From IMG/VR virus record IMGVR_UViG_3300017689_000001, positions 9,876-73,875 of that record: 64,000 nt of DNA. One strand, written 5' to 3'. Source of the DNA: a virus. A program made the translations under genes and the position numbers. The notes beneath the pieces are model-generated. The model searched no databases and had not been told where the DNA came from. It saw only the letters and a program-made list of their open reading frames with translations. Shown piece after piece: positions 1 through 64,000 of the stretch (the stretch's first letter is position 1; every line of letters starts with the position of its first letter).

Positions 1-1603
1 GGTAGAACGACCGGATGTACGCCGAGTCGCCCGACTTGGCGAGCTGCATCGGGTTGGGGAACGACGTCGCCAGCCGGCGCGTGGCGAGCCGCGACGACAG
101 CGAGGGATAAACCCGGCTGGTCTCAGGGTCCATGAGCTGGGTGTAGGGCGTCAGGTACAGCTTCATGCGCTGCTCGATGTCGGCCATCGACTGCAGGTCG
201 CGCATGATTTGCGCCGGCAGACCGTCGGGGTCCAACTCCTCGCGGATGCGACCACGCGCTTCCTTGTCGGAGGCGACCGACCCCTCGGCGTACTGCATCG
301 GCGCGCCGATCAGATCGTACATGATCGTGCGCATCGCGTGGTAGTAGACGATGTTCAGCTTGCCCGAGCCGGGCACCTTGATGCCCTTCTCCTCGGCCCA
401 CGCATTACCGATCGGGTTCGAGACCTGAAAGATCTGCTTGAAGTCGTCGGCGTCGTCGGGGCTGTTGGCCCACGCCTCGATCTGCTTGCGCTTGCTGACG
501 TAGCCCTGCACCTTGGCGGTGCCCTCCTTGGCCGGGTCGTAGTACCACTTCTCCTTGCGCTTGAGATCGTGGTGCGGCTCGGCGACGAACGGCAGAGCTT
601 GGCGGATGCGCGCCTTGAACGCGCGCAGCAGCTCGGCCATGTCGGCGCGCTCGACGTTGCGGCGCTCGAACACCTGATCGAGGTCGAGGCGGATCCCCTC
701 GCGCCACGAGTCGGCGTAGACCTGCACCATCGGGTTCTCCTGCGTGAAGAACGCCTTGAGAGCCTTGGGGTTGTTCTTGAGCATGTCGTCGAACATGCGG
801 CGGTAGTGGCGCACCGCCCAGTAGGCGTCGTCCGCGCCGTAGGCGACGGTCTGCTCGCCGGTCAGCTCGCCCATGTGACGCGCGCCGGCGGCGGCCAGCG
901 TGTCCTTGAAGGTGGCCTGCTCGTAGCCGAAGGCGCTCTTGGTCAGCGCCTTGAGGCTGTAGCCCATCGAGATGCCCTTGACGAAGCCGTTGTAGGAATG
1001 CTCGGCCTTCGACTCCTTGGCGATGAACTTGCCCAGCAGTTCCTGCTGGACGCCCGTCGGCCGGTCGCCCGGCTCCATGCCGGCCCACTTCTCGATCACC
1101 TCGGCGGCGATCTTGTGGAAGGCCTTGGGCAGCGGCGTCGCGAAGAAGGTGCCGATGTCGTACTGGTCGGGGCCGTGGTGCGACACCGCCATCTGCAGCG
1201 TGCAGACGAGGTTGCTGATGTCGACGCCCCAGCACTGCCGGACGTTGACCAGCTCGAAGGGCGCGTTGTGCGCGACCTTGATGGCCTTGTCGCTGATCTT
1301 GGCCAGCAGCTCGGCGCCGATCTCCTGCGGCAGACGGTTCTCGACGTCCGCGTGCGCGAGGTTGTAGTAATAGGCCGTGTCGCTGCCCTCGACGTAGGTC
1401 GAGAAGCCGGTGATCGTCGTGCGGCGGTGGTCGAAGACGTGCCGGGTGGCGTTGTTGTAGACGTTCAGCCCCTCGTGACGCGCCTCGTCCTGCGTCTCGA
1501 GATCGAAGCCGACCAGCCGCGCGCTCTCCAGCTCGGCGATGATGCCAGGCAGGAGCCGCGCGCCGCTGCGGCGGTCGACGAGGACGGTGTTGATATGGGT
1601 CAT
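1..1603 (-). CDS. polA: Family A DNA polymerase with N-terminal 3'-5' exonuclease (partial, runs off window)
   Basis: Hand translation from ATG at 1603: MTHINTVL...LVGFDLETQD (ExoI), VAHNAPFE (ExoII), YGADDAYW (ExoIII), then ATRRLATSFPNPMQL (PolA-type TGRLSS-PN-Q motif). Not in the ORF track because there is no stop in the window. Confidence 0.9.
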   Translation of the reverse strand, partial: MTHINTVLVDRRSGARLLPGIIAELESARLVGFDLETQDEARHEGLNVYNNATRHVFDHRRTTITGFSTYVEGSDTAYYYNLAHADVENRLPQEIGAELLAKISDKAIKVAHNAPFELVNVRQCWGVDISNLVCTLQMAVSHHGPDQYDIGTFFATPLPKAFHKIAAEVIEKWAGMEPGDRPTGVQQELLGKFIAKESKAEHSYNGFVKGISMGYSLKALTKSAFGYEQATFKDTLAAAGARHMGELTGEQTVAYGADDAYWAVRHYRRMFDDMLKNNPKALKAFFTQENPMVQVYADSWREGIRLDLDQVFERRNVERADMAELLRAFKARIRQALPFVAEPHHDLKRKEKWYYDPAKEGTAKVQGYVSKRKQIEAWANSPDDADDFKQIFQVSNPIGNAWAEEKGIKVPGSGKLNIVYYHAMRTIMYDLIGAPMQYAEGSVASDKEARGRIREELDPDGLPAQIMRDLQSMADIEQRMKLYLTPYTQLMDPETSRVYPSLSSRLATRRLATSFPNPMQLAKSGDSAYIRSFY

Positions 1604-2004
1604 CCGAAGTTCTTCCTTGCATCAGCCTCGTTGTCGAACAGGCGACAGCCCCACACCGCGGTGTGCTCCTTGTTCAGGTGCGCCGCGAGGGCCGGCCCGG
1701 TCGCCGCCCAAGCAGCCACAGCCTCGGCGAGCGTGGCGGCCTTGAAGGTGCCCAGCTTGTGCGCGGTGCCGGTCTCGCTGTTGGCGGCGAAGCCCTCCAT
1801 CCACACGTCGATCGTGCCGGCCTCGGCGTCGGGCGCGTCGCGGTAGGCGAGAGCTGCCTCGGCGACGCGCTTCCACGCCGCCATCGTCGCCGCGCAGGTG
1901 TGGCCACGCATATCGGGCGGCAGCTTGTCGACGGGCACGTTCACCCAAGCGGCGAACATGACCAGCTCCAGCGGCGTGCGCGGTACAGGATCAGGCTTGT
2001 CCAT
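1600..2004 (-). CDS. Hypothetical protein
   Basis: MDKPDPVPRT... start; ATGA overlap with the polA start. Confidence 0.7.
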   Translation of the reverse strand: MDKPDPVPRTPLELVMFAAWVNVPVDKLPPDMRGHTCAATMAAWKRVAEAALAYRDAPDAEAGTIDVWMEGFAANSETGTAHKLGTFKAATLAEAVAAWAATGPALAAHLNKEHTAVWGCRLFDNEADARKNFG

Positions 2005-2206
2005 CGTTCTTCTCCTTCTCCTCGACCGCGGCGATCGCCGCGTCGCGCGCCTGACGATAGCCCTCGGGGTTGTTGCGCAGGTCGCGGTAGGTGTCGAACA
2101 CCGCATGGTTGAGGACGCGCGGCACGCGGCGCCAGTGCGGCCAGCACATCAGCTGCCGGTCCTTGGCTTGCCGGGTGCAGTTGGCGACGGGGCAGGGGTG
2201 GCTCAC
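1991..2206 (-). CDS. Small Cys/His (zinc-finger-like) protein
   Basis: GTG start, HPCPVANC...LMCWPHW; coupled to both neighbours. Confidence 0.6.
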   Translation of the reverse strand: MSHPCPVANCTRQAKDRQLMCWPHWRRVPRVLNHAVFDTYRDLRNNPEGYRQARDAAIAAVEEKEKNDGQA

Positions 2207-2361
2207 AGCGCGCGCTCCCCGAACAGTCCGTGGCGGACGAAGCGGGTCACCGCCAAGCCGCGGATCGACCGATAGGCGTAGCTCGCGCACCCGATCAGGG
2301 TGTGGAAGCTGCCCGAGCGCTTCTCGATGCCGTCGTCGATGTAGTAGAATGCATACTTCAT
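2203..2361 (-). CDS. Small hypothetical protein (52 aa)
   Basis: MKYAFYYIDDG...; ATGA and GTGA overlaps at its ends. Confidence 0.5.
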   Translation of the reverse strand: MKYAFYYIDDGIEKRSGSFHTLIGCASYAYRSIRGLAVTRFVRHGLFGERAL

Positions 2362-3137
2362 AGGAAGAACTCCGACATGCGCACGTGCGCGCGATGGAAA
2401 TCAGGCGCGCCGACGGTGATGCCACCGTTCAGCTCGTCGTCGGGGACGGTGTGGAAGTGGGTGATCGTCAGCATCGCCTGCAGCTCGGCGATGTTCTCCT
2501 CGACGGCCAGCCAGGCTGCGACCTTCGGCTTGAACGGTAGCTGCGCGAACGCTGCGGCGTCGCCGGCGCGCACGGCGGCGAGGATCGCGGGCCAGTGCGG
2601 CGCCATCGATGCCCAGCGGCCGGGGCCGAAGCCGGGGATGCCCTTGATGTTGTCGCTCGCGTCGCCGCACATCGCCTTGTAGAGCGCGATCCACTTCGGC
2701 TCGACGTCCTTCATCTTCACGCCGTTGAGGGTGCAGAGGTGGGCGATCTGGCCGTAGTCCATGTCGTTGGTGTGGACGCGCGCGCGGCCGGGCATCTTGC
2801 GCACCAGCGTGCCGATGACGTCGTCCGCCTCCCAGCCATGCACCTCGATCTGCGTCGCCGAGGTGTAGCCGAGTAGCTCGCGCCACAGGCGCACCTGCGA
2901 CCAGATGTCCTCGCCGGCGGGCGTGCGGTTCATCTTGTACGGCGGGTACAGCTCTCGGCGGCGCTCGTTGTGCTCGCGGCCGTCCCACACCCAGATTTGT
3001 GTGCCGGGCGCGGCGGCGAGCTGCTGCTCGTAGCGCTGGCGCAGGCTCATCAGCGGCGCGCCCCAGTCGTGCTTCTCGAACTGGCGCCGCATGATGTTGT
3101 TGCCGTCGTAGATGTCGATCATGATCTCGTCCAACAA
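2358..3137 (-). CDS. 5'-3' exonuclease / flap endonuclease
   Basis: IDIYDGNN, VWDG, WEADDVIGTL, TNDMDY and GDASDNIKGIPGFG (H3TH) motifs. Confidence 0.9.
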   Translation of the reverse strand: MLDEIMIDIYDGNNIMRRQFEKHDWGAPLMSLRQRYEQQLAAAPGTQIWVWDGREHNERRRELYPPYKMNRTPAGEDIWSQVRLWRELLGYTSATQIEVHGWEADDVIGTLVRKMPGRARVHTNDMDYGQIAHLCTLNGVKMKDVEPKWIALYKAMCGDASDNIKGIPGFGPGRWASMAPHWPAILAAVRAGDAAAFAQLPFKPKVAAWLAVEENIAELQAMLTITHFHTVPDDELNGGITVGAPDFHRAHVRMSEFFL

Positions 3138-3197
3138 GAAACCCCGCCGCCACGTGAGCGGCGACGGGGTCCAAGATGCCCTGACGGGCGGGAGGGC

Positions 3198-3848
3198 TTA
3201 CGCCCGGTCGATCAGCTCGAAGCCGACGACGCCCCACTCGTTGCCGTTCTTGTTGGTCTGCGGCACGCAGGTGATCTTGGCCTTGACCGTCGAGGTCGAC
3301 AGGCCCTTCTCGCGCAGTTCCTTGTAGAACTTCGTCCAGAACTTCACGCCGGTGATGGCCGGGGTGATGCCGAGCGTCTGGCCCTTCTTCGCGCCGGGGA
3401 CGTCCTTGAGCAGGACGACCGGGATCTCGGCGGTCTGGTAGGGGCCGTCGACCTTGTCGTGGCTCGCCTGCAGGCGCTGCGTCGCCTGCTGGAAGTTCTC
3501 GCCCTGCGAGGTCATGCGACCGTCGTAGGACTTGATGAAGGTCGTCGAGCCGCCGCGGTTGGCGCGCACCGAGAAGATCGGCACGACCGCGGTCAGGTCG
3601 ATCGTCACCTCGGCCTCCTGGAAGTAGGCCTCCTTGTCGATGCGCAGGCCGGCCTCCTTGACGGAGAGGTAGGCGTCGACGGTCATGCCGGAATTGTCGG
3701 CCATGTCGTCGAGCGAGGGGCGCGACGTGGCGACGGCGGTGCCCTGCTGGGCCTGCGCGACGAGCGCGCCGCCGGTGTTGGGCGCCGCCGAGTCGGCCGC
3801 CGTGGTGGCCTGATCGATGACGGAGTCGAGAGCGGAGTTGTTCGCCAT
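3198..3848 (-). CDS. Hypothetical replication-module protein, possibly ssDNA-binding
   Basis: Clean 216-aa ORF with phage codon bias next to the exonuclease and polymerase; function inferred from context only. Confidence 0.45.
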   Translation of the reverse strand: MANNSALDSVIDQATTAADSAAPNTGGALVAQAQQGTAVATSRPSLDDMADNSGMTVDAYLSVKEAGLRIDKEAYFQEAEVTIDLTAVVPIFSVRANRGGSTTFIKSYDGRMTSQGENFQQATQRLQASHDKVDGPYQTAEIPVVLLKDVPGAKKGQTLGITPAITGVKFWTKFYKELREKGLSTSTVKAKITCVPQTNKNGNEWGVVGFELIDRA

Positions 3849-3937
3849 GGTATCGTTTTCTTTCGTTTTGGTGTGGCCCCGTTGCTGGGGTAGGGCTGAT
3901 CTACCAGCCCAAGAGGATCATGCAAGCCTCCTATCTT

Positions 3938-3954
3938 AAACTACCGGGTAAGAT
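3938..3954 (-). promoter_or_regulatory. TAC-N3-GTA operator-like site
   Basis: AAACTAC-CGG-GTAAGAT; flanks identical to the copy at 29071. Confidence 0.55.
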
Positions 3955-4225
3955 GGTGGGGAGCTTCTGGTGCTCGGCGCTCCCCGTGCCGCCGGTGGGT
4001 CACGCCGCGCGGGCGTAGACCTCCGAGGTGTCGTTGTCGTTCGCGTTTACTCACTCACCGCGTGGCGCGTCGATCCTAGTTCGGCCCCGTCAACTATCCC
4101 CGGCCCATACCGTCAAGCACGACCGAGGATAGATGGTGGAGCCGACGGGTACTGCCCCCGTGTCCGCACCAGCAGCTCGGCCATTGCTGGCCGAGGCCGA
4201 CATCTAGGATGCCAGCCGATCAGCG
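3954..4225 (-). ncRNA. ssrA: Circularly permuted (two-piece) tmRNA, alphaproteobacterial type
   Basis: Minus strand. Acceptor piece ends GAC-ACGGG-GGCAGTA-CCCGT-CGGCTCC-A-CCA at 4134. A 45-nt intervening hairpin follows. Coding piece starts GGGGCCGAACTAGGATCGAC at 4088. The 7-bp acceptor stem has G3-U70; P2 is CGCGCCA/TGGTGCG; TAAAC precedes the resume codon. The 5' boundary of the acceptor piece is approximate. Confidence 0.9.
4000..4044 (-). other. tmRNA tag reading frame ANDNDTSEVYARAA*
   Basis: GCG AAC GAC AAC GAC ACC TCG GAG GTC TAC GCC CGC GCG GCG TGA; ANDN start and AA end are typical of SsrA tags. Confidence 0.9.
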
Positions 4226-4603
4226 TCAACCATGAAGATACTCAAAGCGATCGCCCGTCCACTCGGCGGCGCGGCGCGAGTAGGTGATGAACGGGCACCA
4301 GATTGCATCGTAGTCGGGGCCGCCGATGCGCACGTAAGAGACGCGCATCACGCCGGTGTCGGTGTCAATCGTGAAGCCGGTGATCTTGTAGATGTTCCGG
4401 GTCTTGACGTGGCGGTAGACGCCGCGCCGGCGATCGAGCATCGACGCGAGGTCAGCCGGCTTGGCGCGCTGACCCGGCGCCGGCCCGTCGAAGCTGGCGA
4501 CCAACGTGGCCGAGCCGTCGTCGTGAGCGCCGATAATATATCGGGTGGTAGGCACCGGGGTTGGTGCCGGCGGGACGGGCTTGGGGCGGGAAAAGAACTT
4601 CAT
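4226..4603 (-). CDS. DUF1653-like protein
   Basis: GVYRHVKTRNIYKITG...VMRVSY matches the G-x-Y-R-H-x-K-G pattern. Confidence 0.65.
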   Translation of the reverse strand: MKFFSRPKPVPPAPTPVPTTRYIIGAHDDGSATLVASFDGPAPGQRAKPADLASMLDRRRGVYRHVKTRNIYKITGFTIDTDTGVMRVSYVRIGGPDYDAIWCPFITYSRRAAEWTGDRFEYLHG

Positions 4604-4986
4604 ACGAATTGCTCCTTGGCATAGCGCTGCCAGCGCTCGAACATGGTGGGGTCGGGGTCGCTGGGTTCGATCTTCCCGCCGAAGGCGACGTGCGGTGGCA
4701 CGCCGTCGTCGGTCTCGTAGGTCTGCAGCCAGTTGCGGTAGCGCCGCGTCGGCACGATCGCGGTCTCGACGATGCCCTCGTCGAAGTCCCAGCGGGTCAT
4801 GTAGTGGTAGACGATCGTGACCCAGTTGAACCGGCGGTCGGGGACGACCAGCGTGAGGTGGGCGCGCATCAGGCAGGGCAGGATCACGCGCCGGCCGCCG
4901 CCCCCGCGCCGCTTGGGCTGGAGGTAGGGCGGCAGCGGGGGCAGGTCGCCGCCGGTCACGGGCGGCTTGTCGAGGACGTCCATCAT
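4600..4986 (-). CDS. Hypothetical protein
   Basis: ORF with ATGA overlaps at both ends. Confidence 0.65.
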   Translation of the reverse strand: MMDVLDKPPVTGGDLPPLPPYLQPKRRGGGGRRVILPCLMRAHLTLVVPDRRFNWVTIVYHYMTRWDFDEGIVETAIVPTRRYRNWLQTYETDDGVPPHVAFGGKIEPSDPDPTMFERWQRYAKEQFV

Positions 4987-5204
4987 GTCATCACCGCCAT
5001 GGTCAGGGGTTGGTTGGGGATCAGCAGCAGGCCTTGCGGCATGATGTAGATCATCGAGTTCTTCTCGATGATCGAATAGTCGACCGTGATCGCCCGCTTG
5101 TCCTTGTTGTAGAACTGGACGATTGGCCTCAGCCCGGTGGGGTGCCCTGTCGCGATCGGCGTGGGCGTGGTCGAGTCGAAGATGTGGTTGGTGAGCATTC
5201 CCAT
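4983..5204 (-). CDS. Hypothetical protein
   Basis: AAAGGA RBS; first gene after an AT-rich regulatory element. Confidence 0.65.
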   Translation of the reverse strand: MGMLTNHIFDSTTPTPIATGHPTGLRPIVQFYNKDKRAITVDYSIIEKNSMIYIMPQGLLLIPNQPLTMAVMT

Positions 5205-5241
5205 CCCGGTTTCCTTTCAGAAGTCATGGTATTTATTCCCA

Positions 5242-5277
5242 CGATTTTTCCAAGAGTACAGGGTAAAAATAAGAAAA
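5242..5277 (-). promoter_or_regulatory. 36-bp AT-rich element containing TAC-N3-GTA; near-identical copy at 42695-42730
   Basis: TTTTCTTATTTTTACCCTGTACTCTTGGAAAAATCG (minus), 33/36 identical to the copy upstream of the prohead protease gene. Confidence 0.7.
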
Positions 5278-5337
5278 GAGGGGGTCAACTGGAAGCGAGT
5301 TCGGCCGCGCCGCGCGGCAGACGGTCGGCGGTGTCGG

Positions 5338-7026
5338 TCATGACGTGAAATCCAGCACAGGGCGCGTCCCGTCGACGCGGTTGGCGAGAGCGGACTTGTC
5401 CTTGACGATCTCGTACATGCGATCGTCGATCGAGTCCTCGTACTTGAAGAACACGACGTGCAGGGTCTTGGTACGCGACCCGCGCGACGCGCGGCGGTAA
5501 GCCTGGAGGATGTTGACGTCCATGAAGTCGATCGACGCGAAGATCACGAGGTCGAACATCTCCCAGTTGTAGCCGACCGCCGTCGTCGGGCCGGACGCCA
5601 CGATGACGTCCAGCTCGCCGCGCTGCGCACGCTCGTCGATGCGCGCGCGCGCCGCGCCGGACACGCCGGCGTTGATCATTTCGGCCTCGAGGCCCAGCTC
5701 CTCGCACAGGCGCAGGATGCGCTCCTGCTCGGGCTGGAGGGCTGCGAAGATCAGCGTCTTGTGGCCCTTAGCGAGGTGGACCATCAGGCGCTCGTCCTTC
5801 TCGGTCCACTTCGGGATGCCGGCGAGCATCGTCTCGGGGTGCGCCATCAGCTGACGCGCCCTGATCTGCGCCACGCCGGTCATCGAGCCGTCAAGGATGC
5901 GGCCGTCGGCCAGCTCGAGCATCGCCTTCTCGTGGAACTCGTCGTAGGCAACGCGCACGTCGTCGTGCATCTCGATGTCCTCGGCGAGGAAGACCACGTC
6001 CTCCTTGCCGTAGACCTCCTCGAAGGTGCGGCGGATCGAGTTGGCCTCGATGCGCTTGGCCAGCGTGTCCTCGTTCTTCCAGCGGATCGGGCGGCCGTAG
6101 TCGTCCATCGCCGCGACGTGCTCGTAGTAGAAGCCGAGGTGGCTGCCGTAGTAGCGAGGCTCGATCGCGTGGATCGCCGGGAAGGCGGTGTCGAGGCGGC
6201 CGTTGATCAGCGTGCCGGTCATGCCGACGAAGCGGCTGACGCGGCGCGCGACCTGATAGAACGACTCGGTCTGCTTCGACTCGAGGCCGCCGTAGGCCAT
6301 GTGCAGCTCGTCGACGAGCAGCAGATCGATCTCGGGGAACGCGGCGAGCACGCGCTCCCAGTGCGCCGACATGAACGCGAAGGTGCAGATGATCGCCTTG
6401 ACGCCGTCGGCCGCGGCCGCGGCGATCAGATCCTTGAAGACCTCGGGGTCGTCGCGCGTCGCCTTCTGCGGCATGCCGTCGGGGCCGAGCACCGGCTCGA
6501 CCGCGATCCACGTGTCCGGCTTCTCATCGTGGCTGCCCGAGCCGTTGAGCTGGCTCCACTTGCCGTCCTCGCGGCGGTAGCCGAACTTGATCGCGTCGGT
6601 GAACCCCTGCGCGCGGGCGAGGTCGACCAGCTCGAACGTCGTGGTTTCGGTCACGGTGCCGGGCATGCGCACGCGGTAGCCGTTGCGGCGCTTGGTCGCG
6701 GCGATCGTCGGCCCGGTCCACCCCTTGGTCATCGCAGCGCGGTCGGTCTTGAGGATCGCCACGTCGTCGCCGGGGGTGTACTTCTTGACGTTGGCGACTT
6801 GGAAGTCGGTGAAGCGGACCAGCTCCTTGAGGTTCTTCTTGAGCAGCGACTTGGGCATCGACCACAGGGTCTTCTTCTGCCCGCGCGACCACATCATGTA
6901 CGAGTAGACGCAGCACGGCGGCGTCTTGCCGGTGCCGGGGTCGGAGAGGTCGAGGCACTTGGGGTGCCCGATGTAGAAGGCGAGCTGTTCGATCTGCTTC
7001 TCGCGAAGCTGGGGCTGATCGGTCAT
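5338..7026 (-). CDS. Superfamily 2 (SNF2/DEAD-like) DNA helicase
   Basis: DLSDPGTGKT (Walker A), LLLVDELH (Walker B), GMTGT (motif III), GYNW (V), QAYRRASR (VI). Confidence 0.9.
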   Translation of the reverse strand: MTDQPQLREKQIEQLAFYIGHPKCLDLSDPGTGKTPPCCVYSYMMWSRGQKKTLWSMPKSLLKKNLKELVRFTDFQVANVKKYTPGDDVAILKTDRAAMTKGWTGPTIAATKRRNGYRVRMPGTVTETTTFELVDLARAQGFTDAIKFGYRREDGKWSQLNGSGSHDEKPDTWIAVEPVLGPDGMPQKATRDDPEVFKDLIAAAAADGVKAIICTFAFMSAHWERVLAAFPEIDLLLVDELHMAYGGLESKQTESFYQVARRVSRFVGMTGTLINGRLDTAFPAIHAIEPRYYGSHLGFYYEHVAAMDDYGRPIRWKNEDTLAKRIEANSIRRTFEEVYGKEDVVFLAEDIEMHDDVRVAYDEFHEKAMLELADGRILDGSMTGVAQIRARQLMAHPETMLAGIPKWTEKDERLMVHLAKGHKTLIFAALQPEQERILRLCEELGLEAEMINAGVSGAARARIDERAQRGELDVIVASGPTTAVGYNWEMFDLVIFASIDFMDVNILQAYRRASRGSRTKTLHVVFFKYEDSIDDRMYEIVKDKSALANRVDGTRPVLDFTS

Positions 7027-7103
7027 GGGATGATCTCCAGTTTATAGCGAAGGGCCAGTCTGTAAAAACCGACCCTCGAAGTTTTCACCGACCTTTCATC
7101 AGG

Positions 7104-7403
7104 TCATCGATCGATCGATGCGACGCCGCCAAGACCCGGTACTGGTCCGAGTCCATCCGACTGACGATCGACGCGGGCAGCGGCTGCCGCGGCCTCGGCG
7201 GCGGCGCGGCGGGTGGGGGCATGCTCATCGTCGTTCTCCCTATCGGCGGCTCGGAACAGGTCGTCGCAGAGCCGCAACATCTGGTTGAAGCTATTGAACG
7301 GGATGGGCGCCGTCGGGTTGCTCGACCGCGCCGTGATGCGGTTGATTTCCGTGTTCGCCTGCCGGCGCAGCGCGGCGATCGCGGCGATGAGGGCGGGACT
7401 CAT
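7104..7403 (-). CDS. Hypothetical protein
   Basis: 99-aa ORF with ATGA overlap. Confidence 0.55.
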   Translation of the reverse strand: MSPALIAAIAALRRQANTEINRITARSSNPTAPIPFNSFNQMLRLCDDLFRAADRENDDEHAPTRRAAAEAAAAAARVDRQSDGLGPVPGLGGVASIDR

Positions 7404-7957
7404 GCCGCCAGCGCCCGCTGCACCAGCTCGCCCTGCCCCCAGGCAAGGCTGGCGAGCGCCCGGTCGTACAGCCGCCGATCGCCGGCGACCATCACCTCGA
7501 GGATCTTGCGCTTCTCCTCGAGATAGGTGCGGGCGAAGCCGGGGTCGTGCGCCGCGATCGACGCGGTGTTGTGGATCAGGTCCGCCAGCTTGATGTCCTG
7601 CGCGGGGCCGCTGATCGCCGCCAGCCGCTCGCGCTCGCGATCCTTGCGCGTCGCTCGGTTGAGGTCGGGGTAGGCCTCGTGGGTGAAGGCATCGGTCAGG
7701 TCGAACACCAGCGCCGCGACGCCGCTGCCGAAGCGCCGCTCGATCGTCTCGATCGACACCGGCGTGTCCTCGACCACGTCGTGCAGCACGGCGGCGACCA
7801 GCTGGTCCTCGCTGACGACCGCGGCGGTCTCATGGAGGATCACCATCACCGCGATTGGGTGGGTGATGTAGGGCAGGCCGTCGTACTTGCGCACCTGTCC
7901 GGCGTGCGCCGTGGCGGCGAAGGCGATGGCGCTGTCGAGTTGCTTCCAGACGGTCAT
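7400..7957 (-). CDS. HD-domain protein of the RelA/SpoT hydrolase (MESH1/SAH-like) family
   Basis: AHAGQVRKYDGLPYITHP, AAVLHDVVEDT and IKLADLIHN motifs. Confidence 0.85.
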   Translation of the reverse strand: MTVWKQLDSAIAFAATAHAGQVRKYDGLPYITHPIAVMVILHETAAVVSEDQLVAAVLHDVVEDTPVSIETIERRFGSGVAALVFDLTDAFTHEAYPDLNRATRKDRERERLAAISGPAQDIKLADLIHNTASIAAHDPGFARTYLEEKRKILEVMVAGDRRLYDRALASLAWGQGELVQRALAA

Positions 7958-8334
7958 ACGATGAGCCTTTCATAGTGAACGCGGTTGAGGATCTCGATGG
8001 GCAGGACCAGCTTGAGCATCAGACTGGTGCCGCCCTGCTTCTTGGGCGTCAGGTCGCGCCGTGGGTGCGCGAAGATCGATACCTCGACGTCATTGGTCTT
8101 GGCGTGGACCGAGACGTGGTAGCGGCGGAAGGCCAGCACGGTGCCGACCTCCAGCTCGGCCGACGTGATGTGTTTGCCCTTCGACCAGTCCCACGCCTCG
8201 CCGGGGTGGGTGATGGCGAACAGGGTGGGGCGGTTGTGGTTGCCCCACGTCATGTTCAGCTCGCTGGCGTTGAGCACCAGCGGCTCGATCAGGCGCAGCT
8301 TGTCGCCAATCTGCGGGATGTAGAGCTGGGCCAT
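7954..8334 (-). CDS. Hypothetical protein, paralog of 26946-27389
   Basis: MAQLYIPQIGD start; shared GTV..-RYHVS and LTPKK blocks. Confidence 0.7.
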   Translation of the reverse strand: MAQLYIPQIGDKLRLIEPLVLNASELNMTWGNHNRPTLFAITHPGEAWDWSKGKHITSAELEVGTVLAFRRYHVSVHAKTNDVEVSIFAHPRRDLTPKKQGGTSLMLKLVLPIEILNRVHYERLIV

Positions 8335-8657
8335 CAGAGCCTCCGTGCTTTCTTGGCGTCTGCCATTTCGACCGGCCAGTTGCCGACCTTCTGGACCGCG
8401 ATCTGATCGTTGTCGAAGATCGCCTTGATCTCCCACGCATCGACGTGACCGGGGCGGTCGATGAACTTCACCCGGTCGCCGACGCGCAGCGTGGTCTCGG
8501 CGACCGTGAAGGCGTTCTCGTTCTGCAGGCACCAGCCGATCGACTCACCCTTCGGCAAGATCTTGGCCATGATCTGCTGCTCGTCGCGGGTGTAGTCCGA
8601 GACGTCGGTGACGACGGCGCGGAACGTGACGATGTCGCCCTTGCGCAGCTTGCTCAT
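8334..8657 (-). CDS. Hypothetical protein (SH3/KOW-like segments)
   Basis: LRKGDIVTF and LRVGDRVKF. Confidence 0.6.
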   Translation of the reverse strand: MSKLRKGDIVTFRAVVTDVSDYTRDEQQIMAKILPKGESIGWCLQNENAFTVAETTLRVGDRVKFIDRPGHVDAWEIKAIFDNDQIAVQKVGNWPVEMADAKKARRL

Positions 8658-9199
8658 GCCTCCAACTCCGCGGCGAGCTGCGTGAAGTTGTAATAGGCCT
8701 GCCGTGGCGTCCAGCTGGTCAGGTCCACGAACGGGAGCAGGTGCTCGAACTCGACGCCGTCGAGGCTGCGGTAGCCGGCCGGGTCTTCCTTGCGCAGGAA
8801 CTGGATCTCGAGGCCCAGCATCTGGAGGTCGGCGAGCTTGACGGCCGGCGACATCTCGCGCGGCAGGCCGAGGAAGTCGGCGGTGACGTGTTCGAGGCGA
8901 ACCTCCAGCGCCTTGAGCGGCGGGAACATCCGCTTGAGCGGGGTCACCATGTCGTTGGTGAACGCCTCGCTGCGGTCATGCCACAGCGCCTCGCGCCGAT
9001 ACGGCGGCTCGACGATCTGCGCCGTGTTCCAGGCATGCTGCGCGATCGAGTACCAGCGGCCGAGCGGCAGCTGCCCCGCCCAGCGGCAGTTGTTGCAGAG
9101 CGGAACGACCATGTCGTCGCGATCGCACACCAACGCCTCGGGGTTGTCGTAGTCGAGGATGTTGCCGCTCAAGAGCTGCAGCGTGTTCATCTTGTCCAT
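8654..9199 (-). CDS. HD-superfamily phosphohydrolase (YfdR/5'-deoxynucleotidase-like)
   Basis: CRWAGQ, YSIAQH, ALWHDRSEAFTNDMVTPLK and VKLAD motifs. Confidence 0.8.
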   Translation of the reverse strand: MDKMNTLQLLSGNILDYDNPEALVCDRDDMVVPLCNNCRWAGQLPLGRWYSIAQHAWNTAQIVEPPYRREALWHDRSEAFTNDMVTPLKRMFPPLKALEVRLEHVTADFLGLPREMSPAVKLADLQMLGLEIQFLRKEDPAGYRSLDGVEFEHLLPFVDLTSWTPRQAYYNFTQLAAELEA

Positions 9200-9393
9200 C
9201 AGTTGATCTCCGACTTCTCGGGGGTGTTGAGCATGTCCGTCAGAACCTGCAGCTGCTGCTGCGCCTCGCTGTCGGCGAACTGCGCATCGGCGATGGCATC
9301 CTCGGCGCGCTGGTGCGCCTTGCCCTGCTGGAACACGGCGTTGAGCAGGTCCGGCACCAGCGCCGCCAGCTTCTCTCGATCCTTACGCTTCAT
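9199..9393 (-). CDS. Small hypothetical protein
   Basis: GGAG RBS; translationally coupled. Confidence 0.6.
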   Translation of the reverse strand: MKRKDREKLAALVPDLLNAVFQQGKAHQRAEDAIADAQFADSEAQQQLQVLTDMLNTPEKSEIN

Positions 9394-9405
9394 GGATAGC
9401 TCCTA

Positions 9406-9432
9406 AGAAAAGGGCGGCCCGAAGGCCGCCCG
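9406..9432 (-). terminator. Rho-independent terminator
   Basis: Minus strand GGGCGGC-CTTCGG-GCCGCCC-TTTTCTT. Confidence 0.75.
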
Positions 9433-9439
9433 GTAGAGG

Positions 9440-9631
9440 TCAGCGGCAGCGCTCGCCGGCCCGCGGGTAGCTCCCGTCTCCGCACGGCCCGGTGTCGACG
9501 GCGTTGACGGTCGAGCCGGTGTCGTTCAGCTCGACCACCTCGACGTCGTTGTTGATCTTGTTGGTGTCGTCGCCGCAGGCGGTCGTCGCGAGCGCCAGAC
9601 AGGCGCCGATGAACAGGGTGATTGCACGCAT
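9440..9631 (-). CDS. Small lipoprotein
   Basis: MRAITLFIGACLALATTA-C signal peptide with lipobox-like Cys; AAGGAG RBS. Confidence 0.65.
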   Translation of the reverse strand: MRAITLFIGACLALATTACGDDTNKINNDVEVVELNDTGSTVNAVDTGPCGDGSYPRAGERCR

Positions 9632-9649
9632 GATCGTCTCCTTGTGGGC

Positions 9650-9685
9650 AAAGAAAAACCCGGCCGGCACGCTGGCCGACCGGGT
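9650..9685 (-). terminator. Rho-independent terminator after nrdJ
   Basis: Minus strand ACCCGGTCGGC-loop-GCCGGCCGGGT-TTTTCTTT. Confidence 0.75.
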
Positions 9686-9708
9686 CGAAGATGTCACGAT
9701 CTACTTCT

Positions 9709-9727
9709 AAAACTACGCGGTAGTTTT
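9709..9727. promoter_or_regulatory. Perfect palindromic TAC-N3-GTA site
   Basis: AAAACTAC-GCG-GTAGTTTT, overlapping the nrdJ stop codon. Confidence 0.5.
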
Positions 9728-12103
9728 GAAGTCGATCGGGCAAGCGCCGGACGAGCAGTCGACGTGCTCGCGACCGATGTCCTCGGCCAGCGCCTCGGAG
9801 ATCGCGCGGGTGATCTCCTCGTACTGCGCCTTGGTCACCGGCTCTTCCGGCAGATATTCGTACGCCGAGTTGGCGGCGTCGGTCTGCGGCATCACCGAGC
9901 AGGCTCGCACCTGCCCCTGATTGGCGGTCAGCGTCTCGAGGAACTGCTCGTAGGACGTGTCCTCGAACTTGTACTTGAGCGTGTAGCTGATCTGCCCGCC
10001 GTGGCGTTCCTCGCTGGGCCGCGCGCCCTCGCCGGCGAGGTACTCGGCCACCGAGCCGCCCTCGATCCAGAAGAACTCGCCCAGCTTGAGCCAGTCGTAC
10101 TGCTGCTGCGGCGTGGCGTCGCCCGCCAGCACCAGCTCGTCGCCCATGCCGAGCGTCGCGATCGTCGGCTCGGTCGGGAAGCCGACGATCGTGGTGCCCT
10201 GATACGTCTGCAGCTCGCGGGTCTGATAGCCCTTGGCCTTGTACTCGGCGACCTGCGGCGCGTCGCTGCGGAACTGAACCCAGCGCAGGTAGAACGCCAT
10301 CGCCGGCAGGTGCCAGCCCTCCGACAGGCCGAACAGCTTGGACGTGGTGCCGGCCGGCTTGATCGTCGTCACCGTGTGCGGGTGGCTGACGCCCAGCTCG
10401 TCGGCGTAGGCGAACGCAGCCGCCATGACCGAGCGCGCGTAGTAGCCCTGGAACTCCCAGAACGCTGCGGCACGAATGGCTGGCGTCGAGTTCTCGATCG
10501 CTGCCATCGTGCGGATGCTACCGAGCTGATCCGTCCAGCATGCATCGCCCGCGGTTGCCTTGGCGTATCCTTCGAAGTCCGGCGCGACGAGATCGCGGAA
10601 GCCGACCTTGAAGAACTTCCACGCGAACTCGTGGACACCCGTCTGGCCGACGCCGATGCGGTTCGTCCGCGCCGTCTCCTTGCCGTAGAGGTTGTCCATC
10701 AGGTTGACGCGGATGAGCGCGCGCGCCGAGTGCGCGCCGGCGTCGAGCACCTGCTCGAAGCTGTCGGCGTGGAACGGGACGTTGTCGGCGATGACGCAGT
10801 AGCCGCCGTAGACCGCCAGCGGGATCTCACCGCAGGGGTTCACGATCGTCCAGAACGGCTTCTTCGAGGCCCGCTTGGCCAGCGCGGCCAGCAGGATGCG
10901 GGTCTCGTCGGTCGGCTGGAAGCGGGTCGAGCCGACGTAGCTGCCGTCGAGCAGCGACTGCTGGCCCTTGTCCTTCTGCGTCAGCATGTCGAGGTTGAGA
11001 TACCCCGGCTCGCCGGTGCCGTCGGCGTAGGCGCACTCGGAGGCGATGCGGTGGACCTCGCGGGCGTGGCGCGTCATTTCCGAGTTGTAGCCCTGATCGC
11101 CCGGCTTGAGGGCGAGGCGGCGCCAGAAGTCCTTGTCGACGCCGATCGAGTTGTTCGACGACCACAGGAACGGGAACGGCGGCTGCTCACCGCGCGCGAA
11201 GTAGCCGGCGCGCAGCTCGATGACCTCGTCCATCGACAGGCCTTCGTACTCGGTCGGGCGCTTGACGCGGATGAAGTCGAGCACCGACTTGTCGCGCCAC
11301 GACTTGACCGCCATGCGCGCCGCGCGCCGCGCGCCGCCGACGAGCACCGGCTCGGCGAGGTAGTGGTCGACGTACATCGCCTGCAGCCAGCGCGGTAGGC
11401 GCGCTCCTTTCAGGGTCGCGATCTTGTGGAGCGCGTCCATCATCGGCCGCGGGCCGGACGACGGACGGTTCTGCATGCCGGCGATCGGCGAACCCTTGGC
11501 GCGCACGCCCGAGAAGTCGATGACGAGGATCGAGTCGCGGAAGGCCTTCTGGAAGGCCATCGTCTCCATCAGCTCGATCGCCTGCGCCCAGCCCTCGCGG
11601 CTGTCGGGGACGTTGAACCAGTGGACGTTCTCGCCCTTGGCGTACTTGTGGCGCGCGTCCTTGGTCGACTCGTCCGTGCCCCACACGAAGTCGGGGTGGG
11701 TCTCGTCGAGGACGCAGCGGACGTTGGGGCAGTCGTCCCAGTCGACGACCATCATGTCGTCGTCGTAGCTGCGACCGACGCCCGAGCCGTTGAGCAGGAG
11801 ATAGAACAGCAGGAACGACGCCGCGCTGGTCGAGCAGTTCGAGAAGACCTCGAGGTTGCGGCTCGGCTGGTCGGCGTCACCGTGCTGGAGGTGGCGACCA
11901 CTCATCAGGATGGTGGCGGTCTTGAGGTGGTCGCGGAAGGCGGCGCGATCGCGGGCGCCGGTGTCGTGGAGGAGGGTATTGCCGAGGCTCACGCGCTCGG
12001 CAACATCTCCCCAGTCTTCACCGGGCCGAAGGATCGTCCGCTCCGCGACCGCCTGGCCCATGCCGGGGTGAAAGGCACGAGCGAGGACGTTCGAGGATGG
12101 CAT
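9713..12103 (-). CDS. nrdJ: Class II (adenosylcobalamin-dependent) ribonucleotide reductase
   Basis: FSNCST, GSGVG, VNPCGEIPL, TTIKPAGTTSKL and C-terminal CSSGACP; no small subunit gene nearby. Confidence 0.9.
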   Translation of the reverse strand: MPSSNVLARAFHPGMGQAVAERTILRPGEDWGDVAERVSLGNTLLHDTGARDRAAFRDHLKTATILMSGRHLQHGDADQPSRNLEVFSNCSTSAASFLLFYLLLNGSGVGRSYDDDMMVVDWDDCPNVRCVLDETHPDFVWGTDESTKDARHKYAKGENVHWFNVPDSREGWAQAIELMETMAFQKAFRDSILVIDFSGVRAKGSPIAGMQNRPSSGPRPMMDALHKIATLKGARLPRWLQAMYVDHYLAEPVLVGGARRAARMAVKSWRDKSVLDFIRVKRPTEYEGLSMDEVIELRAGYFARGEQPPFPFLWSSNNSIGVDKDFWRRLALKPGDQGYNSEMTRHAREVHRIASECAYADGTGEPGYLNLDMLTQKDKGQQSLLDGSYVGSTRFQPTDETRILLAALAKRASKKPFWTIVNPCGEIPLAVYGGYCVIADNVPFHADSFEQVLDAGAHSARALIRVNLMDNLYGKETARTNRIGVGQTGVHEFAWKFFKVGFRDLVAPDFEGYAKATAGDACWTDQLGSIRTMAAIENSTPAIRAAAFWEFQGYYARSVMAAAFAYADELGVSHPHTVTTIKPAGTTSKLFGLSEGWHLPAMAFYLRWVQFRSDAPQVAEYKAKGYQTRELQTYQGTTIVGFPTEPTIATLGMGDELVLAGDATPQQQYDWLKLGEFFWIEGGSVAEYLAGEGARPSEERHGGQISYTLKYKFEDTSYEQFLETLTANQGQVRACSVMPQTDAANSAYEYLPEEPVTKAQYEEITRAISEALAEDIGREHVDCSSGACPIDFKTTA

Positions 12104-12188
12104 GCAAGATCTCCAGAGAAAGGGGACGATCCTGCTATCGGTGGGCGGTGGCCCGGTCCACCGCCACTATCGCTTGTACCGGGTGGTT

Positions 12189-12413
12189 TTACGCGAACCG
12201 CGGGCCGGGCGTGAACGGCGGCACCGGCTTGCGCGGGCCGTGCTTCTCGATGAAGGCATTGACCCGCCGCCGCGTGGCGTCGCCGCGGACCTGCAGCTGA
12301 CCCATGTCCTTGACGGCAACGCGGCCGATGCCCGCCGACTTGCCGCGGTTGGTGTGGTAGCGCGAGGCGATCTGCCAGTATGCTTGGGCGTTGTAGTAGA
12401 TCGGACAGCTCAT
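12189..12413 (-). CDS. Small basic hypothetical protein
   Basis: AGGAG RBS; 74 aa. Confidence 0.55.
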   Translation of the reverse strand: MSCPIYYNAQAYWQIASRYHTNRGKSAGIGRVAVKDMGQLQVRGDATRRRVNAFIEKHGPRKPVPPFTPGPRFA

Positions 12414-12421
12414 GGTCGCTC

Positions 12422-12883
12422 CTATTTCTTGAGACGGAAGTCGGCTATCGCCGGCTTCAACAGCACGTTGCGAATGATCTCCTCGAAACTCGTGGACGTC
12501 GCGTCGGCCAGCCGCTGCATCTGCGCCAGCGTCCAGTTGTGCTTGCCGTCGATCGCGCGCCGCTGCTCGACATTGGTCAGCCCGATCAGCCGCGACACCT
12601 CGATGTAGTGGTTGTCGTCGCGCAGCAGCCGGACTTGGTTGCCGAGGTTCAGCCGCATGTGCCGCTCGATCGTGGTCAGGCCGAGCGGCATCTTGGTGTT
12701 GTGGCCGCCCGTGATCGTCAGCCCGAGCGGGTCGGCGACCTCGCGCTTCATGCGCTTCGGCTCGTTGGAGGGGTCCAGCCCCTCGATGTCGCAGATTTCA
12801 CCGACCGTCCGGCCCGCCCGCAGGTGATCTGCGAGGCGGACCTTGCGTCGGGCGAGTGCCCCCGCCCGGTCATGCTCTGCCAT
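12422..12883 (-). CDS. XRE/Cro-C1-type HTH protein
   Basis: C-terminal LGNQVRLLR...VSRLIGLT...IDGKHNWTLAQMQRLADA pattern; AGGAG RBS before MAEHD. Confidence 0.65.
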   Translation of the reverse strand: MAEHDRAGALARRKVRLADHLRAGRTVGEICDIEGLDPSNEPKRMKREVADPLGLTITGGHNTKMPLGLTTIERHMRLNLGNQVRLLRDDNHYIEVSRLIGLTNVEQRRAIDGKHNWTLAQMQRLADATSTSFEEIIRNVLLKPAIADFRLKK

Positions 12884-12884
12884 G

Positions 12885-13106
12885 TTAGCTCCTGAATGAA
12901 AGCCCCGCCGGCGCCCCATCGAGTTCGTAGATGGAGTTGCGGGTGGTGGCGACGCCGTTCTCGATCGAGATCAACGCCGAGGTGCGGACGACCTCGCCGT
13001 CGGTGAAGCGGCCTTTGACGTCGCCGTTGATCTTGCCCCAGAGCTGCAAGGCACCGGAGGGGTGTTGGCTGATCGACCAATCGCGAAGTTGTGCCGTAAC
13101 GGTCAT
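12885..13106 (-). CDS. Small conserved-type phage protein
   Basis: MTVTAQLRDW...RFTDGEVVRTS...TRNSIYEL. Confidence 0.65.
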   Translation of the reverse strand: MTVTAQLRDWSISQHPSGALQLWGKINGDVKGRFTDGEVVRTSALISIENGVATTRNSIYELDGAPAGLSFRS

Positions 13107-13852
13107 GCTGCATTCTCCTTGACGTGGCGCTTGCCTGCGCCGTGGGCGGGGATCATGATCGAGACACGAGCCTTGGAGCTGGTGCCGCCGCATGCGCGGC
13201 ACTGCTCGCAGGTCGTCTTGCGACCGGCCTCCTCGGAGGCGGGGCACAAGATCTCGGTGCCCTTGATAGCGGTCGCGCCGATCGGCGCAACCCGGAAGGT
13301 GCGAAGGCCGAGCGCGTGGGCGGCGTGCATCTCGTCCTCGCTGTCGGCCGACGCCATGACGAGCGGCGCCCACAGGGCGGCGTCGAAGTCGGGGCGCTGC
13401 CACTGATGGGTGTAGCCGGTCGAGCCGAGTGCGTTGCGCAGGATGGACGACCACAGGCTGGCGGGCGCCGCGGCGGGGTCGCCGTAGGCACCGAGCCGCA
13501 CCATGCGCCCGGCGAACAGGCCGTCGAGCTGCTCGGGCGTGGCGCGAGCGTAGCTGCCGCGCTTGTAGGCGGCGTAGACGCCACGCGGCCCTTGGAAGAT
13601 GACGACGTAGCAGCTGCGGCCGGTGCCGTCGGCGCCGCGGTGCGTGCAGCCGCCGCAGATCGACTCGTCGGCGCCGGCGTTGATCGCATCCTGCGGCGGC
13701 ATGTCGCTGCGCAGGATGTAGGTCTGGATCATCGCGCCGGTCTTGCCGTTGGTCGAGCCTTGCTTGATGCCGGTGGCGATTACGACGATGGGCGCGCCGT
13801 CGAGCGCGCTGGGGCCTTCCCACAGGACGAGGCCGTTGGGGTTGATGGTCAT
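13103..13852 (-). CDS. Cys-rich protein, possible Fe-S/radical-SAM-derived (GP88-like)
   Basis: NGKTGAMIQTY, ICGGCTHR, CYV, VRLGAYGD, GYTHQW and CPAS..TTCEQCRAC. Confidence 0.6.
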   Translation of the reverse strand: MTINPNGLVLWEGPSALDGAPIVVIATGIKQGSTNGKTGAMIQTYILRSDMPPQDAINAGADESICGGCTHRGADGTGRSCYVVIFQGPRGVYAAYKRGSYARATPEQLDGLFAGRMVRLGAYGDPAAAPASLWSSILRNALGSTGYTHQWQRPDFDAALWAPLVMASADSEDEMHAAHALGLRTFRVAPIGATAIKGTEILCPASEEAGRKTTCEQCRACGGTSSKARVSIMIPAHGAGKRHVKENAA

Positions 13853-13877
13853 GGGATAGATCTCCTGCAGTTGTATA

Positions 13878-14147
13878 TTAGAGCCACGTCGGCTTGTGGA
13901 AAGCCTGCACGACCGCGGTTGCTTGGCGCTGCGCATCGTACAGCGCCTGACCATAGTTGTAGGCCTCGCGAGCCAAGTCGCTGGCGACGACGACCTCGCC
14001 GTTGCGGATCAGCATGTTAGGACGATCCCAGTTGCCGCCGGCCGACATGTATTGAGTGTGGATGTCGGCAAGCACCTGCCAGTAGGTCTTGTTGTCGTAC
14101 GTGGTCGGGTAGCCCGCGACCGTGACGACTACGAATTTGTCAGCCAT
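13878..14147 (-). CDS. Hypothetical protein
   Basis: 89-aa ORF. Confidence 0.6.
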   Translation of the reverse strand: MADKFVVVTVAGYPTTYDNKTYWQVLADIHTQYMSAGGNWDRPNMLIRNGEVVVASDLAREAYNYGQALYDAQRQATAVVQAFHKPTWL

Positions 14148-15123
14148 GGATCACCTGTGTTCGATAGAGGTTGATGACGGTCTCGTCCATCAGGGCGAGG
14201 TCGGACGACGCGGGCAGCGACGACGCCTCGGCGGCGACCGCGACCTCGGCGACCAGCTGCTCGAGCAGCTTGGAGACCTCGTCGTAGGGCCGCTTGCCCT
14301 GCTTGATCTCGAGCAGCTCGGCGGCGTCGGGCCGCGGGAAGGCGATGGTGCCCGTCGACAGCAGCTCGATCGCTTGGCGCGCCACGCGCACGGCGTGGCT
14401 GACAGCCTTCCAGTCGATGCCCTCGTTGGTCATCGCGGCGCGCGCCCGCTCGCCGTAGTTGATCCACACCTTCTCCCAAACCTTGAAGGCCTCGTTGATG
14501 GTGACGGTCATCGGCATCTTGCGATCGCAGACGTTGAGGTGCCAGTTGTCCGTGCCGTTCGGGTTGGGGATGTTCTCCCAGCTGACGTGTTCGCGACCCG
14601 CCGACCAGTTGCGCAGGTCAACCTCGATCGCCGACAGCTTGGCGGTGGCGGTCAGCCCGAGCCGGCGGATGCTGATGAAGTCGAGCACGTCCTTGACGGC
14701 GCGCATGCGGCTGCCCTTGATGCCGTACTTGGCGGCCTGCCGGATGCAGTAGCCGACGAAGCCCTTGCACTGGCGGTTGAGCAGCTGCCGGCCGATGGTT
14801 TGGACGACGGGCCACAGAGGGTCGGCGTCGGGCGGCACCGGCGCGAACAGCACCTCGGTCGCGACCGTGTCGCCCTTGGTCAGCATCTCGAAGAACTTGG
14901 CGACCGAGTAGCTCTCGTCGTCGATCGCGTCGGCGGTGTTCTTGTCGGTGCCTTCGCCCTTGGAGACGATGCTGCGGTTGATGTGCTGCTCGCCGCGGCC
15001 CAGCAGGATCGCGCGACCGCTCGGCAGGTGGACGCCCTTGAAATCCTGATCGGACGTCGGCGTCGTCGTGCCGTAGAGGTGCGAGCCGTGCGCAACGCGC
15101 ACTAGGTGTCGGGTGGGCTTCAT
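14140..15123 (-). CDS. Pol-beta superfamily nucleotidyltransferase (RlaP/NrdC.11-like)
   Basis: GSHLYGTTTPTSDQDFKG (GS-x-DxD), KAVSHAVR and C-terminal ELLEIKQGK. Confidence 0.8.
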   Translation of the reverse strand: MKPTRHLVRVAHGSHLYGTTTPTSDQDFKGVHLPSGRAILLGRGEQHINRSIVSKGEGTDKNTADAIDDESYSVAKFFEMLTKGDTVATEVLFAPVPPDADPLWPVVQTIGRQLLNRQCKGFVGYCIRQAAKYGIKGSRMRAVKDVLDFISIRRLGLTATAKLSAIEVDLRNWSAGREHVSWENIPNPNGTDNWHLNVCDRKMPMTVTINEAFKVWEKVWINYGERARAAMTNEGIDWKAVSHAVRVARQAIELLSTGTIAFPRPDAAELLEIKQGKRPYDEVSKLLEQLVAEVAVAAEASSLPASSDLALMDETVINLYRTQVIHG

Positions 15124-15293
15124 GACAGGAGTCCTTGCTTGGTGATTGACTTCTCGATGTCGACGATCAGGTCGCTCTCGAGATCGGAGCAGTACGTGGC
15201 CATGTCGACGGCCATCACTTCGACGCTGCCGAACGTGTAGCCGTTCTCCTTGGCGTTGGCCGCCGCCTCGGCGACGCGCTCATCGAGGGTCAT
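15120..15293 (-). CDS. Small hypothetical protein (57 aa)
   Basis: MTLDERVAEAA...; AGGAG RBS and ATGA overlap. Confidence 0.55.
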   Translation of the reverse strand: MTLDERVAEAAANAKENGYTFGSVEVMAVDMATYCSDLESDLIVDIEKSITKQGLLS

Positions 15294-15316
15294 ATCTATA
15301 TCTCCTGCTGCGGGCG

Positions 15317-15343
15317 AAAAGAAGGGGGCTTGACGCCCCCTTC
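15317..15343 (-). terminator. Rho-independent terminator
   Basis: Minus strand GAAGGGGGC-GTCAA-GCCCCCTTC-TTTT. Confidence 0.75.
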
Positions 15344-15373
15344 AAAGTCAGAAAGCGCTGCCGCCGTCGCGGG

Positions 15374-15613
15374 TCACTTGGCGTGGACCTTGGTCACGAC
15401 GGCGTCCTTGGGGGCGCCCTCCTTGTCGAGGCCGTCGCTGGTGATCGTGACGCGCGCGCCGCGCTTCACGCCCTCGACGCCGTCCTTGATGGTCGCCTGG
15501 ATGTGGCGGCCGTCGTCCAGCTCGAGGAAGGCGGTGTTCTCGGACACGTCGGTGACCTTGAACTCGGTCTGCGCCTTGGGGGCGCTCGTGGTCGGGGTGG
15601 GTGCGTCGGTCAT
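15374..15613 (-). CDS. Small hypothetical protein (OB-fold-like)
   Basis: 79 aa, beta-rich pattern; AAGGA RBS. Confidence 0.6.
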   Translation of the reverse strand: MTDAPTPTTSAPKAQTEFKVTDVSENTAFLELDDGRHIQATIKDGVEGVKRGARVTITSDGLDKEGAPKDAVVTKVHAK

Positions 15614-15616
15614 GCG

Positions 15617-16771
15617 TTAATCCTTTCGGCCGTTGGGCTGGAAGTCCACTACCACCGGGAAGCGGGGGACGCCATCCGGCGAACGCATGAAGAAGCGCAC
15701 CGTTGCGGTCGCCGTGCGCCACCAGTCCGGGTTGTCGTTCCAGTCGGCGAGCAGCTTGACGCCGGCGGCGTAGGTGCCGCGGATGCCAGCGCCGAACCTG
15801 CCGGGCGCCTTGTCGTTCTCCAGCACCATGCGCTTGGCGGCGCCGGCCCAGTTGCCGTTGCCCTCCTCGACGGCGACGACGCGGAACTCCTCGGTGAGGA
15901 AGTCCTTGCGCTTGAGCAGCGCCTTGGAGCGGCGGCCGATCTCGTACGGCTTGTCGAGCCGGTACATGCCGCCCTCGTAGCCCTCGCCAACGAACAGGGC
16001 GTAGCCCTCATCAGCCGCGAGCTGGCTGTCGCAGGGAACGGTCAGCACGCGCTGGATCCAGCCGCAGTCGAGCTGCGCCACCGCGGCGTCGACGATCTGG
16101 GTTCGCTCCGAGAACGGGACGCTCGCGTCGACGACGTCGTAGACGTGGTACTGCATGACCTTCTCGGCCAGCTCGAACTGCTCGACGGTCGGGTTCTTCT
16201 TGCGCACGATCGAGCTGATCGCGCCGAAGTCCTCGCGCAGGTCATGGTTGTACAGCTCGCCGTCGAGGACGAGGTCGGGATCGGCGTCGAACAGCGGCTT
16301 GAGCGCCGCGTGGATGTGCGGCACGGCGATGATCGGCTGGCCTTGGCGCGTCCACAGGCCGTTGACGTCCGCGATGCAGCGGATGCCGTCGAGCTTGGGC
16401 TGCGCGTAGCCCGGCCCCGGCCACTTGTCGTAGGCCTTGGCGAGCATCGGCTCGATCATCTTGGGCGTGCCCACGGTGTCGGCCGTCTCGTGGTACTCGC
16501 GGTCGAGCTGGTGCTTGTAGGCGGCGACGATCTCGAACTCGGCTTGGCCCTTGTCGCTGCGGCCCTGCTTGCCGGCACAGCTGGTCCAGCCGCTGATCGC
16601 CTGCTTGCCGTCGGCGAGGCCGGCGAGCGTGCGGTAGGTGGTGCCCTGACGCTGCATGCGCCACGTCCGCAGCTTGCCGAGGCTGTCGAGCTTGTAGAGC
16701 ACCGGGAAGGTGCAGGTGTCGGTCGCCTCGTCGTAGCTGTCGGGCTTGACGGTGGTGATGGTGAAGGTCAC
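15617..16771 (-). CDS. ATP-dependent DNA ligase
   Basis: PMLAK, QPKLDGIRC (motif I), VLDGELY, YHVYD, EGGMYR, LLKRK; GTG start after GGAG. Confidence 0.92.
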   Translation of the reverse strand: MTFTITTVKPDSYDEATDTCTFPVLYKLDSLGKLRTWRMQRQGTTYRTLAGLADGKQAISGWTSCAGKQGRSDKGQAEFEIVAAYKHQLDREYHETADTVGTPKMIEPMLAKAYDKWPGPGYAQPKLDGIRCIADVNGLWTRQGQPIIAVPHIHAALKPLFDADPDLVLDGELYNHDLREDFGAISSIVRKKNPTVEQFELAEKVMQYHVYDVVDASVPFSERTQIVDAAVAQLDCGWIQRVLTVPCDSQLAADEGYALFVGEGYEGGMYRLDKPYEIGRRSKALLKRKDFLTEEFRVVAVEEGNGNWAGAAKRMVLENDKAPGRFGAGIRGTYAAGVKLLADWNDNPDWWRTATATVRFFMRSPDGVPRFPVVVDFQPNGRKD

Positions 16772-17022
16772 AGCTCTTCTCCTTGAGCGTTGTAATCGGC
16801 CTTGTCGTCGACGTTCTGGTACGTCGGCGGGCACACGGCCTCGAAGTCGCTGGCCGACCCGCCGTCGCTCTCGGAGCAGTCGTCGGGACAGTCCATGTTG
16901 AAGTCGTTGGCGAGGACGTCGGCAATCGCCTGCGCTTCTTCGAGCGTGTCGGCCTCGATCACTCGATCGAAGCCTTCGCGGATCGTATAGTCGCGCTCGA
17001 AGCTGAACTTAAATTTCGGCAT
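16768..17022 (-). CDS. Small acidic hypothetical protein
   Basis: 84 aa; GAGG RBS. Confidence 0.6.
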   Translation of the reverse strand: MPKFKFSFERDYTIREGFDRVIEADTLEEAQAIADVLANDFNMDCPDDCSESDGGSASDFEAVCPPTYQNVDDKADYNAQGEEL

Positions 17023-17056
17023 AAACTGACCTCTCGTTGAAAAACGACCGAAAATC

Positions 17057-17437
17057 TCAATTTTTATTTTCGGCCGTTTCGGAGTTCTTTAACTCCCGGT
17101 GGAGATCGCGGAAGCGATCGAAGACGTTGCTGCCGTAGGCGAGCAGCTCGGTGGCGTTGGCGCGCTGGATGGCGTCCTCGACGTCGAGCTGGCGCATCTG
17201 CTGCGCTGCGACGCTGATCGCCACACCGCTGCCCTGCGCCAAGGCGGTCTCAGCCTCCTCGACGGTGTCGACGACCGGGCAGTTGAAGTTCGCCAGCCGC
17301 TCCTCATAGCGGTTGAGGCGATCCATCAAGCTGGCCTGATCGATGGCGACGTCGATGACCTCGCTGATGTCGCCCTTGGGGATGTCGGCTTGGCGCGCGA
17401 CGAAGCGGTTGCTGCTGGGTAGCCAGTAGAACTTCAT
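17057..17437 (-). CDS. Hypothetical protein
   Basis: MKFYWLPSS start; ATGA overlap with the methylase stop. Confidence 0.65.
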   Translation of the reverse strand: MKFYWLPSSNRFVARQADIPKGDISEVIDVAIDQASLMDRLNRYEERLANFNCPVVDTVEEAETALAQGSGVAISVAAQQMRQLDVEDAIQRANATELLAYGSNVFDRFRDLHRELKNSETAENKN

Positions 17438-18093
17438 CCCCACGTCTCCGCCATGGCTCGCGCGATGCCGGGGAAGGTGCGGCTGCGGTCCTTCCAGCGG
17501 TTCGGGCCGGGCGAGGCCTGATGAATGACCGACCACGCCTTGTGCTCGGGCGTGCCGGGCTTGGGCGGCGTCAGCGCCGCGATGGGCTTCGACAGCGGCG
17601 GCAGACCCTTGAGGGTGAAGCCGGTCGCCTTGAACGCCTCGTCGCCGAACCACCAAGGCTGGACGAAGTGCGTTGGGTAGCCATCGTGCGGCAGCCACAC
17701 GTTGATCGCGTCGCGACCGTAGCCGTGCATGACCGGGTTCTCGACGGCGACGCGCGGGATCGGCGAGTTGAGCAGCCGAGCGAAGAACGCCGCTGCGGCC
17801 AGCATATCGTCCCATCGCTGACCATTCACCCACCGACCCGGCGGGATGACTTGCCTGTCAGTGTCCTCATAAAGCCACCGCACGCCGCTGTTGGCGAGGT
17901 AGGTGCAGGGTGGATGGGCGATCATGAGATCGAACGGGCCGCGATCGCGGATGACGTCGAACACGTCGCCGACGATGTGGTCGGGCGAGTTGTCCTCGGC
18001 CGGCAGCAGATCGCAGCTGGTGACGTCATGACCGCGGTCGGCGAAGGCCTGCCGGGTGCGGCCTGAGTATTCGCAGGCGATTAGGACGCGCAT
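17434..18093 (-). CDS. Short phage C5-cytosine methyltransferase-like protein
   Basis: VLIACEYSG (degenerate motif I), DLMIAHPPCTYL (PC motif IV), VAVENP (ENV-like motif VI). Confidence 0.7.
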   Translation of the reverse strand: MRVLIACEYSGRTRQAFADRGHDVTSCDLLPAEDNSPDHIVGDVFDVIRDRGPFDLMIAHPPCTYLANSGVRWLYEDTDRQVIPPGRWVNGQRWDDMLAAAAFFARLLNSPIPRVAVENPVMHGYGRDAINVWLPHDGYPTHFVQPWWFGDEAFKATGFTLKGLPPLSKPIAALTPPKPGTPEHKAWSVIHQASPGPNRWKDRSRTFPGIARAMAETWG

Positions 18094-18350
18094 GGGAGGA
18101 TCTCCACGGTGAGAGGGTCGACCAGCACGACGAGTTCGCCGCGGGTCTCGTCTTCCAGGGCCAAGCGGCCGTGCCAGACGAAGAGGTAACCGACGACGCC
18201 GAGCGCGCAGGCGCGGGCGCCGTCGAGGTCGGCGGCAGTGGCGGGGAAGAAGCCGTTGTCGCACTCGTTGTGGCAGCGCATTTCGCGCTCACCATAGGGG
18301 CGGGTGCGGCCCGTCCCCTCGCACACGTCACATTCAACGCGGTTCCGCAT
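18081..18350 (-). CDS. Small zinc-finger (CxxCxGxG) protein
   Basis: CDVCEGTG...CHNECDNG. Confidence 0.6.
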   Translation of the reverse strand: MRNRVECDVCEGTGRTRPYGEREMRCHNECDNGFFPATAADLDGARACALGVVGYLFVWHGRLALEDETRGELVVLVDPLTVEILPCAS

Positions 18351-18573
18351 TGAAACCCTCCTCGAGCTGGAGCCAGAGCCGCGCGCCGCACGACAGCGGC
18401 TTGTGCGGGCTGTAGATGAAGGTGCCGACAAGCGTGCCGTCGGCGGCCTTGATCTCGATCTCGCTATGTCTCGTCGGCTTGGAGCCGCGCCGGACGATGA
18501 TCGCCGGGCGCGTCCCGCCGTCCTTGGTGTTGGCGCGGATTGCGTCCTGCGCCACGTGAATGATCGTACGCAT
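18334..18573 (-). CDS. Small conserved-type phage protein
   Basis: MRTIIHVAQDAIRAN...KPLSCGARLWL. Confidence 0.7.
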   Translation of the reverse strand: MRTIIHVAQDAIRANTKDGGTRPAIIVRRGSKPTRHSEIEIKAADGTLVGTFIYSPHKPLSCGARLWLQLEEGFNAEPR

Positions 18574-18766
18574 CGATGGCCTCCATGAGCCGAAGTTCGA
18601 GAGCTAGGTTGGTGTCGTAGGCTTCGCGCATTGATGCGCCGAGGACCGGGTCGAAGTTGCGTCCGAACTTGACGATGCCGGCCTCCGCCTTGCGCCGGCG
18701 AGCGCGCACCGCGCACATGGCGCGGTACGTCTCGTCCCGCGTCAGGCGCAGGTCTAGGTGGTCCAT
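18464..18766 (-). CDS. Hypothetical protein
   Basis: GGAG RBS, but the last 110 nt overlap the next gene. Confidence 0.45.
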   Translation of the reverse strand: MDHLDLRLTRDETYRAMCAVRARRRKAEAGIVKFGRNFDPVLGASMREAYDTNLALELRLMEAIDAYDHSRGAGRNPRQHQGRRDAPGDHRPARLQADET

Positions 18767-18775
18767 GATATTCTC

Positions 18776-18808
18776 CGAAACCGGGTCACTCCGCTGGAGT
18801 GACCCGGT
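18776..18808 (-). terminator. 13-bp hairpin after rIIB
   Basis: ACCGGGTCACTCC-N3-GGAGTGACCCGGT then TTC; the U-tail is short. Confidence 0.55.
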
Positions 18809-18814
18809 AGTGGG

Positions 18815-20326
18815 TTAGGCGACGTCCGTGACGAGACGGACGAGGTCGAGCTGGCTCACCGAGTTGTCGCCGCTAAAGCGACCCGACGCGGTGTAGCTAC
18901 GACCGTCGGTATCGACCACCGGGTAGTTGCTGACGCCGGTGATGCTGCGGATCGTCCGCTGCTCGCCGCCGCGGTTCAGCCACACCTGACCGACCGCGAG
19001 GCCGCCGCTGTTGCGCGGCGTGGTCTCCGCTCGGCGGATGATCGCCTCGACGTTGTCGAAGCTGCCGGGGCGGCCGGGGTTGTTACCGCACCCGTTCTTG
19101 CGGAACTTCGCGGCGGTACGGCTGCCGTCGTCGATCTCGATGATGCAGACCGTGCGGTCGTATGCACCCTTGCTCGACACAATGCCGGTGCGACCGTCGA
19201 CGAGCCGTACCTTGTCACCGTCGCGCAGCAGCGCGGTGAAGTTGGTGCGAGCCGCCGGCGGGGTGGCCGGCTTGTCAGCCGCACGGCTGATGACCCGGAT
19301 CACGTCCTGCGGGGCCTCGTAGCCGATCACCTGACCAGCCTTCGTGTTGGCGCAGATGCCGGTCTCGCGGAAGACGAACCCGGTCGTCCGGCAGATGTTG
19401 CTGCTGCTGCCGGCGGCCGTCACTTTCACCGTCTTGCCGTCGCGGGTGACCACCTCGTCGCCGTCCTTGAGGTGGAACTGCTGGACGACATCGACGACCG
19501 CCGACTTGCGCGGCGCCGGGGGTGCCTGCCAGCCGCCGTAGACCTTGGCGGTGCCGTAGAAGTCGTTCAGCTGGTCCTGCCGCTCGATCTCGCCGACGAC
19601 GCGCAGCTCGCAGCAACGGCCCTTGGACAGGTTGTAGTCCGTGGGGATCGCCGTGATGTCGCGCGGGTTGATGACGACCGCGACGATGCGGTCACCGCCC
19701 GAGATCGAGCCGTAGCGGCCGGTCTCGATATACTCGACGCTGGCGAAGTGGATGCCGGTCGAGCAGGTCTGGTTGCGGTTGGGATCGCACTCCTCGCGCG
19801 GCTCGGTGACGACCGCACCGATCGAGTGGTCGAGCTTGCCGCGCTTGCCGGCGTGCTTCGACTGGTAGTTGCGGTCGACGATCTTCCACGCGATCAGCTC
19901 GCCATCCGGCGTGATCGGCAGGTTGCCCTTCACGCACCAGTCGTAGATGGTCTCGACGAGCTGCGGATCGGGATTGGCCCGGCAGTTGGCGAGGAACATC
20001 TGGAACGGCAGCGCCGCCGTCGGGTCGCCCGACTTGACGAAGTCGAGGATGATCTTGGCGAGGTTGTCCTTGACCTCGACGCCGCGGTAGAACAGCTTGC
20101 CGTTCACCACCTTGATCTCGTCGCCCGAGAACGCGGTGATCGCGGCCGGGATGTCGAGCAAGGGCATGATGTCGTTCTCGGTCGTGCGCGGCTCCTTGGC
20201 CAGCTGCGCCAGCTTGGCGAAGTTGGGGTGCGACGACGGGATGACGGTGGGACGGAAGCCGACGACGAGGGTCAGCGAGGTGTCGGTCTTGGTGTAGGGA
20301 ATGGCCACGTTATAGCTCCAGTTCAA
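18815..20326 (-). CDS. rIIB: rIIB-like protein with C-terminal repeat extension
   Basis: FLANCRANP, LPITPDGELIAWK, PNRNQTCSTGIH and INPRDITAIPTDYNLSKGRCC. Confidence 0.88.
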   Translation of the reverse strand: MNWSYNVAIPYTKTDTSLTLVVGFRPTVIPSSHPNFAKLAQLAKEPRTTENDIMPLLDIPAAITAFSGDEIKVVNGKLFYRGVEVKDNLAKIILDFVKSGDPTAALPFQMFLANCRANPDPQLVETIYDWCVKGNLPITPDGELIAWKIVDRNYQSKHAGKRGKLDHSIGAVVTEPREECDPNRNQTCSTGIHFASVEYIETGRYGSISGGDRIVAVVINPRDITAIPTDYNLSKGRCCELRVVGEIERQDQLNDFYGTAKVYGGWQAPPAPRKSAVVDVVQQFHLKDGDEVVTRDGKTVKVTAAGSSSNICRTTGFVFRETGICANTKAGQVIGYEAPQDVIRVISRAADKPATPPAARTNFTALLRDGDKVRLVDGRTGIVSSKGAYDRTVCIIEIDDGSRTAAKFRKNGCGNNPGRPGSFDNVEAIIRRAETTPRNSGGLAVGQVWLNRGGEQRTIRSITGVSNYPVVDTDGRSYTASGRFSGDNSVSQLDLVRLVTDVA

Positions 20327-20375
20327 GATCGTAGTGTGCCGCGGAGACCGCCGCGGCTCGGTAGATACGCTATGC

Positions 20376-22490
20376 TTACAGGTTCTTCAAGAACAATTTG
20401 CGATGATCCTCCTTGTTCAGCTCGAGAACCTCGAGCAGGATCTCCGTCTCGGGGGTCCGAGTACGCAGGGCCTGCCGCAGCGCCAGCGGGTTGACGTTGG
20501 CGGGCAGCTTGGCTTCGACGAACGGCGCCAACTTCTTCTCGGCGCCGGTCAACGGCTTGATGTACGTGCGCCAGGCAGCGTACAGCTTGGCGAACGGCCG
20601 CGACGAGGCCGCCGCGGACAGGTCGTCCATATAGCCGTCGACCGCCTCGAAGTCGTCCGAGAGCCTGCTCATGGCGCCGTCCGACGACAGGGCGATGCGC
20701 GCCGGCAGGTCGGGCGACTTGGCGAGAGCCGCGGCGAGTCGCTCGGCAAAGACCGCGTCGAAGTCACGGAACGCCGGGCGCAGCTTGGGCGCGTCGATCT
20801 GGTTGACGAAGTGCAGCTCGTCCCAACGAACCACGCCGGCCTTCATCTTGCGATGCAGGTCGACAGGCAGGTTCGAGCTTTCCATGACGACCATGATGCC
20901 CGACGACGGCTGATCCTGATAGGCGATCTCGGCGACGCGGCCGATCTTGGACATAGCCGGCGTCAGGTTGGTGATCGGCTGGTGTGTGAACTTGTCGACC
21001 TCGCCGGTGTAGGTGAACATGCGCACGCGCGGCCGCTGGGTGGTCGGCTTGCCACGCGCCGCCTTGACCGGCTCGGGGATCGACGAGGTGAGGACGTACT
21101 CGCTCGGCGACTTGAGCAGCTTGAGCAGCTTCTCGGTCTGGTGCTCGTCCTCGCCGCGCGCCACCAGCACGTAGCCCGACTTCTGGTTGTCGGTCACGTA
21201 CTCGCGGATGCGCTTGATCGTCGCGGACTTGGGCGACTGCGGCAGATCGTCGATGATGATGAAGTCGATCTCGCCGGGGGTGATGCCGTAGACCTCGCCG
21301 ACGCCGCGCCAGTCGCTGGTCGGGCAGTTGACGCCGCGGCGGTTGCGCTTGCGCTCGACGCGCCACAGCCGGGTGCCCAAGCCGGTCAGGCCGGCGTCGA
21401 GCAGGTCGTTGGGCTTGAGGTTGAACGACGTCGCCAGCGGCTGGCCGCGGTAGCGAGCGTTGGATCCGAGCAGCTGCGAGCGGCCGCCGGTGACCGCGGA
21501 GGTCTCGGCGTGCAGCTTGGCCATCGCGTCCCACTCGGACTTGCAGTCCTTGAAGAAGTCCGCGAAGGTCGCGATGACGTCGTCGATCACCGACTCGAGC
21601 TTGAGCTTGAGCGCGGCGTTGGTCTCGGGCGTATATTGCAGCGCCTCGCGCGACATGGCGACGGCGCAGGCGCCGATCGGCATCGTCAGGTCGAGGCCGA
21701 AGTCGAGCAGCGGCGAGACCTTGTCGCCGTAGCGCAGGTCGTACGCCATCGACGCCTTGGTCGCCGGATAGCGCACGCCGCCCATGATGATGCCCAGCTC
21801 GCCGCCGGTGCGCCGCATCGCCCAGCCATTGCCGACGAACGAATAGTCGGGGGCGTTGAGCGTGCCGCCGGTGACGATCGGCAGCGGCTGGAAATACTGC
21901 AGCGCCTCCTGCGTCGCCGCGCTGAACGCCTCCATGTCGGCGTCCTCGACCGGGAAGCTGACCTCGACGCCGTTCGGCTCGTCGGTCGTGGTCTCGGCCT
22001 GCAGCGCGACCGCCGGCAGGTTGTCCTCGTTCTTGTACATCGTGTAGACCGACAGCACGCCGTCGTGGACGACGCGCAGGGTGTACTGGTCGACGTAGGA
22101 GAACGGCGACTTGGATCCGATGCCGAAGCCGCCGATCGCGCCGTTGTCCTTGTCCTTGGTCGAGCCGTCGGTATATGCCATAAAGCGCGACGGCGTCGTC
22201 TCGTCGCCGAGGATGAACAGCTGGCTCATGCCGACGCCGAAGTCACGGATGATGCAGGTCGGGTCGAGCGGGTTGGGCAGCTTGACCTCGACCGGGCGGT
22301 TCGGCGTGCCGGCGGCGACGTGGGCGTCGATGCCGTTGGCGACCAGCTCGCGCATGATCGCCAGCGGCTTGTTGGCGTAGGTCGAGTTCTCGAACATGTC
22401 GAAGATCTTGGGCGACGCCTTGATGGTGGCGACGGCGCCGCGCAGCGGCGTGGACGACTCGACTGCGCGGTGAACGGTGTTGAGCAGCAT
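20376..22490 (-). CDS. rIIA: rIIA-like protein (N-terminal GHKL ATPase)
   Basis: YANKPLAIMRELVANGIDAH, IRDFGVGMS, STKDKDNGAIGGFGIGSKSPFSY; adjacent to rIIB. Confidence 0.9.
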   Translation of the reverse strand: MLLNTVHRAVESSTPLRGAVATIKASPKIFDMFENSTYANKPLAIMRELVANGIDAHVAAGTPNRPVEVKLPNPLDPTCIIRDFGVGMSQLFILGDETTPSRFMAYTDGSTKDKDNGAIGGFGIGSKSPFSYVDQYTLRVVHDGVLSVYTMYKNEDNLPAVALQAETTTDEPNGVEVSFPVEDADMEAFSAATQEALQYFQPLPIVTGGTLNAPDYSFVGNGWAMRRTGGELGIIMGGVRYPATKASMAYDLRYGDKVSPLLDFGLDLTMPIGACAVAMSREALQYTPETNAALKLKLESVIDDVIATFADFFKDCKSEWDAMAKLHAETSAVTGGRSQLLGSNARYRGQPLATSFNLKPNDLLDAGLTGLGTRLWRVERKRNRRGVNCPTSDWRGVGEVYGITPGEIDFIIIDDLPQSPKSATIKRIREYVTDNQKSGYVLVARGEDEHQTEKLLKLLKSPSEYVLTSSIPEPVKAARGKPTTQRPRVRMFTYTGEVDKFTHQPITNLTPAMSKIGRVAEIAYQDQPSSGIMVVMESSNLPVDLHRKMKAGVVRWDELHFVNQIDAPKLRPAFRDFDAVFAERLAAALAKSPDLPARIALSSDGAMSRLSDDFEAVDGYMDDLSAAASSRPFAKLYAAWRTYIKPLTGAEKKLAPFVEAKLPANVNPLALRQALRTRTPETEILLEVLELNKEDHRKLFLKNL

Positions 22491-22521
22491 GTGATATACT
22501 CCGATGGAGGGTGGTGTCAGA

Positions 22522-22869
22522 TCAGAGGGCGATCTCGGCGAACACGGCAGACATCTGCCTGTCGCCCATCGCATAGCCTTCGCGCGGTGCCTCGCTGCGC
22601 TGCGGCCGATCCTCGAACAGCTCGACCTTGCCGACGTCGAACAGCGTCCACTGCGGCAGCGGACGGCTGGCGGCACCGGCGATCTGGAGACCGCGGGCGA
22701 CCAGCTTGCCGGCCGTCGACTGGCCGACCGCATGGATCTCGACCACACGATATTTGCCATCGTACATGAAGTCGACGACGTTGCCGCCCTCCATGGCCTC
22801 GATCATACGATCGGCGATGGAGGTGCCCGGCCGGCTGCGGGGCGGCGTGATGTAGCGGTTGATCTTCAT
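22522..22869 (-). CDS. Stand-alone WYL-domain protein
   Basis: VVDFMYDGKYRVVEIHAVG...WTLFDVGKV. Confidence 0.7.
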   Translation of the reverse strand: MKINRYITPPRSRPGTSIADRMIEAMEGGNVVDFMYDGKYRVVEIHAVGQSTAGKLVARGLQIAGAASRPLPQWTLFDVGKVELFEDRPQRSEAPREGYAMGDRQMSAVFAEIAL

Positions 22870-23288
22870 TCGACGATCTCCACGTTGGTGAGCTTGCCGT
22901 CGGTGACGATGAACTCGATGAGGCCGATGGGTTGCCGCACGCCGGCTCGGATGCGGCGGGTAGTGATCGGATCAGCTGCGGTTGGGTGGTACATGACCTC
23001 GCGCCGGCTCTTGACCACGACGGGCGGGGGCGGGGGCGGCGGCACGTTCTCGAGAGCGCGATCGTCGCGGGTGATGAAGCCACCGCTGGGGTAGAACCAG
23101 CGATACCGTGTGATGCCCTCCTCGTTGACCAGCTTGCAGAGGATCGTCTGACCCTCGTAGCGGACGGCCATAGTGGGGAGCGCCTGCGCGAGCCGCACGC
23201 CCGAGGCTTCGTCCTCGATCACGCAGATGAACGTGACCGATCGGCCGTCGCTGCGCAGCCGCAGCGGCTTGGTGAGGTCGAGGCTCAT
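22866..23288 (-). CDS. DxxKPL-family protein
   Basis: LDLTKPLRLRSDGR...LENVPPP...IEFIVTDGKLTNVEI. Confidence 0.7.
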   Translation of the reverse strand: MSLDLTKPLRLRSDGRSVTFICVIEDEASGVRLAQALPTMAVRYEGQTILCKLVNEEGITRYRWFYPSGGFITRDDRALENVPPPPPPPVVVKSRREVMYHPTAADPITTRRIRAGVRQPIGLIEFIVTDGKLTNVEIVE

Positions 23289-23587
23289 GCCGCCACCGAC
23301 GCGCGGCGGTCGCGCCGATCCTTGAGCATCTGGAGGCGGTCGAGGCCGTAGTCGGGGTTGACGCGGTCGGAGACGAGGCAGCGCACGGCCTGGAGCGTCT
23401 TGGCCGTGACATGGACGCCCTGCTTGAGGCGCGTGCCCATGCGGCGATGGAGGGCGCCGAGCGGATCGGGCTGGCGAAGGTGGAAGGGGATGAAGGTCTC
23501 GGCCTCGAGCTGGGCGGCGGCGAGGCGGTCGCCCGCCATGGCCTTGACCCGCAGCTCGTTGAGGTGCTTCATGCGGCGATTACCCAT
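23285..23587 (-). CDS. Hypothetical protein
   Basis: ORF coupled to neighbours; start uncertain. Confidence 0.55.
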   Translation of the reverse strand: MGNRRMKHLNELRVKAMAGDRLAAAQLEAETFIPFHLRQPDPLGALHRRMGTRLKQGVHVTAKTLQAVRCLVSDRVNPDYGLDRLQMLKDRRDRRASVAA

Positions 23588-23786
23588 AAGTCGTCTCCAT
23601 TTCGATGTTCGCGATCGGACTGATCACGAGGATGCTGTGGACGTAGAAGGCGAGGCCGGCGGCGAGCAGAATGTCGCGGGCCTCCTCCCAGCGCCGTGTC
23701 CAATCGGACAGCGGCACGGGGTCGTCGCCCTGCACGCCGGCCACGATGCACGGGCGGTGGAAGGCGGTGAAGGGCGGACGAGTCAT
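23580..23786 (-). CDS. Small hypothetical protein
   Basis: AAGGAG RBS. Confidence 0.55.
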   Translation of the reverse strand: MTRPPFTAFHRPCIVAGVQGDDPVPLSDWTRRWEEARDILLAAGLAFYVHSILVISPIANIEMETTYG

Positions 23787-23802
23787 AGTACCGGGTACTC
23801 CT

Positions 23803-24018
23803 TTATTCGTTGTGGATCGTCTCGGCGATCCACATGAAGGTGCGGTAGATCATGAAGCCGACGCCGGCGATCAGCGCGAAGGGCAGAGCGATCGTGAAGC
23901 GGAACCCGTAGAAGAAGTCCGTCCACTCGTTCTGCCCCTCCACATGGTCGTCGAGGAAGGACCAGATGCCCATCGCGATCGCGATGAGCACCCAGATGCC
24001 GATGATCCAGAAGATCAC
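23803..24018 (-). CDS. Small membrane protein with two hydrophobic segments
   Basis: IFWIIGIWVLIAIAMGIW and FTIALPFALIAGVGFMIY. Confidence 0.7.
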   Translation of the reverse strand: MIFWIIGIWVLIAIAMGIWSFLDDHVEGQNEWTDFFYGFRFTIALPFALIAGVGFMIYRTFMWIAETIHNE

Positions 24019-24572
24019 TTGGTCTCGACAGCGAACGAGGTCGCCGCCTTGTTGACGACGGTCGACTCGGTGATGATGCGATTGATCGTCGCAACCGGCA
24101 GGTGCGCCGCCAGCCGGCCGACGAGGATGGTCTGGTCAAGCCGCGACGACGCCGCCTTGGTCGTGGCCGTGACGACGTAGCGCTCGGAGTCGAAGACGAC
24201 GCCGGTCTGCTCGCCGCCGGTGATGACGCCGAGCGTGGTCAGCTCGGTCTTGGCCTTCTTCTTGTCGGCCTCGCCGAGACGCACCAGTTCGGCGGCGACG
24301 CCGAGGCGGCGAACGGCCTGTTCCTTGGCGCTGTCCGCGTCGAGCGGCTTGAGCAGCGTCTTCACCGCGGCGAGCACGGTGGTCTTGATGTTCTTCATAA
24401 TGTCATTCTCCAGACGAAGGGAAGAGAGGGCGATGCCGCGCTGGCGGCGATCGTGGTCGAAGGTGACGATGCCCATGCCCGCGACACCATTGATGTCGCG
24501 GACGTAGACTCCCGCCTTGCCTACGAGGGAGACCATGCCTCCCTCGTAGACGACGCGCTGGCCGGGCTGCAT
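24015..24572 (-). CDS. Hypothetical protein
   Basis: 185-aa ORF with overlaps at both ends. Confidence 0.65.
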   Translation of the reverse strand: MQPGQRVVYEGGMVSLVGKAGVYVRDINGVAGMGIVTFDHDRRQRGIALSSLRLENDIMKNIKTTVLAAVKTLLKPLDADSAKEQAVRRLGVAAELVRLGEADKKKAKTELTTLGVITGGEQTGVVFDSERYVVTATTKAASSRLDQTILVGRLAAHLPVATINRIITESTVVNKAATSFAVETK

Positions 24573-24985
24573 CAGCCGTCGAGCGCGGCGAGCTGCGCGC
24601 GCAGGTCGGCCGCCGACTGGGAACCCAGCTCGCGGGTCTCGGCCGCCTCGATCGCGTCGAGGATCTTCTCGCGCTGGGCACGCTTGGCGGCGCGCTCGGC
24701 GTTGCTGGCGTTCTCGGCCTCGCGGATGCCGATGACCGCCTTGACGATCTCCAGCTCGTTGATGAGGCGAGTGCGCTCAGGGGTCGTCGACGCCGACGAC
24801 ACGAACGAGCGGGTGCCCGTCTTGTCGATCTGATCGGCCAAGCCGACCGCGATGTCGTTCAGGTTGGCCTTGCCGACCGACGACGTCAGCGGCAGGTCGA
24901 ACAGCTGCTCGGTCGTGAGCAGGCCGTTGGGGGCGCGGAAGCGGAACTTGCCGCGGGCGGCGGTGAGGAAGAGATCGGACATCAA
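24572..24985 (-). CDS. Conserved-type phage protein (coiled-coil C-terminus)
   Basis: LFLTAARGKFRF..GLLTTEQLFDLPLTS..LNDIA. Confidence 0.7.
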   Translation of the reverse strand: MMSDLFLTAARGKFRFRAPNGLLTTEQLFDLPLTSSVGKANLNDIAVGLADQIDKTGTRSFVSSASTTPERTRLINELEIVKAVIGIREAENASNAERAAKRAQREKILDAIEAAETRELGSQSAADLRAQLAALDG

Positions 24986-26946
24986 AAAGTCACCTCGTAG
25001 GTACGGCCGTCGGCGATCGCGATCACCTTGTCACGGCGAGTGGAAGAGAAGCCGACACCGGACAGCTGTCGCGGCGAGGGCGGGCACTTGGTCTTCGAGG
25101 ACAGCACCTCGAACACCTTCCGGTGCGGGTCGAGCGACCCGCGCAGGAACTCGTTGACGAACCCGCGGGTGGCGTCGGGGTTGACGCAACCGTCGAGCAT
25201 GAAGAACCAGTGGCGATTGCCGACGCCGCCGGCGCCCTCCCAGAAGTTGGGCGAGGTCATGATCGTGTCGACACGCACCGGCGTCAAGGTCTTGACGCCC
25301 CACTTCTCGACCGATGTGGTCGTGCTGGCCATGGCCGTGCCGTGCTTGATGTGAGTCAGCTGGCCGTTGGCGATCGTCAGCGTGATGCTGACTTTGTCAC
25401 CCTGCGCCATAGCCTTGGCGTAGGATAGGTGGTGGACCACGCCCTTGGCCTCGACCTCCAGTTTGAAACCGTCATTCTCGTGCGACCGCCGGTTGAACTG
25501 ATGCACATAGAACTCGTACTGACCGTCGAGTGGCATTCGCGGCCAGGCCATGTTCTCGACCGGATCAACCCGGTTCATCTTGCCGCCGGCGTTCATGTCG
25601 ACATCAAGAATGCCACACTTATTACCGAAATAGATCTCGCTGCCGCGCGGCGGACGGCAGTGAAGATCAAGATCATCGCCGTTGAACCAGCCGAGGCTGA
25701 TCCGCAATTCGCCATCGACGCGCCCGCCCGCGGCCTTGACGCGGTCACGCATGCCGGTGTCGGCCAGCTCGCCGTCGTACATCCACGCGAACTCGTTGTC
25801 CCACTTGAACAGCTTGCCGCTGTCGGCGTGCTGCGGCGCGGTGAGCGAGACGAAGTTGCGCAGCTGGTCGTTGGCGACGAGCAGCTCGATCGACTTGGCG
25901 CCGAGCGCCATGAAGTCGTCGATCGAGATCGGCGTGGCGGCCGTCGTGTCGAGCGCGCGGCTGCGCACCTTGGACGACCCCATCAGCAGGTCGGTCAGGC
26001 CGCCCTTCATCTTGCCGCGCACCTCGTTGTCGACGAACAGCACGTCGCTGACGCTGACGTCGTCGATCACCGCGTAGCGCCGCTCGATCGCGTCGGTGAG
26101 GCCCAGCTCGTCGAGGGCGGCGACCGCCTGCTCGATCATCTTGGGCGTGATGAGCGCGGTCGGGCGCTTGTAGTTCTCGGGCGCCACCTTCTTCTCGAAG
26201 GACTTGACCGCCTTCTCCAGCTCGACGCCCTCGGCGAGGTCGACGAGCAGCGTGCCGATGACCGTGTTGCGGAAGCGCGCCGCCGGCTTGTCGAGGCTCG
26301 ACCAGATGAACCCCTCGTGGTCCGGCGCCTTGGCAAAGGCCTGCTGCAGCGTGCGGAAGTCCTTGATCGCCTTGACGTGCTCCTCGCCTCGGTAGAGCGC
26401 CTTGGCCTCGATCAGGTCGAGGACGGTGTCGATGTCGGCCGGCGTGATCTCGTTGAGGCCACGGCGCAGCACCTGCGCGATGGCGCCGCGCTCGCCGCGC
26501 ACCTTGTCGGGCATCGAGGTCTGGTGGAGCTTGGCGACGGCACCGTAGAAGTGCTCCCAGCGGATCGACGGATCGTGGTTGTCGTAGTTCGGCTTCGAGC
26601 CGAACGCCGCTTCCTTGGTGCGGAAGATGCCGGTGATCGGCGCCTGCTGCACGATCTCCGACAGGCGCTGCGCCACCACGTCGTAGGGGTAGGGCACGTC
26701 GCCGACTTCCCACAGGCTGGAGCGCGAGCCGTCGGGGTTGATGGTGACGACGTTGCCGAGACGCCGGATGAAGTTCTTGTCGGCGTTGCAGTCGTGGGTG
26801 GTGCGCACCCGGAAGATCGGGTCGGTGCCCTCGGGGAAGGCGGCGAGATACGTCTCGAACAGGTCGATGACGTCGACGGTGAACAGCTCACCGCGAACGA
26901 GGTCGGCGTAGCGCTTGGCCACGGCGTTGGCGAAGGTCTTGAACAT
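24982..26946 (-). CDS. Large phage protein with C-terminal YfaP/DUF2135-like domain
   Basis: LRISLGWFNGDDLDLHC, ILDVDMNAGG..PVENMAW; also FEKKVAPENYKRP. Confidence 0.65.
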   Translation of the reverse strand: MFKTFANAVAKRYADLVRGELFTVDVIDLFETYLAAFPEGTDPIFRVRTTHDCNADKNFIRRLGNVVTINPDGSRSSLWEVGDVPYPYDVVAQRLSEIVQQAPITGIFRTKEAAFGSKPNYDNHDPSIRWEHFYGAVAKLHQTSMPDKVRGERGAIAQVLRRGLNEITPADIDTVLDLIEAKALYRGEEHVKAIKDFRTLQQAFAKAPDHEGFIWSSLDKPAARFRNTVIGTLLVDLAEGVELEKAVKSFEKKVAPENYKRPTALITPKMIEQAVAALDELGLTDAIERRYAVIDDVSVSDVLFVDNEVRGKMKGGLTDLLMGSSKVRSRALDTTAATPISIDDFMALGAKSIELLVANDQLRNFVSLTAPQHADSGKLFKWDNEFAWMYDGELADTGMRDRVKAAGGRVDGELRISLGWFNGDDLDLHCRPPRGSEIYFGNKCGILDVDMNAGGKMNRVDPVENMAWPRMPLDGQYEFYVHQFNRRSHENDGFKLEVEAKGVVHHLSYAKAMAQGDKVSITLTIANGQLTHIKHGTAMASTTTSVEKWGVKTLTPVRVDTIMTSPNFWEGAGGVGNRHWFFMLDGCVNPDATRGFVNEFLRGSLDPHRKVFEVLSSKTKCPPSPRQLSGVGFSSTRRDKVIAIADGRTYEVTF

Positions 26947-27389
26947 TACATGGTCTCCGTGAACGGCTCAAGATCGAGCAGATTGAAGTCGTGCAGGTAG
27001 AAGTAGATGCGGCCAGCGCCGCGCATGCTCCCTTTCATTTTCTTGGGGGTGAGGTGGCGGGCCGGCGAGATCAGCACCTTCGCGGTGATCTGGTTCTCGC
27101 CCGAGCGGCTGACGTGGTAGCGCTCGATCTGGATGACGGTGCCGGCGGGGAGCACGCCGTCGAGGCCGGCGGCCTCGCGCTTGCTGCGCTTCCACTCGCG
27201 GAACTGCGGCACCCAGTCGCTGCCGATGCCGCTGGTCTTGATGCGCGTCGCCTCAGTGAAGGCGTCGAACTCGTACTTGGCCTCGCCGTACAGCGTCTCC
27301 TCGTTGTCATGCGCGGCTTTGAAGTCGGGCGCGTCGAGGTCGGCGGTAAGGCGCCAGCGGCTGTCGATCGGCGGCATGAAGATCTTCAC
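26946..27389 (-). CDS. Hypothetical protein, paralog of 7954-8334
   Basis: GTG start; GTVIQIERYHVS and HLTPKK. Confidence 0.65.
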   Translation of the reverse strand: MKIFMPPIDSRWRLTADLDAPDFKAAHDNEETLYGEAKYEFDAFTEATRIKTSGIGSDWVPQFREWKRSKREAAGLDGVLPAGTVIQIERYHVSRSGENQITAKVLISPARHLTPKKMKGSMRGAGRIYFYLHDFNLLDLEPFTETM

Positions 27390-27530
27390 AGCTGATCCCT
27401 TATGAAACGGGCGAGGTCGCCGTCTTCCGGCTCGTCGCGGTCGGGGTCCGCAGCACACCCGCGCAGCGAGAACTTGCGCAGGTGGCTGTCGGGGATGTTG
27501 TTGCCGCCCCAGTAGGGCGGCAACGGCTCG

Positions 27531-28124
27531 TCACACGCCGTAGTAGAGTCGATCGACATTGGTCGCGACTGTGTTCGAGCGAGTGAGCTTGGCGTCGGTC
27601 ACGATGCCGTCGGTGAAGGTCAGCTCGACGTCGGCGACGCAGGTGCCGCCGGGCGCGCTGCGGTGGAAGCTCGGCTTGCCGGCGCTCGGCACGCGGATGA
27701 AGACCGTCTCGACAACCGGCTTGGGCGAGGCGTTGCGCAGCTTGCGGCCGTATCCACACTTCCTGTCGCTGGTCGCGTAGTTGCCGTTGCGGTCGTAGCG
27801 GATCCAGCTGCCGGCGAGGTCGGTGTCGGAGACGTCGACGACATAGCCGCCGTCGTCGTCACGGCAGATCAGCTTGACGGCGATCTCTTCGTCGCCGAGG
27901 ATGCTGACGAGCGGCTTGCTCGCGTCGATCGCGGGGGCGATGACCTCGAGCGATTTGCGACGGAGGCCGATCGTCGCGTGAGGGTGGCCGTCATCGTACT
28001 CGACGCTGAACTGCTCGTTGAGGCCGGTGAACAGGACACAGCTGACGGTGGCGGTGTTGACGAGGCCGGGGCGGCCGGCGCCGAGATACTTGACGCGGGT
28101 GCCGACGGTGATGGGTTCGGACAT
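27531..28124 (-). CDS. SH3-like plus DxxKPL-family protein
   Basis: ITVGTRVKY; IDASKPL; VELTFTDGIVTDAKL. Confidence 0.7.
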   Translation of the reverse strand: MSEPITVGTRVKYLGAGRPGLVNTATVSCVLFTGLNEQFSVEYDDGHPHATIGLRRKSLEVIAPAIDASKPLVSILGDEEIAVKLICRDDDGGYVVDVSDTDLAGSWIRYDRNGNYATSDRKCGYGRKLRNASPKPVVETVFIRVPSAGKPSFHRSAPGGTCVADVELTFTDGIVTDAKLTRSNTVATNVDRLYYGV

Positions 28125-28280
28125 GCTGGTTCTCCTAGCGGCCGCCGCGGCGGATCAGCTCTTCGACTGATACGACGCGGGCGGGGCGGGCTGCGGGTGG
28201 GGTGAGGATGCGACCGAAGGTGGTCTCGGCCACGGTGGTGCGGCGGCCGGCGAGGCGGCCGAGCAGGGCGACGCCGTCGG

Positions 28281-28502
28281 TCACTGCTCGTACTCGACCA
28301 TGGCGAGCGCGTGGTAGGGGATGACGGCCGGGTTGCCCGGCGTCTCGAGGCGGTGGCCGATCAGTGAGCCGTCCTCGCCGGTCTGGACGACCTTGAAGAC
28401 GAACGAGCGATCGACACCCATCAGCGTGATGCGGGCGACCTTGATGCGAGCAGCGTTGAGCGCGAGGGCGCCGGTGCGGACGAGGGCGTTAGGCGACTGC
28501 AT
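28281..28502 (-). CDS. Small hypothetical protein
   Basis: 73-aa ORF. Confidence 0.6.
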   Translation of the reverse strand: MQSPNALVRTGALALNAARIKVARITLMGVDRSFVFKVVQTGEDGSLIGHRLETPGNPAVIPYHALAMVEYEQ

Positions 28503-28887
28503 GGATCTTGGCCTCCTTGGGCTTGTCGTCCTCGTAGATGATCTCGAGGACGGCGATGGCGTCGGGGTAGTCGGAGCGGGCGCCTTCGAGCATCGTCATG
28601 CCGCGACCATACGGGCCGCCGCGCCGGGGGCTGAGCGGGTAGAAGCCGCTGGTCACCTCGGGCACGTTCTCGAACTCGAGGGCGCTGCCTTCGGTTTGAC
28701 CTCGGGGCACCCGACCGGTTTCGGGGTCAAGCTCGATCGGCTGGTTCCAGCCACTGCCCTCGCCCCACTGGACCGCGATCATGAACCGACGCCGCGCATT
28801 GGGGTTGTTCTGGACGAAGCCCACGGTGTGGACCTTGCGACGAGAGTCGCCCTTGATGCGCAGCGGGCGGGTGGGATCAATCCGCAT
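28489..28887 (-). CDS. DxxKPL-family protein
   Basis: IDPTRPLRIKGD...FENVPE...LEIIYEDDKPKEAKI. Confidence 0.7.
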   Translation of the reverse strand: MRIDPTRPLRIKGDSRRKVHTVGFVQNNPNARRRFMIAVQWGEGSGWNQPIELDPETGRVPRGQTEGSALEFENVPEVTSGFYPLSPRRGGPYGRGMTMLEGARSDYPDAIAVLEIIYEDDKPKEAKIHAVA

Positions 28888-29014
28888 TGGACTTGCCCTG
28901 GTGGTGCTTGGCGATGCCGGCCTTGGCGCGGCCGTTGTGCAGGCTCGGCTCGACGCGCTTGTTCTTCAAGCGGTGCTCGCGGGTGACGCTGGTCTCGTAG
29001 AGGGAAACTTCCAT
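28877..29014 (-). CDS. Small basic protein (45 aa)
   Basis: MEVSLYETSV...; AAGGAG RBS. Confidence 0.5.
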   Translation of the reverse strand: MEVSLYETSVTREHRLKNKRVEPSLHNGRAKAGIAKHHQGKSNAD

Positions 29015-29070
29015 GATCTGCTCCTTGATGGGGCGCAAGATGTGCGCCCCGAGTTATAGATGTGCAACCG

Positions 29071-29087
29071 AAACTACTCGGTAAGAT
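29071..29087 (-). promoter_or_regulatory. TAC-N3-GTA operator-like site
   Basis: AAACTAC-TCG-GTAAGAT. Confidence 0.55.
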
Positions 29088-29577
29088 ACTCCTTGTAGAG
29101 GGAAGGCACCGCCTCGTCGGGCAGCAGCGAGACGTAATGGTTCTCATCCATGCACTCAGGCAGGCCGCGGTCGAGGTAGTAGCGGATGCGCGCCGCGGCT
29201 CCGCGGTGAGTGTTGTCCCTCTCGGACCACATGGCGCCGAACAGCCACAGGAACACCTGATTGGAGCTGGTGAGGCCGAAGACGCGCCGGCCGTAGGCCC
29301 ACCAGTCGGGGCGCGGCTCGCCCTCGTCGCCTTCGGCACTGATGATCTCGTCCTTCTGGAAGAGCATGCCGGCCGACGGCCCGTGGCCGACCGCGCATGC
29401 GACGGTGCCGCACACCGCGCCGACACCGCCGTTCTCGAGGGCGTACTTGACCTTGAGTTCGGGGTCGACTTCCTCCCAAGGATCGATGAAGTCGTCCATG
29501 TCAAAGTCGGCGTAGTTGAGAGGCAGACTCTCGAGGTACGCGGCGAGCCGCGCGAGGTTGGGACGGTTGACGATCAT
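29074..29577 (-). CDS. Hypothetical protein
   Basis: MIVNRPNLARL...CGTVACAVGH. Confidence 0.7.
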   Translation of the reverse strand: MIVNRPNLARLAAYLESLPLNYADFDMDDFIDPWEEVDPELKVKYALENGGVGAVCGTVACAVGHGPSAGMLFQKDEIISAEGDEGEPRPDWWAYGRRVFGLTSSNQVFLWLFGAMWSERDNTHRGAAARIRYYLDRGLPECMDENHYVSLLPDEAVPSLYKEYLTE

Positions 29578-29846
29578 GCTCGGATACTCCGTTTGGCTCG
29601 CCGCATCTGCCTGGCCCAGCGCGCCGGCGGTGGGTTCGGTGTCGGCATCGGCGGGATGATCTTGGTGGACGGGACGACGCGTAAGGGACGGCCGTGGTAG
29701 GAGGCCTTGCGGTTGCGGCCGTACCAGCGCAGCGCGCGGTTGGCGGCATCCTCGGTGCCGCACAGCTCGAGAACGTACCACTTGCCGTCGAGGTCGTGGT
29801 CGGATGCGTGGCAGACCTCGACGGCCCAGCTATTTGTGGGTGCCAT
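29574..29846 (-). CDS. Hypothetical protein
   Basis: MAPTNSW start; GGAG RBS. Confidence 0.55.
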   Translation of the reverse strand: MAPTNSWAVEVCHASDHDLDGKWYVLELCGTEDAANRALRWYGRNRKASYHGRPLRVVPSTKIIPPMPTPNPPPARWARQMRRAKRSIRA

Positions 29847-30078
29847 AGCAGTTCTCCCGAAGCAGGTTGGGGTTGTTGGTGAACCCGTACGCCTGCTTGT
29901 GCATGGGCAAGTTGGCGAGCTTGGGTGCCTCAGTTGAACACGACAAGCACGAAGTATAGCCCAAGTCGTAGCGACGCTTGGGAAAGTATTCGCCGCAGTC
30001 ACATTCGATGTCGTCGTCACGCTCGATGCGGACGTAGCGAGGCTTGGTGCCCATGCCGGGCGCGCAGCGTGTGAACAT
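29830..30078 (-). CDS. C4 zinc-finger (DksA/TraR-like) small protein
   Basis: CDCGEYFPKRRYDLGYTSCLSC. Confidence 0.55.
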   Translation of the reverse strand: MFTRCAPGMGTKPRYVRIERDDDIECDCGEYFPKRRYDLGYTSCLSCSTEAPKLANLPMHKQAYGFTNNPNLLRENCYGTHK

Positions 30079-30081
30079 AGA

Positions 30082-30390
30082 TTATCCGTATTCGAGGGTG
30101 AGGGCCTCCAGCTGGGGCATGATCCACTCGATCGGCCCGCCCATTTTCCAGTGGCGGGTGTCGAGGTTCAGCTCGAGGGCGGCGTAAGACTGGCCGTAGG
30201 GCTGGGCGAAGCCGTGGTAGCGCCAGCCACCTGCGTGGGTCTGCCGAACGATGGCGAGGCGACGCACGCTGGCGCGCGGGCCGGACCCCTCCTCCACCAT
30301 CCAGTAGCCCGGCTTGATCTCGCGCGGGTTAGCCCAGTGCTTGCGCTTCTGCGCGTGCCAGCGGATTGGGTTGTCGGTGGGCGGGGTCAT
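30082..30390 (-). CDS. Hypothetical protein
   Basis: MTPPTDNP start with ATGA overlap. Confidence 0.6.
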   Translation of the reverse strand: MTPPTDNPIRWHAQKRKHWANPREIKPGYWMVEEGSGPRASVRRLAIVRQTHAGGWRYHGFAQPYGQSYAALELNLDTRHWKMGGPIEWIMPQLEALTLEYG

Positions 30391-30629
30391 CGGTTGAGTG
30401 CTCCCGTGACGGTCTGGATGTCGTCGATGGCGCGATCGAACATCCGAACGCAGTCGGACAGGTCGTCGGCCTCGCCGGCTTCGCGGACGAGGAAGGTGAA
30501 GAGGCTGTCGCCGCACTCGGTCAAGGCGTTGCCGGAACGGAACATTTCCGACACCTCCTCGATCGGGTAGGCGTCCGCCACGCGCTGCTGAACAGCGGTG
30601 GCGTCGGCGTAGAAGAGGTAGCGGCTCAT
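30387..30629 (-). CDS. Small acidic hypothetical protein
   Basis: MSRYLFYAD start with ATGA overlap. Confidence 0.6.
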   Translation of the reverse strand: MSRYLFYADATAVQQRVADAYPIEEVSEMFRSGNALTECGDSLFTFLVREAGEADDLSDCVRMFDRAIDDIQTVTGALNR

Positions 30630-31612
30630 GACGCGGGACTGATCGTGACCGTGAACTGCGTGTTGTCGCCCAAGCGGACGAGCACGTGGTTCTCGGTGAT
30701 GACCGTGTCGACGACGCTGTCGAGCAGGATCAGGGCGTCGGAGACCAGTGCGGTCTGCAGATCCAGCGCGGTCGGCTCGGGCGGGTTGTAGAACTGGAGG
30801 TTGCGACCCCAGTTGCCCTCGACCACGCGGCCGGTGATCGGGTCGACCACCAGTGTGGAGCTGTTGTCGCGACCGCGCTTGATGAGCAGGCGCGTCGGTT
30901 CGTCGCTGTCGATCGGCACCACGCGCCCGACGACGCGGTAGCCGCGGCGATCCAGATCGTCTTGGGTGCCGAGGCTGCGCATGGGGTCGATGTAGCGCAC
31001 GGCCAGCGGCTTGGCCGGATCGACGGCGATCCGCTTGACGATGGTCGGCCAGACGTTGCCGAACCGCCCCGACACGTCCTTGCCGTCGGCGTTGTGGAGG
31101 TGGTTGTAGCCACCGCGAAGCTCGGTCTCGCCGAACTTCGTGCCGAGCGGGAACGTGCCGATGCGGATGAAGAACTCGCGCTCGCCCACGATGCCATAGT
31201 TGGGTTCGATGCTGGCGATCGTGACCTCGGGGTGGCCCTCGAACATGATCGTCGAGGGGTCGGTGTCCTTGGTCAGGACAGGGGCGACGCGCTCGACGAG
31301 GCGCGGCAGGGTCTTGACCAGGGGGTCCGCGTGGCGTGAGGCCGACGGCGTACCGTCGGGGTTGAAGAACGCCGACAGGTGGGTGCTCTGGCCGAAGGGG
31401 TGGCCCAGTGGCATGCGGCGAGCATCGGACAGCTCCATCGTGCCGGCGTCCCACAGGTTGTCGGGCAGGCCGTCGCCCTGCTCGGCGTAAACCGCGATGC
31501 GGTCGGCGTTGCTCGCGTAGAGCCGGTCGGCAATGGCGACGATCTTGATGTCGGGCAGCCCCTCGAACATGATGGTCGAGGGGTCGGTGTCGGGGGTGAG
31601 GGTGAACGTCAT
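30626..31612 (-). CDS. Protein with internal duplication and a DxxKPL domain
   Basis: DTDPSTIMFEG occurs twice; VDPAKPL...LQFYNPPEP. Confidence 0.7.
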   Translation of the reverse strand: MTFTLTPDTDPSTIMFEGLPDIKIVAIADRLYASNADRIAVYAEQGDGLPDNLWDAGTMELSDARRMPLGHPFGQSTHLSAFFNPDGTPSASRHADPLVKTLPRLVERVAPVLTKDTDPSTIMFEGHPEVTIASIEPNYGIVGEREFFIRIGTFPLGTKFGETELRGGYNHLHNADGKDVSGRFGNVWPTIVKRIAVDPAKPLAVRYIDPMRSLGTQDDLDRRGYRVVGRVVPIDSDEPTRLLIKRGRDNSSTLVVDPITGRVVEGNWGRNLQFYNPPEPTALDLQTALVSDALILLDSVVDTVITENHVLVRLGDNTQFTVTISPAS

Positions 31613-31797
31613 GCGTAATTCTCCAGCAGGGTGACGAGCAGGCTCACCGCGATCACCGACGCGGCGAGGCACGCGAGGGCGCTGATCCACCGGCGCTCGC
31701 CAAGATAGTGGCCGGCGGCCACGATCGGGCCGCCGATCAGCACGGCGATGAGGAAGGCGGTGAGCACCGCGGCGGTGTTGATGAGGAAGTCAACCAT
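31609..31797 (-). CDS. Small membrane protein
   Basis: Two hydrophobic stretches. Confidence 0.65.
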   Translation of the reverse strand: MVDFLINTAAVLTAFLIAVLIGGPIVAAGHYLGERRWISALACLAASVIAVSLLVTLLENYA

Positions 31798-32083
31798 CAG
31801 CCAGTTTCTCCATGCAGGCGACGAGGGCGCCGAAGGTGCGCTGCTCGAGCGGGCGCTGGGCGTTGTCGAGGTCGATCCGGGTGATGCGCGGGTCCATGTC
31901 GACCGAGCCGGTGGTCATGCGGCCGCGCGGCCACCAGTCCGTGCCGCCGACGATCGGGTCGGCGCACACGCCGGTGTCGCGCAGGAACTGCGCGAAGGCG
32001 CAGTTGGTGTTGTTCATGTATTCGAACGCCTCGTCGGCGGGCTTGGTCTTGGCCCATGCCAAGAACGTGTCGTGGTCGGTCAT
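31790..32083 (-). CDS. Hypothetical protein
   Basis: 97 aa; AGGAG RBS. Confidence 0.65.
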   Translation of the reverse strand: MTDHDTFLAWAKTKPADEAFEYMNNTNCAFAQFLRDTGVCADPIVGGTDWWPRGRMTTGSVDMDPRITRIDLDNAQRPLEQRTFGALVACMEKLADG

Positions 32084-32433
32084 GCTGCAAGACTCCTGAG
32101 GGCGGCGATGCCCTTCTCGGGGTGGACGACGGGGATGCGGCGGTCGCCGCCGTTCTCGTAAGGCGCGACCGTGTCCTCGTCATTGGCCTCGAAGATCGCA
32201 TCGTAGTCGATCTTCAGCTCGAAGAACTCGGCGTAGATCGAGCTGTCGTTGCCGGGCAGGTTCAGCTCACGGGCGAAGCGGCCGAGCGCGCAGAAGCACT
32301 CCGCCTTGTCGCTCGTCGGGGCGACCTTGCGGCCGGCGGCGTCGATCGCGAGGCTGCGCGCGATGTGCTTGGTCGGGTTCGCGGCCAGCCAGTCGGCGGC
32401 GCGGGCGGCGGCGGCTTTGATGTCGTCGTTCAC
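32080..32433 (-). CDS. Hypothetical protein
   Basis: GTG start, 117 aa; GGAG RBS. Confidence 0.65.
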   Translation of the reverse strand: MNDDIKAAAARAADWLAANPTKHIARSLAIDAAGRKVAPTSDKAECFCALGRFARELNLPGNDSSIYAEFFELKIDYDAIFEANDEDTVAPYENGGDRRIPVVHPEKGIAALRSLAA

Positions 32434-32912
32434 TTGAACTTCTCCAGGGCGTCGCGGGTGCTGCCCGCTCGTGTGTGGAAGAACCCCTTGCGCGGCTCGA
32501 TGCCCATGTCTTCGAGAAGGGCGGTCGCCTCGTTGCGGTACGAGCCGACATGCGCGGGGTTCTCGGCGGACAGGCGCAGGACCAGCTCGAGGAGGCGGAC
32601 ACCGCGCTTGTGCATGCGCTCGTGGGCTTCCGCCTCGTTGAGGTAGTGCTGCACGTAGAGGCGGTAGGCCGCCTCGTAATGCAGCGCGAGGCGGACACGG
32701 TGAATGGATTGGGCATCGCCGCAGATGTGGTGGATGCCGTCGCCCGACAGGCCCGAGGACAGGTCGTGGTTCTCGTAGGCCACGGGCTTGAGGAGGGGGA
32801 GGCGCTCGGCGATCGCGAAAGACAGGAGGTCGTAGCCGTGTTGTGGCGTGCCGTTCCTGTTCAGCTCGATGATGCGCTGTAGCGTGGCCAGAAATTCGTC
32901 TTGGCGCTGCAT
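32430..32912 (-). CDS. Hypothetical protein
   Basis: MQRQDEF start. Confidence 0.6.
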   Translation of the reverse strand: MQRQDEFLATLQRIIELNRNGTPQHGYDLLSFAIAERLPLLKPVAYENHDLSSGLSGDGIHHICGDAQSIHRVRLALHYEAAYRLYVQHYLNEAEAHERMHKRGVRLLELVLRLSAENPAHVGSYRNEATALLEDMGIEPRKGFFHTRAGSTRDALEKFK

Positions 32913-33012
32913 CAGCAGACCTTTCCGTTGAGCGCGTAGAGCACGCGCCGGGGTGGGGCGGACGGGTTGAGCGGGGTCGTGCGCGGCGGGCCGGGTTCGA
33001 AAGTCGGCATGG

Positions 33013-33177
33013 TCACGACGGGGTCCACACGAGGTTGAGTGCGGCGACGAGGAGGCCGAAGCCAAAGACCCCCCAGCCGACGGGCCACAGGTCGAGGCGC
33101 CGACCGGAGCCGTTGATGCCGAGCATGGCGATTGCGATCCCGAGGATCATGATGGTGAGGGCGATCTTGTAGATCAT
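33013..33177 (-). CDS. Small membrane protein
   Basis: MIYKIALTIMILGIAIAMLG...FGLLVAALNLVW. Confidence 0.6.
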   Translation of the reverse strand: MIYKIALTIMILGIAIAMLGINGSGRRLDLWPVGWGVFGFGLLVAALNLVWTPS

Positions 33178-33398
33178 GCGCGGTGCTCCTTGCGCTTGGG
33201 CTTCGAGTTCTTGGGCTTGGCAAGCCCCCAGCCACCCCACTTGCGGGTGCGGTCGCGGAACGTGGTCTGCGGCGGCAGCACGTCGTCGTAAGGGACGGCG
33301 GGCGCGGGGTGGCGCATCATCGCGAAGCGGTGGTCGGGTTCGATGTCCTGCGCGGCGTAGTAGCCGTGGCGGCGGTCGAACAGGAAGGCGACAGCCAT
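33174..33398 (-). CDS. Small hypothetical protein
   Basis: MAVAFLFD start; GGAGG RBS. Confidence 0.55.
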   Translation of the reverse strand: MAVAFLFDRRHGYYAAQDIEPDHRFAMMRHPAPAVPYDDVLPPQTTFRDRTRKWGGWGLAKPKNSKPKRKEHRA

Positions 33399-33592
33399 TA
33401 CAGCGCCTCCACGTTGTACGTGTGGGTGAGGCCGTGAGCGCGTTCCATGCGCTCCTTGAAGGTGTGGGCGTCCTCCTCGGTGAACGAGGCGACCGCGTCG
33501 TTCAGCATGATGGAGCGCCACTCGGTGGCGGTGCGCAGGCGGTAGCGGATCATGTACATGATGTCGTTTCCTACAGCTTGTGGGTCGCGCAC
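33398..33592 (-). CDS. Small hypothetical protein
   Basis: First ORF after the AT-rich inverted repeat; true start may be downstream. Confidence 0.5.
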   Translation of the reverse strand: MRDPQAVGNDIMYMIRYRLRTATEWRSIMLNDAVASFTEEDAHTFKERMERAHGLTHTYNVEAL

Positions 33593-33658
33593 GGCGGACC
33601 CCTGGGGGTGGGGGTAGGCGTGGTCCAGGCGGGGAGAAGTCGGTGGCGCTTCCCCTTT

Positions 33659-33773
33659 AATTTTCCCATTTTTACCCGGTAACTTACTATTTTCTTACAT
33701 CTATCCATAGATAGATAAATAAGAAAAAATAAAGAAATAGGGATGGAAACTACCCAGTAAAAATGGGAAAATT
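33659..33773. repeat. AT-rich long inverted repeat carrying two opposed TAC-N3-GTA sites
   Basis: 17-bp perfect arms AATTTTCCCATTTTTAC (33659-33675 and 33757-33773); inner ATCTATC-CATA-GATAGAT hairpin. Confidence 0.85.
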
Positions 33774-33798
33774 TACTCGCAACAGACAGCGAGTTCTC

Positions 33799-34299
33799 TC
33801 ACCCCGCGACGAGGTCGGCCACGCGCACGAAGCGGCGAGCAGACGGCTTTCGCAGCCCGTTTGCCATGACCCGGACCTGATCCACGGTGAGGCCCACCTC
33901 CCGCGCGATCCGCGGCACGGACTGGCCGGACGCGCGCATATCCAGAAACGCCATGCGGACAATTCCGGGGACCGGACCCTTCGTCCAGCCCCCATCCTTC
34001 ATGGCGTCCAGACACGCCAGCCCGTCGGCGCGCGTGGCGAGGGCGGAATTCTCCTCGACGAGGTCGTGAACCGGAATGTGGTCGATCAGCCGCTTGGCCT
34101 CGCGAACCCCTACGTCGGTCCACTGGAAGATCCACGTCGCCGCCTTGAGGCCGACCGTGCCCACGAACGCGACCAGCTCGGTCGCGTCGGCGGAGTCCAG
34201 ATCGGTCGCGCGGAACGACTTGAACACCCGCCGAAACTTGCGGGACGTGTAGCGCGGAATGCGAGGCAACAGCGCGTCCATCGTCCACGGCATGGTCAT
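33799..34299 (-). CDS. Protein with C-terminal HTH
   Basis: RASGQSVPRIAREVGLTVDQVRVM. Confidence 0.65.
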   Translation of the reverse strand: MTMPWTMDALLPRIPRYTSRKFRRVFKSFRATDLDSADATELVAFVGTVGLKAATWIFQWTDVGVREAKRLIDHIPVHDLVEENSALATRADGLACLDAMKDGGWTKGPVPGIVRMAFLDMRASGQSVPRIAREVGLTVDQVRVMANGLRKPSARRFVRVADLVAG

Positions 34300-34439
34300 G
34301 CAGGCACAACCACGTAGTGCTCGCCCGAGTTCAATTCGGCGGCGTGGGCCAGGCGGAGCGCCTGCCGGTAGCTGAGAACCGCATCCCCGACCGATTTGGC
34401 GCGATCGGCGTTCCACACCCGAAACGACAACTTCTTCAT
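34296..34439 (-). CDS. Small hypothetical protein (47 aa)
   Basis: MKKLSFRVWN; GGAG RBS. Confidence 0.55.
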   Translation of the reverse strand: MKKLSFRVWNADRAKSVGDAVLSYRQALRLAHAAELNSGEHYVVVPA

Positions 34440-34449
34440 GATCTTCACT

Positions 34450-34468
34450 CCAATAAACTGTTTATCGG
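34450..34468. repeat. 19-bp palindrome, copy 1
   Basis: CCAATAAAC-T-GTTTATCGG (one mismatch). Confidence 0.85.
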
Positions 34469-34761
34469 TTGGTCCGGTCGGCGTCACGGCACAGGGCCGC
34501 GATCGCCGCGGCGCGAGCCGCGCGACGGTTGGCGCGCAAGCGGTCGCCGTTGACGTCGTGGGGGTAGTGCTCGGCGCGCGTCACCATGGGCCGGACGCGC
34601 TGGAGGCGGCGGATATGGGCGCGCGACGGCGGCTGGAAGTCGCGATCCTCGCGAAGGCCCCACACGTCGGCGGGGGTGACGGGGCGCGCCTGGTCGCGGT
34701 GGGCCGCCCAAAGGTCGGCATAGCCCGCGCACTGCGTGGAGATCGTGGGTTCGTGTGTCAT
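34462..34761 (-). CDS. Hypothetical protein between palindromes
   Basis: ATG immediately after copy 2; TAA inside copy 1. Confidence 0.55.
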   Translation of the reverse strand: MTHEPTISTQCAGYADLWAAHRDQARPVTPADVWGLREDRDFQPPSRAHIRRLQRVRPMVTRAEHYPHDVNGDRLRANRRAARAAAIAALCRDADRTNR

Positions 34762-34780
34762 CCGATAAACAGTTTATCGG
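34762..34780. repeat. 19-bp palindrome, copy 2
   Basis: CCGATAAAC-A-GTTTATCGG (perfect). Confidence 0.9.
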
Positions 34781-34911
34781 GCCATGAGGAAAGCGACGAC
34801 GGGCGTGGCACCCGCGACGACGAGCGCGCCCACGGCGTCGCCGTCGACGGCGAGCGCGAGCGCGAGCACGGTTTTCACGAGCACGTAGGCACAGATCAGC
34901 GCAAGGCGCAT
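34774..34911 (-). CDS. Small membrane protein (45 aa)
   Basis: MRLALICAYVLVKTVLALALAVDGDAVGALVVAGATPVVAFLMAR; TAA inside copy 2; GGAG RBS. Confidence 0.55.
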   Translation of the reverse strand: MRLALICAYVLVKTVLALALAVDGDAVGALVVAGATPVVAFLMAR

Positions 34912-34990
34912 GGCATGACACTCCACAGGGGCAAGGGCGCGGTCCTACGCGAGGGCCGCAACCTTGCCCCTCCCCCTTGCGGGGGAGGGA

Positions 34991-35009
34991 CCGATAAACA
35001 GTTTATCCG
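34991..35009. repeat. 19-bp palindrome, copy 3
   Basis: CCGATAAAC-A-GTTTATCCG (one mismatch). Confidence 0.85.
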
Positions 35010-35743
35010 TTGACCGCGACCGGCTCGTCCGCCTCAATCAACGCCACGGCGGCATTGATATCGTCGATCAAGGCGTTCGCCGCCTCCACCATGGCATTGG
35101 ACAGCGTGGCGGGATCGATCATGGCCCGTGCCGCCGCCAGTAGGGCGAAAAAGTCGGGGCCGGTATCGGTCGCCGTGACCGGGCCGGGGGCGGACCCGCC
35201 TTCGTCCGCCGACTTGTTGGCATCGTCCGCCGCCGACTTAGCGGCCATGGCCGCCGCCGCTTCGTCCGCCGCTTTCTTTGCCTTCGCCACCTTGTCGGCG
35301 TCGATCAACGCCTTGTAGACAGTGATAAAGGAACGGGTGCCGCCGAGGAGCGCCGTGCGGTCGTCCTCGCCGACTTCGCTCCACCGCCCCGACAGAACAC
35401 CCACGTTGGAACGCCACGTGTTGAAGCGGCGCTTGATGACGCTACCCGCCTCGCCCTTCAAGTCAGCCCACCCCAAGGCGGCGCGGGTGCGCTGTGCAAG
35501 GTCGTCGCCGTCATGGCCGTGGACCTTCACGAGATTGAGATAGTTGCAGCCCCAATCCTTAGCGGCCATGGCCGATGCGCTTTCCGCCGCGCCCAGTGCG
35601 ACGCCCATGGCAACGGCGGACGCTTCAAGCGCGTCCAATGCGGCGGCGACGGGGTTCGGGGGGAAGGCCGCGCCGTCCGCGCCGTCGGCGAGGATCGAAG
35701 CGAGGCGGGTATCGGTCGAAGCGTTGGCGATAACAGTCGTCAT
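35003..35743 (-). CDS. Ala-rich first gene of the early transcription unit
   Basis: AAAGGA RBS, 246 aa, atypical codon usage; TAA inside copy 3. Confidence 0.7.
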   Translation of the reverse strand: MTTVIANASTDTRLASILADGADGAAFPPNPVAAALDALEASAVAMGVALGAAESASAMAAKDWGCNYLNLVKVHGHDGDDLAQRTRAALGWADLKGEAGSVIKRRFNTWRSNVGVLSGRWSEVGEDDRTALLGGTRSFITVYKALIDADKVAKAKKAADEAAAAMAAKSAADDANKSADEGGSAPGPVTATDTGPDFFALLAAARAMIDPATLSNAMVEAANALIDDINAAVALIEADEPVAVNG

Positions 35744-35770
35744 GGGATCATATCCTTTGGTTTGGACCGG

Positions 35771-35789
35771 CCGATAAACTGTTTATCGG
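35771..35789. repeat. 19-bp palindrome, copy 4
   Basis: CCGATAAAC-T-GTTTATCGG; extends to 21 bp with the flanking G/C. Confidence 0.9.
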
Positions 35790-36100
35790 CTTCGGCCTAG
35801 GCGGCGTCACGGAGGCGCACGTCTCCTGCGGCCAGGGCACAGTGGTGCTCCGGCCCCTGAAGGGGTGCGGCCGATTGGCCATGTGCTAAAAGCACGACCC
35901 CCATTTAGCCCCTATAAAGAGCACGCATAGGTGGGGGTGCTCGATTTAGAAGGGTAACACGCTTTTCCCTCCTGAAAATCGCACTCCCTATCCAATAGTC
36001 TACCCACACTTTCTGCATAATTTTTCGCGTTTTTCGCTATATTTAGACCAATACTTGGCCGAAACCGAGCAATACTGCCCAGTTTCGGCCGAATACTGTC

Positions 36101-38572
36101 TCAAAGCGCCCGACCGGGCAGAACAGCGTCTTTCAGGATCAGGCCGGCTGCCTCGTGCCGCATCTGCCCCACGCCGTCGTAAACGGGCACGACCTCGTGC
36201 CCCAGCTCGCCCAGCATCTGCGTGAAGCGCTCGTACGAGACCCCGTAGCCGCGTGCGACGTTCTTCATGAAGTGGATATACTGGTCGAACACGCCCTGAA
36301 CGTCCGCCGTCGAGCCGCCCAAGGCCTGCACCTTGTCCGAGGACTGGATGAAGGCGGCGACCGAGTTGTTGGCGCGCACGATCTGGTTGAGCCGGTTGTG
36401 GTGCGAGGCGGGCTGGGTGTAGTCGCCGTTGGCCATCAGCCGCTTGAGGCCCTGCACCGCCCACGCGGCGATCGCCTCGCGCTCCTCGGCGATCAGCACC
36501 TTGTAGAAATCCACCACCCGGTCGGCCGCCGAGACCGCGCGCAGGAAGTCGAGGATCAGCCAGCGCCGCGCGAAGCCCTGCGAGGTGTCGCGCGAGCGCG
36601 GCAGATGGTTCGACCCGAACCACTGGGCGGCCACCGGCTTGAACTGGAAGATCTCACCGCCCTTGAACTCGGTGTTCTGCACCGTGCCCTCGATGATCTC
36701 CTTGAAGGCGCGCCCCTCGATGGTGGCTTCCTCGGGCAGCTCGCCGCAGATGTTGAGCGTCTTGCCCACCATCGGCGTCAGCTGGAAGCGCTCGCCCCAC
36801 AGGGTCGGGGGGATCGACGCGATCGCCGCCGGCGGCATCATCGTGCGCAGCACCTCGAGCGCCTGCGTCTTGCCCGACTTGGCCTTGCCGTGGAGCAGGA
36901 TCGCGCGCTGGAACTTGGGTGCGATGCCGAACATCGTCGCGGCCATCGCCTCCTGCAGCGCGGCGACCTTGTCCGAGTAGTCCTCGTCGTCGCCCCACGA
37001 CCGCTCGAGATATTCGAGCCACTTGTGGGCCTCGCCGGCGCGCTCGGGCACGTAGTTGAAGGGCATCGTGAACGTCTTGCCGTACTTCGGGCTATGGTCG
37101 TGCAGCACGAGGTTGGTGTCGAGGAAGCCGTTGGCGAAATTGATGCCGTCCTCCAGCTCCTCGGCCAGCGGGCGGCGCGCGATCATCGCGATCGTCTTGG
37201 CGACCGAGACGTAGTCGTTGTGGCGCTTGACCAGCGGGTTGTTCTGGATCTGGTCGGCGACCTGCTGGCGCACGTCCTCCTCCGACAGCGCCGCGAAGTG
37301 CGCGCCCGACCACTGCCAGAACCGGCCTTGGTCGTAGCGGATCTCGCCGCCGCGGCCCATTTCCTCGATCACCTGCCGCGCGATCGCTGCGTGATTGTCG
37401 CCGACCTCCTCGTCGCCCATCCGGGCTTCCTTGAAGTCCTTCTTGAGGTCGGCCTTGGCGAGCTTGATCATGCCCTTGGTGCGATCCATGAGCAGGCTGG
37501 CCAGCCGGTTCATGTTCGAGTCGGTGAAGTTCTCGTCCTTGGCCACCTGCGCGATGACGTCGTCCACCAGCTCGACCGTGCGGTCGAGGCTGTCGGGGTC
37601 GATCGCGCGCTGCGCGTCGAAATACTCGACCGCGCGCCCGACGGTCCAGCTCTGGACCTCGTTCTTCTCGATCATCGCCGCAATGCCAGCGTGCGCGCGC
37701 TGCTCGTCGCTCAAGCCGTCGTCCCAGCCCTTGGGCAGGGTCGATCCGCCCTCGACGTCCTTGAGCAGGAACTCGATCAGCTTGGCGACGCCCTTGTCGG
37801 GGTCCATGTCGTCGCCCGAGGTGTGCGTGGTGAAGTTCTCGACCCAGTGGATCATGTGCTTCATCGCCTCGGCGAGCGTGAAGCGGGTGTTCTTGTCGAT
37901 GCCGCGCACGATCCGCGCCAGATAGCCGGCATGGCGCACCATCTGGATGTCGCGCTCGCCCTGCGGCACGACGTCGAGCGGCGCCGAGCGGCCGGTCTGC
38001 GCGATCGACAGGCCGGGGATGTCGCCCAGCGCCTGCCGCAGGATGCGCTCGATGTCGAGCGGCAGCGGCACGACGCGGTCGAGCACCTCGTACAGGTGGC
38101 TGTCCGAGACGTAGGGGCGCTCGGTCTTGGGGTGGATCGAGGGCGGCAGCACCATCTGGTTGCCCTTGCCCAAGAACTCGACGATCGACTGGTTGTCGCC
38201 GTCGCGCAGCTTGAAGTTGGGCTGGCCCTGCCACTTGTAGATCAGGCCCATGCCCTTCTGGCCGACGCGCTTCCAGGGGCTGGGCGGCAGCGCCGCGAGG
38301 ATCGCGTCGATCTGCGCCTGATCCTCGGTGTCGATGTCGATCGCGCACAGCCCCGATGCCTCGCCGAACGGCAGGCCGATATTCGAGTCGGGGTAGGACG
38401 CCAGCCACAGGCTGCGCACCGACTCCGAGGGCATGTGCTGGCCGTACTGCGTCCACTCGTTCAGGATCGGGGCCTTGCCGGCGCCCTTGCCGGCCGAGTT
38501 CCAGCGCTTGAGAGGCATGACCGGGATGCCCGCTGCCCAGTAGAGCGGGGCGAAGTCTTTGAAAATGCTCAC
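36101..38572 (-). CDS. Bifunctional Prim-Pol primase / D5-like SF3 helicase
   Basis: N-terminal GKAPIL..W, NIGLPFG, AIDID, MVLPPSIHP; C-terminal INFANG, LLHGKAKSGKT, LNICGEL, RRWLILDF. Confidence 0.9.
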   Translation of the reverse strand: MSIFKDFAPLYWAAGIPVMPLKRWNSAGKGAGKAPILNEWTQYGQHMPSESVRSLWLASYPDSNIGLPFGEASGLCAIDIDTEDQAQIDAILAALPPSPWKRVGQKGMGLIYKWQGQPNFKLRDGDNQSIVEFLGKGNQMVLPPSIHPKTERPYVSDSHLYEVLDRVVPLPLDIERILRQALGDIPGLSIAQTGRSAPLDVVPQGERDIQMVRHAGYLARIVRGIDKNTRFTLAEAMKHMIHWVENFTTHTSGDDMDPDKGVAKLIEFLLKDVEGGSTLPKGWDDGLSDEQRAHAGIAAMIEKNEVQSWTVGRAVEYFDAQRAIDPDSLDRTVELVDDVIAQVAKDENFTDSNMNRLASLLMDRTKGMIKLAKADLKKDFKEARMGDEEVGDNHAAIARQVIEEMGRGGEIRYDQGRFWQWSGAHFAALSEEDVRQQVADQIQNNPLVKRHNDYVSVAKTIAMIARRPLAEELEDGINFANGFLDTNLVLHDHSPKYGKTFTMPFNYVPERAGEAHKWLEYLERSWGDDEDYSDKVAALQEAMAATMFGIAPKFQRAILLHGKAKSGKTQALEVLRTMMPPAAIASIPPTLWGERFQLTPMVGKTLNICGELPEEATIEGRAFKEIIEGTVQNTEFKGGEIFQFKPVAAQWFGSNHLPRSRDTSQGFARRWLILDFLRAVSAADRVVDFYKVLIAEEREAIAAWAVQGLKRLMANGDYTQPASHHNRLNQIVRANNSVAAFIQSSDKVQALGGSTADVQGVFDQYIHFMKNVARGYGVSYERFTQMLGELGHEVVPVYDGVGQMRHEAAGLILKDAVLPGRAL

Positions 38573-38574
38573 GA

Positions 38575-38766
38575 TTATGCTCCGAAGAAAGGATGCTGGG
38601 GAGGGGGAGGCGGCGGGCCGTCGTTCGGCTCGAAGGCCGACCAGATGAAGATGGCACCCGCGACGAGCATGAACCAGCCGAGAACAGGCTCACCCTTCGC
38701 GGCCATGTGTGTGCCGGTCGCGAGGTCGATCACCGCGAAGATGAGGTTGAGGACGCCGACCCTCAC
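38575..38766 (-). CDS. Small membrane protein
   Basis: Two hydrophobic segments and a Pro-rich tail. Confidence 0.6.
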   Translation of the reverse strand: MRVGVLNLIFAVIDLATGTHMAAKGEPVLGWFMLVAGAIFIWSAFEPNDGPPPPPPQHPFFGA

Positions 38767-39266
38767 CGGAACGGCTCGATGCGCTTCATGAACTGCTCTC
38801 GACCTTCCTCGGAGACGAGGTCGTCGAGGATGCGGATCACCTCGTCCTTGAAGTGCTGCATGCGCTGCGCGGTGGTGTGGCGCTCGACCATCTTGAGCAG
38901 CCGCTCGATCTGGTCGCCCTTGGTCTTGGCGACCTGAATGCGCTCGCGCACGTCCATCGCCGCGGTGTCATCGCCGCTGCCCAGCTTGTTCAGCTCGGCC
39001 AGCGTCGATCGCAGCTCGTCGAGGATCAGCTGCTGGTCCTCCTCGGACAGCTGAATGTCCTTGGACGGGCGGCCGCGCGTGTTGCCGGTGACGTGGACCT
39101 CCTTCTCGATGACCTTCTCGACCACCTTGGGCGCGAGAAGGTCGAGGAGCAGGGTCTTGGTCTCCTCGTCGTAGGGGCAGTCGGCCTGATTGAGACTGTC
39201 GAGGTTCTTCTTGACGTCGGACAGGCCGGTCAGAACCGCGAGGCGGAGGGGAGGGAAAGAAGCCAT
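38763..39266 (-). CDS. Hypothetical protein, candidate terminase small subunit
   Basis: Divergent from terL; RGRPSK motif followed by a helical region; context-based. Confidence 0.4.
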   Translation of the reverse strand: MASFPPLRLAVLTGLSDVKKNLDSLNQADCPYDEETKTLLLDLLAPKVVEKVIEKEVHVTGNTRGRPSKDIQLSEEDQQLILDELRSTLAELNKLGSGDDTAAMDVRERIQVAKTKGDQIERLLKMVERHTTAQRMQHFKDEVIRILDDLVSEEGREQFMKRIEPFR

Positions 39267-39312
39267 GGCTCATACCTACGGCCACTCGCTTCGCGCGCAA
39301 CGCGAATTTCCA

Positions 39313-39329
39313 TCTTTACAAGGTAGTTT
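39313..39329 (+). promoter_or_regulatory. TAC-N3-GTA operator-like site upstream of terL
   Basis: TCTTTAC-AAG-GTAGTTT in the divergent intergenic region. Confidence 0.55.
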
Positions 39330-39391
39330 GTCCGAGACGGTTGCCCGTCAACCAGTTGCTCGCGGCCGCGATCTACGTCACAGGCGGCGGA

Positions 39392-41155
39392 ATGTCCGAG
39401 TTCAATGACCTCTACAACGCCGTAAAGATGCGTTTCGGCGACGTCAACGCGTCGCAGTCGATGGGCGACTGGATCACGACCAACACCACGATCAAGAAGC
39501 GGCCGTTCTCGTACGACGGGTACGGCTTCCAGAAGATGATCGCGGACGACATGCACCACAACATCTCGGTGAAGAAGTGCTCGCAGATCGGCCTCACCGA
39601 GGTCCAGATCCGCAAGTTCTTGGCGATCCTGACGCGCTCGACCGCGGTGGCCGGCATTTTCTCGATGCCCAACGAGAAGATGTTCACCAAGACCTATAAC
39701 GGCCGCATCAAGCCGATCCTCGAAGCCGACGTGGTGTTCAACCCGCCGACGGCGCTCAAGCCGACGCGCTCGAAGGACCAGATCCAGATCCGCGACAGCT
39801 TCGGCTACATCACCGCCTGCACCGAGGGCGACGCGACCAGCTTGAGCGCGGATTTCCTCTTCCATGACGAGCTGGACCTCAGCCCGCAGGAGATCATCGC
39901 GCTGTACCAGTCCCGCCTGCAGGGGTCGGACATGAAGATCACCCAGTCCTTCTCGACGCCGACCTTCTCGGGCTACGGCATCGACAAGAACTACCAGCTC
40001 ACCGACCAGCGCGAGTACGTCGCCAAGTGCGGCGGTTGCGGCAAGTGGCACATCCCGCTGTTCACGCCGCCGTTCATCCACCTCAAGAAGATGCCCTTCG
40101 ACGTGGAGCTGTTCACCGACCTGACCGCCCAGCAGATCGCGCTGCTCGATCTGGAGGACTGCCACGTCAAGTGCCCCGACTGCTCGACGCGGTTCGATCT
40201 GGGCGACGACGACCGGCGCGAGTGGGTCGCCGAGCGCCCGTCGGTGCTCAACTTCCGCGGCTATCAGGTCCGCCCCTTCTCGACGCCGCGCATCAAGCCC
40301 GACTACATCTTCGGCCAGCTGGCGCAATATCAGGAGAAGTCGTTCACCCGCGGCTTCTACAACACGGTGCTCGGCGAGGAGTACACCGCCGCCGACGCGC
40401 GCCTGCAGGAGGCCGACATCCGCGCCTGCATGGCCAAGGGCACCGCCTCGATCCCCGAGATCAGCAGCGATACGCCGGCCTACATGGGCATCGACGTCGG
40501 CCTGACCTGCTACATCACCGTCAGCGTTGACGACGAGGACGGCAACCCGCACTTCGTGTTCTTCGACACCTGCCCGGCCTCGTCGCTGCAGCGCCGGGTC
40601 AAGGAGCTGATGGGCATCTTCAACATCATCCAGGGCGGGATCGATCGCTTCCCCTACACCACCGAGGCCGACGCGCTGCGCGACGCGACCTCGGGGATCA
40701 TCATCCCGATCCAGTACCGCGGCAATCAGGCGCTGGCGCCGGTGTTCGAGGCCGACACCAAGATCTTGAACCACTATTCGGCCAACAACACGCTCGCGCT
40801 CGATCGCGTGCAGTCGCTGGTCAGCCACCGAGTGATGAAGATCTCGGGCTACCAGTCGATGCGCGACCTGCTGATCAAGCACCTGCAGGACATGGTTCGT
40901 GACGACAGCCCGGCGAACTCCGAACACGTGCTCGGCGAGTGGAAGAAGACCAGCGGCAACGACCACTTCATGCACTCGATGGCCTTCAACCTGCTGGCCC
41001 GGCGCATCTGCGAGCACATGTTCGCCACCCAGCTTTCTACGGTGGCCACGACTTCCTCTTTCCTCGGCGCGTCTTTTGTGGGTACGCAGGGGATGCTCAA
41101 TTTCAACGGTTCGGGCGGCATGAAGTCGCTTAACCGCATCTCGAGGCTTGGATAA
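39392..41155 (+). CDS. Terminase large subunit (lambda GpA-like)
   Basis: VKKCSQIGLTE (GpA-type Walker A), FLFHDELD (Walker B), FSTPT, CxxC..CxxC, MGIDVG nuclease, NDHFMHS. Confidence 0.88.
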   Translation: MSEFNDLYNAVKMRFGDVNASQSMGDWITTNTTIKKRPFSYDGYGFQKMIADDMHHNISVKKCSQIGLTEVQIRKFLAILTRSTAVAGIFSMPNEKMFTKTYNGRIKPILEADVVFNPPTALKPTRSKDQIQIRDSFGYITACTEGDATSLSADFLFHDELDLSPQEIIALYQSRLQGSDMKITQSFSTPTFSGYGIDKNYQLTDQREYVAKCGGCGKWHIPLFTPPFIHLKKMPFDVELFTDLTAQQIALLDLEDCHVKCPDCSTRFDLGDDDRREWVAERPSVLNFRGYQVRPFSTPRIKPDYIFGQLAQYQEKSFTRGFYNTVLGEEYTAADARLQEADIRACMAKGTASIPEISSDTPAYMGIDVGLTCYITVSVDDEDGNPHFVFFDTCPASSLQRRVKELMGIFNIIQGGIDRFPYTTEADALRDATSGIIIPIQYRGNQALAPVFEADTKILNHYSANNTLALDRVQSLVSHRVMKISGYQSMRDLLIKHLQDMVRDDSPANSEHVLGEWKKTSGNDHFMHSMAFNLLARRICEHMFATQLSTVATTSSFLGASFVGTQGMLNFNGSGGMKSLNRISRLG

Positions 41156-42684
41156 TGGCGGACACGATCACCAGCGGCCTGTCGGCCATCCTGCTGCCCA
41201 AGGGCAAGGGAGCCAAGGGTGGCAAGAGCGCCACGCCGCAGTACGTGCGCGGCCAGCCGACGATCTCGGCGCCGACCTACCGCGACCACATCACCGACGT
41301 CTACTCGACGCGTGCCGCCAATGACAGCCGCGAGCTGATCGCTACGCTGGCGAACATGGACCCCGACGTGTCGGCGGCGATCAATGCGTTCCTGTCGGTC
41401 GCCGGCTCGGTGGATCCGGTCGTCATCGCCTACAACGAGAACGACGAGATCGATCAGGAGGGCACCGCCACCGGCCAGCGTATCCTCGCGCTGATGACGG
41501 TGACCAACGACTACACGCTGGGCTACAGCGACAAGCCCACGGTCGACGCGCTGTGCAGCGACCATCGCTACATGATGCTGCTGCGCGGCGGCACGGCGAT
41601 CGAGCTGGTGCTCGACAAGACCTACCTGCCGACCGAGCTGCGCACCGTCGACCCGGCCACGCTGACGTGGAACCAGACCGCACCCGGCGTCTACAAGCCG
41701 GTGCAGACGCCGGCCGGCTCGAACGAGGAGATCGACCTCAATATCCCGACGTTCTTCACGTCGAACTTTCACCAGTCGCCGCTGTCGAAGTACACCTTCT
41801 CGCCCTTCGTCTCGGCGATCAACACGATCGCGTCGCGCACGCTCGTCATCAACGAGCTGTACCGGATCATGAAGATCGTGGGCTACCCGCGCGTCGACGT
41901 GTCGGTGCTCGAGAGCGTGCTGATGCAGTCGGCGCCGCCGGCGTTCCGCAACCAGCCCGAGAAGATCCGCGCCTACGTCAACTCCGAGCTGAACTCGATC
42001 CGCGCCGCGATCGCGAACCTCAACTCGGGCGACGCCTTCGTCCACTCCGACGCGGTCAAGGCGGAGATCATCAACGACAAGAACCCGTCGGCCGGCATCC
42101 AGATCCAGGGTGTCATCGACGTGCTCAACGCCCAGAACCAAGCCGCCCTCAAGGTCATGCCGGCGGTGGTCGGCAAGGCGAACAACGGGCAGGTCGCCTC
42201 GACCGAGGCACGGCTGTTCGCGCTCAACGCCGACGCCCTCAACCGCGCGGTCGCCGGCGCGCTGACCAAGGCGCTGACGCTGGCGATCCGCCTGACCGGG
42301 TTCGCCGGCCGGCTGGAGGTGTTCTTCCCGCCCGTCGAGCTGCGCCCCAGCCTCGAGCTGGAGCCGCAGCGCACGATGCAGTCGTCGCGCCTGCGCCAAG
42401 ACCTGTCGGACGGCATCATCACGGACGCGGAATACTCGATGGCCGTCTACGGCCGTCCGCCGCTGCCGGGCGCGCCGACGCTGTCGGGCACCAAGTTCGC
42501 CGATCCGGTGCCGGCGGCGGGCGTCGACGCGACCAGCGTCAGCCCCAACGACGACCCGCTCGGCCGCTCGCTGACCGGCGAGGGCGGCAACGGGGTGGCC
42601 AAGAACAACCAGGCGAAGCAGGGCCGCAAGGCCAAGCTCTCCTTCCAGATGGACGACGGCGGGACGTTCGAACTCGCTCTCTGA
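41155..42684 (+). CDS. Portal protein
   Basis: Directly after terL; 509 aa; helical N-terminus, SRLRQDLSDGIITDAEY tail. Confidence 0.8.
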   Translation: MADTITSGLSAILLPKGKGAKGGKSATPQYVRGQPTISAPTYRDHITDVYSTRAANDSRELIATLANMDPDVSAAINAFLSVAGSVDPVVIAYNENDEIDQEGTATGQRILALMTVTNDYTLGYSDKPTVDALCSDHRYMMLLRGGTAIELVLDKTYLPTELRTVDPATLTWNQTAPGVYKPVQTPAGSNEEIDLNIPTFFTSNFHQSPLSKYTFSPFVSAINTIASRTLVINELYRIMKIVGYPRVDVSVLESVLMQSAPPAFRNQPEKIRAYVNSELNSIRAAIANLNSGDAFVHSDAVKAEIINDKNPSAGIQIQGVIDVLNAQNQAALKVMPAVVGKANNGQVASTEARLFALNADALNRAVAGALTKALTLAIRLTGFAGRLEVFFPPVELRPSLELEPQRTMQSSRLRQDLSDGIITDAEYSMAVYGRPPLPGAPTLSGTKFADPVPAAGVDATSVSPNDDPLGRSLTGEGGNGVAKNNQAKQGRKAKLSFQMDDGGTFELAL

Positions 42685-42694
42685 TCTGACCCTA

Positions 42695-42730
42695 TTTTCT
42701 TATTTTTACCTTGTACTCTTGAGAAAATCG
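42695..42730 (+). promoter_or_regulatory. 36-bp AT-rich element containing TAC-N3-GTA
   Basis: TTTTCTTATTTTTACCTTGTACTCTTGAGAAAATCG. Confidence 0.7.
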
Positions 42731-42800
42731 CACGCAGTAAAATAGTGGTTCTCTGGAAACCAGCTTGCTGGAGGCCGGACCCCGAGTAGGAGCGACCCCC

Positions 42801-43985
42801 ATGAAGCAGCTGGACATGACCCCCGCCCTCGAGGCGCTCATCAAGCAGGCGGTCGGCGATGACGTCGACGTCGCGGGCTTCGCCGTGTTCGAGACCATCA
42901 TGGTCAACACCAAGCCGCTGCCCGGCAAGCGCGGCGCGCTGTTCGAGAACGCGGTGATCCAGCCGATCACCCTCAAGGAAATGGTCGACCACATCAACGA
43001 GAAGGGCGGCCATCTGCCCCTCGTCGCCGACCACGACCTGACGGGCGCCCCCAAGGGCCGTCTCTTCCACGCCGCGCTCGATTTCGAGGACGCCTCGCTC
43101 ACGATGCGCGGCCTGTTCTACCTCGACGCCACCGAGACGCAGCTGATCGCCAAGCTGAACAGCGGCGTGCTCGACGAGGTGTCGGTCGCGTTCCTGTCGC
43201 GCGAGTTCAACTGCTCCGAGTGCGGCTGGGATTATTTCGCCGCCGGCGTTTCGCGCGAGCACATCTACAACCGCGTCTGCGCGAATGGCCACGCGATCGG
43301 CGTCGGCGGTGTCCACGGCGAAATGGTCGGCCTCAATCAGTTCATCGAAACTTCACTGGTTGCCCGTGGTGCAGCTGACAAGCCGAAAATTGTTGGTAAG
43401 TCGCAGTCGAAGTTGGCGCCCGAGGGACTCAAGCTCCTCGCCGCCTCCGGTTTTGAGACGGACGAGCTGGTCGTACAGGCCCGCCTCGGCAAAGAGGAAG
43501 ATCACACCATGAGCGACATCGCAGCTCTGACCACCCAGCTCACGACCCTTTCCGCGGACAAGGGCGCCCTGACCGCGCAGCTGACCGCCGCCAACGGCGA
43601 GCGCGACACCGCGCGCACCGATCTGGCCACGCGCACGACCGAGCTGGCCACCGCGCAGGCCGACGTCACGCGCCTCACCGCCGAGCTGGCGACGGCCAAC
43701 GAGCGTCCCGACGCCTCGGTCGCCACCGAGCGCGACGAGGCGGTCACCTTCCTGCACGAGCAGCTCGACCACCTGATGGTGGCCAAGGGCGAGACGAAGC
43801 TGGAGGGCGATGCCCGGCTCAAGACGGTCGCGTCGCTCAAGGCGAAGATCGCCGAGCTGACCGCGAACCTGACCTCGATCCTTCCCGTCGGCGGCAAGGC
43901 CAACGGGTCGGCGGCCGACGAGCAGAAGGCCACCCTGTCCTACGACCCCGCGTTCGCCTTCGGCGTCCGCAAGAACAGCAAGTAA
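42801..43985 (+). CDS. Prohead protease / scaffold fusion
   Basis: PLVADHD, LDEVSVAF, CSECG, ETSLVARGA; coiled-coil C-terminus; AGGAG RBS. Confidence 0.75.
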   Translation: MKQLDMTPALEALIKQAVGDDVDVAGFAVFETIMVNTKPLPGKRGALFENAVIQPITLKEMVDHINEKGGHLPLVADHDLTGAPKGRLFHAALDFEDASLTMRGLFYLDATETQLIAKLNSGVLDEVSVAFLSREFNCSECGWDYFAAGVSREHIYNRVCANGHAIGVGGVHGEMVGLNQFIETSLVARGAADKPKIVGKSQSKLAPEGLKLLAASGFETDELVVQARLGKEEDHTMSDIAALTTQLTTLSADKGALTAQLTAANGERDTARTDLATRTTELATAQADVTRLTAELATANERPDASVATERDEAVTFLHEQLDHLMVAKGETKLEGDARLKTVASLKAKIAELTANLTSILPVGGKANGSAADEQKATLSYDPAFAFGVRKNSK

Positions 43986-43996
43986 GGAGCCACGAC

Positions 43997-44422
43997 ATGG
44001 CAGCGTACAACATCACTGGCGTGATCGGCGATGGCTTCCCCATTGGCCTCTTCACCTTCACCTACCACCTGACGGGCCTCCCGAGCGACGCGACCGACGA
44101 GACGGTCGCCGCGACGGCGGGCAAGGCGGTGTCCCTCGACGCGAACGCCGACGTCGCGGTCAAGCTCGCCGGCAACGGCGACGAGATCCTCGGCCGCATC
44201 TACGTCGCCGAGAACCGTGCAGCGATCGGTGGCGGCAAGGTCGCCTCGGTCGCCCGCAAGTTCAAGGAGAAGCTGCCGGCGGCCGACGGCCACGGCATCG
44301 TCCGCGGCGACCGGATCGTCGGTGCCGGCAACGGCCTCGTCAAGAAGGCCCCCGCCGAGAACACGACCGGCCCCATCGTCATCCAGACCGGCGACACCTT
44401 CGTCGTCGCCGAGAAGCTGTAA
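43997..44422 (+). CDS. Head decoration / capsid cement protein
   Basis: Gly-rich 141 aa directly before the major capsid gene. Confidence 0.65.
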   Translation: MAAYNITGVIGDGFPIGLFTFTYHLTGLPSDATDETVAATAGKAVSLDANADVAVKLAGNGDEILGRIYVAENRAAIGGGKVASVARKFKEKLPAADGHGIVRGDRIVGAGNGLVKKAPAENTTGPIVIQTGDTFVVAEKL

Positions 44423-44434
44423 GGAACGCGACCC

Positions 44435-45652
44435 ATGATCCCCAATCTCCTCGCCATTCGGGCCGCGCGTCAGCCGGCTGAGGTTCTGCTCGCGGGCATC
44501 AAGCCCGAGGACCGGAACCAGGGTACTTCCATGCGCGCCGGCGAGAACCTCGTCCGCCTCGCCAAGGAAGCGCATCTGTCGATCGATGACTACCTGCGTC
44601 TCGCGGTCGATCCGAACAAGGGCCAGTTCGCCGGCTCGAAGCTCGACGGCTTCGAGTGCGCGCTCGCCTACCTCGACCTGCCGACCCGCGAGGACTTCTC
44701 CTCGGGCGTCCTCCTGCAGGCCGCTGCCGAGACGTTCAACACGTTCCCCGGCTCGCGCGCCCTGTTCCCGCCCGTGATCGACAACATCCTGCAGTGGAAG
44801 TACCGCCAGGACCAGATCGAGAACGTCGCGGCGATCGTCGGCCAGTCGCGCACGGTCAACGGCAACGAGGTCATCACCAACGTGGTCGATGACAAGGCCG
44901 AGGATTATCAGCACACCGGCGTCATCGCCGAGGGCGCCGAGATCCCGGTTCGCTCGCTCCGCATGGCCGAGAAGAACGTCAAGTTCTACAAGTTCGGCGG
45001 TGGCATCGAGTTCACCTACGAGTTCGAGCGTCGCGCCAGCCTCGACATCATCACGCCGTACGCCGCGCGCATGCAGCGTGAGGTCGAGATCGGCCAGACG
45101 GCGATCGCCACGGCGCTGCTGCTCAACGGCGACGGCACCGCGGCGCACGGCGCGGCCCCGGTGGTCAACGCCACCGACCTCGCCGCCGGCTTCCCCGAGG
45201 ATGGCCGCCCGGTCCCCAAGACCGGTCGCCTCAACTGGGAGGTGATCCTCAAGTGGCTCGTGACGCAGGCCCAGAAGGGCACGCCGATCGACACGGTGGT
45301 CGGCAACTGGGATATGTACCTCGAGTGGATCCGCATGTTCGCGGTGCCTTCGATCCCGGCGGGCAAGACCCAGATCGAGATCCTCGCCGACGCCGGCGTG
45401 CAGGTGGCCCGCGAGAACCCGCGGCTCCCGCTGAACATGAACTTCGCTCTCAGCTCGACGGCCCCCGCCGGCAAGCTGATCGGGTTCATCAAGGCCGAGA
45501 CGATCGAGGAGCTGATCGAGAACGGCTCCGACATCGAGGAGTCGACCCGCGCGATCACCAACCAGCGCGTGAAGTACGTCAAGACCACGAACCGCGGCTA
45601 CCGCATGGTCTTCGGCGACACCCGCTCGGTCCTGAACCTCAACCAGGCGTAA
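44435..45652 (+). CDS. Major capsid protein (HK97 fold)
   Basis: 405 aa; IAEGAEIP..KFYKFGGGIEFTYE; strong codon bias; followed by a terminator. Confidence 0.88.
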   Translation: MIPNLLAIRAARQPAEVLLAGIKPEDRNQGTSMRAGENLVRLAKEAHLSIDDYLRLAVDPNKGQFAGSKLDGFECALAYLDLPTREDFSSGVLLQAAAETFNTFPGSRALFPPVIDNILQWKYRQDQIENVAAIVGQSRTVNGNEVITNVVDDKAEDYQHTGVIAEGAEIPVRSLRMAEKNVKFYKFGGGIEFTYEFERRASLDIITPYAARMQREVEIGQTAIATALLLNGDGTAAHGAAPVVNATDLAAGFPEDGRPVPKTGRLNWEVILKWLVTQAQKGTPIDTVVGNWDMYLEWIRMFAVPSIPAGKTQIEILADAGVQVARENPRLPLNMNFALSSTAPAGKLIGFIKAETIEELIENGSDIEESTRAITNQRVKYVKTTNRGYRMVFGDTRSVLNLNQA

Positions 45653-45679
45653 GCCCGGCTGCGGTTACCCGCGAAGATG

Positions 45680-45706
45680 AGGGCGGCCCTTCGGGGTCGC
45701 CCTTTT
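45680..45706 (+). terminator. Rho-independent terminator after the capsid gene
   Basis: GGGCGGCCC-TTCG-GGGTCGCCC-TTTT. Confidence 0.85.
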
Positions 45707-45780
45707 CGTTTCCACCGTGTGCAACCGCTTCCATTGCCGTCCATTAGCGCTTACTACCCCGCCACCACAGGAGAACTACC

Positions 45781-46074
45781 ATGGCCAAGGCCCCGACTGC
45801 CGCCCGTCCCGTCGCCCCCGGCGTCGATCCGATCGATCCCGTCAAGCAGCCCGACGTCGCCACGACCAACGACGCGCCCGCCGTGCGCGAGCCGGTCGTG
45901 AGCACGGAAGACCTGCCCGACGGCGAGAAGGTCTCCGTCCGCACCAAGGAAGGCACCGAGCTGCTGATGGACCCGTATTCGGCCGTCCATTACGACCGCG
46001 AGGCACGCGAGGTCTCCGTCACCCAGTTCGTCCGCGACGAGCTGGACGAGGGCGGCCGGCTCGAGAAGGCCTAA
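45781..46074 (+). CDS. Small hypothetical virion-module protein
   Basis: AGGAG RBS; 97 aa. Confidence 0.65.
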   Translation: MAKAPTAARPVAPGVDPIDPVKQPDVATTNDAPAVREPVVSTEDLPDGEKVSVRTKEGTELLMDPYSAVHYDREAREVSVTQFVRDELDEGGRLEKA

Positions 46075-46077
46075 GCC

Positions 46078-46785
46078 GTGATCATCCGCAACGGTCTCGC
46101 GATCACCATCCCCGTCCTGTTCTCCTCGGGCCTGCCCGACGGAGACCTGACGTGGCGCCTCATGGGCACCAACGGGGCGCAGGTGGCCGCGGGCACCGTT
46201 GTGCTTGAGGATGGCGACGTGTCGGGGCTGATCCCGATCGACGCCACCTCGAACCTGCTGCCGTCGGGCGTCCTGTTCGGCAGCCGCGACCTCGAGTGGA
46301 CCTACACCAGCGAGGGTCGCATCATCAACGGCGAGGAGCGCTACTCGATCGAGGCGCGCTGCCCGTTCGGCGCGTCGACCTCGGGCGTCCGCGCCAAGCT
46401 CGGCGTCGAGGTGACCGACCTGCCCGATAACGACATCTCGCTGATCCGCGCCTACGTCGGCTTCCGCGACACCGCGACCGCGGTGCTGCTGGAGGCGGTG
46501 AGCGGTGACGCCAAGGAGCTGGCCGTCCGCGACGCGATCGAGGCGCAGGCCGCGCTCGCGCTGATCCCGACGATGGCCGTGCGCATCGCCGTGTCCGAGG
46601 ACAGCGGCACCAACGCCTACAAGCGGCAGGCCATCAACTGGAGCGAGGTCGCCGACTACCTCTCGGGGCTGGTCAACGACGCGCTGGTGATGGTCAACCC
46701 GGTGTTCGACGCGACGCCGACCGGGGCGCTGTTCATCCTCGCCACCCCGGCCACCGACCCGATCACCAACGTCGCCTACGGCTAA
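46078..46785 (+). CDS. Probable head-tail adaptor
   Basis: Position; VRAKLGV..LPD and EDSG..AYKR pattern. Confidence 0.55.
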   Translation: MIIRNGLAITIPVLFSSGLPDGDLTWRLMGTNGAQVAAGTVVLEDGDVSGLIPIDATSNLLPSGVLFGSRDLEWTYTSEGRIINGEERYSIEARCPFGASTSGVRAKLGVEVTDLPDNDISLIRAYVGFRDTATAVLLEAVSGDAKELAVRDAIEAQAALALIPTMAVRIAVSEDSGTNAYKRQAINWSEVADYLSGLVNDALVMVNPVFDATPTGALFILATPATDPITNVAYG

Positions 46786-47225
46786 GTCCCGGTGCGCAGC
46801 AGCTCGACGCCGATCGTCCGGTAGTTGCGCTGCTCCGACTGGGCCATCGGCATTACCTTGAACGCCGACACCAGCAGCTCGCTGACCTGCTCGCCCTTGT
46901 CCATTTCGAGCAGCGCGATCTTCTGGCCCTCGCCGAACCGATCGTGCAGCATGCCGAGCAGCTCGATCTCGTTGAGCAGGTTGGTGTCCTGATAGCTCGA
47001 CACCGCCATCGCGAAGCGGATCATCCAACGGCCCTCGTTCTCGTCGAACGAGAAGCCGTCGGTGCCGATCAGGGTGATCTGCTTGAGATCCTTCTCGGGC
47101 GTGCGCTCTTCCCAGTTGTGGTAGTCGATCGGTTCGGGGTAGAGCACGTCGGCGTTGATCTCCTCGATCGCATCGCTGATCGCGCGGATGATCGACTTAT
47201 AGACTGCAGGGATCGGTGAATTCAT
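46782..47225 (-). CDS. Probable tail terminator/completion protein (antisense orientation)
   Basis: MNSPIPAVYKSIIRAI...; GGAG RBS; about 147 aa alpha/beta; function by inference. Confidence 0.55.
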   Translation of the reverse strand: MNSPIPAVYKSIIRAISDAIEEINADVLYPEPIDYHNWEERTPEKDLKQITLIGTDGFSFDENEGRWMIRFAMAVSSYQDTNLLNEIELLGMLHDRFGEGQKIALLEMDKGEQVSELLVSAFKVMPMAQSEQRNYRTIGVELLRTGT

Positions 47226-48117
47226 GGCGCAAGCTCCAAAACGGCCGGTTATCCTCCGCTTCGTCTTCGGCAAGGGCCTTGTCAAGCGACGCAAGGAGTC
47301 CGACAACACCGCCCGCGCGGTGGTCGAGGCGCTGACGCTCGCCTACGCCGAAGGGACGTGGGAGAGCACCAAGGAGCGGCTGCGAGAGTCGATCGCCAGC
47401 GACGTCCGCGCCGAGCTGGTGTTCGCCGCCGGCGAGTTTCGCCGCAACGTCATCGGCGCGCCGGGCAACCAGCGCGGGCTGGTCGGGCGGCTGGCGACCA
47501 AGGCGCGCGGCGATGGCGCGCCGACGCAGAACCTTGGCAGCCTGCCTCGCTGGGCGCCGCGCACCGCCAACTATCTCGCCGACAAGAAGATCTTGGCAGG
47601 CCACCAGCGCTGGTTCGACAACACCGGCTGGGAGCCGCAGGGCGGCACGCTCGCCGACTTCTTCAAGCCGCGCACCGCCGATACCGAGGGCGGTGGCACC
47701 GTCAACATCGGTTCGGGTGGCATCTTCGAGGAGATGTTCGGGGGCATCAGCGTCCGCATCATCCGCAACAACGTCGGCACCGCGGCGACCGCGCCGACGC
47801 TCAAGGTCGGCGGCGGCGGCGTCCACACGCAGACCCAGCTCGGCCGCGTCGAGGTGCGCGCGCTCGGCAAGCTGACCAACGCCATGCTCGGCAGCAGCGA
47901 CCGGCCGAACACCGCGCTGCTCGACCGCGTCGCCGAGTCGTCGGCGCAAGGCTCGATCGTGGCGCTCCACCTGCGCGGCGGGCGCGGGCGCTACCGCCCG
48001 GCGCTGGAGCCGTACCTCAAGTTCTTCCTCGAGCGCGCGCTGCCCTTCGCGGTGCAGCAGCGCATCCGCAAGGGCACCGCGTCGGGTCGCCTGTTCAGAA
48101 TGTCAGCGCCGCGTTGA
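47224..48117 (+). CDS. Probable neck/tail completion protein
   Basis: 297 aa, basic; YRPALEP C-terminus; function from position. Confidence 0.5.
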   Translation: MAQAPKRPVILRFVFGKGLVKRRKESDNTARAVVEALTLAYAEGTWESTKERLRESIASDVRAELVFAAGEFRRNVIGAPGNQRGLVGRLATKARGDGAPTQNLGSLPRWAPRTANYLADKKILAGHQRWFDNTGWEPQGGTLADFFKPRTADTEGGGTVNIGSGGIFEEMFGGISVRIIRNNVGTAATAPTLKVGGGGVHTQTQLGRVEVRALGKLTNAMLGSSDRPNTALLDRVAESSAQGSIVALHLRGGRGRYRPALEPYLKFFLERALPFAVQQRIRKGTASGRLFRMSAPR

Positions 48118-48789
48118 TCGCGGCGATGGCTGCCTCGGCGGTGCTGTGCCCGGCGGCGAGATCCTTCACGCCGTCCTGACCGGCGCGCGGCGGCGCGCTG
48201 GTCTCCTTCGAGCCACCCAGCGCCGCGGACACCACGGTGACCAGCGTGTTGTGCTGGCAGATCACCATGGCGTTCGCCTCGCCCAGCTTGAGCTGGATCT
48301 TCTGGCTCAATTCCCGGCGCGCGTAGCGCCAGTAGATGTCGGCGTAGAGGTCGCCCTCTACGCAGCCGAAGGCCCAGCAGACGGCGTCGTCGAAGCTGAG
48401 TTCTCGGAACCATCCGAGGAGGGCGTCGGCGGGGCCTGATTGTACCGGACCCCCAGCGCCGCCAGGCTTGCGATCCGCTTCACGAAAAAATAGAGGGCGT
48501 GCTCGCCGACCCACGTGAGGATGCGCTCGACGTCGTCGCTCGACAGGTCGGTCTCGTCCAGCGAGATCAGCTGATCGGGATCGGTCAGCATCTTGTTGGA
48601 CTTGGTCAGCACGCGGCGGATGAGATAGTCCTGCGTGAAGACGTCCTCGCGCAGCAGGATCAGCGCGGTCTGCGCGTCCGGCAGCAGCCGGCGAAGATCC
48701 ATCTCGAGGCCGTACGTCATCTTGATGACGTCGCCGTTGACCTCGATCGTGAGGGGCGGGCGCTCGGGGAGGTTGTCGAGATCAGTCAC
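48095..48789 (-). CDS. Frameshifted tail assembly chaperone (G-T-like, -1 PRF)
   Basis: The -1 frame is open from the slip site to the stop at 48095 (FFREADRK...LSFDDAVCWAF...AINAALTF). Confidence 0.65.
48358..48789 (-). CDS. Tail assembly chaperone (G-like)
   Basis: 143 aa; contains slippery T TTT TTC at 48490-48484. Confidence 0.7.
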   Translation of the reverse strand: MTDLDNLPERPPLTIEVNGDVIKMTYGLEMDLRRLLPDAQTALILLREDVFTQDYLIRRVLTKSNKMLTDPDQLISLDETDLSSDDVERILTWVGEHALYFFVKRIASLAALGVRYNQAPPTPSSDGSENSASTTPSAGPSAA

Positions 48790-48994
48790 TGACGACTTCC
48801 TTCACGATGAGACGGGTCAGTGCCGCGTCGAGGCTGACGTGCTTGTTGAGGCCGAGTCGAAGAAGTTGATTGACCTTCACGTTGATGAAGATCCCTTCCG
48901 CGATGGCAAGATCTCCGATTTCCTCATAGAGGGACTCGGGGATCCGCACCGTGAAGCTCTTGTGCGGTTCTTTGGGGGCGGGCGCCTTAGCCAT
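48782..48994 (-). CDS. Arc-like ribbon-helix-helix protein
   Basis: KSFTVRIPESLYEEIGDLAIAEGIFINVKVNQLL. Confidence 0.8.
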   Translation of the reverse strand: MAKAPAPKEPHKSFTVRIPESLYEEIGDLAIAEGIFINVKVNQLLRLGLNKHVSLDAALTRLIVKEVVSD

Positions 48995-49088
48995 AACTCT
49001 CCGGTGGTGATCTGCGGTTGCGAGATTTCCTATTGAGCGAAACGCGAAACAAGGCAAGAGGCAATGCGAGTTTCAGAGGAGCGCCGTT

Positions 49089-49937
49089 ATGGCCGAGGTC
49101 CAGAAGTCCGCATTTGCCCTGTCCGAGGCCACGATCATGATCGGTCGGGCGTTCGTCGACGATGTCTTTTCCCTGACGCCCGAGAAGCACTCGGTCGGCA
49201 TGGTCAGCGAGGTCAACGTCGGCGTCGACAGCTCGCTGACCGAGCTGATGAACGGCGTGGCGCAGGTGTCCGTCGACGCGCGGCGCACCGGCGTGTCGAC
49301 CAGCATTACCGGCAACGTCTACGAGATGACCGCGCAGAACCTGATGCGGGCGCACGGCCTGTCGGGCACGGCGACGCCGGTGAAGCGCGGCAAGCTGACC
49401 GCCCCGCTCGCCGCCGGTGCGACGTCGATCTCGATCGCCTCGGATCCGATCCCCGGCGAGTCGACCTCGGCGATCACCGCGACGACCGACATCCCGGCCG
49501 GCGCCACGATCCTGATCCAGCGCGGCGACGGCGAGCAGGACTACGTGTTCCCGACCGTCACCTCGGCGGCCGCGACCGGCACCGGTCCCTACGTCGCCGC
49601 GGTCGACGCCGCGCACGGCGTGCCCACCGGCATGAGCTTCCCCGCCGGCGCGCGCGTCTGGGTGATCTCGCCGGTCTCGGTCGGCGACATCGACGCGGAC
49701 GACCTGTTCTGCGTCAAGATCGCCGGCAAGCTGTCGAACTTCGACCGCCCGATGGTCTACATCGCGCCCAAGGTCCGCATGGTGAAGGGCTTCGGCATCG
49801 CCTACACCGAGACCGCCTACGGCTCGATGGCCTGGGAGATGAAGCCCTTCCTGCTCTCCCGCGGCGAGGCGCAGTCGGGCAACCGGCTCGACGAGATCGG
49901 CACGCGACGCACGGGTCGCCTCTTCCTCGGCGGTTAA
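49089..49937 (+). CDS. Major tail tube protein
   Basis: 282 aa; SVGMVSEVNV, ITGNVYEMTAQNL, MVYIAPKV; followed by a terminator. Confidence 0.8.
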   Translation: MAEVQKSAFALSEATIMIGRAFVDDVFSLTPEKHSVGMVSEVNVGVDSSLTELMNGVAQVSVDARRTGVSTSITGNVYEMTAQNLMRAHGLSGTATPVKRGKLTAPLAAGATSISIASDPIPGESTSAITATTDIPAGATILIQRGDGEQDYVFPTVTSAAATGTGPYVAAVDAAHGVPTGMSFPAGARVWVISPVSVGDIDADDLFCVKIAGKLSNFDRPMVYIAPKVRMVKGFGIAYTETAYGSMAWEMKPFLLSRGEAQSGNRLDEIGTRRTGRLFLGG

Positions 49938-49962
49938 GCCCCGCCGCCTTGACACGGACGTT

Positions 49963-49994
49963 GAAGGTCGCCCAATGGGCGGCCTTCTTCGTTT
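49963..49994 (+). terminator. Rho-independent terminator after the tail tube gene
   Basis: GAAGGTCGCCC-AAT-GGGCGGCCTTC-TTCGTTT. Confidence 0.75.
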
Positions 49995-50003
49995 GGAGCA
50001 CCC

Positions 50004-50498
50004 GTGTCCACGATCCCTCTCGAACATATCAAAGACTCGCACCAGCTGATCGCTGACGGCCGCGTCGAGCTGTTCGAGCTGACGCCGTCGGGCGGCACCG
50101 GCGTGATCCGCTTCAAGAACGACAACGACATCACGTGGCGCGGCAACACCTACACCGGCCTGCCCTGCAGCCTCAGCGGCGAGCGGCGGTCGGCGGACGG
50201 CGGCAACTCGATGCCCAAGCTCCAGCTGGGCCAGCCCAACATCGACCTGTCCCAGTTCAAGGGTCTCGTCTACGACGGCTACCTCGACAATGCTGTGGTC
50301 GTGCGCATCACGATCCTGCTCGACAACCTGCTGAACAACCGCCTGATCCGCGAGATCAGCACCTACCGCGTCAAGCGCGTCGAGTCGTATAGCCGTTCGC
50401 AGATCAGCCTCCAGCTGGCGACCCTGTCGGACAGCCTCGGCTTCTCCATGCCGTACCGGACGTTCGTGCCGCCGGCGTATCCCTCGGTGCAGATGTGA
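50004..50498 (+). CDS. Minor tail protein L-like
   Basis: VELFELTP..WRGNTYTGLP..PKLQL..MPYR. Confidence 0.75.
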   Translation: MSTIPLEHIKDSHQLIADGRVELFELTPSGGTGVIRFKNDNDITWRGNTYTGLPCSLSGERRSADGGNSMPKLQLGQPNIDLSQFKGLVYDGYLDNAVVVRITILLDNLLNNRLIREISTYRVKRVESYSRSQISLQLATLSDSLGFSMPYRTFVPPAYPSVQM

Positions 50499-50956
50499 CC
50501 CTCCAGTACGAACACCTGATCGGCGCCGGCTTCGACTGGGGCCACAAGGACTGCCTCTCGCTGTTCCGCGACTTCTACAAGCTCAACTTCAACATCGAGA
50601 TCACCAACTACGCGCGCCCGTCCGACTGGTCCTCCGACAAGCTCGACCTGATGCGGCTCTGCTACGAGCGCGAGGGCTTCAACATGATCACCGAGTGGAA
50701 GCTCGGCGACCTGCGCCCTGGCGACCTGCTGTGCATGTCGATCGGCGAGCGCAACGCCAACCACTTCGCTGTCTACCTCGGCGAGGACGAGCTGATCCAC
50801 CACCTCTACGGCCGCATGTCATCGAAGGAGACCTTCCGAGGTTTCTACCGAAACTCCGTGCTTTACATCTTGCGCCATCCTGATGTACCGGACCTGCGAC
50901 CGGTCTACCCCGATGTCGATATCAGGACGCTGCTCGATGCTCGAAACGCTCTATAA
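50495..50956 (+). CDS. NlpC/P60 tail assembly protein (K-like half)
   Basis: FDWGHKDCLSL, PGDLL, NHFAVYLG and LIHH. Confidence 0.88.
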   Translation: MTLQYEHLIGAGFDWGHKDCLSLFRDFYKLNFNIEITNYARPSDWSSDKLDLMRLCYEREGFNMITEWKLGDLRPGDLLCMSIGERNANHFAVYLGEDELIHHLYGRMSSKETFRGFYRNSVLYILRHPDVPDLRPVYPDVDIRTLLDARNAL

Positions 50957-51269
50957 TCCCGAGGACACCGACGAGCGGTGCGGGATCGTGCTCAAGTCGG
51001 GCGAGGTGATCGAGGTCGAGAACATCGCCGACGACAAGACCGACACCTATGTCATGGACCCCACCGCGATCGCGCCGCTGCTCGCCGCCGACGAGGTGGC
51101 CGGCACGTGGCACACGCACCCCGGCGGTTCCCCGAACCTGAGTGGTGAGGACTATTTGGGCTTCCTCGACTACCCCGACTTGGCGCATACGATCATCGGC
51201 CTTCGCGACGGCGTCGTCGTCGCCCAGCGCTACACCATCGTCAACGGGCTGGTAGTCGCATGCGATTGA
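50937..51269 (+). CDS. JAB/MPN tail assembly protein (K-like half)
   Basis: ERCGIV, TWHTHPGGSPNLSGED. Confidence 0.88.
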   Translation: MLETLYNPEDTDERCGIVLKSGEVIEVENIADDKTDTYVMDPTAIAPLLAADEVAGTWHTHPGGSPNLSGEDYLGFLDYPDLAHTIIGLRDGVVVAQRYTIVNGLVVACD

Positions 51270-51799
51270 TTTTTCATGGCCGCCTTCGCCAGCTGTTCGG
51301 GGCCGAAGTCGTGATGCAGGCGGCGTCGGTAGCCGAAGCGATCGAGGGCTACTCGCGACAGGTCGACTGGCCCGGCGACATGCCCATCCAGCTCGTGGGC
51401 TTCAATACGCCCGAGAAGCTCCGCGACTACGCCGAAGAAGTCCACGTCATGCCGGCGATGCGCGGCGGCGGCGGCAAATTTGGCTCGATCATCCTCGGCG
51501 CCGCGCTGGTCGTGGCCGGCATCATCCTGCTGCCGTCGCCGTTCGGCGTGCCGCTGATCGTCAGCGGCGGCCTCATGATCGTGCAGGGCGTCATCGGCCT
51601 GTTCATGAAGGCGCCCAAGATGAAGGGGGTCGACGACCCCGAAGCCTCGAAGTACCTGCCCATCAATCGCAACACGACCGCGATCGGCACGCCGATCACG
51701 ATGGCGTGGGGCCGCATCGACCTCGCCGGCCACTGGCTGAGCCTGCAGTCGGACAGCACCAACCTCTCGTTCGGGACTTTCCCGGCGTCGCCCAGCTAA
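51260..51799 (+). CDS. Tail assembly protein I-like (ubiquitin-like fold)
   Basis: MRLIFHGRL..SVAEAI, VHVMPAMRGGGG, hydrophobic segment, GTPITMAWG. Confidence 0.85.
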   Translation: MRLIFHGRLRQLFGAEVVMQAASVAEAIEGYSRQVDWPGDMPIQLVGFNTPEKLRDYAEEVHVMPAMRGGGGKFGSIILGAALVVAGIILLPSPFGVPLIVSGGLMIVQGVIGLFMKAPKMKGVDDPEASKYLPINRNTTAIGTPITMAWGRIDLAGHWLSLQSDSTNLSFGTFPASPS

Positions 51800-51808
51800 G
51801 GACCGAAT

Positions 51809-53062
51809 ATGTCGTACACCGTCACCGAGGAACTGAAGCAGTGGGCTACGCCCGTCCAAGCCACCTACATCGACGCCATTATCGCCGCCGGGGGCAACAT
51901 CCACAAAGCGGCGAAGCATCTGGGTCGACATCACAACAGCCTCCGAGCAGCGATGGCTCTTGTCCGGGCGAACGCCGCCGTCCACGGATACTCCCCGGAA
52001 CACGGTCTTAACTCACAAGTCCCGCATCCGTTCATCGCCAAGGGGCACTCGACCCTCCAGCGGGTCGGCGCCGACGGATCGCGCGAGACGGTGCTCCAAT
52101 GGACCAAGACCCGCCTCGACGATCAGGCGTGGGCCGACCAGATCAAGGCCGGCGTCGCCGCCTTCCTCGAAGACGCCGCGCCGCTCCCCGCCGCGCCCGC
52201 GCCGCTGATCGAGGAGAACAGCAACGACATCATCCCGTGGATCCAGATCGGCGACGCCCACCTCGGCATGCTGGCGCACGAGGCCGAGACCGGCGCCAAC
52301 TTCGACCTCAAGATCGCCGAAGCCGAGCTGATGACCGCGATCCACATGCTGATCGACGACCTGCCGGTGGTCGAGCGGCTGGTCATCAACGACCTCGGCG
52401 ACTTCACCCACTACGAGAACATGCGCGGCGAGACCGACGCCAGCGGCCACAAGCTCGACTACGACGGCCGCTTCCCCAAGATGATCGAGGTCTACTCGCG
52501 CATGATGCGCGGGATCGTCGACAAGGCGCTGTCGAAGGCCGCGATCGTCGACGTGATCGTCAATCAGGGCAATCACAGCCGCACGAACGACCTGTGGATG
52601 GCCGAGCTGCTGCGCGTCGCGTACGACGCCACCGGCCGCGTCAACGTGCTGAACAACCGCTCGCCCTTCATCGGCTACCGGATGGGCAACACATTCGTGA
52701 TGACCCATCACTCCGACACCTGCAAACCGGCGCGGCTGGCCAGCGTCATGGCCACCGACTTCGCGCGCGACTGGGGCGAGTGCGACTATCGCTACATCGA
52801 CATCGGCCACATTCACCACGGCATGGTCCTCAAGGAGCACCCCGGCGTGGTGATCGAGAGCTTCAACCAGCTCGCCGCCAAGGACAAGTGGGCCACCGAC
52901 GGTGGCTACCGTTCGCGCCAGTCGATCTCGGTGATCTACCGCAGCCGCACCTACGGCGAGATCGGCCGCCGCCTGCTTCCGCTGCGGCAGGTGCAGGACC
53001 GGATCCGCTTGGCGACGCCGTCCCACTACGTCGCCCCCGAGCGCCGCGCCTTCACGGTCTAG
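51809..53062 (+). CDS. HTH plus calcineurin-like metallophosphoesterase
   Basis: GNIHKAAKHLG (HTH); IGDAHLG, LGDFTH, QGNHS, THHSD and IGHIHH. Confidence 0.8.
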   Translation: MSYTVTEELKQWATPVQATYIDAIIAAGGNIHKAAKHLGRHHNSLRAAMALVRANAAVHGYSPEHGLNSQVPHPFIAKGHSTLQRVGADGSRETVLQWTKTRLDDQAWADQIKAGVAAFLEDAAPLPAAPAPLIEENSNDIIPWIQIGDAHLGMLAHEAETGANFDLKIAEAELMTAIHMLIDDLPVVERLVINDLGDFTHYENMRGETDASGHKLDYDGRFPKMIEVYSRMMRGIVDKALSKAAIVDVIVNQGNHSRTNDLWMAELLRVAYDATGRVNVLNNRSPFIGYRMGNTFVMTHHSDTCKPARLASVMATDFARDWGECDYRYIDIGHIHHGMVLKEHPGVVIESFNQLAAKDKWATDGGYRSRQSISVIYRSRTYGEIGRRLLPLRQVQDRIRLATPSHYVAPERRAFTV

Positions 53063-53115
53063 CGGTTGCCCTCTTAGGTCTTGCGTGACGCCATCGGCCG
53101 CGACAGAAGCGGCCG

Positions 53116-56100
53116 ATGGCTAGCAATGTTTATACCCAAGACATCGTCCTTGATGCCGACGGCAAGCCGGTATTCGACGCGCTAGCCAACGTCCAGCAGA
53201 CGCTTGCCCAAATTCAGAGGACTGTGGCGGGCATCGGCCTGACCACCGAGAAGGACGCCAAGGAGTGGGGCCTTGCGCTCGCGCAGAACCTCAAGCTGCT
53301 CAAGCAGGCCGAGAGCGATCTTCGGACCCTCCAGACCAACCCTCGGACGCAGGACTCGAAGTCGGCCAGCGCGAAGATCTTCTATAAGGAGGAGCAGCAG
53401 CGCGTCCGCGAGACCGGCAACGTCGAGAAGCAGATCGCGAAGGAAGTCGCGGACTACGAACGCGAGCAGGACCGCAAGGCGATCTCGTCGGCCAAGGAGG
53501 TCGCCGCGGCGCGGCGCGAGGCGGCCCAGGCCGCTGTCACCGCCAAGGCGCGCGGGATCACCAACCGCGACGACGCCAGCGCCGCCAAGGCGGCCAGCGA
53601 CGCGCGCCTGAACCAGCTGCGCCGCGAGCGCGACGCGGTCGCCGGCAACGACGTCGCCGCTTCGCGTGCGATCGCCGATCGGATCACGATCGAGAAGGCG
53701 CTTGGCCGCGAGCTGGACAGCACGATCAACAAGCTCAACCGGCTGACGGCGGCCGAGAACACGGCTCGCGCAGCCGCCGACCGCCGGATGCGCGGGGTCA
53801 CCTACAAGGATCAGACCCTGCTGGCGCCGAGCACCGTCCAGAAGACCGCCAGCCAGCTCGGCAACGCCGGTGCGCTCGACTTCTACAAGAACGAGCAGGC
53901 GACCGCCCAGTCGATCCTGCGCGCACGCATCGCCGACAGCCGGTCGAGCGAGCAACAGCGTGTCGCTGCACAGCGCAACCTCGAGACCGCCAACAAGCGG
54001 GTCACCGAGGCACAGAAGCTCGTCACCGAAGAGAACCGCATCGCGACCGCGCAGGAGCGCCAGCTCAAGAACGCCGAGCGGCTTGCCAATGCTGAGGTCA
54101 AGCGCACGGAGCAGGCCGCGCGCGCCGCGCAGCAGGCCGAGCGTCAGGCAGAGTACGAGCGCCGACGCTCGCCGATGGGGCGCGTCCAGACGGCGGCGAC
54201 CAACCTCGCGCTGTACGGCGGCGTCGCGGGCGTCGGCTACGCCGCGTTCAACGCGGTCCAGAGCGGCGTCGGGCAGGTCGTCGAGATGGAAGACGAGCTG
54301 GCCAAGCTGCAGGCGATCGCCAACGCGACCGATCCGCAGCTCCAGCAGCTCAAGGCCTCGATCTACGACATCGGCTCGACCTCGCGCTTCTCGGTCATCG
54401 ACCTCGCCAAGATCAGCCAGACCTTGGCGCAGGCGGGCGTCAGCGCCAGCCAGATGCAGGAGGTGCTCAAGTCGGTCACCACGCTGGCCACCGCGTCGGG
54501 GTCGACGCCGGACGAGGCCGTCAATCTCGTCACCTCGGCGCTCGGCTCGTTCCAGCTGCAGGCCAGCGAGGCGGCGCGCGTCTCCGACCTGATGACGTCG
54601 GCCCTCAACCGCACCAAGCTGACGGTGCAGCAGACCGGTCAGGCGATCCAGTACGTCGGTGCCACCGCCTACGAGCAGAACATCAGCCTCGAGACGCTGC
54701 TGGCGACCGTCGGCGCGATCGCGCAGGCCGGTGTCCGCTCTGGTTCGACGATCGGCACCGGCTTCCGCCAGTTCCTCGTCGACCTGCAGAACCCCAGCGA
54801 GAAGCTCCAGACCCAGCTCAAGGCGCTCAACATCAGCGCCTCGGACGTCGACGTCTCGACCAAGGGGCTACCCGCCGTTCTCGAGAAGCTGCGCGACAGC
54901 GGCTTCGGCGCCGGGCAGGCCTACGCCGGCCTCGAGACGCGCGCGGCAGCGTTCTACCTCGTTGCCAAGAACAACGTCGACATCATGGACCAGCTCATGC
55001 TGTCGTTCGCCAACAGCGGCGCGGCGGCGACGGCCAACGAGCGGGCGATGAACTCGCTCGGCGCGCAGTGGCAGCGCTTCAAGAACATCCTCGCCGAAGG
55101 GCTGGAGGAGTCGCTCGACCAGCCGCTGACGATCCTCAAGAACATCCTCACCTCGATCTCCGATAAGATCGAGGAGTCGCGCCGCATCGCCGAGGAAATG
55201 CGCCAGCAGGGCGCCAGCCCGAACGCGGCGTGGTACGAGAAGGACTACACGCCGCAGGCCACCGAGCTGCTGCGCCGGTCGATCAACATCATCGGCAGCC
55301 CCAGCCAGATCGCATCGGGCGGCACGGCCGGCGGTGGGCTGGGCGACTGGATCGACAGCTGGACCAAGAAGGCCGATGGCGCGACCGTCGCCTCCGAGCG
55401 GCTTGAGACCGCCGTCTCCGAGACCACCGACGCCGTCGATCAGCAGACCGGCCGGATCAGCGAGCTGGACAAGGAGATGGCCCGCCTCGCCGCGCAGAAG
55501 GAGAACCTGCGCAACAACGACATCCGCTCGGGTGGCGAGATCGTCACGCTGACTGCCAAGTTCGAGGGGCTGGCCGGCTACCTTATCAACACCGGCAATC
55601 GCTACGACGACCTGACGCAGGCCGTCGATCGCTACCGTCTGGCCCAGCTCAACCTGCTGAACACCGACCTGACCGCGCAAGGCTCGGCGCTGAACCTCCA
55701 GACCGCGGACGCGCGCCAGCGCGGCGGCTCGGCGATTAGCCAACTCCTCAACAACCCCAACGCGATGAGCAAGCTCACCTCGCAGGAGCGCGCCGCGGTG
55801 CGCGCGCTGCGCACGGCGGCGCCCAACTCGGAGCAGGCGCAGCAGGCGCAGGGCCTGATCGGCGACGCGGTGCGGCGCTTCACCGCCCCCGCGACCTTCG
55901 ACCGTGGCATGGCCGGGTCGCTGAACCAGATCCTGCAGGCCGCCGGGGTCATCGCCTCGAACACCGCGCAGAGCAACGTCATCCAGCAGCGCACCGCGGA
56001 CAACACGGCGGCGATGACGCCCGCTGGCCGCAAGATCACGAACAGCTCGAACGGCATCCGCACGCTCATCACCGAGCTGGGGTCGGCGGAGGGCGGCGAG

Positions 56101-58155
56101 AAGGCGCGCATCGGTCGCAACGCCACGGGTCAGGTCAACGTCCTCGACCGCTACATCACCGGCCTGCTCGCCGACAAGAGCATCCAGGGCGGCAACCGTC
56201 GCTTCCTCGAGAGCGCGGCGGTCGATCTCAAGAGCATGCGCCAGCAGATCAACGCGACGCTGCTGCCGACCAAGTCCGAAGAGACCGAGCGCAAGCGCCG
56301 CGAGCGCGAGGCCAAGGCGGCTGATCGGGAGGCCTCGCGCAAGCCGCTGGTCACGCAGGCCGACATCGACGCGATCGGCACCGGGCTGGGCCTCAAGCTC
56401 GGCAGCGGCGTGCGCACCAAGGCGGAGCAGAACCGCCTGCACGCGCGCGGCCTGACGCCGGCGACCGGCGACACGTCCTCGCACTCGAACGGCGGGATCG
56501 CCCGCGACTTCTCGGTCGCCGGCCTCACCGACGCCGAGGCGCGCCGCTACGCCGCGACGATGCGCGCGCAGTATCAGGCCAAGGGCATCGACGCCTTTGT
56601 CCAGTTCGAGACCGGCAAGGGTCGCGGGCAGGGCAGCGGCCGGCACATCCACGTCAACACCCGCAAGGGCACCCGCCTGTCGAAGGACCGCGAGGGCCAG
56701 CAGGGCGACCGCATCGACGCGCAGCTGGCGCAGGATCAGCTGGCGCTCGATCAGGACGATCTGGCCAACAAGATCAAGGCGATCAGCAAGGCCACGACGA
56801 GCGAGACGTTCGACGAGGCGACCAAGGCCGCCAAGGGTGCGCTCGACGCGGTCAACGCGCAGGTGAAGTCGGCCGCGCTCGACGAGCTGGCGGCGGCCGG
56901 CGTCGGCCCCGGCTCGCCGCGCTTCAAGGTCAAGATGCTGCAGGTCGATCAGGAGATCGCCCAGAACATCGAGAACTACCAGCAGAAGATCGCCGAAGCC
57001 CTCATCAAGAGCGCCGACGCGCAGACCAAGGCAGCGCAGACCGCGTTCGAGACCGCAACGAGCGGCGCGGCGGGCGTGCTCAGCGCGGCGCAGGGCGCGG
57101 CCTCGGGGCTGGACAACTTCTCGCTGCGCAACCGCGTGCCTGACTACGTGCGCCAGCTCGCCGGCGATCGCGTCAATCAGGCACAGGAGGGTCTCGCGCG
57201 CGCGCAGTACGCCGCGCTGCCCAACCAGATCGCCGCCAAGGAGGCGACGATCGCCGAGTTCGCGGCCAAGGCGCAGGAGCAGGGCGTCACCACGCAGACC
57301 ATCGCCCAGCTCGACGCCATGAACAAGGAACTGACCGAGCTGATCCAGAACCGCGAGGCGCTCGGCGCGCAGCTCGGCGCGGACGGTCTGCTGCCGACGT
57401 CGGTCGGTGCCGGCCTGAACCAGGCGATCGAGGCGTACCGCAATGCCAACAATCTGAGCCGGACGTTCAGCGACGAACTCATCATGAACATGGGCGGCGC
57501 GATCGACACGGTCGATCAGGGCCTCCAGCAGATGTTCACCGGCATCATGACCGGGTCGCAGACCGCGCTGGGTGCGTTCGCCTCGTTCGCCAAGGGCATG
57601 ATCGGCTACATCCAGCAGATGCTGGCCAAGATGCTCGCCGCCAAGGCGCTGCAGCTGATCCTCAACCTCGCGGGCGCGGCGATCGGCGGCAAGGTCGCCG
57701 GCGGCTCGCTCAACGCGGGCGCGGGCGGCGGCGGGAACGTCGCGGTCGGCGGCGGCCTCACCGTCGTGCCCTTCTCCTACGGCAACTTCCACGGCGGCCC
57801 CGCCGGCGCGCCGATCAATCGCATCAGCGGCGGCGAGGTGGTGAACGGTTCGCCCGCGCGCGACAGCGTTAACACCAACCTTGCCAAGGGCGAGTGGGTG
57901 ATCCAGAAGGAGGCGGTCGACAGCGTCGGCCCGCAGTTCATGGCGAAGTTCAATCAGCACGGCGCCAAGGCTCTGCAGGCAACGCAGTCGATGCCGCAGC
58001 TCGACATGAAGATGAAGAGCGAGACCAACGTCTGGCTGGCGCCGCTTGAACTGCAGCCCTCGCTCGGTGTGAATGACGTCCGCGTCATTCTCTCCGAGGA
58101 GCTGATGAGCGGCGACGGCAAGCGGCTCGTCCAGCATATCCAGCGAGAGGGCTGA
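53116..58155 (+). CDS. Tape measure protein with embedded M15-type peptidase
   Basis: 1679 aa, Ala/Gln-rich helical; TP901-like core; SSH..G.A.D...HIH motif at about 56401-56660. Confidence 0.9.
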   Translation: MASNVYTQDIVLDADGKPVFDALANVQQTLAQIQRTVAGIGLTTEKDAKEWGLALAQNLKLLKQAESDLRTLQTNPRTQDSKSASAKIFYKEEQQRVRETGNVEKQIAKEVADYEREQDRKAISSAKEVAAARREAAQAAVTAKARGITNRDDASAAKAASDARLNQLRRERDAVAGNDVAASRAIADRITIEKALGRELDSTINKLNRLTAAENTARAAADRRMRGVTYKDQTLLAPSTVQKTASQLGNAGALDFYKNEQATAQSILRARIADSRSSEQQRVAAQRNLETANKRVTEAQKLVTEENRIATAQERQLKNAERLANAEVKRTEQAARAAQQAERQAEYERRRSPMGRVQTAATNLALYGGVAGVGYAAFNAVQSGVGQVVEMEDELAKLQAIANATDPQLQQLKASIYDIGSTSRFSVIDLAKISQTLAQAGVSASQMQEVLKSVTTLATASGSTPDEAVNLVTSALGSFQLQASEAARVSDLMTSALNRTKLTVQQTGQAIQYVGATAYEQNISLETLLATVGAIAQAGVRSGSTIGTGFRQFLVDLQNPSEKLQTQLKALNISASDVDVSTKGLPAVLEKLRDSGFGAGQAYAGLETRAAAFYLVAKNNVDIMDQLMLSFANSGAAATANERAMNSLGAQWQRFKNILAEGLEESLDQPLTILKNILTSISDKIEESRRIAEEMRQQGASPNAAWYEKDYTPQATELLRRSINIIGSPSQIASGGTAGGGLGDWIDSWTKKADGATVASERLETAVSETTDAVDQQTGRISELDKEMARLAAQKENLRNNDIRSGGEIVTLTAKFEGLAGYLINTGNRYDDLTQAVDRYRLAQLNLLNTDLTAQGSALNLQTADARQRGGSAISQLLNNPNAMSKLTSQERAAVRALRTAAPNSEQAQQAQGLIGDAVRRFTAPATFDRGMAGSLNQILQAAGVIASNTAQSNVIQQRTADNTAAMTPAGRKITNSSNGIRTLITELGSAEGGEKARIGRNATGQVNVLDRYITGLLADKSIQGGNRRFLESAAVDLKSMRQQINATLLPTKSEETERKRREREAKAADREASRKPLVTQADIDAIGTGLGLKLGSGVRTKAEQNRLHARGLTPATGDTSSHSNGGIARDFSVAGLTDAEARRYAATMRAQYQAKGIDAFVQFETGKGRGQGSGRHIHVNTRKGTRLSKDREGQQGDRIDAQLAQDQLALDQDDLANKIKAISKATTSETFDEATKAAKGALDAVNAQVKSAALDELAAAGVGPGSPRFKVKMLQVDQEIAQNIENYQQKIAEALIKSADAQTKAAQTAFETATSGAAGVLSAAQGAASGLDNFSLRNRVPDYVRQLAGDRVNQAQEGLARAQYAALPNQIAAKEATIAEFAAKAQEQGVTTQTIAQLDAMNKELTELIQNREALGAQLGADGLLPTSVGAGLNQAIEAYRNANNLSRTFSDELIMNMGGAIDTVDQGLQQMFTGIMTGSQTALGAFASFAKGMIGYIQQMLAKMLAAKALQLILNLAGAAIGGKVAGGSLNAGAGGGGNVAVGGGLTVVPFSYGNFHGGPAGAPINRISGGEVVNGSPARDSVNTNLAKGEWVIQKEAVDSVGPQFMAKFNQHGAKALQATQSMPQLDMKMKSETNVWLAPLELQPSLGVNDVRVILSEELMSGDGKRLVQHIQREG

Positions 58156-58559
58156 TGGAGACCTTCGACTTCTGCCCTGACCGCAACATCCCCGAGACGT
58201 TGCCGCGCGAGACCTCGAACAGCTCGATGTCGATGAACGGCTGGAACTTCTCGGCGCGCCCGACGACGCCCTATCAGCGCAAGTTCAAGATCAGCCTGCA
58301 GGGCGTGCGCTGGTATCTGGATCCGGTCACCGGTCTGTACGACCCGCTGGCCAACCCCAAGTTCAATGCCCACGCGCTGGAGAAGTTCTACGCTCGCCAC
58401 GAGACGTGGAACCCCTTCACCTTCAAGCACCAGCACATCGGCGACTTGGTCGTGCGCTTCGCCTCGCCGCTGATCGTGCCGGCGGCGAAGGCCAACAGCG
58501 GCGGCCTGATCGATCCGATCGAGATGATGCTCATCCACCACAATCCGGGGTTCGCCTAA
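58155..58559 (+). CDS. Distal tail protein (gpM-like)
   Basis: After the TMP; FYARHETWNPFTF. Confidence 0.75.
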   Translation: METFDFCPDRNIPETLPRETSNSSMSMNGWNFSARPTTPYQRKFKISLQGVRWYLDPVTGLYDPLANPKFNAHALEKFYARHETWNPFTFKHQHIGDLVVRFASPLIVPAAKANSGGLIDPIEMMLIHHNPGFA

Positions 58560-59110
58560 TGGTCTCGCTGGTCAGCGTCGGACGTCGGTTCGAGATCCCT
58601 TTCAAGGTCATCGAGGGCGGCAGTGGCACCGTCATGGCGACGCTGTCGGAGACCGACCAGAACTCGCAGCCCAGCTACGTCTTTGTCCAGCCGCGCCACG
58701 TGCTGCGCGCCACCACGCCCACCGCCATCCGGCCGGGCATGGTGCTGCTGTCGCCCGAGGGCGCGCCGTTCATCGTCGGCGCCAACGGCCCGTCCGAGCA
58801 GGTGGTGGGCAAGCTGTGGGACAGCTTCCGCCTGTTCGAGCCGACGGGCCAGTATCTGTGGAGCCGCCGCACGCAGACGATCGACCCGATCACCAAGCAG
58901 CCGCGGTCGGGCGACGCGATCAAGCTGGGTATGATCTGGGCGGCGCTCGAGCCGATGGACCGTGAGCAGTCCGACCGCGAGATGCGCGTCAACTTTGAGC
59001 AGGTGCGCTTCATCACTGGCGCGGGCATCCAGCGTGGTGATTTGATCGACAACCGCGCCATCACCAAGCTGGACAAGCAGCTGGGTGTTCGGATAGGCAT
59101 CCTCACCTAA
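58559..59110 (+). CDS. Head-closure-like virion protein
   Basis: MVSLVSVGRRF start overlapping the gpM stop; TIDPITKQ..IWAALE..IQRGDLI pattern. Confidence 0.45.
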   Translation: MVSLVSVGRRFEIPFKVIEGGSGTVMATLSETDQNSQPSYVFVQPRHVLRATTPTAIRPGMVLLSPEGAPFIVGANGPSEQVVGKLWDSFRLFEPTGQYLWSRRTQTIDPITKQPRSGDAIKLGMIWAALEPMDREQSDREMRVNFEQVRFITGAGIQRGDLIDNRAITKLDKQLGVRIGILT

Positions 59111-59120
59111 CGAGGTGACG

Positions 59121-62100
59121 ATGTTCGCAGGCGCCAAGGGCGGAAGCTCTTCCTTTAAGCAGACCCCCGACAACCTGCGTTCGAACGACACGTTCGAGGC
59201 GGTGCTGGGATTGTGCATCGGCCCGATCAAGGGCGCGACGCGCGGCCTCAAGTCGGTCAAGGTCGACGGCACCGCGATCGAGAACGCCAGCGGCGACAAG
59301 AACTTCGCCGACTTCACCGCGCTGCTCGCCGACGGCGACCCGCTCAAGTTCCCGCAGAAGATCGAGTTGAAGCTGGGCGCCGGCGCCGCGCCGACGCAGG
59401 TCGGCGTCGCGATCACCAACAGCGGCGGCAACAACCCGGTGTGGGTCACCAAGACCCTCAACAACCGCGGTGCCGACTTCATCGACCTGCGCTTCATCGC
59501 GCAGCAGATCTTCCGGCAGGACGCCAAGGGCATCTACACGACCACGGCGACGCTGGAGATCCAGATGAAGCCGGTCGGCTCGACGACGTGGGTCAACCCC
59601 ACGCTCGGCACGCCCACGGCGCGCTACAGCGAGGCGGGCCAGCAGACGCCGACCGGCCTGCGCCAGTACATCCTCGCCGACAACTACGACGACAACGGCT
59701 ACTACAGCGCCGGCACGCCGAACTACCAGATCACCGGCAAGACCTCGAGTCCGTCGGCCTACGAGCTGCGTATCGGCGTCCCCAAGACCGGCGCCTACGC
59801 CAACGTCCAGTGGGATGTACGCGTCCGGCTGCTGGAGCGCGACGACTACACCGGCGGCAAGGACAACGCCGATCAGGAGAAGCGCACGATCTCGTGGGAG
59901 TCGCTGGCCGCGGTCTACGCCGGCGCGATGGGCGAGCACGAGGACTGGCGCGGCGTCGCGTCGATCCAGCTCTACGGCAAGGCATCCGACCAGCTGACCG
60001 GCGTGCCCGAGATCATCGGCGAGTACGACACCAAGATCGTGAACGTCCCGCCGTCGAATATCTTCGATCCCGAGACGCGCGTCTACCAGACCGGCGTGTG
60101 GGACGGCTCGTGGACCAAGGCCTACACGAACGATCCAGGCTGGGTGCTCGCCGACGCGATCGGCGACGCGCTGTCGGGCATCGCGCTGCTCGCACCCGGC
60201 TCCTACCTCAACAAGTGGGACGCGCTGGACCTGTCGAAGCACTGCTCGACGCGCGTGCCCGACGGCAACGGCGGCACGCAGCCACGCTACTGCCTCAACC
60301 TGTCGGTGTCGCAGCCGCAGAAGGCCGATGAGTTCATCAAGTACCTCGCGGGCGCGGTCGGCGCGCTGGCGTGGGACAACGGGAACGGCGAGTGGCGCTG
60401 CAAGGTCGACAAGGCCGACGCGCCAGTCGACATCTTCACGCTCGATAACATCGACGGCGAGTTCGTCTACAGCCACACCGACGTCGACACGCGCTTCAAC
60501 GACATCACCGGCAAGTTCAAGAACGCCGAAATGGACTACCGCGAGGACGGGGTCCAGCTGTTCGACAACACCTCGATCGCCAAGATCGGCCGCAAGCCGA
60601 CGACGATCGCGCTGGTCGGCTGCACCGACCGGCAGGAGGCGATGCGCCGCGTCAAGCTGCGCCTGCGCGCGACGGTCAACGAGAACCGCATCGTCAACTT
60701 CACGACCAACCGGCGCGGCCGCAACGTCGAGCCGCTGTCGACCATCCTGATCGCGGACGGCGACCTCGGCGACCAGAACAAGCAGACCACCGGCCGCACC
60801 ATCGCGGTCGCCGCCGACCGCAAGTCGATCGTGGTGCGCGACCCGATGTATCTGGCGCCGGGCATCGCCTACAAGATGTGGTTCACGATCCCGAACCCCG
60901 ACTACCTGCCCGACCGCACGACGCAGCCCACGAGCACCGAGTGGACCAAGCCGACGATCGCGATCTCGCGCAACGTCACGAACACGGCGAGCCAGACCGG
61001 CGCGGTCACGACCATCTACCTCGACACCGCGCTGCCGGACTCGATCGCCGACAACCTCTCGGTCGCGCTCGAAGCGCCCAACCTCGTCACCATGCCGCGG
61101 CTGTTCCGCGTCACCAGCGTCAGCCCGCAGGACGACGGCGAGCGCATCGCGATCTCGGCGGTCAACATCGACATCGGCAAGTACGATGCCGCCGACAACG
61201 TCTCGCCGCAGGACGCGGTGTTCCAAGACCTGCGCGGCGCGGTGCCCGCGCCCGAGCTGGTCAACGGCAATCCGCTGCTGTCGCTCATCACGGTCAACGA
61301 CGGCAAGACCGTCAACCTCGCCGCGTCGTGGCAGCGCCCCGCCAGCTCGACGGTCGCCGGCTTCCTCGTGCGCTATCGGATCAACGGCGGCAGCTGGATC
61401 GTCGGCGTCGACCGCACGCAGTTCACCAACTTCGAGCTGAACAACCCGGCCACCGGCACCTACGAGTTCGAGATCATCTCGATCGACCGGCTGGGCAACC
61501 ACTCGCTGCCGCTGACCGGTGTCCTCGACGTGACGCAGGCGCTGATCGACGCGACGCTCATCATCATGCCCGACGGGCGCACGCTGGAGGAGTCCCTCAA
61601 GGACATCGACGACGCCGCGCTCGGCCTGCTGGAGCTGTCGGACGACGACGTCATCACGGTCAACGAGAAGATCACCAAGCTGATCCCGCTCGACAAGGAG
61701 CTGCTGAACACCTTCACGCTCCTCAAGAACCAAGCCGACGCGATCACCGGCTTCCAGATCGTGACCAACGCGAAGGGCGACGCCGTCAACGCCAAGGCGA
61801 CGTGGGAGCAGTACCGCGACGGCCTCACTCCTGGGTGGAAGGATCTGACCCAGTCGACGCCTGTCGTGCGCACGACCTTCGACAATCAGGTCATCGCCTA
61901 CCGCAATGCGCTGACGTCGCTGGGCCAAGCTCTGCGCCTGTACGCGCAGTCGAACGCGCAGCAGGCCCTCACCCGCATCGACTCGATCGTTTCGGACGGC
62001 GTTCTCGATCGTTCCGAGAAGCCACAGGTCATGCTGGAGGTCGCAGCTATCGAGGCGGAGACCCCAGCGCTTGTCGCGCGTGCCAGCGCGCGCAGCATCT

Positions 62101-64000
62101 CGTCGACCAACTACAGCAACGCCTCGTCGAACATCCGCACGACGCTGAACAAGCTCAACCCCTCGTGGACCGACACCACTCAGGACTCGCCGCTCACCGG
62201 CGAGGTGACGCGCTCGGTGTTCCGCGGCGTGTTCGTCGAATACTACAACCAGAAGGCGCTGCTCATCGGCTCGCTGGACAGCGCGGCCAAGCTCAACGAG
62301 GACAAGGCGCTCGACGCGATCGACAAGATCTCGTCGGACGGCTGGCTGTCGCGCAGCGAGAAGCCCGACCTTCGGATCCAGTGGGAGGCGCTGCAGGAAC
62401 GGATGGCCGCGCTGGTCAACCGCAACGACGCGCTCGGCCAGCCGGCGGAGACGCTGGACGCTCGCTCGAAGGCGGGCACCGCGGTCTACACGGACCTCAA
62501 CGGCTACCTCAACGGCCTGTCGCCGTCGTGGACCGACACCAACTCCGACACCCCGATCAACCCGACGACGTTCCGCGACCGCTGGGTGGCGGCGTACAAG
62601 GCCGTCGGCGTCTTCGAGGCGGCGATGATTGGCGGTGTGGGGCAGGACATCCGCAACGCGGTGACGGCGATCCAGAACGCCAACAACGATGGCTACTGGT
62701 CGATCAACGAGAAGATCACGTACATCATCCCGCAGGATGCGATCCTCGACAACATCTGGACCTTCCTGAACACGCGCGCGAACGCGATCTCGGACTCGAC
62801 AGCGGTATCGGACGCGCGAGGCAATGCGAGCACTGCACGCAACAACTGGATCAATTTCAGGGGCAGCGTCCGGCCGTTCTGGGACGACAAGACCAAAGAC
62901 TCGCCGATCAACCGGACGAACGCCGATCAGGCGATCAACAACTACGAGACCACGCTGGAGCGGCTGGCCGACGCGCTGACCTTCTACGCCCAGGGCAAGG
63001 CCACGACGGCGATCGATCGCCTGCGTGCGATCGACAACGACCTGATCCTGTCGCGCGGCGAAAAGTGGCAGCTGGTCATGCTGTGGCAGTCGCTGACCAA
63101 CCGCTATCAGAAGACGGTCAACCGCTACCTCGATCTGGGCCGGCCCTCGTCGGTCACCGAGAAGCAGCAGAACGCCTACAACAAGGTCGGCCCTGACGGT
63201 AACGCTCCCGCCAGCTCGCTGGGCAAGCGGCTGGGCGCGCTGTCGCCGTCGTGGATCGACACCACGCAGGACACGCCGATCCCGTCCGACCTCCAGCAGG
63301 TGTGGATCGACGCCGAAGCGGCGACCGACGATTTCATCGCGTCGATGATGGCGCAGCCGAACGCCGACAACACCTCGTCGGCGATCGCGCGCGGCGACGC
63401 GAACACCGCGATCAACGACAAGGTCAACACCAGCCCCAAGCTGCTCTACATCGGCACCGACGGCCGCATCACCGACGCGCGCGCGATCACGGCCAATCTC
63501 GCCAACGGCATCCGCGGTCTGCTGGACGTGCCGTTCATCGGCGTATCGAATGTCGGCACCGGCGACAGCCGCGGGCCGTGCCTGTGCTCGACGGCCTCGT
63601 CGGTTCAGGCGTACACTGACTACGGCTCGGTCAACTACGGCGTGCTCTACATCGAGAACTTGCAGTACAGCACGACCTACTTCCTCTACCGTCCCAACGT
63701 CAGCAACGTCACCTCGACCGGGTTCGGCTGGGGCAAGAGCACCAACCTGACGGACGCGCTCGGCACCAATAAGGTCTACGTGGGCTTCGTCACCACCGTC
63801 GACTCGGGCGGCGGCGGCTCGACCGGCGGCTCGAACGGCGGCGGCTCGGGCGGCGCGGCCGGCGGTGCCGGTGCCGATCGGTGCGTGAGCGCCGACAGCT
63901 ACGTGATGCTCGAGAAGGGGCCGCGCTTGGCGCGCGACGTGAAGAAGGGCGACCGCATCGTCGTCCTCACGGAGGATCTCAAGGGCACCGAGATCGTGAC
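59121..64000 (+). CDS. Tail tip/host-specificity protein J-like with FN3, five tandem repeats and a C-terminal Hint domain (partial)
   Basis: MFAGAKGG..QTPDNLRS..LCIGPIKG start; YTNDPGW, RFNDITGKF, FN3-like segment. The frame appears open to the window end, and CVSADSYVML at 63882 is in the same frame. Confidence 0.9.
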   Translation, partial: MFAGAKGGSSSFKQTPDNLRSNDTFEAVLGLCIGPIKGATRGLKSVKVDGTAIENASGDKNFADFTALLADGDPLKFPQKIELKLGAGAAPTQVGVAITNSGGNNPVWVTKTLNNRGADFIDLRFIAQQIFRQDAKGIYTTTATLEIQMKPVGSTTWVNPTLGTPTARYSEAGQQTPTGLRQYILADNYDDNGYYSAGTPNYQITGKTSSPSAYELRIGVPKTGAYANVQWDVRVRLLERDDYTGGKDNADQEKRTISWESLAAVYAGAMGEHEDWRGVASIQLYGKASDQLTGVPEIIGEYDTKIVNVPPSNIFDPETRVYQTGVWDGSWTKAYTNDPGWVLADAIGDALSGIALLAPGSYLNKWDALDLSKHCSTRVPDGNGGTQPRYCLNLSVSQPQKADEFIKYLAGAVGALAWDNGNGEWRCKVDKADAPVDIFTLDNIDGEFVYSHTDVDTRFNDITGKFKNAEMDYREDGVQLFDNTSIAKIGRKPTTIALVGCTDRQEAMRRVKLRLRATVNENRIVNFTTNRRGRNVEPLSTILIADGDLGDQNKQTTGRTIAVAADRKSIVVRDPMYLAPGIAYKMWFTIPNPDYLPDRTTQPTSTEWTKPTIAISRNVTNTASQTGAVTTIYLDTALPDSIADNLSVALEAPNLVTMPRLFRVTSVSPQDDGERIAISAVNIDIGKYDAADNVSPQDAVFQDLRGAVPAPELVNGNPLLSLITVNDGKTVNLAASWQRPASSTVAGFLVRYRINGGSWIVGVDRTQFTNFELNNPATGTYEFEIISIDRLGNHSLPLTGVLDVTQALIDATLIIMPDGRTLEESLKDIDDAALGLLELSDDDVITVNEKITKLIPLDKELLNTFTLLKNQADAITGFQIVTNAKGDAVNAKATWEQYRDGLTPGWKDLTQSTPVVRTTFDNQVIAYRNALTSLGQALRLYAQSNAQQALTRIDSIVSDGVLDRSEKPQVMLEVAAIEAETPALVARASARSISSTNYSNASSNIRTTLNKLNPSWTDTTQDSPLTGEVTRSVFRGVFVEYYNQKALLIGSLDSAAKLNEDKALDAIDKISSDGWLSRSEKPDLRIQWEALQERMAALVNRNDALGQPAETLDARSKAGTAVYTDLNGYLNGLSPSWTDTNSDTPINPTTFRDRWVAAYKAVGVFEAAMIGGVGQDIRNAVTAIQNANNDGYWSINEKITYIIPQDAILDNIWTFLNTRANAISDSTAVSDARGNASTARNNWINFRGSVRPFWDDKTKDSPINRTNADQAINNYETTLERLADALTFYAQGKATTAIDRLRAIDNDLILSRGEKWQLVMLWQSLTNRYQKTVNRYLDLGRPSSVTEKQQNAYNKVGPDGNAPASSLGKRLGALSPSWIDTTQDTPIPSDLQQVWIDAEAATDDFIASMMAQPNADNTSSAIARGDANTAINDKVNTSPKLLYIGTDGRITDARAITANLANGIRGLLDVPFIGVSNVGTGDSRGPCLCSTASSVQAYTDYGSVNYGVLYIENLQYSTTYFLYRPNVSNVTSTGFGWGKSTNLTDALGTNKVYVGFVTTVDSGGGGSTGGSNGGGSGGAAGGAGADRCVSADSYVMLEKGPRLARDVKKGDRIVVLTEDLKGTEIV

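What the first reader, a model, noticed from the sequence alone, without database searches (positions are those of the whole stretch)
3954..4225. Phage-encoded circularly permuted (two-piece) tmRNA of alphaproteobacterial type
Seen: on the minus strand the tRNA-like 3' half (P2 strand TGGTGCG, GAC, T-arm ACGGG/GGCAGTA/CCCGT, CGGCTCC-A-CCA ending at 4134) comes before the 5' half (GGGGCCGAACTAGGATCGAC from 4088). The halves form a perfect 7-bp acceptor stem with G3-U70 and discriminator A. The 45-nt intervening segment folds into a 12-bp hairpin (CTATCCTCGGTC/GGCCGGGGATAG). The tag ANDNDTSEVYARAA follows TAAAC. Known: permuted ssrA with a GGCRGUA T-loop is characteristic of Alphaproteobacteria, and phage-borne tmRNAs exist; the ones I know are one-piece. 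Inference: the phage carries its own trans-translation RNA, using host SmpB (none seen in this window), to rescue ribosomes or redirect proteolysis during infection. I am not aware of a described phage-borne permuted tmRNA but cannot verify novelty.
Basis: partly seen in the sequence, partly recalled or inferred. Interest (0 to 1): 0.95.

Follow-up and report, generated by a model that had tools for sequence, protein, structure and literature searches.

The report
Compact phage-encoded two-piece tmRNA gene
A leaf-surface phage carries its own circularly permuted ribosome-rescue RNA (tmRNA); such phage genes are already known, but this one is an unusually compact version lacking pseudoknot 1 that I found almost only in viral DNA.

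Summary
On the minus strand at about 4229-3954 lies a complete, circularly permuted alpha-type tmRNA gene. Rfam alpha_tmRNA scores 72.8 bits (cut-off 50) and tmRNA_permuted 65.9 bits. It sits inside a 99%-complete 82.7-kb phage genome that has no SmpB and no integrase. Three related phages carry it at the same position, with compensatory changes in every helix and tag frames that stay open (ANDN...AA plus stop).

The novelty claim fails. Phage-borne two-piece tmRNAs were published in 2022 (Melnitz; 53 two-piece forms counted in phage genomes). Permuted tmRNA genes are annotated in Melnitz and DSS3_MAL1 and listed for giant Caulobacter phages. I also found an unannotated one in phiCbK.

What is unusual is the architecture. 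Only 12 nt separate helix P2 from the resume codon, so pseudoknot 1 cannot form. In 401 Alphaproteobacteria genomes, 240 have the long PK1-bearing spacing and none the short one. Among 185,579 species genomes, only two MAG contigs hold a genuine short form. At least 68 viral contigs do. ARAGORN finds 3 of 52. The three isolate tmRNAs I inspected are all long-form.

Verdict: a real gene of a known kind in a compact, apparently virus-restricted variant. Expression, processing and tagging remain unproven.

The parts
4202..4229 (-). Promoter-like region: TTGACG (4229-4224, overlapping the TGA stop of the upstream ORF), a 15-nt spacer, then CCTAGAT (4208-4202)
   Evidence: CCTAGAT is invariant in all four phages. 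TTGAC is present in three, with CTTGCG in L002 (alignment A1). In L003 and L004 this stretch aligns to the first 40 positions of RF01849, which cover the bacterial ssrA upstream region. It does not meet the E. coli sigma-70 scan. RNA-library contigs begin downstream of it and none lie upstream.
4173..4199 (-). 5' leader hairpin of the acceptor piece (CUCGGCC / GGCCGAG, loop AGCAAU)
   Evidence: Folds at -18.8 kcal/mol, z = -3.17. Equivalent hairpins with different sequences occur in L002, L003 and L004. It corresponds to the <<<<<____>>>>> element of RF01849.
4134..4176 (-). Acceptor piece core: P2 5' strand GCUGC-U-GGUGCG (4176-4165), GAC (4164-4162), T-arm (4161-4145), acceptor 3' strand CGGCUCC (4144-4138), discriminator A (4137), CCA (4136-4134)
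   Evidence: RF01849 72.8 bits, RF04321 65.9 bits. Across 52 short-form sequences the T-arm and acceptor pairs covary, and G3.U70 is present in 52 of 52.
4089..4133 (-). Intervening segment of 45 nt, expected to be removed during maturation. Its stem starts 1 nt after CCA and ends 5 nt before G1
   Evidence: Folds at -23.3 kcal/mol, z = -4.28. In L002, L003 and L004 it is 140, 72 and 82 nt of unrelated sequence. Each closes in a terminal stem 0-1 nt after CCA and 4-5 nt before G1. A variant phage in other leaf samples differs mainly here.
4057..4088 (-). 5' part of the coding piece: acceptor 5' strand GGGGCCG (4088-4082), D-loop analogue AACUAGGAUCGA, and P2 3' strand CGCGCCA-C-GCGGU (4069-4057)
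   Evidence: Covariance-model alignment. P2 has compensatory changes among the four phages: C-G / U-A / A-U at one position and U.G / A-U / G-C at another. P2a shows 3-4 pair types in the 52-sequence set.
4045..4056 (-). Single-stranded 12-nt linker GAGUGAGUAAAC between P2 and the resume codon, in the position where PK1 lies in other tmRNAs
   Evidence: GAC to resume codon is 24 nt here and 23-25 nt in L002-L004. It is 58-67 nt in most alpha-type tmRNAs on viral contigs. It is about 62 nt in Melnitz and DSS3_MAL1 and about 95 nt in phiCbK.
4000..4044 (-). Tag reading frame: resume codon GCG (4044-4042), tag ANDNDTSEVYARAA, stop TGA (4002-4000)
   Evidence: Read directly from the sequence, with a weak match to the tag part of RF04321. 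Relatives encode ANDNSEVYHLRLAA, ANDNGEAVSLRLAA and ANDNDSQVAYALAA. They carry synonymous changes at the conserved Asn and Ala codons.
3954..3994 (-). 3'-terminal hairpin GGGGAGC / GCUCCCC (3985-3979 / 3964-3958) with loop GCCGAGCACCAGAA and tail ACCA (3957-3954). Loop GCCG (3978-3975) probably pairs with upstream CGGC (3994-3991), forming a pseudoknot
   Evidence: Folds at -16.6 kcal/mol, z = -2.85. The stem covaries in L002-L004 and in the low-GC group. The loop resembles the RF01849 3' end ACCuGGCAACAGAA. The loop-upstream pairing co-varies (CGGC x GCCG, CGGU x ACCG, GGGCU x AGCCU, GAGC x GCUU), but the shuffle control is weak, 4.7 against 4.2.

Best explanation
This is a functional, phage-encoded, circularly permuted (two-piece) tmRNA gene of alphaproteobacterial type in a compact form.

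Proposed mechanism (all inferred):
1. The gene is transcribed from its own promoter just downstream of the preceding ORF.
2. The roughly 245-nt precursor folds so that the acceptor stem is extended by the intervening hairpin.
3. Host RNase P cuts 5' of G4088. Host 3'-processing enzymes trim to the encoded CCA at 4134 and release the spacer.
4. The acceptor piece (about 60 nt) and the coding piece (about 135 nt) stay together through the 7-bp acceptor stem and a 12-bp P2 helix.
5. Host AlaRS charges the RNA through G3.U70 and A73.
6. Host SmpB and EF-Tu deliver it to stalled ribosomes. Translation resumes at GCG 4044 and adds ANDNDTSEVYARAA.

Unlike bacterial alpha tmRNAs and the phage tmRNAs from isolates that I inspected, it has no pseudoknot 1. 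P2 itself ends 12 nt before the resume codon.

The likely benefit is to keep ribosome rescue going in an infected cell whose RNA is being degraded or whose own tmRNA is limiting.

Shown here: sequence, structure, conservation, phage context and distribution. Inferred: processing, charging, tagging and benefit.
For: **Family match**
- RF01849 72.8 bits and RF04321 65.9 bits, both above their gathering scores.

**Phage context**
- The record is a 99%-complete virus.
- Replication genes lie on both sides.
- No SmpB, tyrosine integrase or serine recombinase is present.

**Conservation**
- The gene is at the same position in three phages whose helicases are 78-85% identical. One of them is a 100%-complete genome with terminal repeats.
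- P2, the T-arm, the leader hairpin, the 3' hairpin and the intervening stem all show compensatory changes.
- Tag frames stay open, with ANDN at the start, AA before the stop, and synonymous changes at conserved codons.
- More distant relatives have the same flanking genes side by side without the tmRNA, so it is a discrete module.

**Expression hint**
- Contigs from two leaf metatranscriptomes cover the gene and the downstream ORF.
- They do not cover 4212-4553, which the DNA runs cover evenly.

**PK1-less tagging is possible**
- E. coli tmRNA with PK1 replaced or removed still tags proteins (Tanner 2006 and Wower 2009, as cited in PMC3968760).
Against: - There is no direct evidence of processing, alanylation or tagging.
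- The RNA evidence comes from assembled contigs. These cannot show RNA ends or exclude DNA carry-over.
- PK1 was reported as required for tagging in E. coli (Nameki 2000, via PMC3968760). A form without it might work poorly.
- The tag ends in ARAA, whereas relatives end in LAA. The difference is a single base, CGC against CTC. It may weaken protease recognition.
- The promoter does not meet the E. coli sigma-70 consensus scan.
- The host is unknown, so compatibility with its SmpB and AlaRS cannot be checked.
Confidence: 0.8

Rival explanations
1. The RNA is made and processed but acts mainly as a decoy. It would bind host SmpB, AlaRS or stalled ribosomes and so damp or redirect host trans-translation, rather than tagging efficiently.
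For: - PK1 is absent, and the window's tag ends in ARAA rather than LAA.
- There is a precedent. [quoted passage not shown]
Against: - The tag frame is conserved as a peptide in all four phages and in 47 of the 51 other short-form sequences, with synonymous changes. A pure decoy would not need this.
- The UAAAC-like context before the resume codon is also kept.
Confidence: 0.12
2. It is a host-derived ssrA remnant, either an attachment-site copy or DNA picked up by imprecise excision, and has no function for the phage.
For: - tmRNA genes are frequent integration sites.
- Fragments of ssrA are known in prophages (discussed in PMC9004378).
Against: - The genome has no tyrosine integrase or serine recombinase.
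- The gene is complete, with a promoter, both halves, a tag and a 3' hairpin. It is not a 3' fragment.
- It differs from every bacterial alpha tmRNA searched in lacking the PK1 block.
- It shows compensatory evolution across four diverged phages.
Confidence: 0.03
3. It is an assembly chimera or bacterial contamination inside a viral contig.
For: - The record comes from a metagenome.
- Highly expressed bacterial tmRNAs share the T-arm, as shown by the very deep short contigs at 4133-4176.
Against: - The same gene order occurs in four independent viral contigs from different samples, one of them closed by terminal repeats.
- An 82,237-nt contig of a public run spans the stretch without a difference, although that run may be the source sample.
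- An 11.9-kb contig from a different study carries a variant of the same locus.
Confidence: 0.01

Closest known systems
Two-piece tmRNA (ssrA) of Methylophilales phage Melnitz and related marine myophages (Buchholz et al. 2022, PMC9004378)
   Same: - Phage-encoded and circularly permuted, with an alpha-type T-loop GGCRGUA and an ANDN... tag.
- No SmpB or integrase was reported.
- It lies among replication and transcription genes.
   Different: - Melnitz has about 62 nt between the D-loop GAC and the resume codon, enough for PK1. It also has a 150-nt intervening segment.
- It is reported to be next to a glutamine riboswitch.
- The window has a 24-nt spacing, a 45-nt intervening segment and 66% GC, and it comes from the phyllosphere.
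Permuted tmRNAs of Caulobacter phages (phiCbK; CcrSC and CcrBL9 in Table S1 of PMC9004378) and of roseophages (DSS3_MAL1, DSS3P8, RcXuper)
   Same: - These phages infect alphaproteobacteria and carry a permuted tmRNA.
- phiCbK has the same 3' hairpin with the loop GCUUGGCAACAGAA and an AANDN... tag.
- DSS3_MAL1 is annotated as ssrA.
   Different: - They are large 146-320-kb phages that also carry many tRNA genes.
- phiCbK has about 95 nt and DSS3_MAL1 about 62 nt before the resume codon, so both have the PK1 region.
- phiCbK has a different T-loop (UGCGAAU) and scores only 21 bits on RF01849.
Bacterial alphaproteobacterial two-piece tmRNA (Rfam RF01849; Caulobacter type, Keiler et al. 2000, cited from memory and via PMC3968760)
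   Same: - Same gene order, from acceptor piece through intervening segment to coding piece.
- Shared features: the GGCRGUA T-loop, G3.U70, the encoded CCA, the ANDN tag start, the 5' leader hairpin and the 3' hairpin with a CAACAGAA-like loop.
   Different: - A Mesorhizobium ssrA scores 314.9 bits over the whole model. This gene scores 72.8 bits over positions 82-174 only.
- Bacterial genes carry a conserved block of about 40 nt (CGGCAUGGUACCGCCGUUAUCGGGCC) between P2 and the tag, plus a longer P2. Both are missing here.
Engineered E. coli tmRNAs lacking PK1 (Tanner et al. 2006; Wower et al. 2009; cited in PMC3968760)
   Same: No pseudoknot lies between helix 2 and the resume codon, yet the engineered RNAs still tag proteins.
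   Different: Those are laboratory constructs of a one-piece tmRNA. This is a natural two-piece gene, and its activity has not been tested.

Membership tests
tmRNA (Rfam clan CL00001; trans-translation RNA) | tRNA-like domain with a 7-bp acceptor stem, a T-arm, a D-loop analogue and no anticodon arm | tested here: met
   RF01849 72.8 bits (cut-off 50) and RF04321 65.9 bits (cut-off 47). The pairs covary in 52 related sequences.
tmRNA (Rfam clan CL00001; trans-translation RNA) | Alanine identity elements: G3.U70, discriminator A73 and a 3' CCA | tested here: met
   GGGGCCG pairs with CGGCUCC giving G3.U70, followed by A4137 and CCA 4136-4134. G.U at this pair occurs in 52 of 52 short-form sequences.
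tmRNA (Rfam clan CL00001; trans-translation RNA) | Internal tag reading frame that starts at a GCN resume codon after an unpaired A/U-rich stretch and ends in Ala-Ala plus a stop | tested here: met
   GAGUAAAC then GCG ... GCG GCG UGA encodes ANDNDTSEVYARAA. The frame is kept in L002-L004 with synonymous changes.
tmRNA (Rfam clan CL00001; trans-translation RNA) | Aminoacylation, SmpB binding and tagging of stalled nascent chains | not testable with these tools
   No SmpB gene is in the phage, and the host is unknown.
Permuted (two-piece) tmRNA, alphaproteobacterial type (RF01849) | Gene order with the 3' tRNA-like half first and the 5' half with the tag second, separated by an intervening segment | tested here: met
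   CCA ends at 4134, a 45-nt hairpin spacer follows, and G1 is at 4088. Relatives have the same layout with unrelated spacers of 72-140 nt.
Permuted (two-piece) tmRNA, alphaproteobacterial type (RF01849) | Cleavage of the precursor into two mature RNAs | tested here: inconclusive
   Only assembled contigs of RNA libraries were available. One contig in run X3 joins 4090 to 4134, but what lies between the two sides is unknown.
Permuted (two-piece) tmRNA, alphaproteobacterial type (RF01849) | Full-length architecture of the bacterial family: extended P2 and the PK1 block upstream of the tag. This is typical of the family rather than defining for tmRNA as a whole | tested here: not met
   - Only model positions 82-174 of 355 align.
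- P2 to the resume codon is 12 nt.
- The long spacing occurs in 240 of 401 Alphaproteobacteria genomes and the short spacing in none as a tmRNA.
Integration-site (attP) copy of a tmRNA gene | A partial 3' copy of the host gene next to an integrase | tested here: not met
   The gene is complete and has its own promoter. No PF00589 or PF00239 match occurs anywhere in the 82.7-kb genome.

The most novel reading that the evidence does not exclude
The window belongs to a virus-restricted class of miniature two-piece tmRNAs that have lost PK1 and most of P2 yet remain active.

The class is widespread in uncultured phages: a high-GC phyllosphere clade and a large low-GC marine T4-like group. Standard annotation misses almost all of it.

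If true, phages have repeatedly or anciently streamlined the trans-translation RNA to a core of TLD, P2, tag and one 3' pseudoknot. That would be a natural test of what a tmRNA minimally needs. It would also hint that the phage form is tuned for infection, for example through faster maturation or escape from host control.
Probability: 0.5. Interest if true: 0.65.

Novelty: new variant of a known kind. Interest (0 to 1): 0.5.

Why it matters
The headline claim, a phage with a permuted tmRNA, is not new. The architecture is what is informative.

PK1 is the one pseudoknot long regarded as needed for tagging. Here, natural selection keeps an ANDN...AA tag frame in RNAs that cannot form PK1.

These genes appear in dozens of viral contigs from leaves and oceans. 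In 185,579 bacterial and archaeal species genomes they occur on only two MAG contigs. ARAGORN, the usual detector, sees about 6% of them, so published counts of phage tmRNAs are probably too low.

A compact natural tmRNA of about 195 nt in two pieces would be a convenient minimal model for trans-translation. It would also give a handle on why phages bring their own ribosome-rescue RNA.

Tried and rejected
- **ARAGORN:** it found nothing in the window or the whole genome. In L002 it found the gene but gave the wrong tag.
- **blastn against 50,697 phage records:** the whole gene gave no match. The TLD alone matched only T-arms of long-form phage tmRNAs. A low-GC short-form query did the same.
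- **E. coli-type promoter and terminator scan:** no sites. The promoter assignment therefore rests on conservation only.
- **Genome-wide short-spacing pattern:** it gave 111 hits in species genomes, about the number expected by chance. Only L277 and L340 had a tmRNA context.
- **Host naming:** The habitat (phyllosphere), 66% GC and the nearest isolate (Caulobacter phage Seuss, 40.6% terminase identity) only suggest a leaf-dwelling alphaproteobacterium.
- **A conserved protein partner:** rejected. The flanking unknown ORFs also occur in tmRNA-less relatives and have no homologues next to the low-GC short forms.
- **The sibling note's 'second CCA end':** the ACCA tail after the 3' hairpin is AACU, CACC and AACU in L002-L004, so it is not conserved.
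- **Primary papers:** Keiler 2000, Gaudin 2002 and Sharkady 2004 are not held.
- **My first fold coordinates** for the L002-L004 spacers were wrong. The folds were redone correctly.

Full report
**1. Observation**

- P2 5' strand UGGUGCG at 4171-4165 and GAC at 4164-4162.
- T-arm ACGGG/GGCAGUA/CCCGU at 4161-4145.
- Acceptor 3' strand CGGCUCC at 4144-4138, discriminator A4137, and CCA ending at 4134.
- A 45-nt spacer at 4133-4089.
- GGGGCCGAACUAGGAUCGAC starting at 4088.

The acceptor stem has seven pairs with G3.U70. The spacer folds into a long hairpin at -23.3 kcal/mol, z = -4.28. The frame GCG...UGA at 4044-4000 encodes ANDNDTSEVYARAA.

Rfam's alpha_tmRNA model scores 72.8 bits (gathering score 50, E 6.7e-18) and tmRNA_permuted scores 65.9 bits. 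ARAGORN reports nothing.

**2. Context**

- The window is part of an IMG/VR virus record of 82,669 bp rated 99% complete.
- The gene lies in a 375-nt gap between two minus-strand ORFs. It sits inside a replication and nucleotide-metabolism module containing a 5'-3' exonuclease, helicase, HD phosphohydrolase, class II ribonucleotide reductase, nucleotidyltransferase and ATP-dependent ligase.
- The whole genome has no SmpB, tyrosine integrase or serine recombinase.
- Public runs that hold the sequence come from phyllosphere, leaf and plant metagenomes.
- The nearest isolated phage by large terminase is Caulobacter phage Seuss at 40.6% identity, and it has no permuted tmRNA.

**3. Conservation**

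A helicase search found five related viral contigs. The three closest (78-85% identity) carry an alpha_tmRNA hit at the same position. The two at about 60% identity do not. One carrier is a 100%-complete genome with direct terminal repeats.

In the tmRNA-less relatives the same flanking genes lie about 100-120 nt apart. The tmRNA is therefore a discrete inserted module.

Among the four carriers:
- The tags are ANDNDTSEVYARAA, ANDNSEVYHLRLAA, ANDNGEAVSLRLAA and ANDNDSQVAYALAA.
- There are synonymous differences at the conserved Asn and Ala codons.
- P2, the leader hairpin, the 3' hairpin and the stem closing the spacer all change sequence while keeping their pairing.
- The spacers are 45, 140, 72 and 82 nt of unrelated sequence. 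Each forms a stem that starts 0-1 nt after CCA and ends 4-5 nt before G1. This fits a precursor cut by tRNA-processing enzymes.
- Upstream, CCTAGAT is invariant and TTGAC nearly so. In L003 and L004 this stretch aligns to the 5' part of the Rfam model, which covers the bacterial ssrA upstream region. It fails an E. coli sigma-70 scan.
- From memory only, it resembles the Caulobacter housekeeping promoter consensus TTGACGS...GCTANAWC.

**4. Expression**

Only assembled contigs of RNA libraries could be laid on the region.
- In two leaf metatranscriptomes, contigs cover the tmRNA (3947-4175 in one run, 3531-4162 in the other) and the downstream ORF.
- Nothing lies on 4212-4553, which the DNA runs cover evenly.
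- This fits a transcript that starts near the predicted promoter. It proves neither transcription nor processing.
- The variant phage in those samples differs from the window mainly inside the spacer.

**5. What is known**

- Buchholz et al. 2022 (PMC9004378) describe a two-piece ssrA in phage Melnitz. They report that 402 of 18,146 phage genomes encode tmRNA, with 133 unique structures of which 53 are two-piece.
- Their supplementary table lists permuted forms for giant Caulobacter phages.
- GenBank annotates the gene in Melnitz and DSS3_MAL1.
- The 2025 tmRNA database counts 79 unique bacteriophage sequences (PMC11915505).
- I also found an unannotated permuted tmRNA in phiCbK.

**6. What is unusual**

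Only 24 nt separate the D-loop GAC from the resume codon. After the P2 3' strand, 12 unpaired nt remain, so PK1 cannot form.
- Melnitz and DSS3_MAL1 have about 62 nt and phiCbK about 95 nt.
- Among alpha-type tmRNAs on viral contigs chosen by T-arm alone, most have 58-67 nt.
- In 401 sampled Alphaproteobacteria genomes, the pattern with a 50-80-nt gap matched 240. This count includes one unpublished genome, G043, and does not depend on it. These matches share a conserved CGGCAUGGUACCGCCGUUAUCGGGCC block.
- The 18-48-nt gap matched one genome, and that match is not a tmRNA.
- Across 185,579 species genomes the short pattern gave 111 hits, about the chance expectation. Only two, both on MAG contigs, have a tmRNA context. 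One of those MAGs has three alpha-type tmRNA hits on three contigs, which suggests binned phage DNA.
At least 68 distinct viral contigs hold a genuine short form: the high-GC clade of this window and a large low-GC marine group.
- Two long low-GC contigs that I checked carry T4-like phage genes.
- ARAGORN detects 3 of 52 unique short forms and gets the tag right in 2. ARAGORN-based surveys would therefore have missed them.

Across the 52 sequences:
- The T-arm, acceptor stem, P2a and 3' hairpin covary.
- G3.U70 is invariant.
- A pairing between the 3' hairpin loop and the segment just upstream co-varies across lineages, suggesting a retained 3' pseudoknot.
- The shuffle control for that pairing is weak.

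**7. Mechanism**

The best-supported reading is a working tmRNA that relies on host RNase P, 3' trimming, AlaRS, SmpB and EF-Tu.
- That PK1-less tmRNAs can tag is known from engineered E. coli molecules (Tanner 2006 and Wower 2009, via PMC3968760).
- The 12-nt distance from the last helix to the resume codon is similar to the PK1-to-resume distance I recall for E. coli. P2 may therefore take over the positioning role.
- The window's tag ends in ARAA where relatives have LAA. The difference is one base and may weaken ClpX-type recognition.
- The benefit to the phage (sustained ribosome rescue, or selective proteolysis) is inferred.
- A decoy role is the main rival. The conserved tag peptide argues against it.

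**8. Verdict**

This is a real feature and a known kind of element. This copy is a new member, and it belongs to a compact PK1-less variant that appears restricted to viruses and that I did not find described. Interest is moderate.

Noticed in passing
window 3894-3932 (minus strand): A six-codon mini-ORF (MILLGW, ATG 3921 to TAG 3903-3901) follows a perfect AGGAGG (3932-3927). Its stop codon lies in the loop of the hairpin GGGCUG/CAGCCC (3911-3894). L002 (MILETL) and L004 (MILSGL) keep the ORF and a covarying hairpin. The tmRNA-less relatives have a similar hairpin upstream of the 216-aa gene. It may be a leader-peptide control of that gene.
   Followed up: partly
It has counterparts at the same place in relatives, including those without the tmRNA. 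It therefore belongs to the downstream gene's control region and not to the tmRNA.
   Followed up: partly
L003 12445-12518: In one related phage a tRNA-Leu(CAA) gene starts 7 nt after the tmRNA model match ends. The window itself has no tRNA genes.
   Followed up: no
L146, L210, L215, L221 (low-GC viral contigs): Four short-form tmRNAs have a tag frame that runs on for 30 or more codons (ANDNVAQPKFMKKRNTFARKVGFTKGMALA...). The usual length is 12-14 codons.
   Followed up: no
NC_019405.1 about 103,310-103,790 (L366 1500-1790): Caulobacter phage phiCbK holds a permuted tmRNA with the tag AANDNDVVAFASAREAIAA and a UGCGAAU T-loop. It is not annotated in the RefSeq record and scores only 21 bits on RF01849.
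   Followed up: partly
L277 / genome G002 (Verrucomicrobiales MAG), contigs C75, C240, C47: One MAG of a non-alphaproteobacterial phylum has three alpha-type tmRNA matches on three contigs. These are most likely phage contigs binned into the MAG.
   Followed up: no
viral loci L007-L126: Between the short (23-29 nt) and long (58-67 nt) forms there is an intermediate class of viral alpha-type tmRNAs with 37-47 nt between the D-loop and the resume codon (11 loci). No Alphaproteobacteria genome among the 401 searched had a spacing in that range.
   Followed up: no
window 7400-7957 (minus strand): A RelA/SpoT-type HD hydrolase domain protein (PF13328, E 8.7e-18) lies 3 kb from the tmRNA. It could degrade alarmones during infection.
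   Followed up: no
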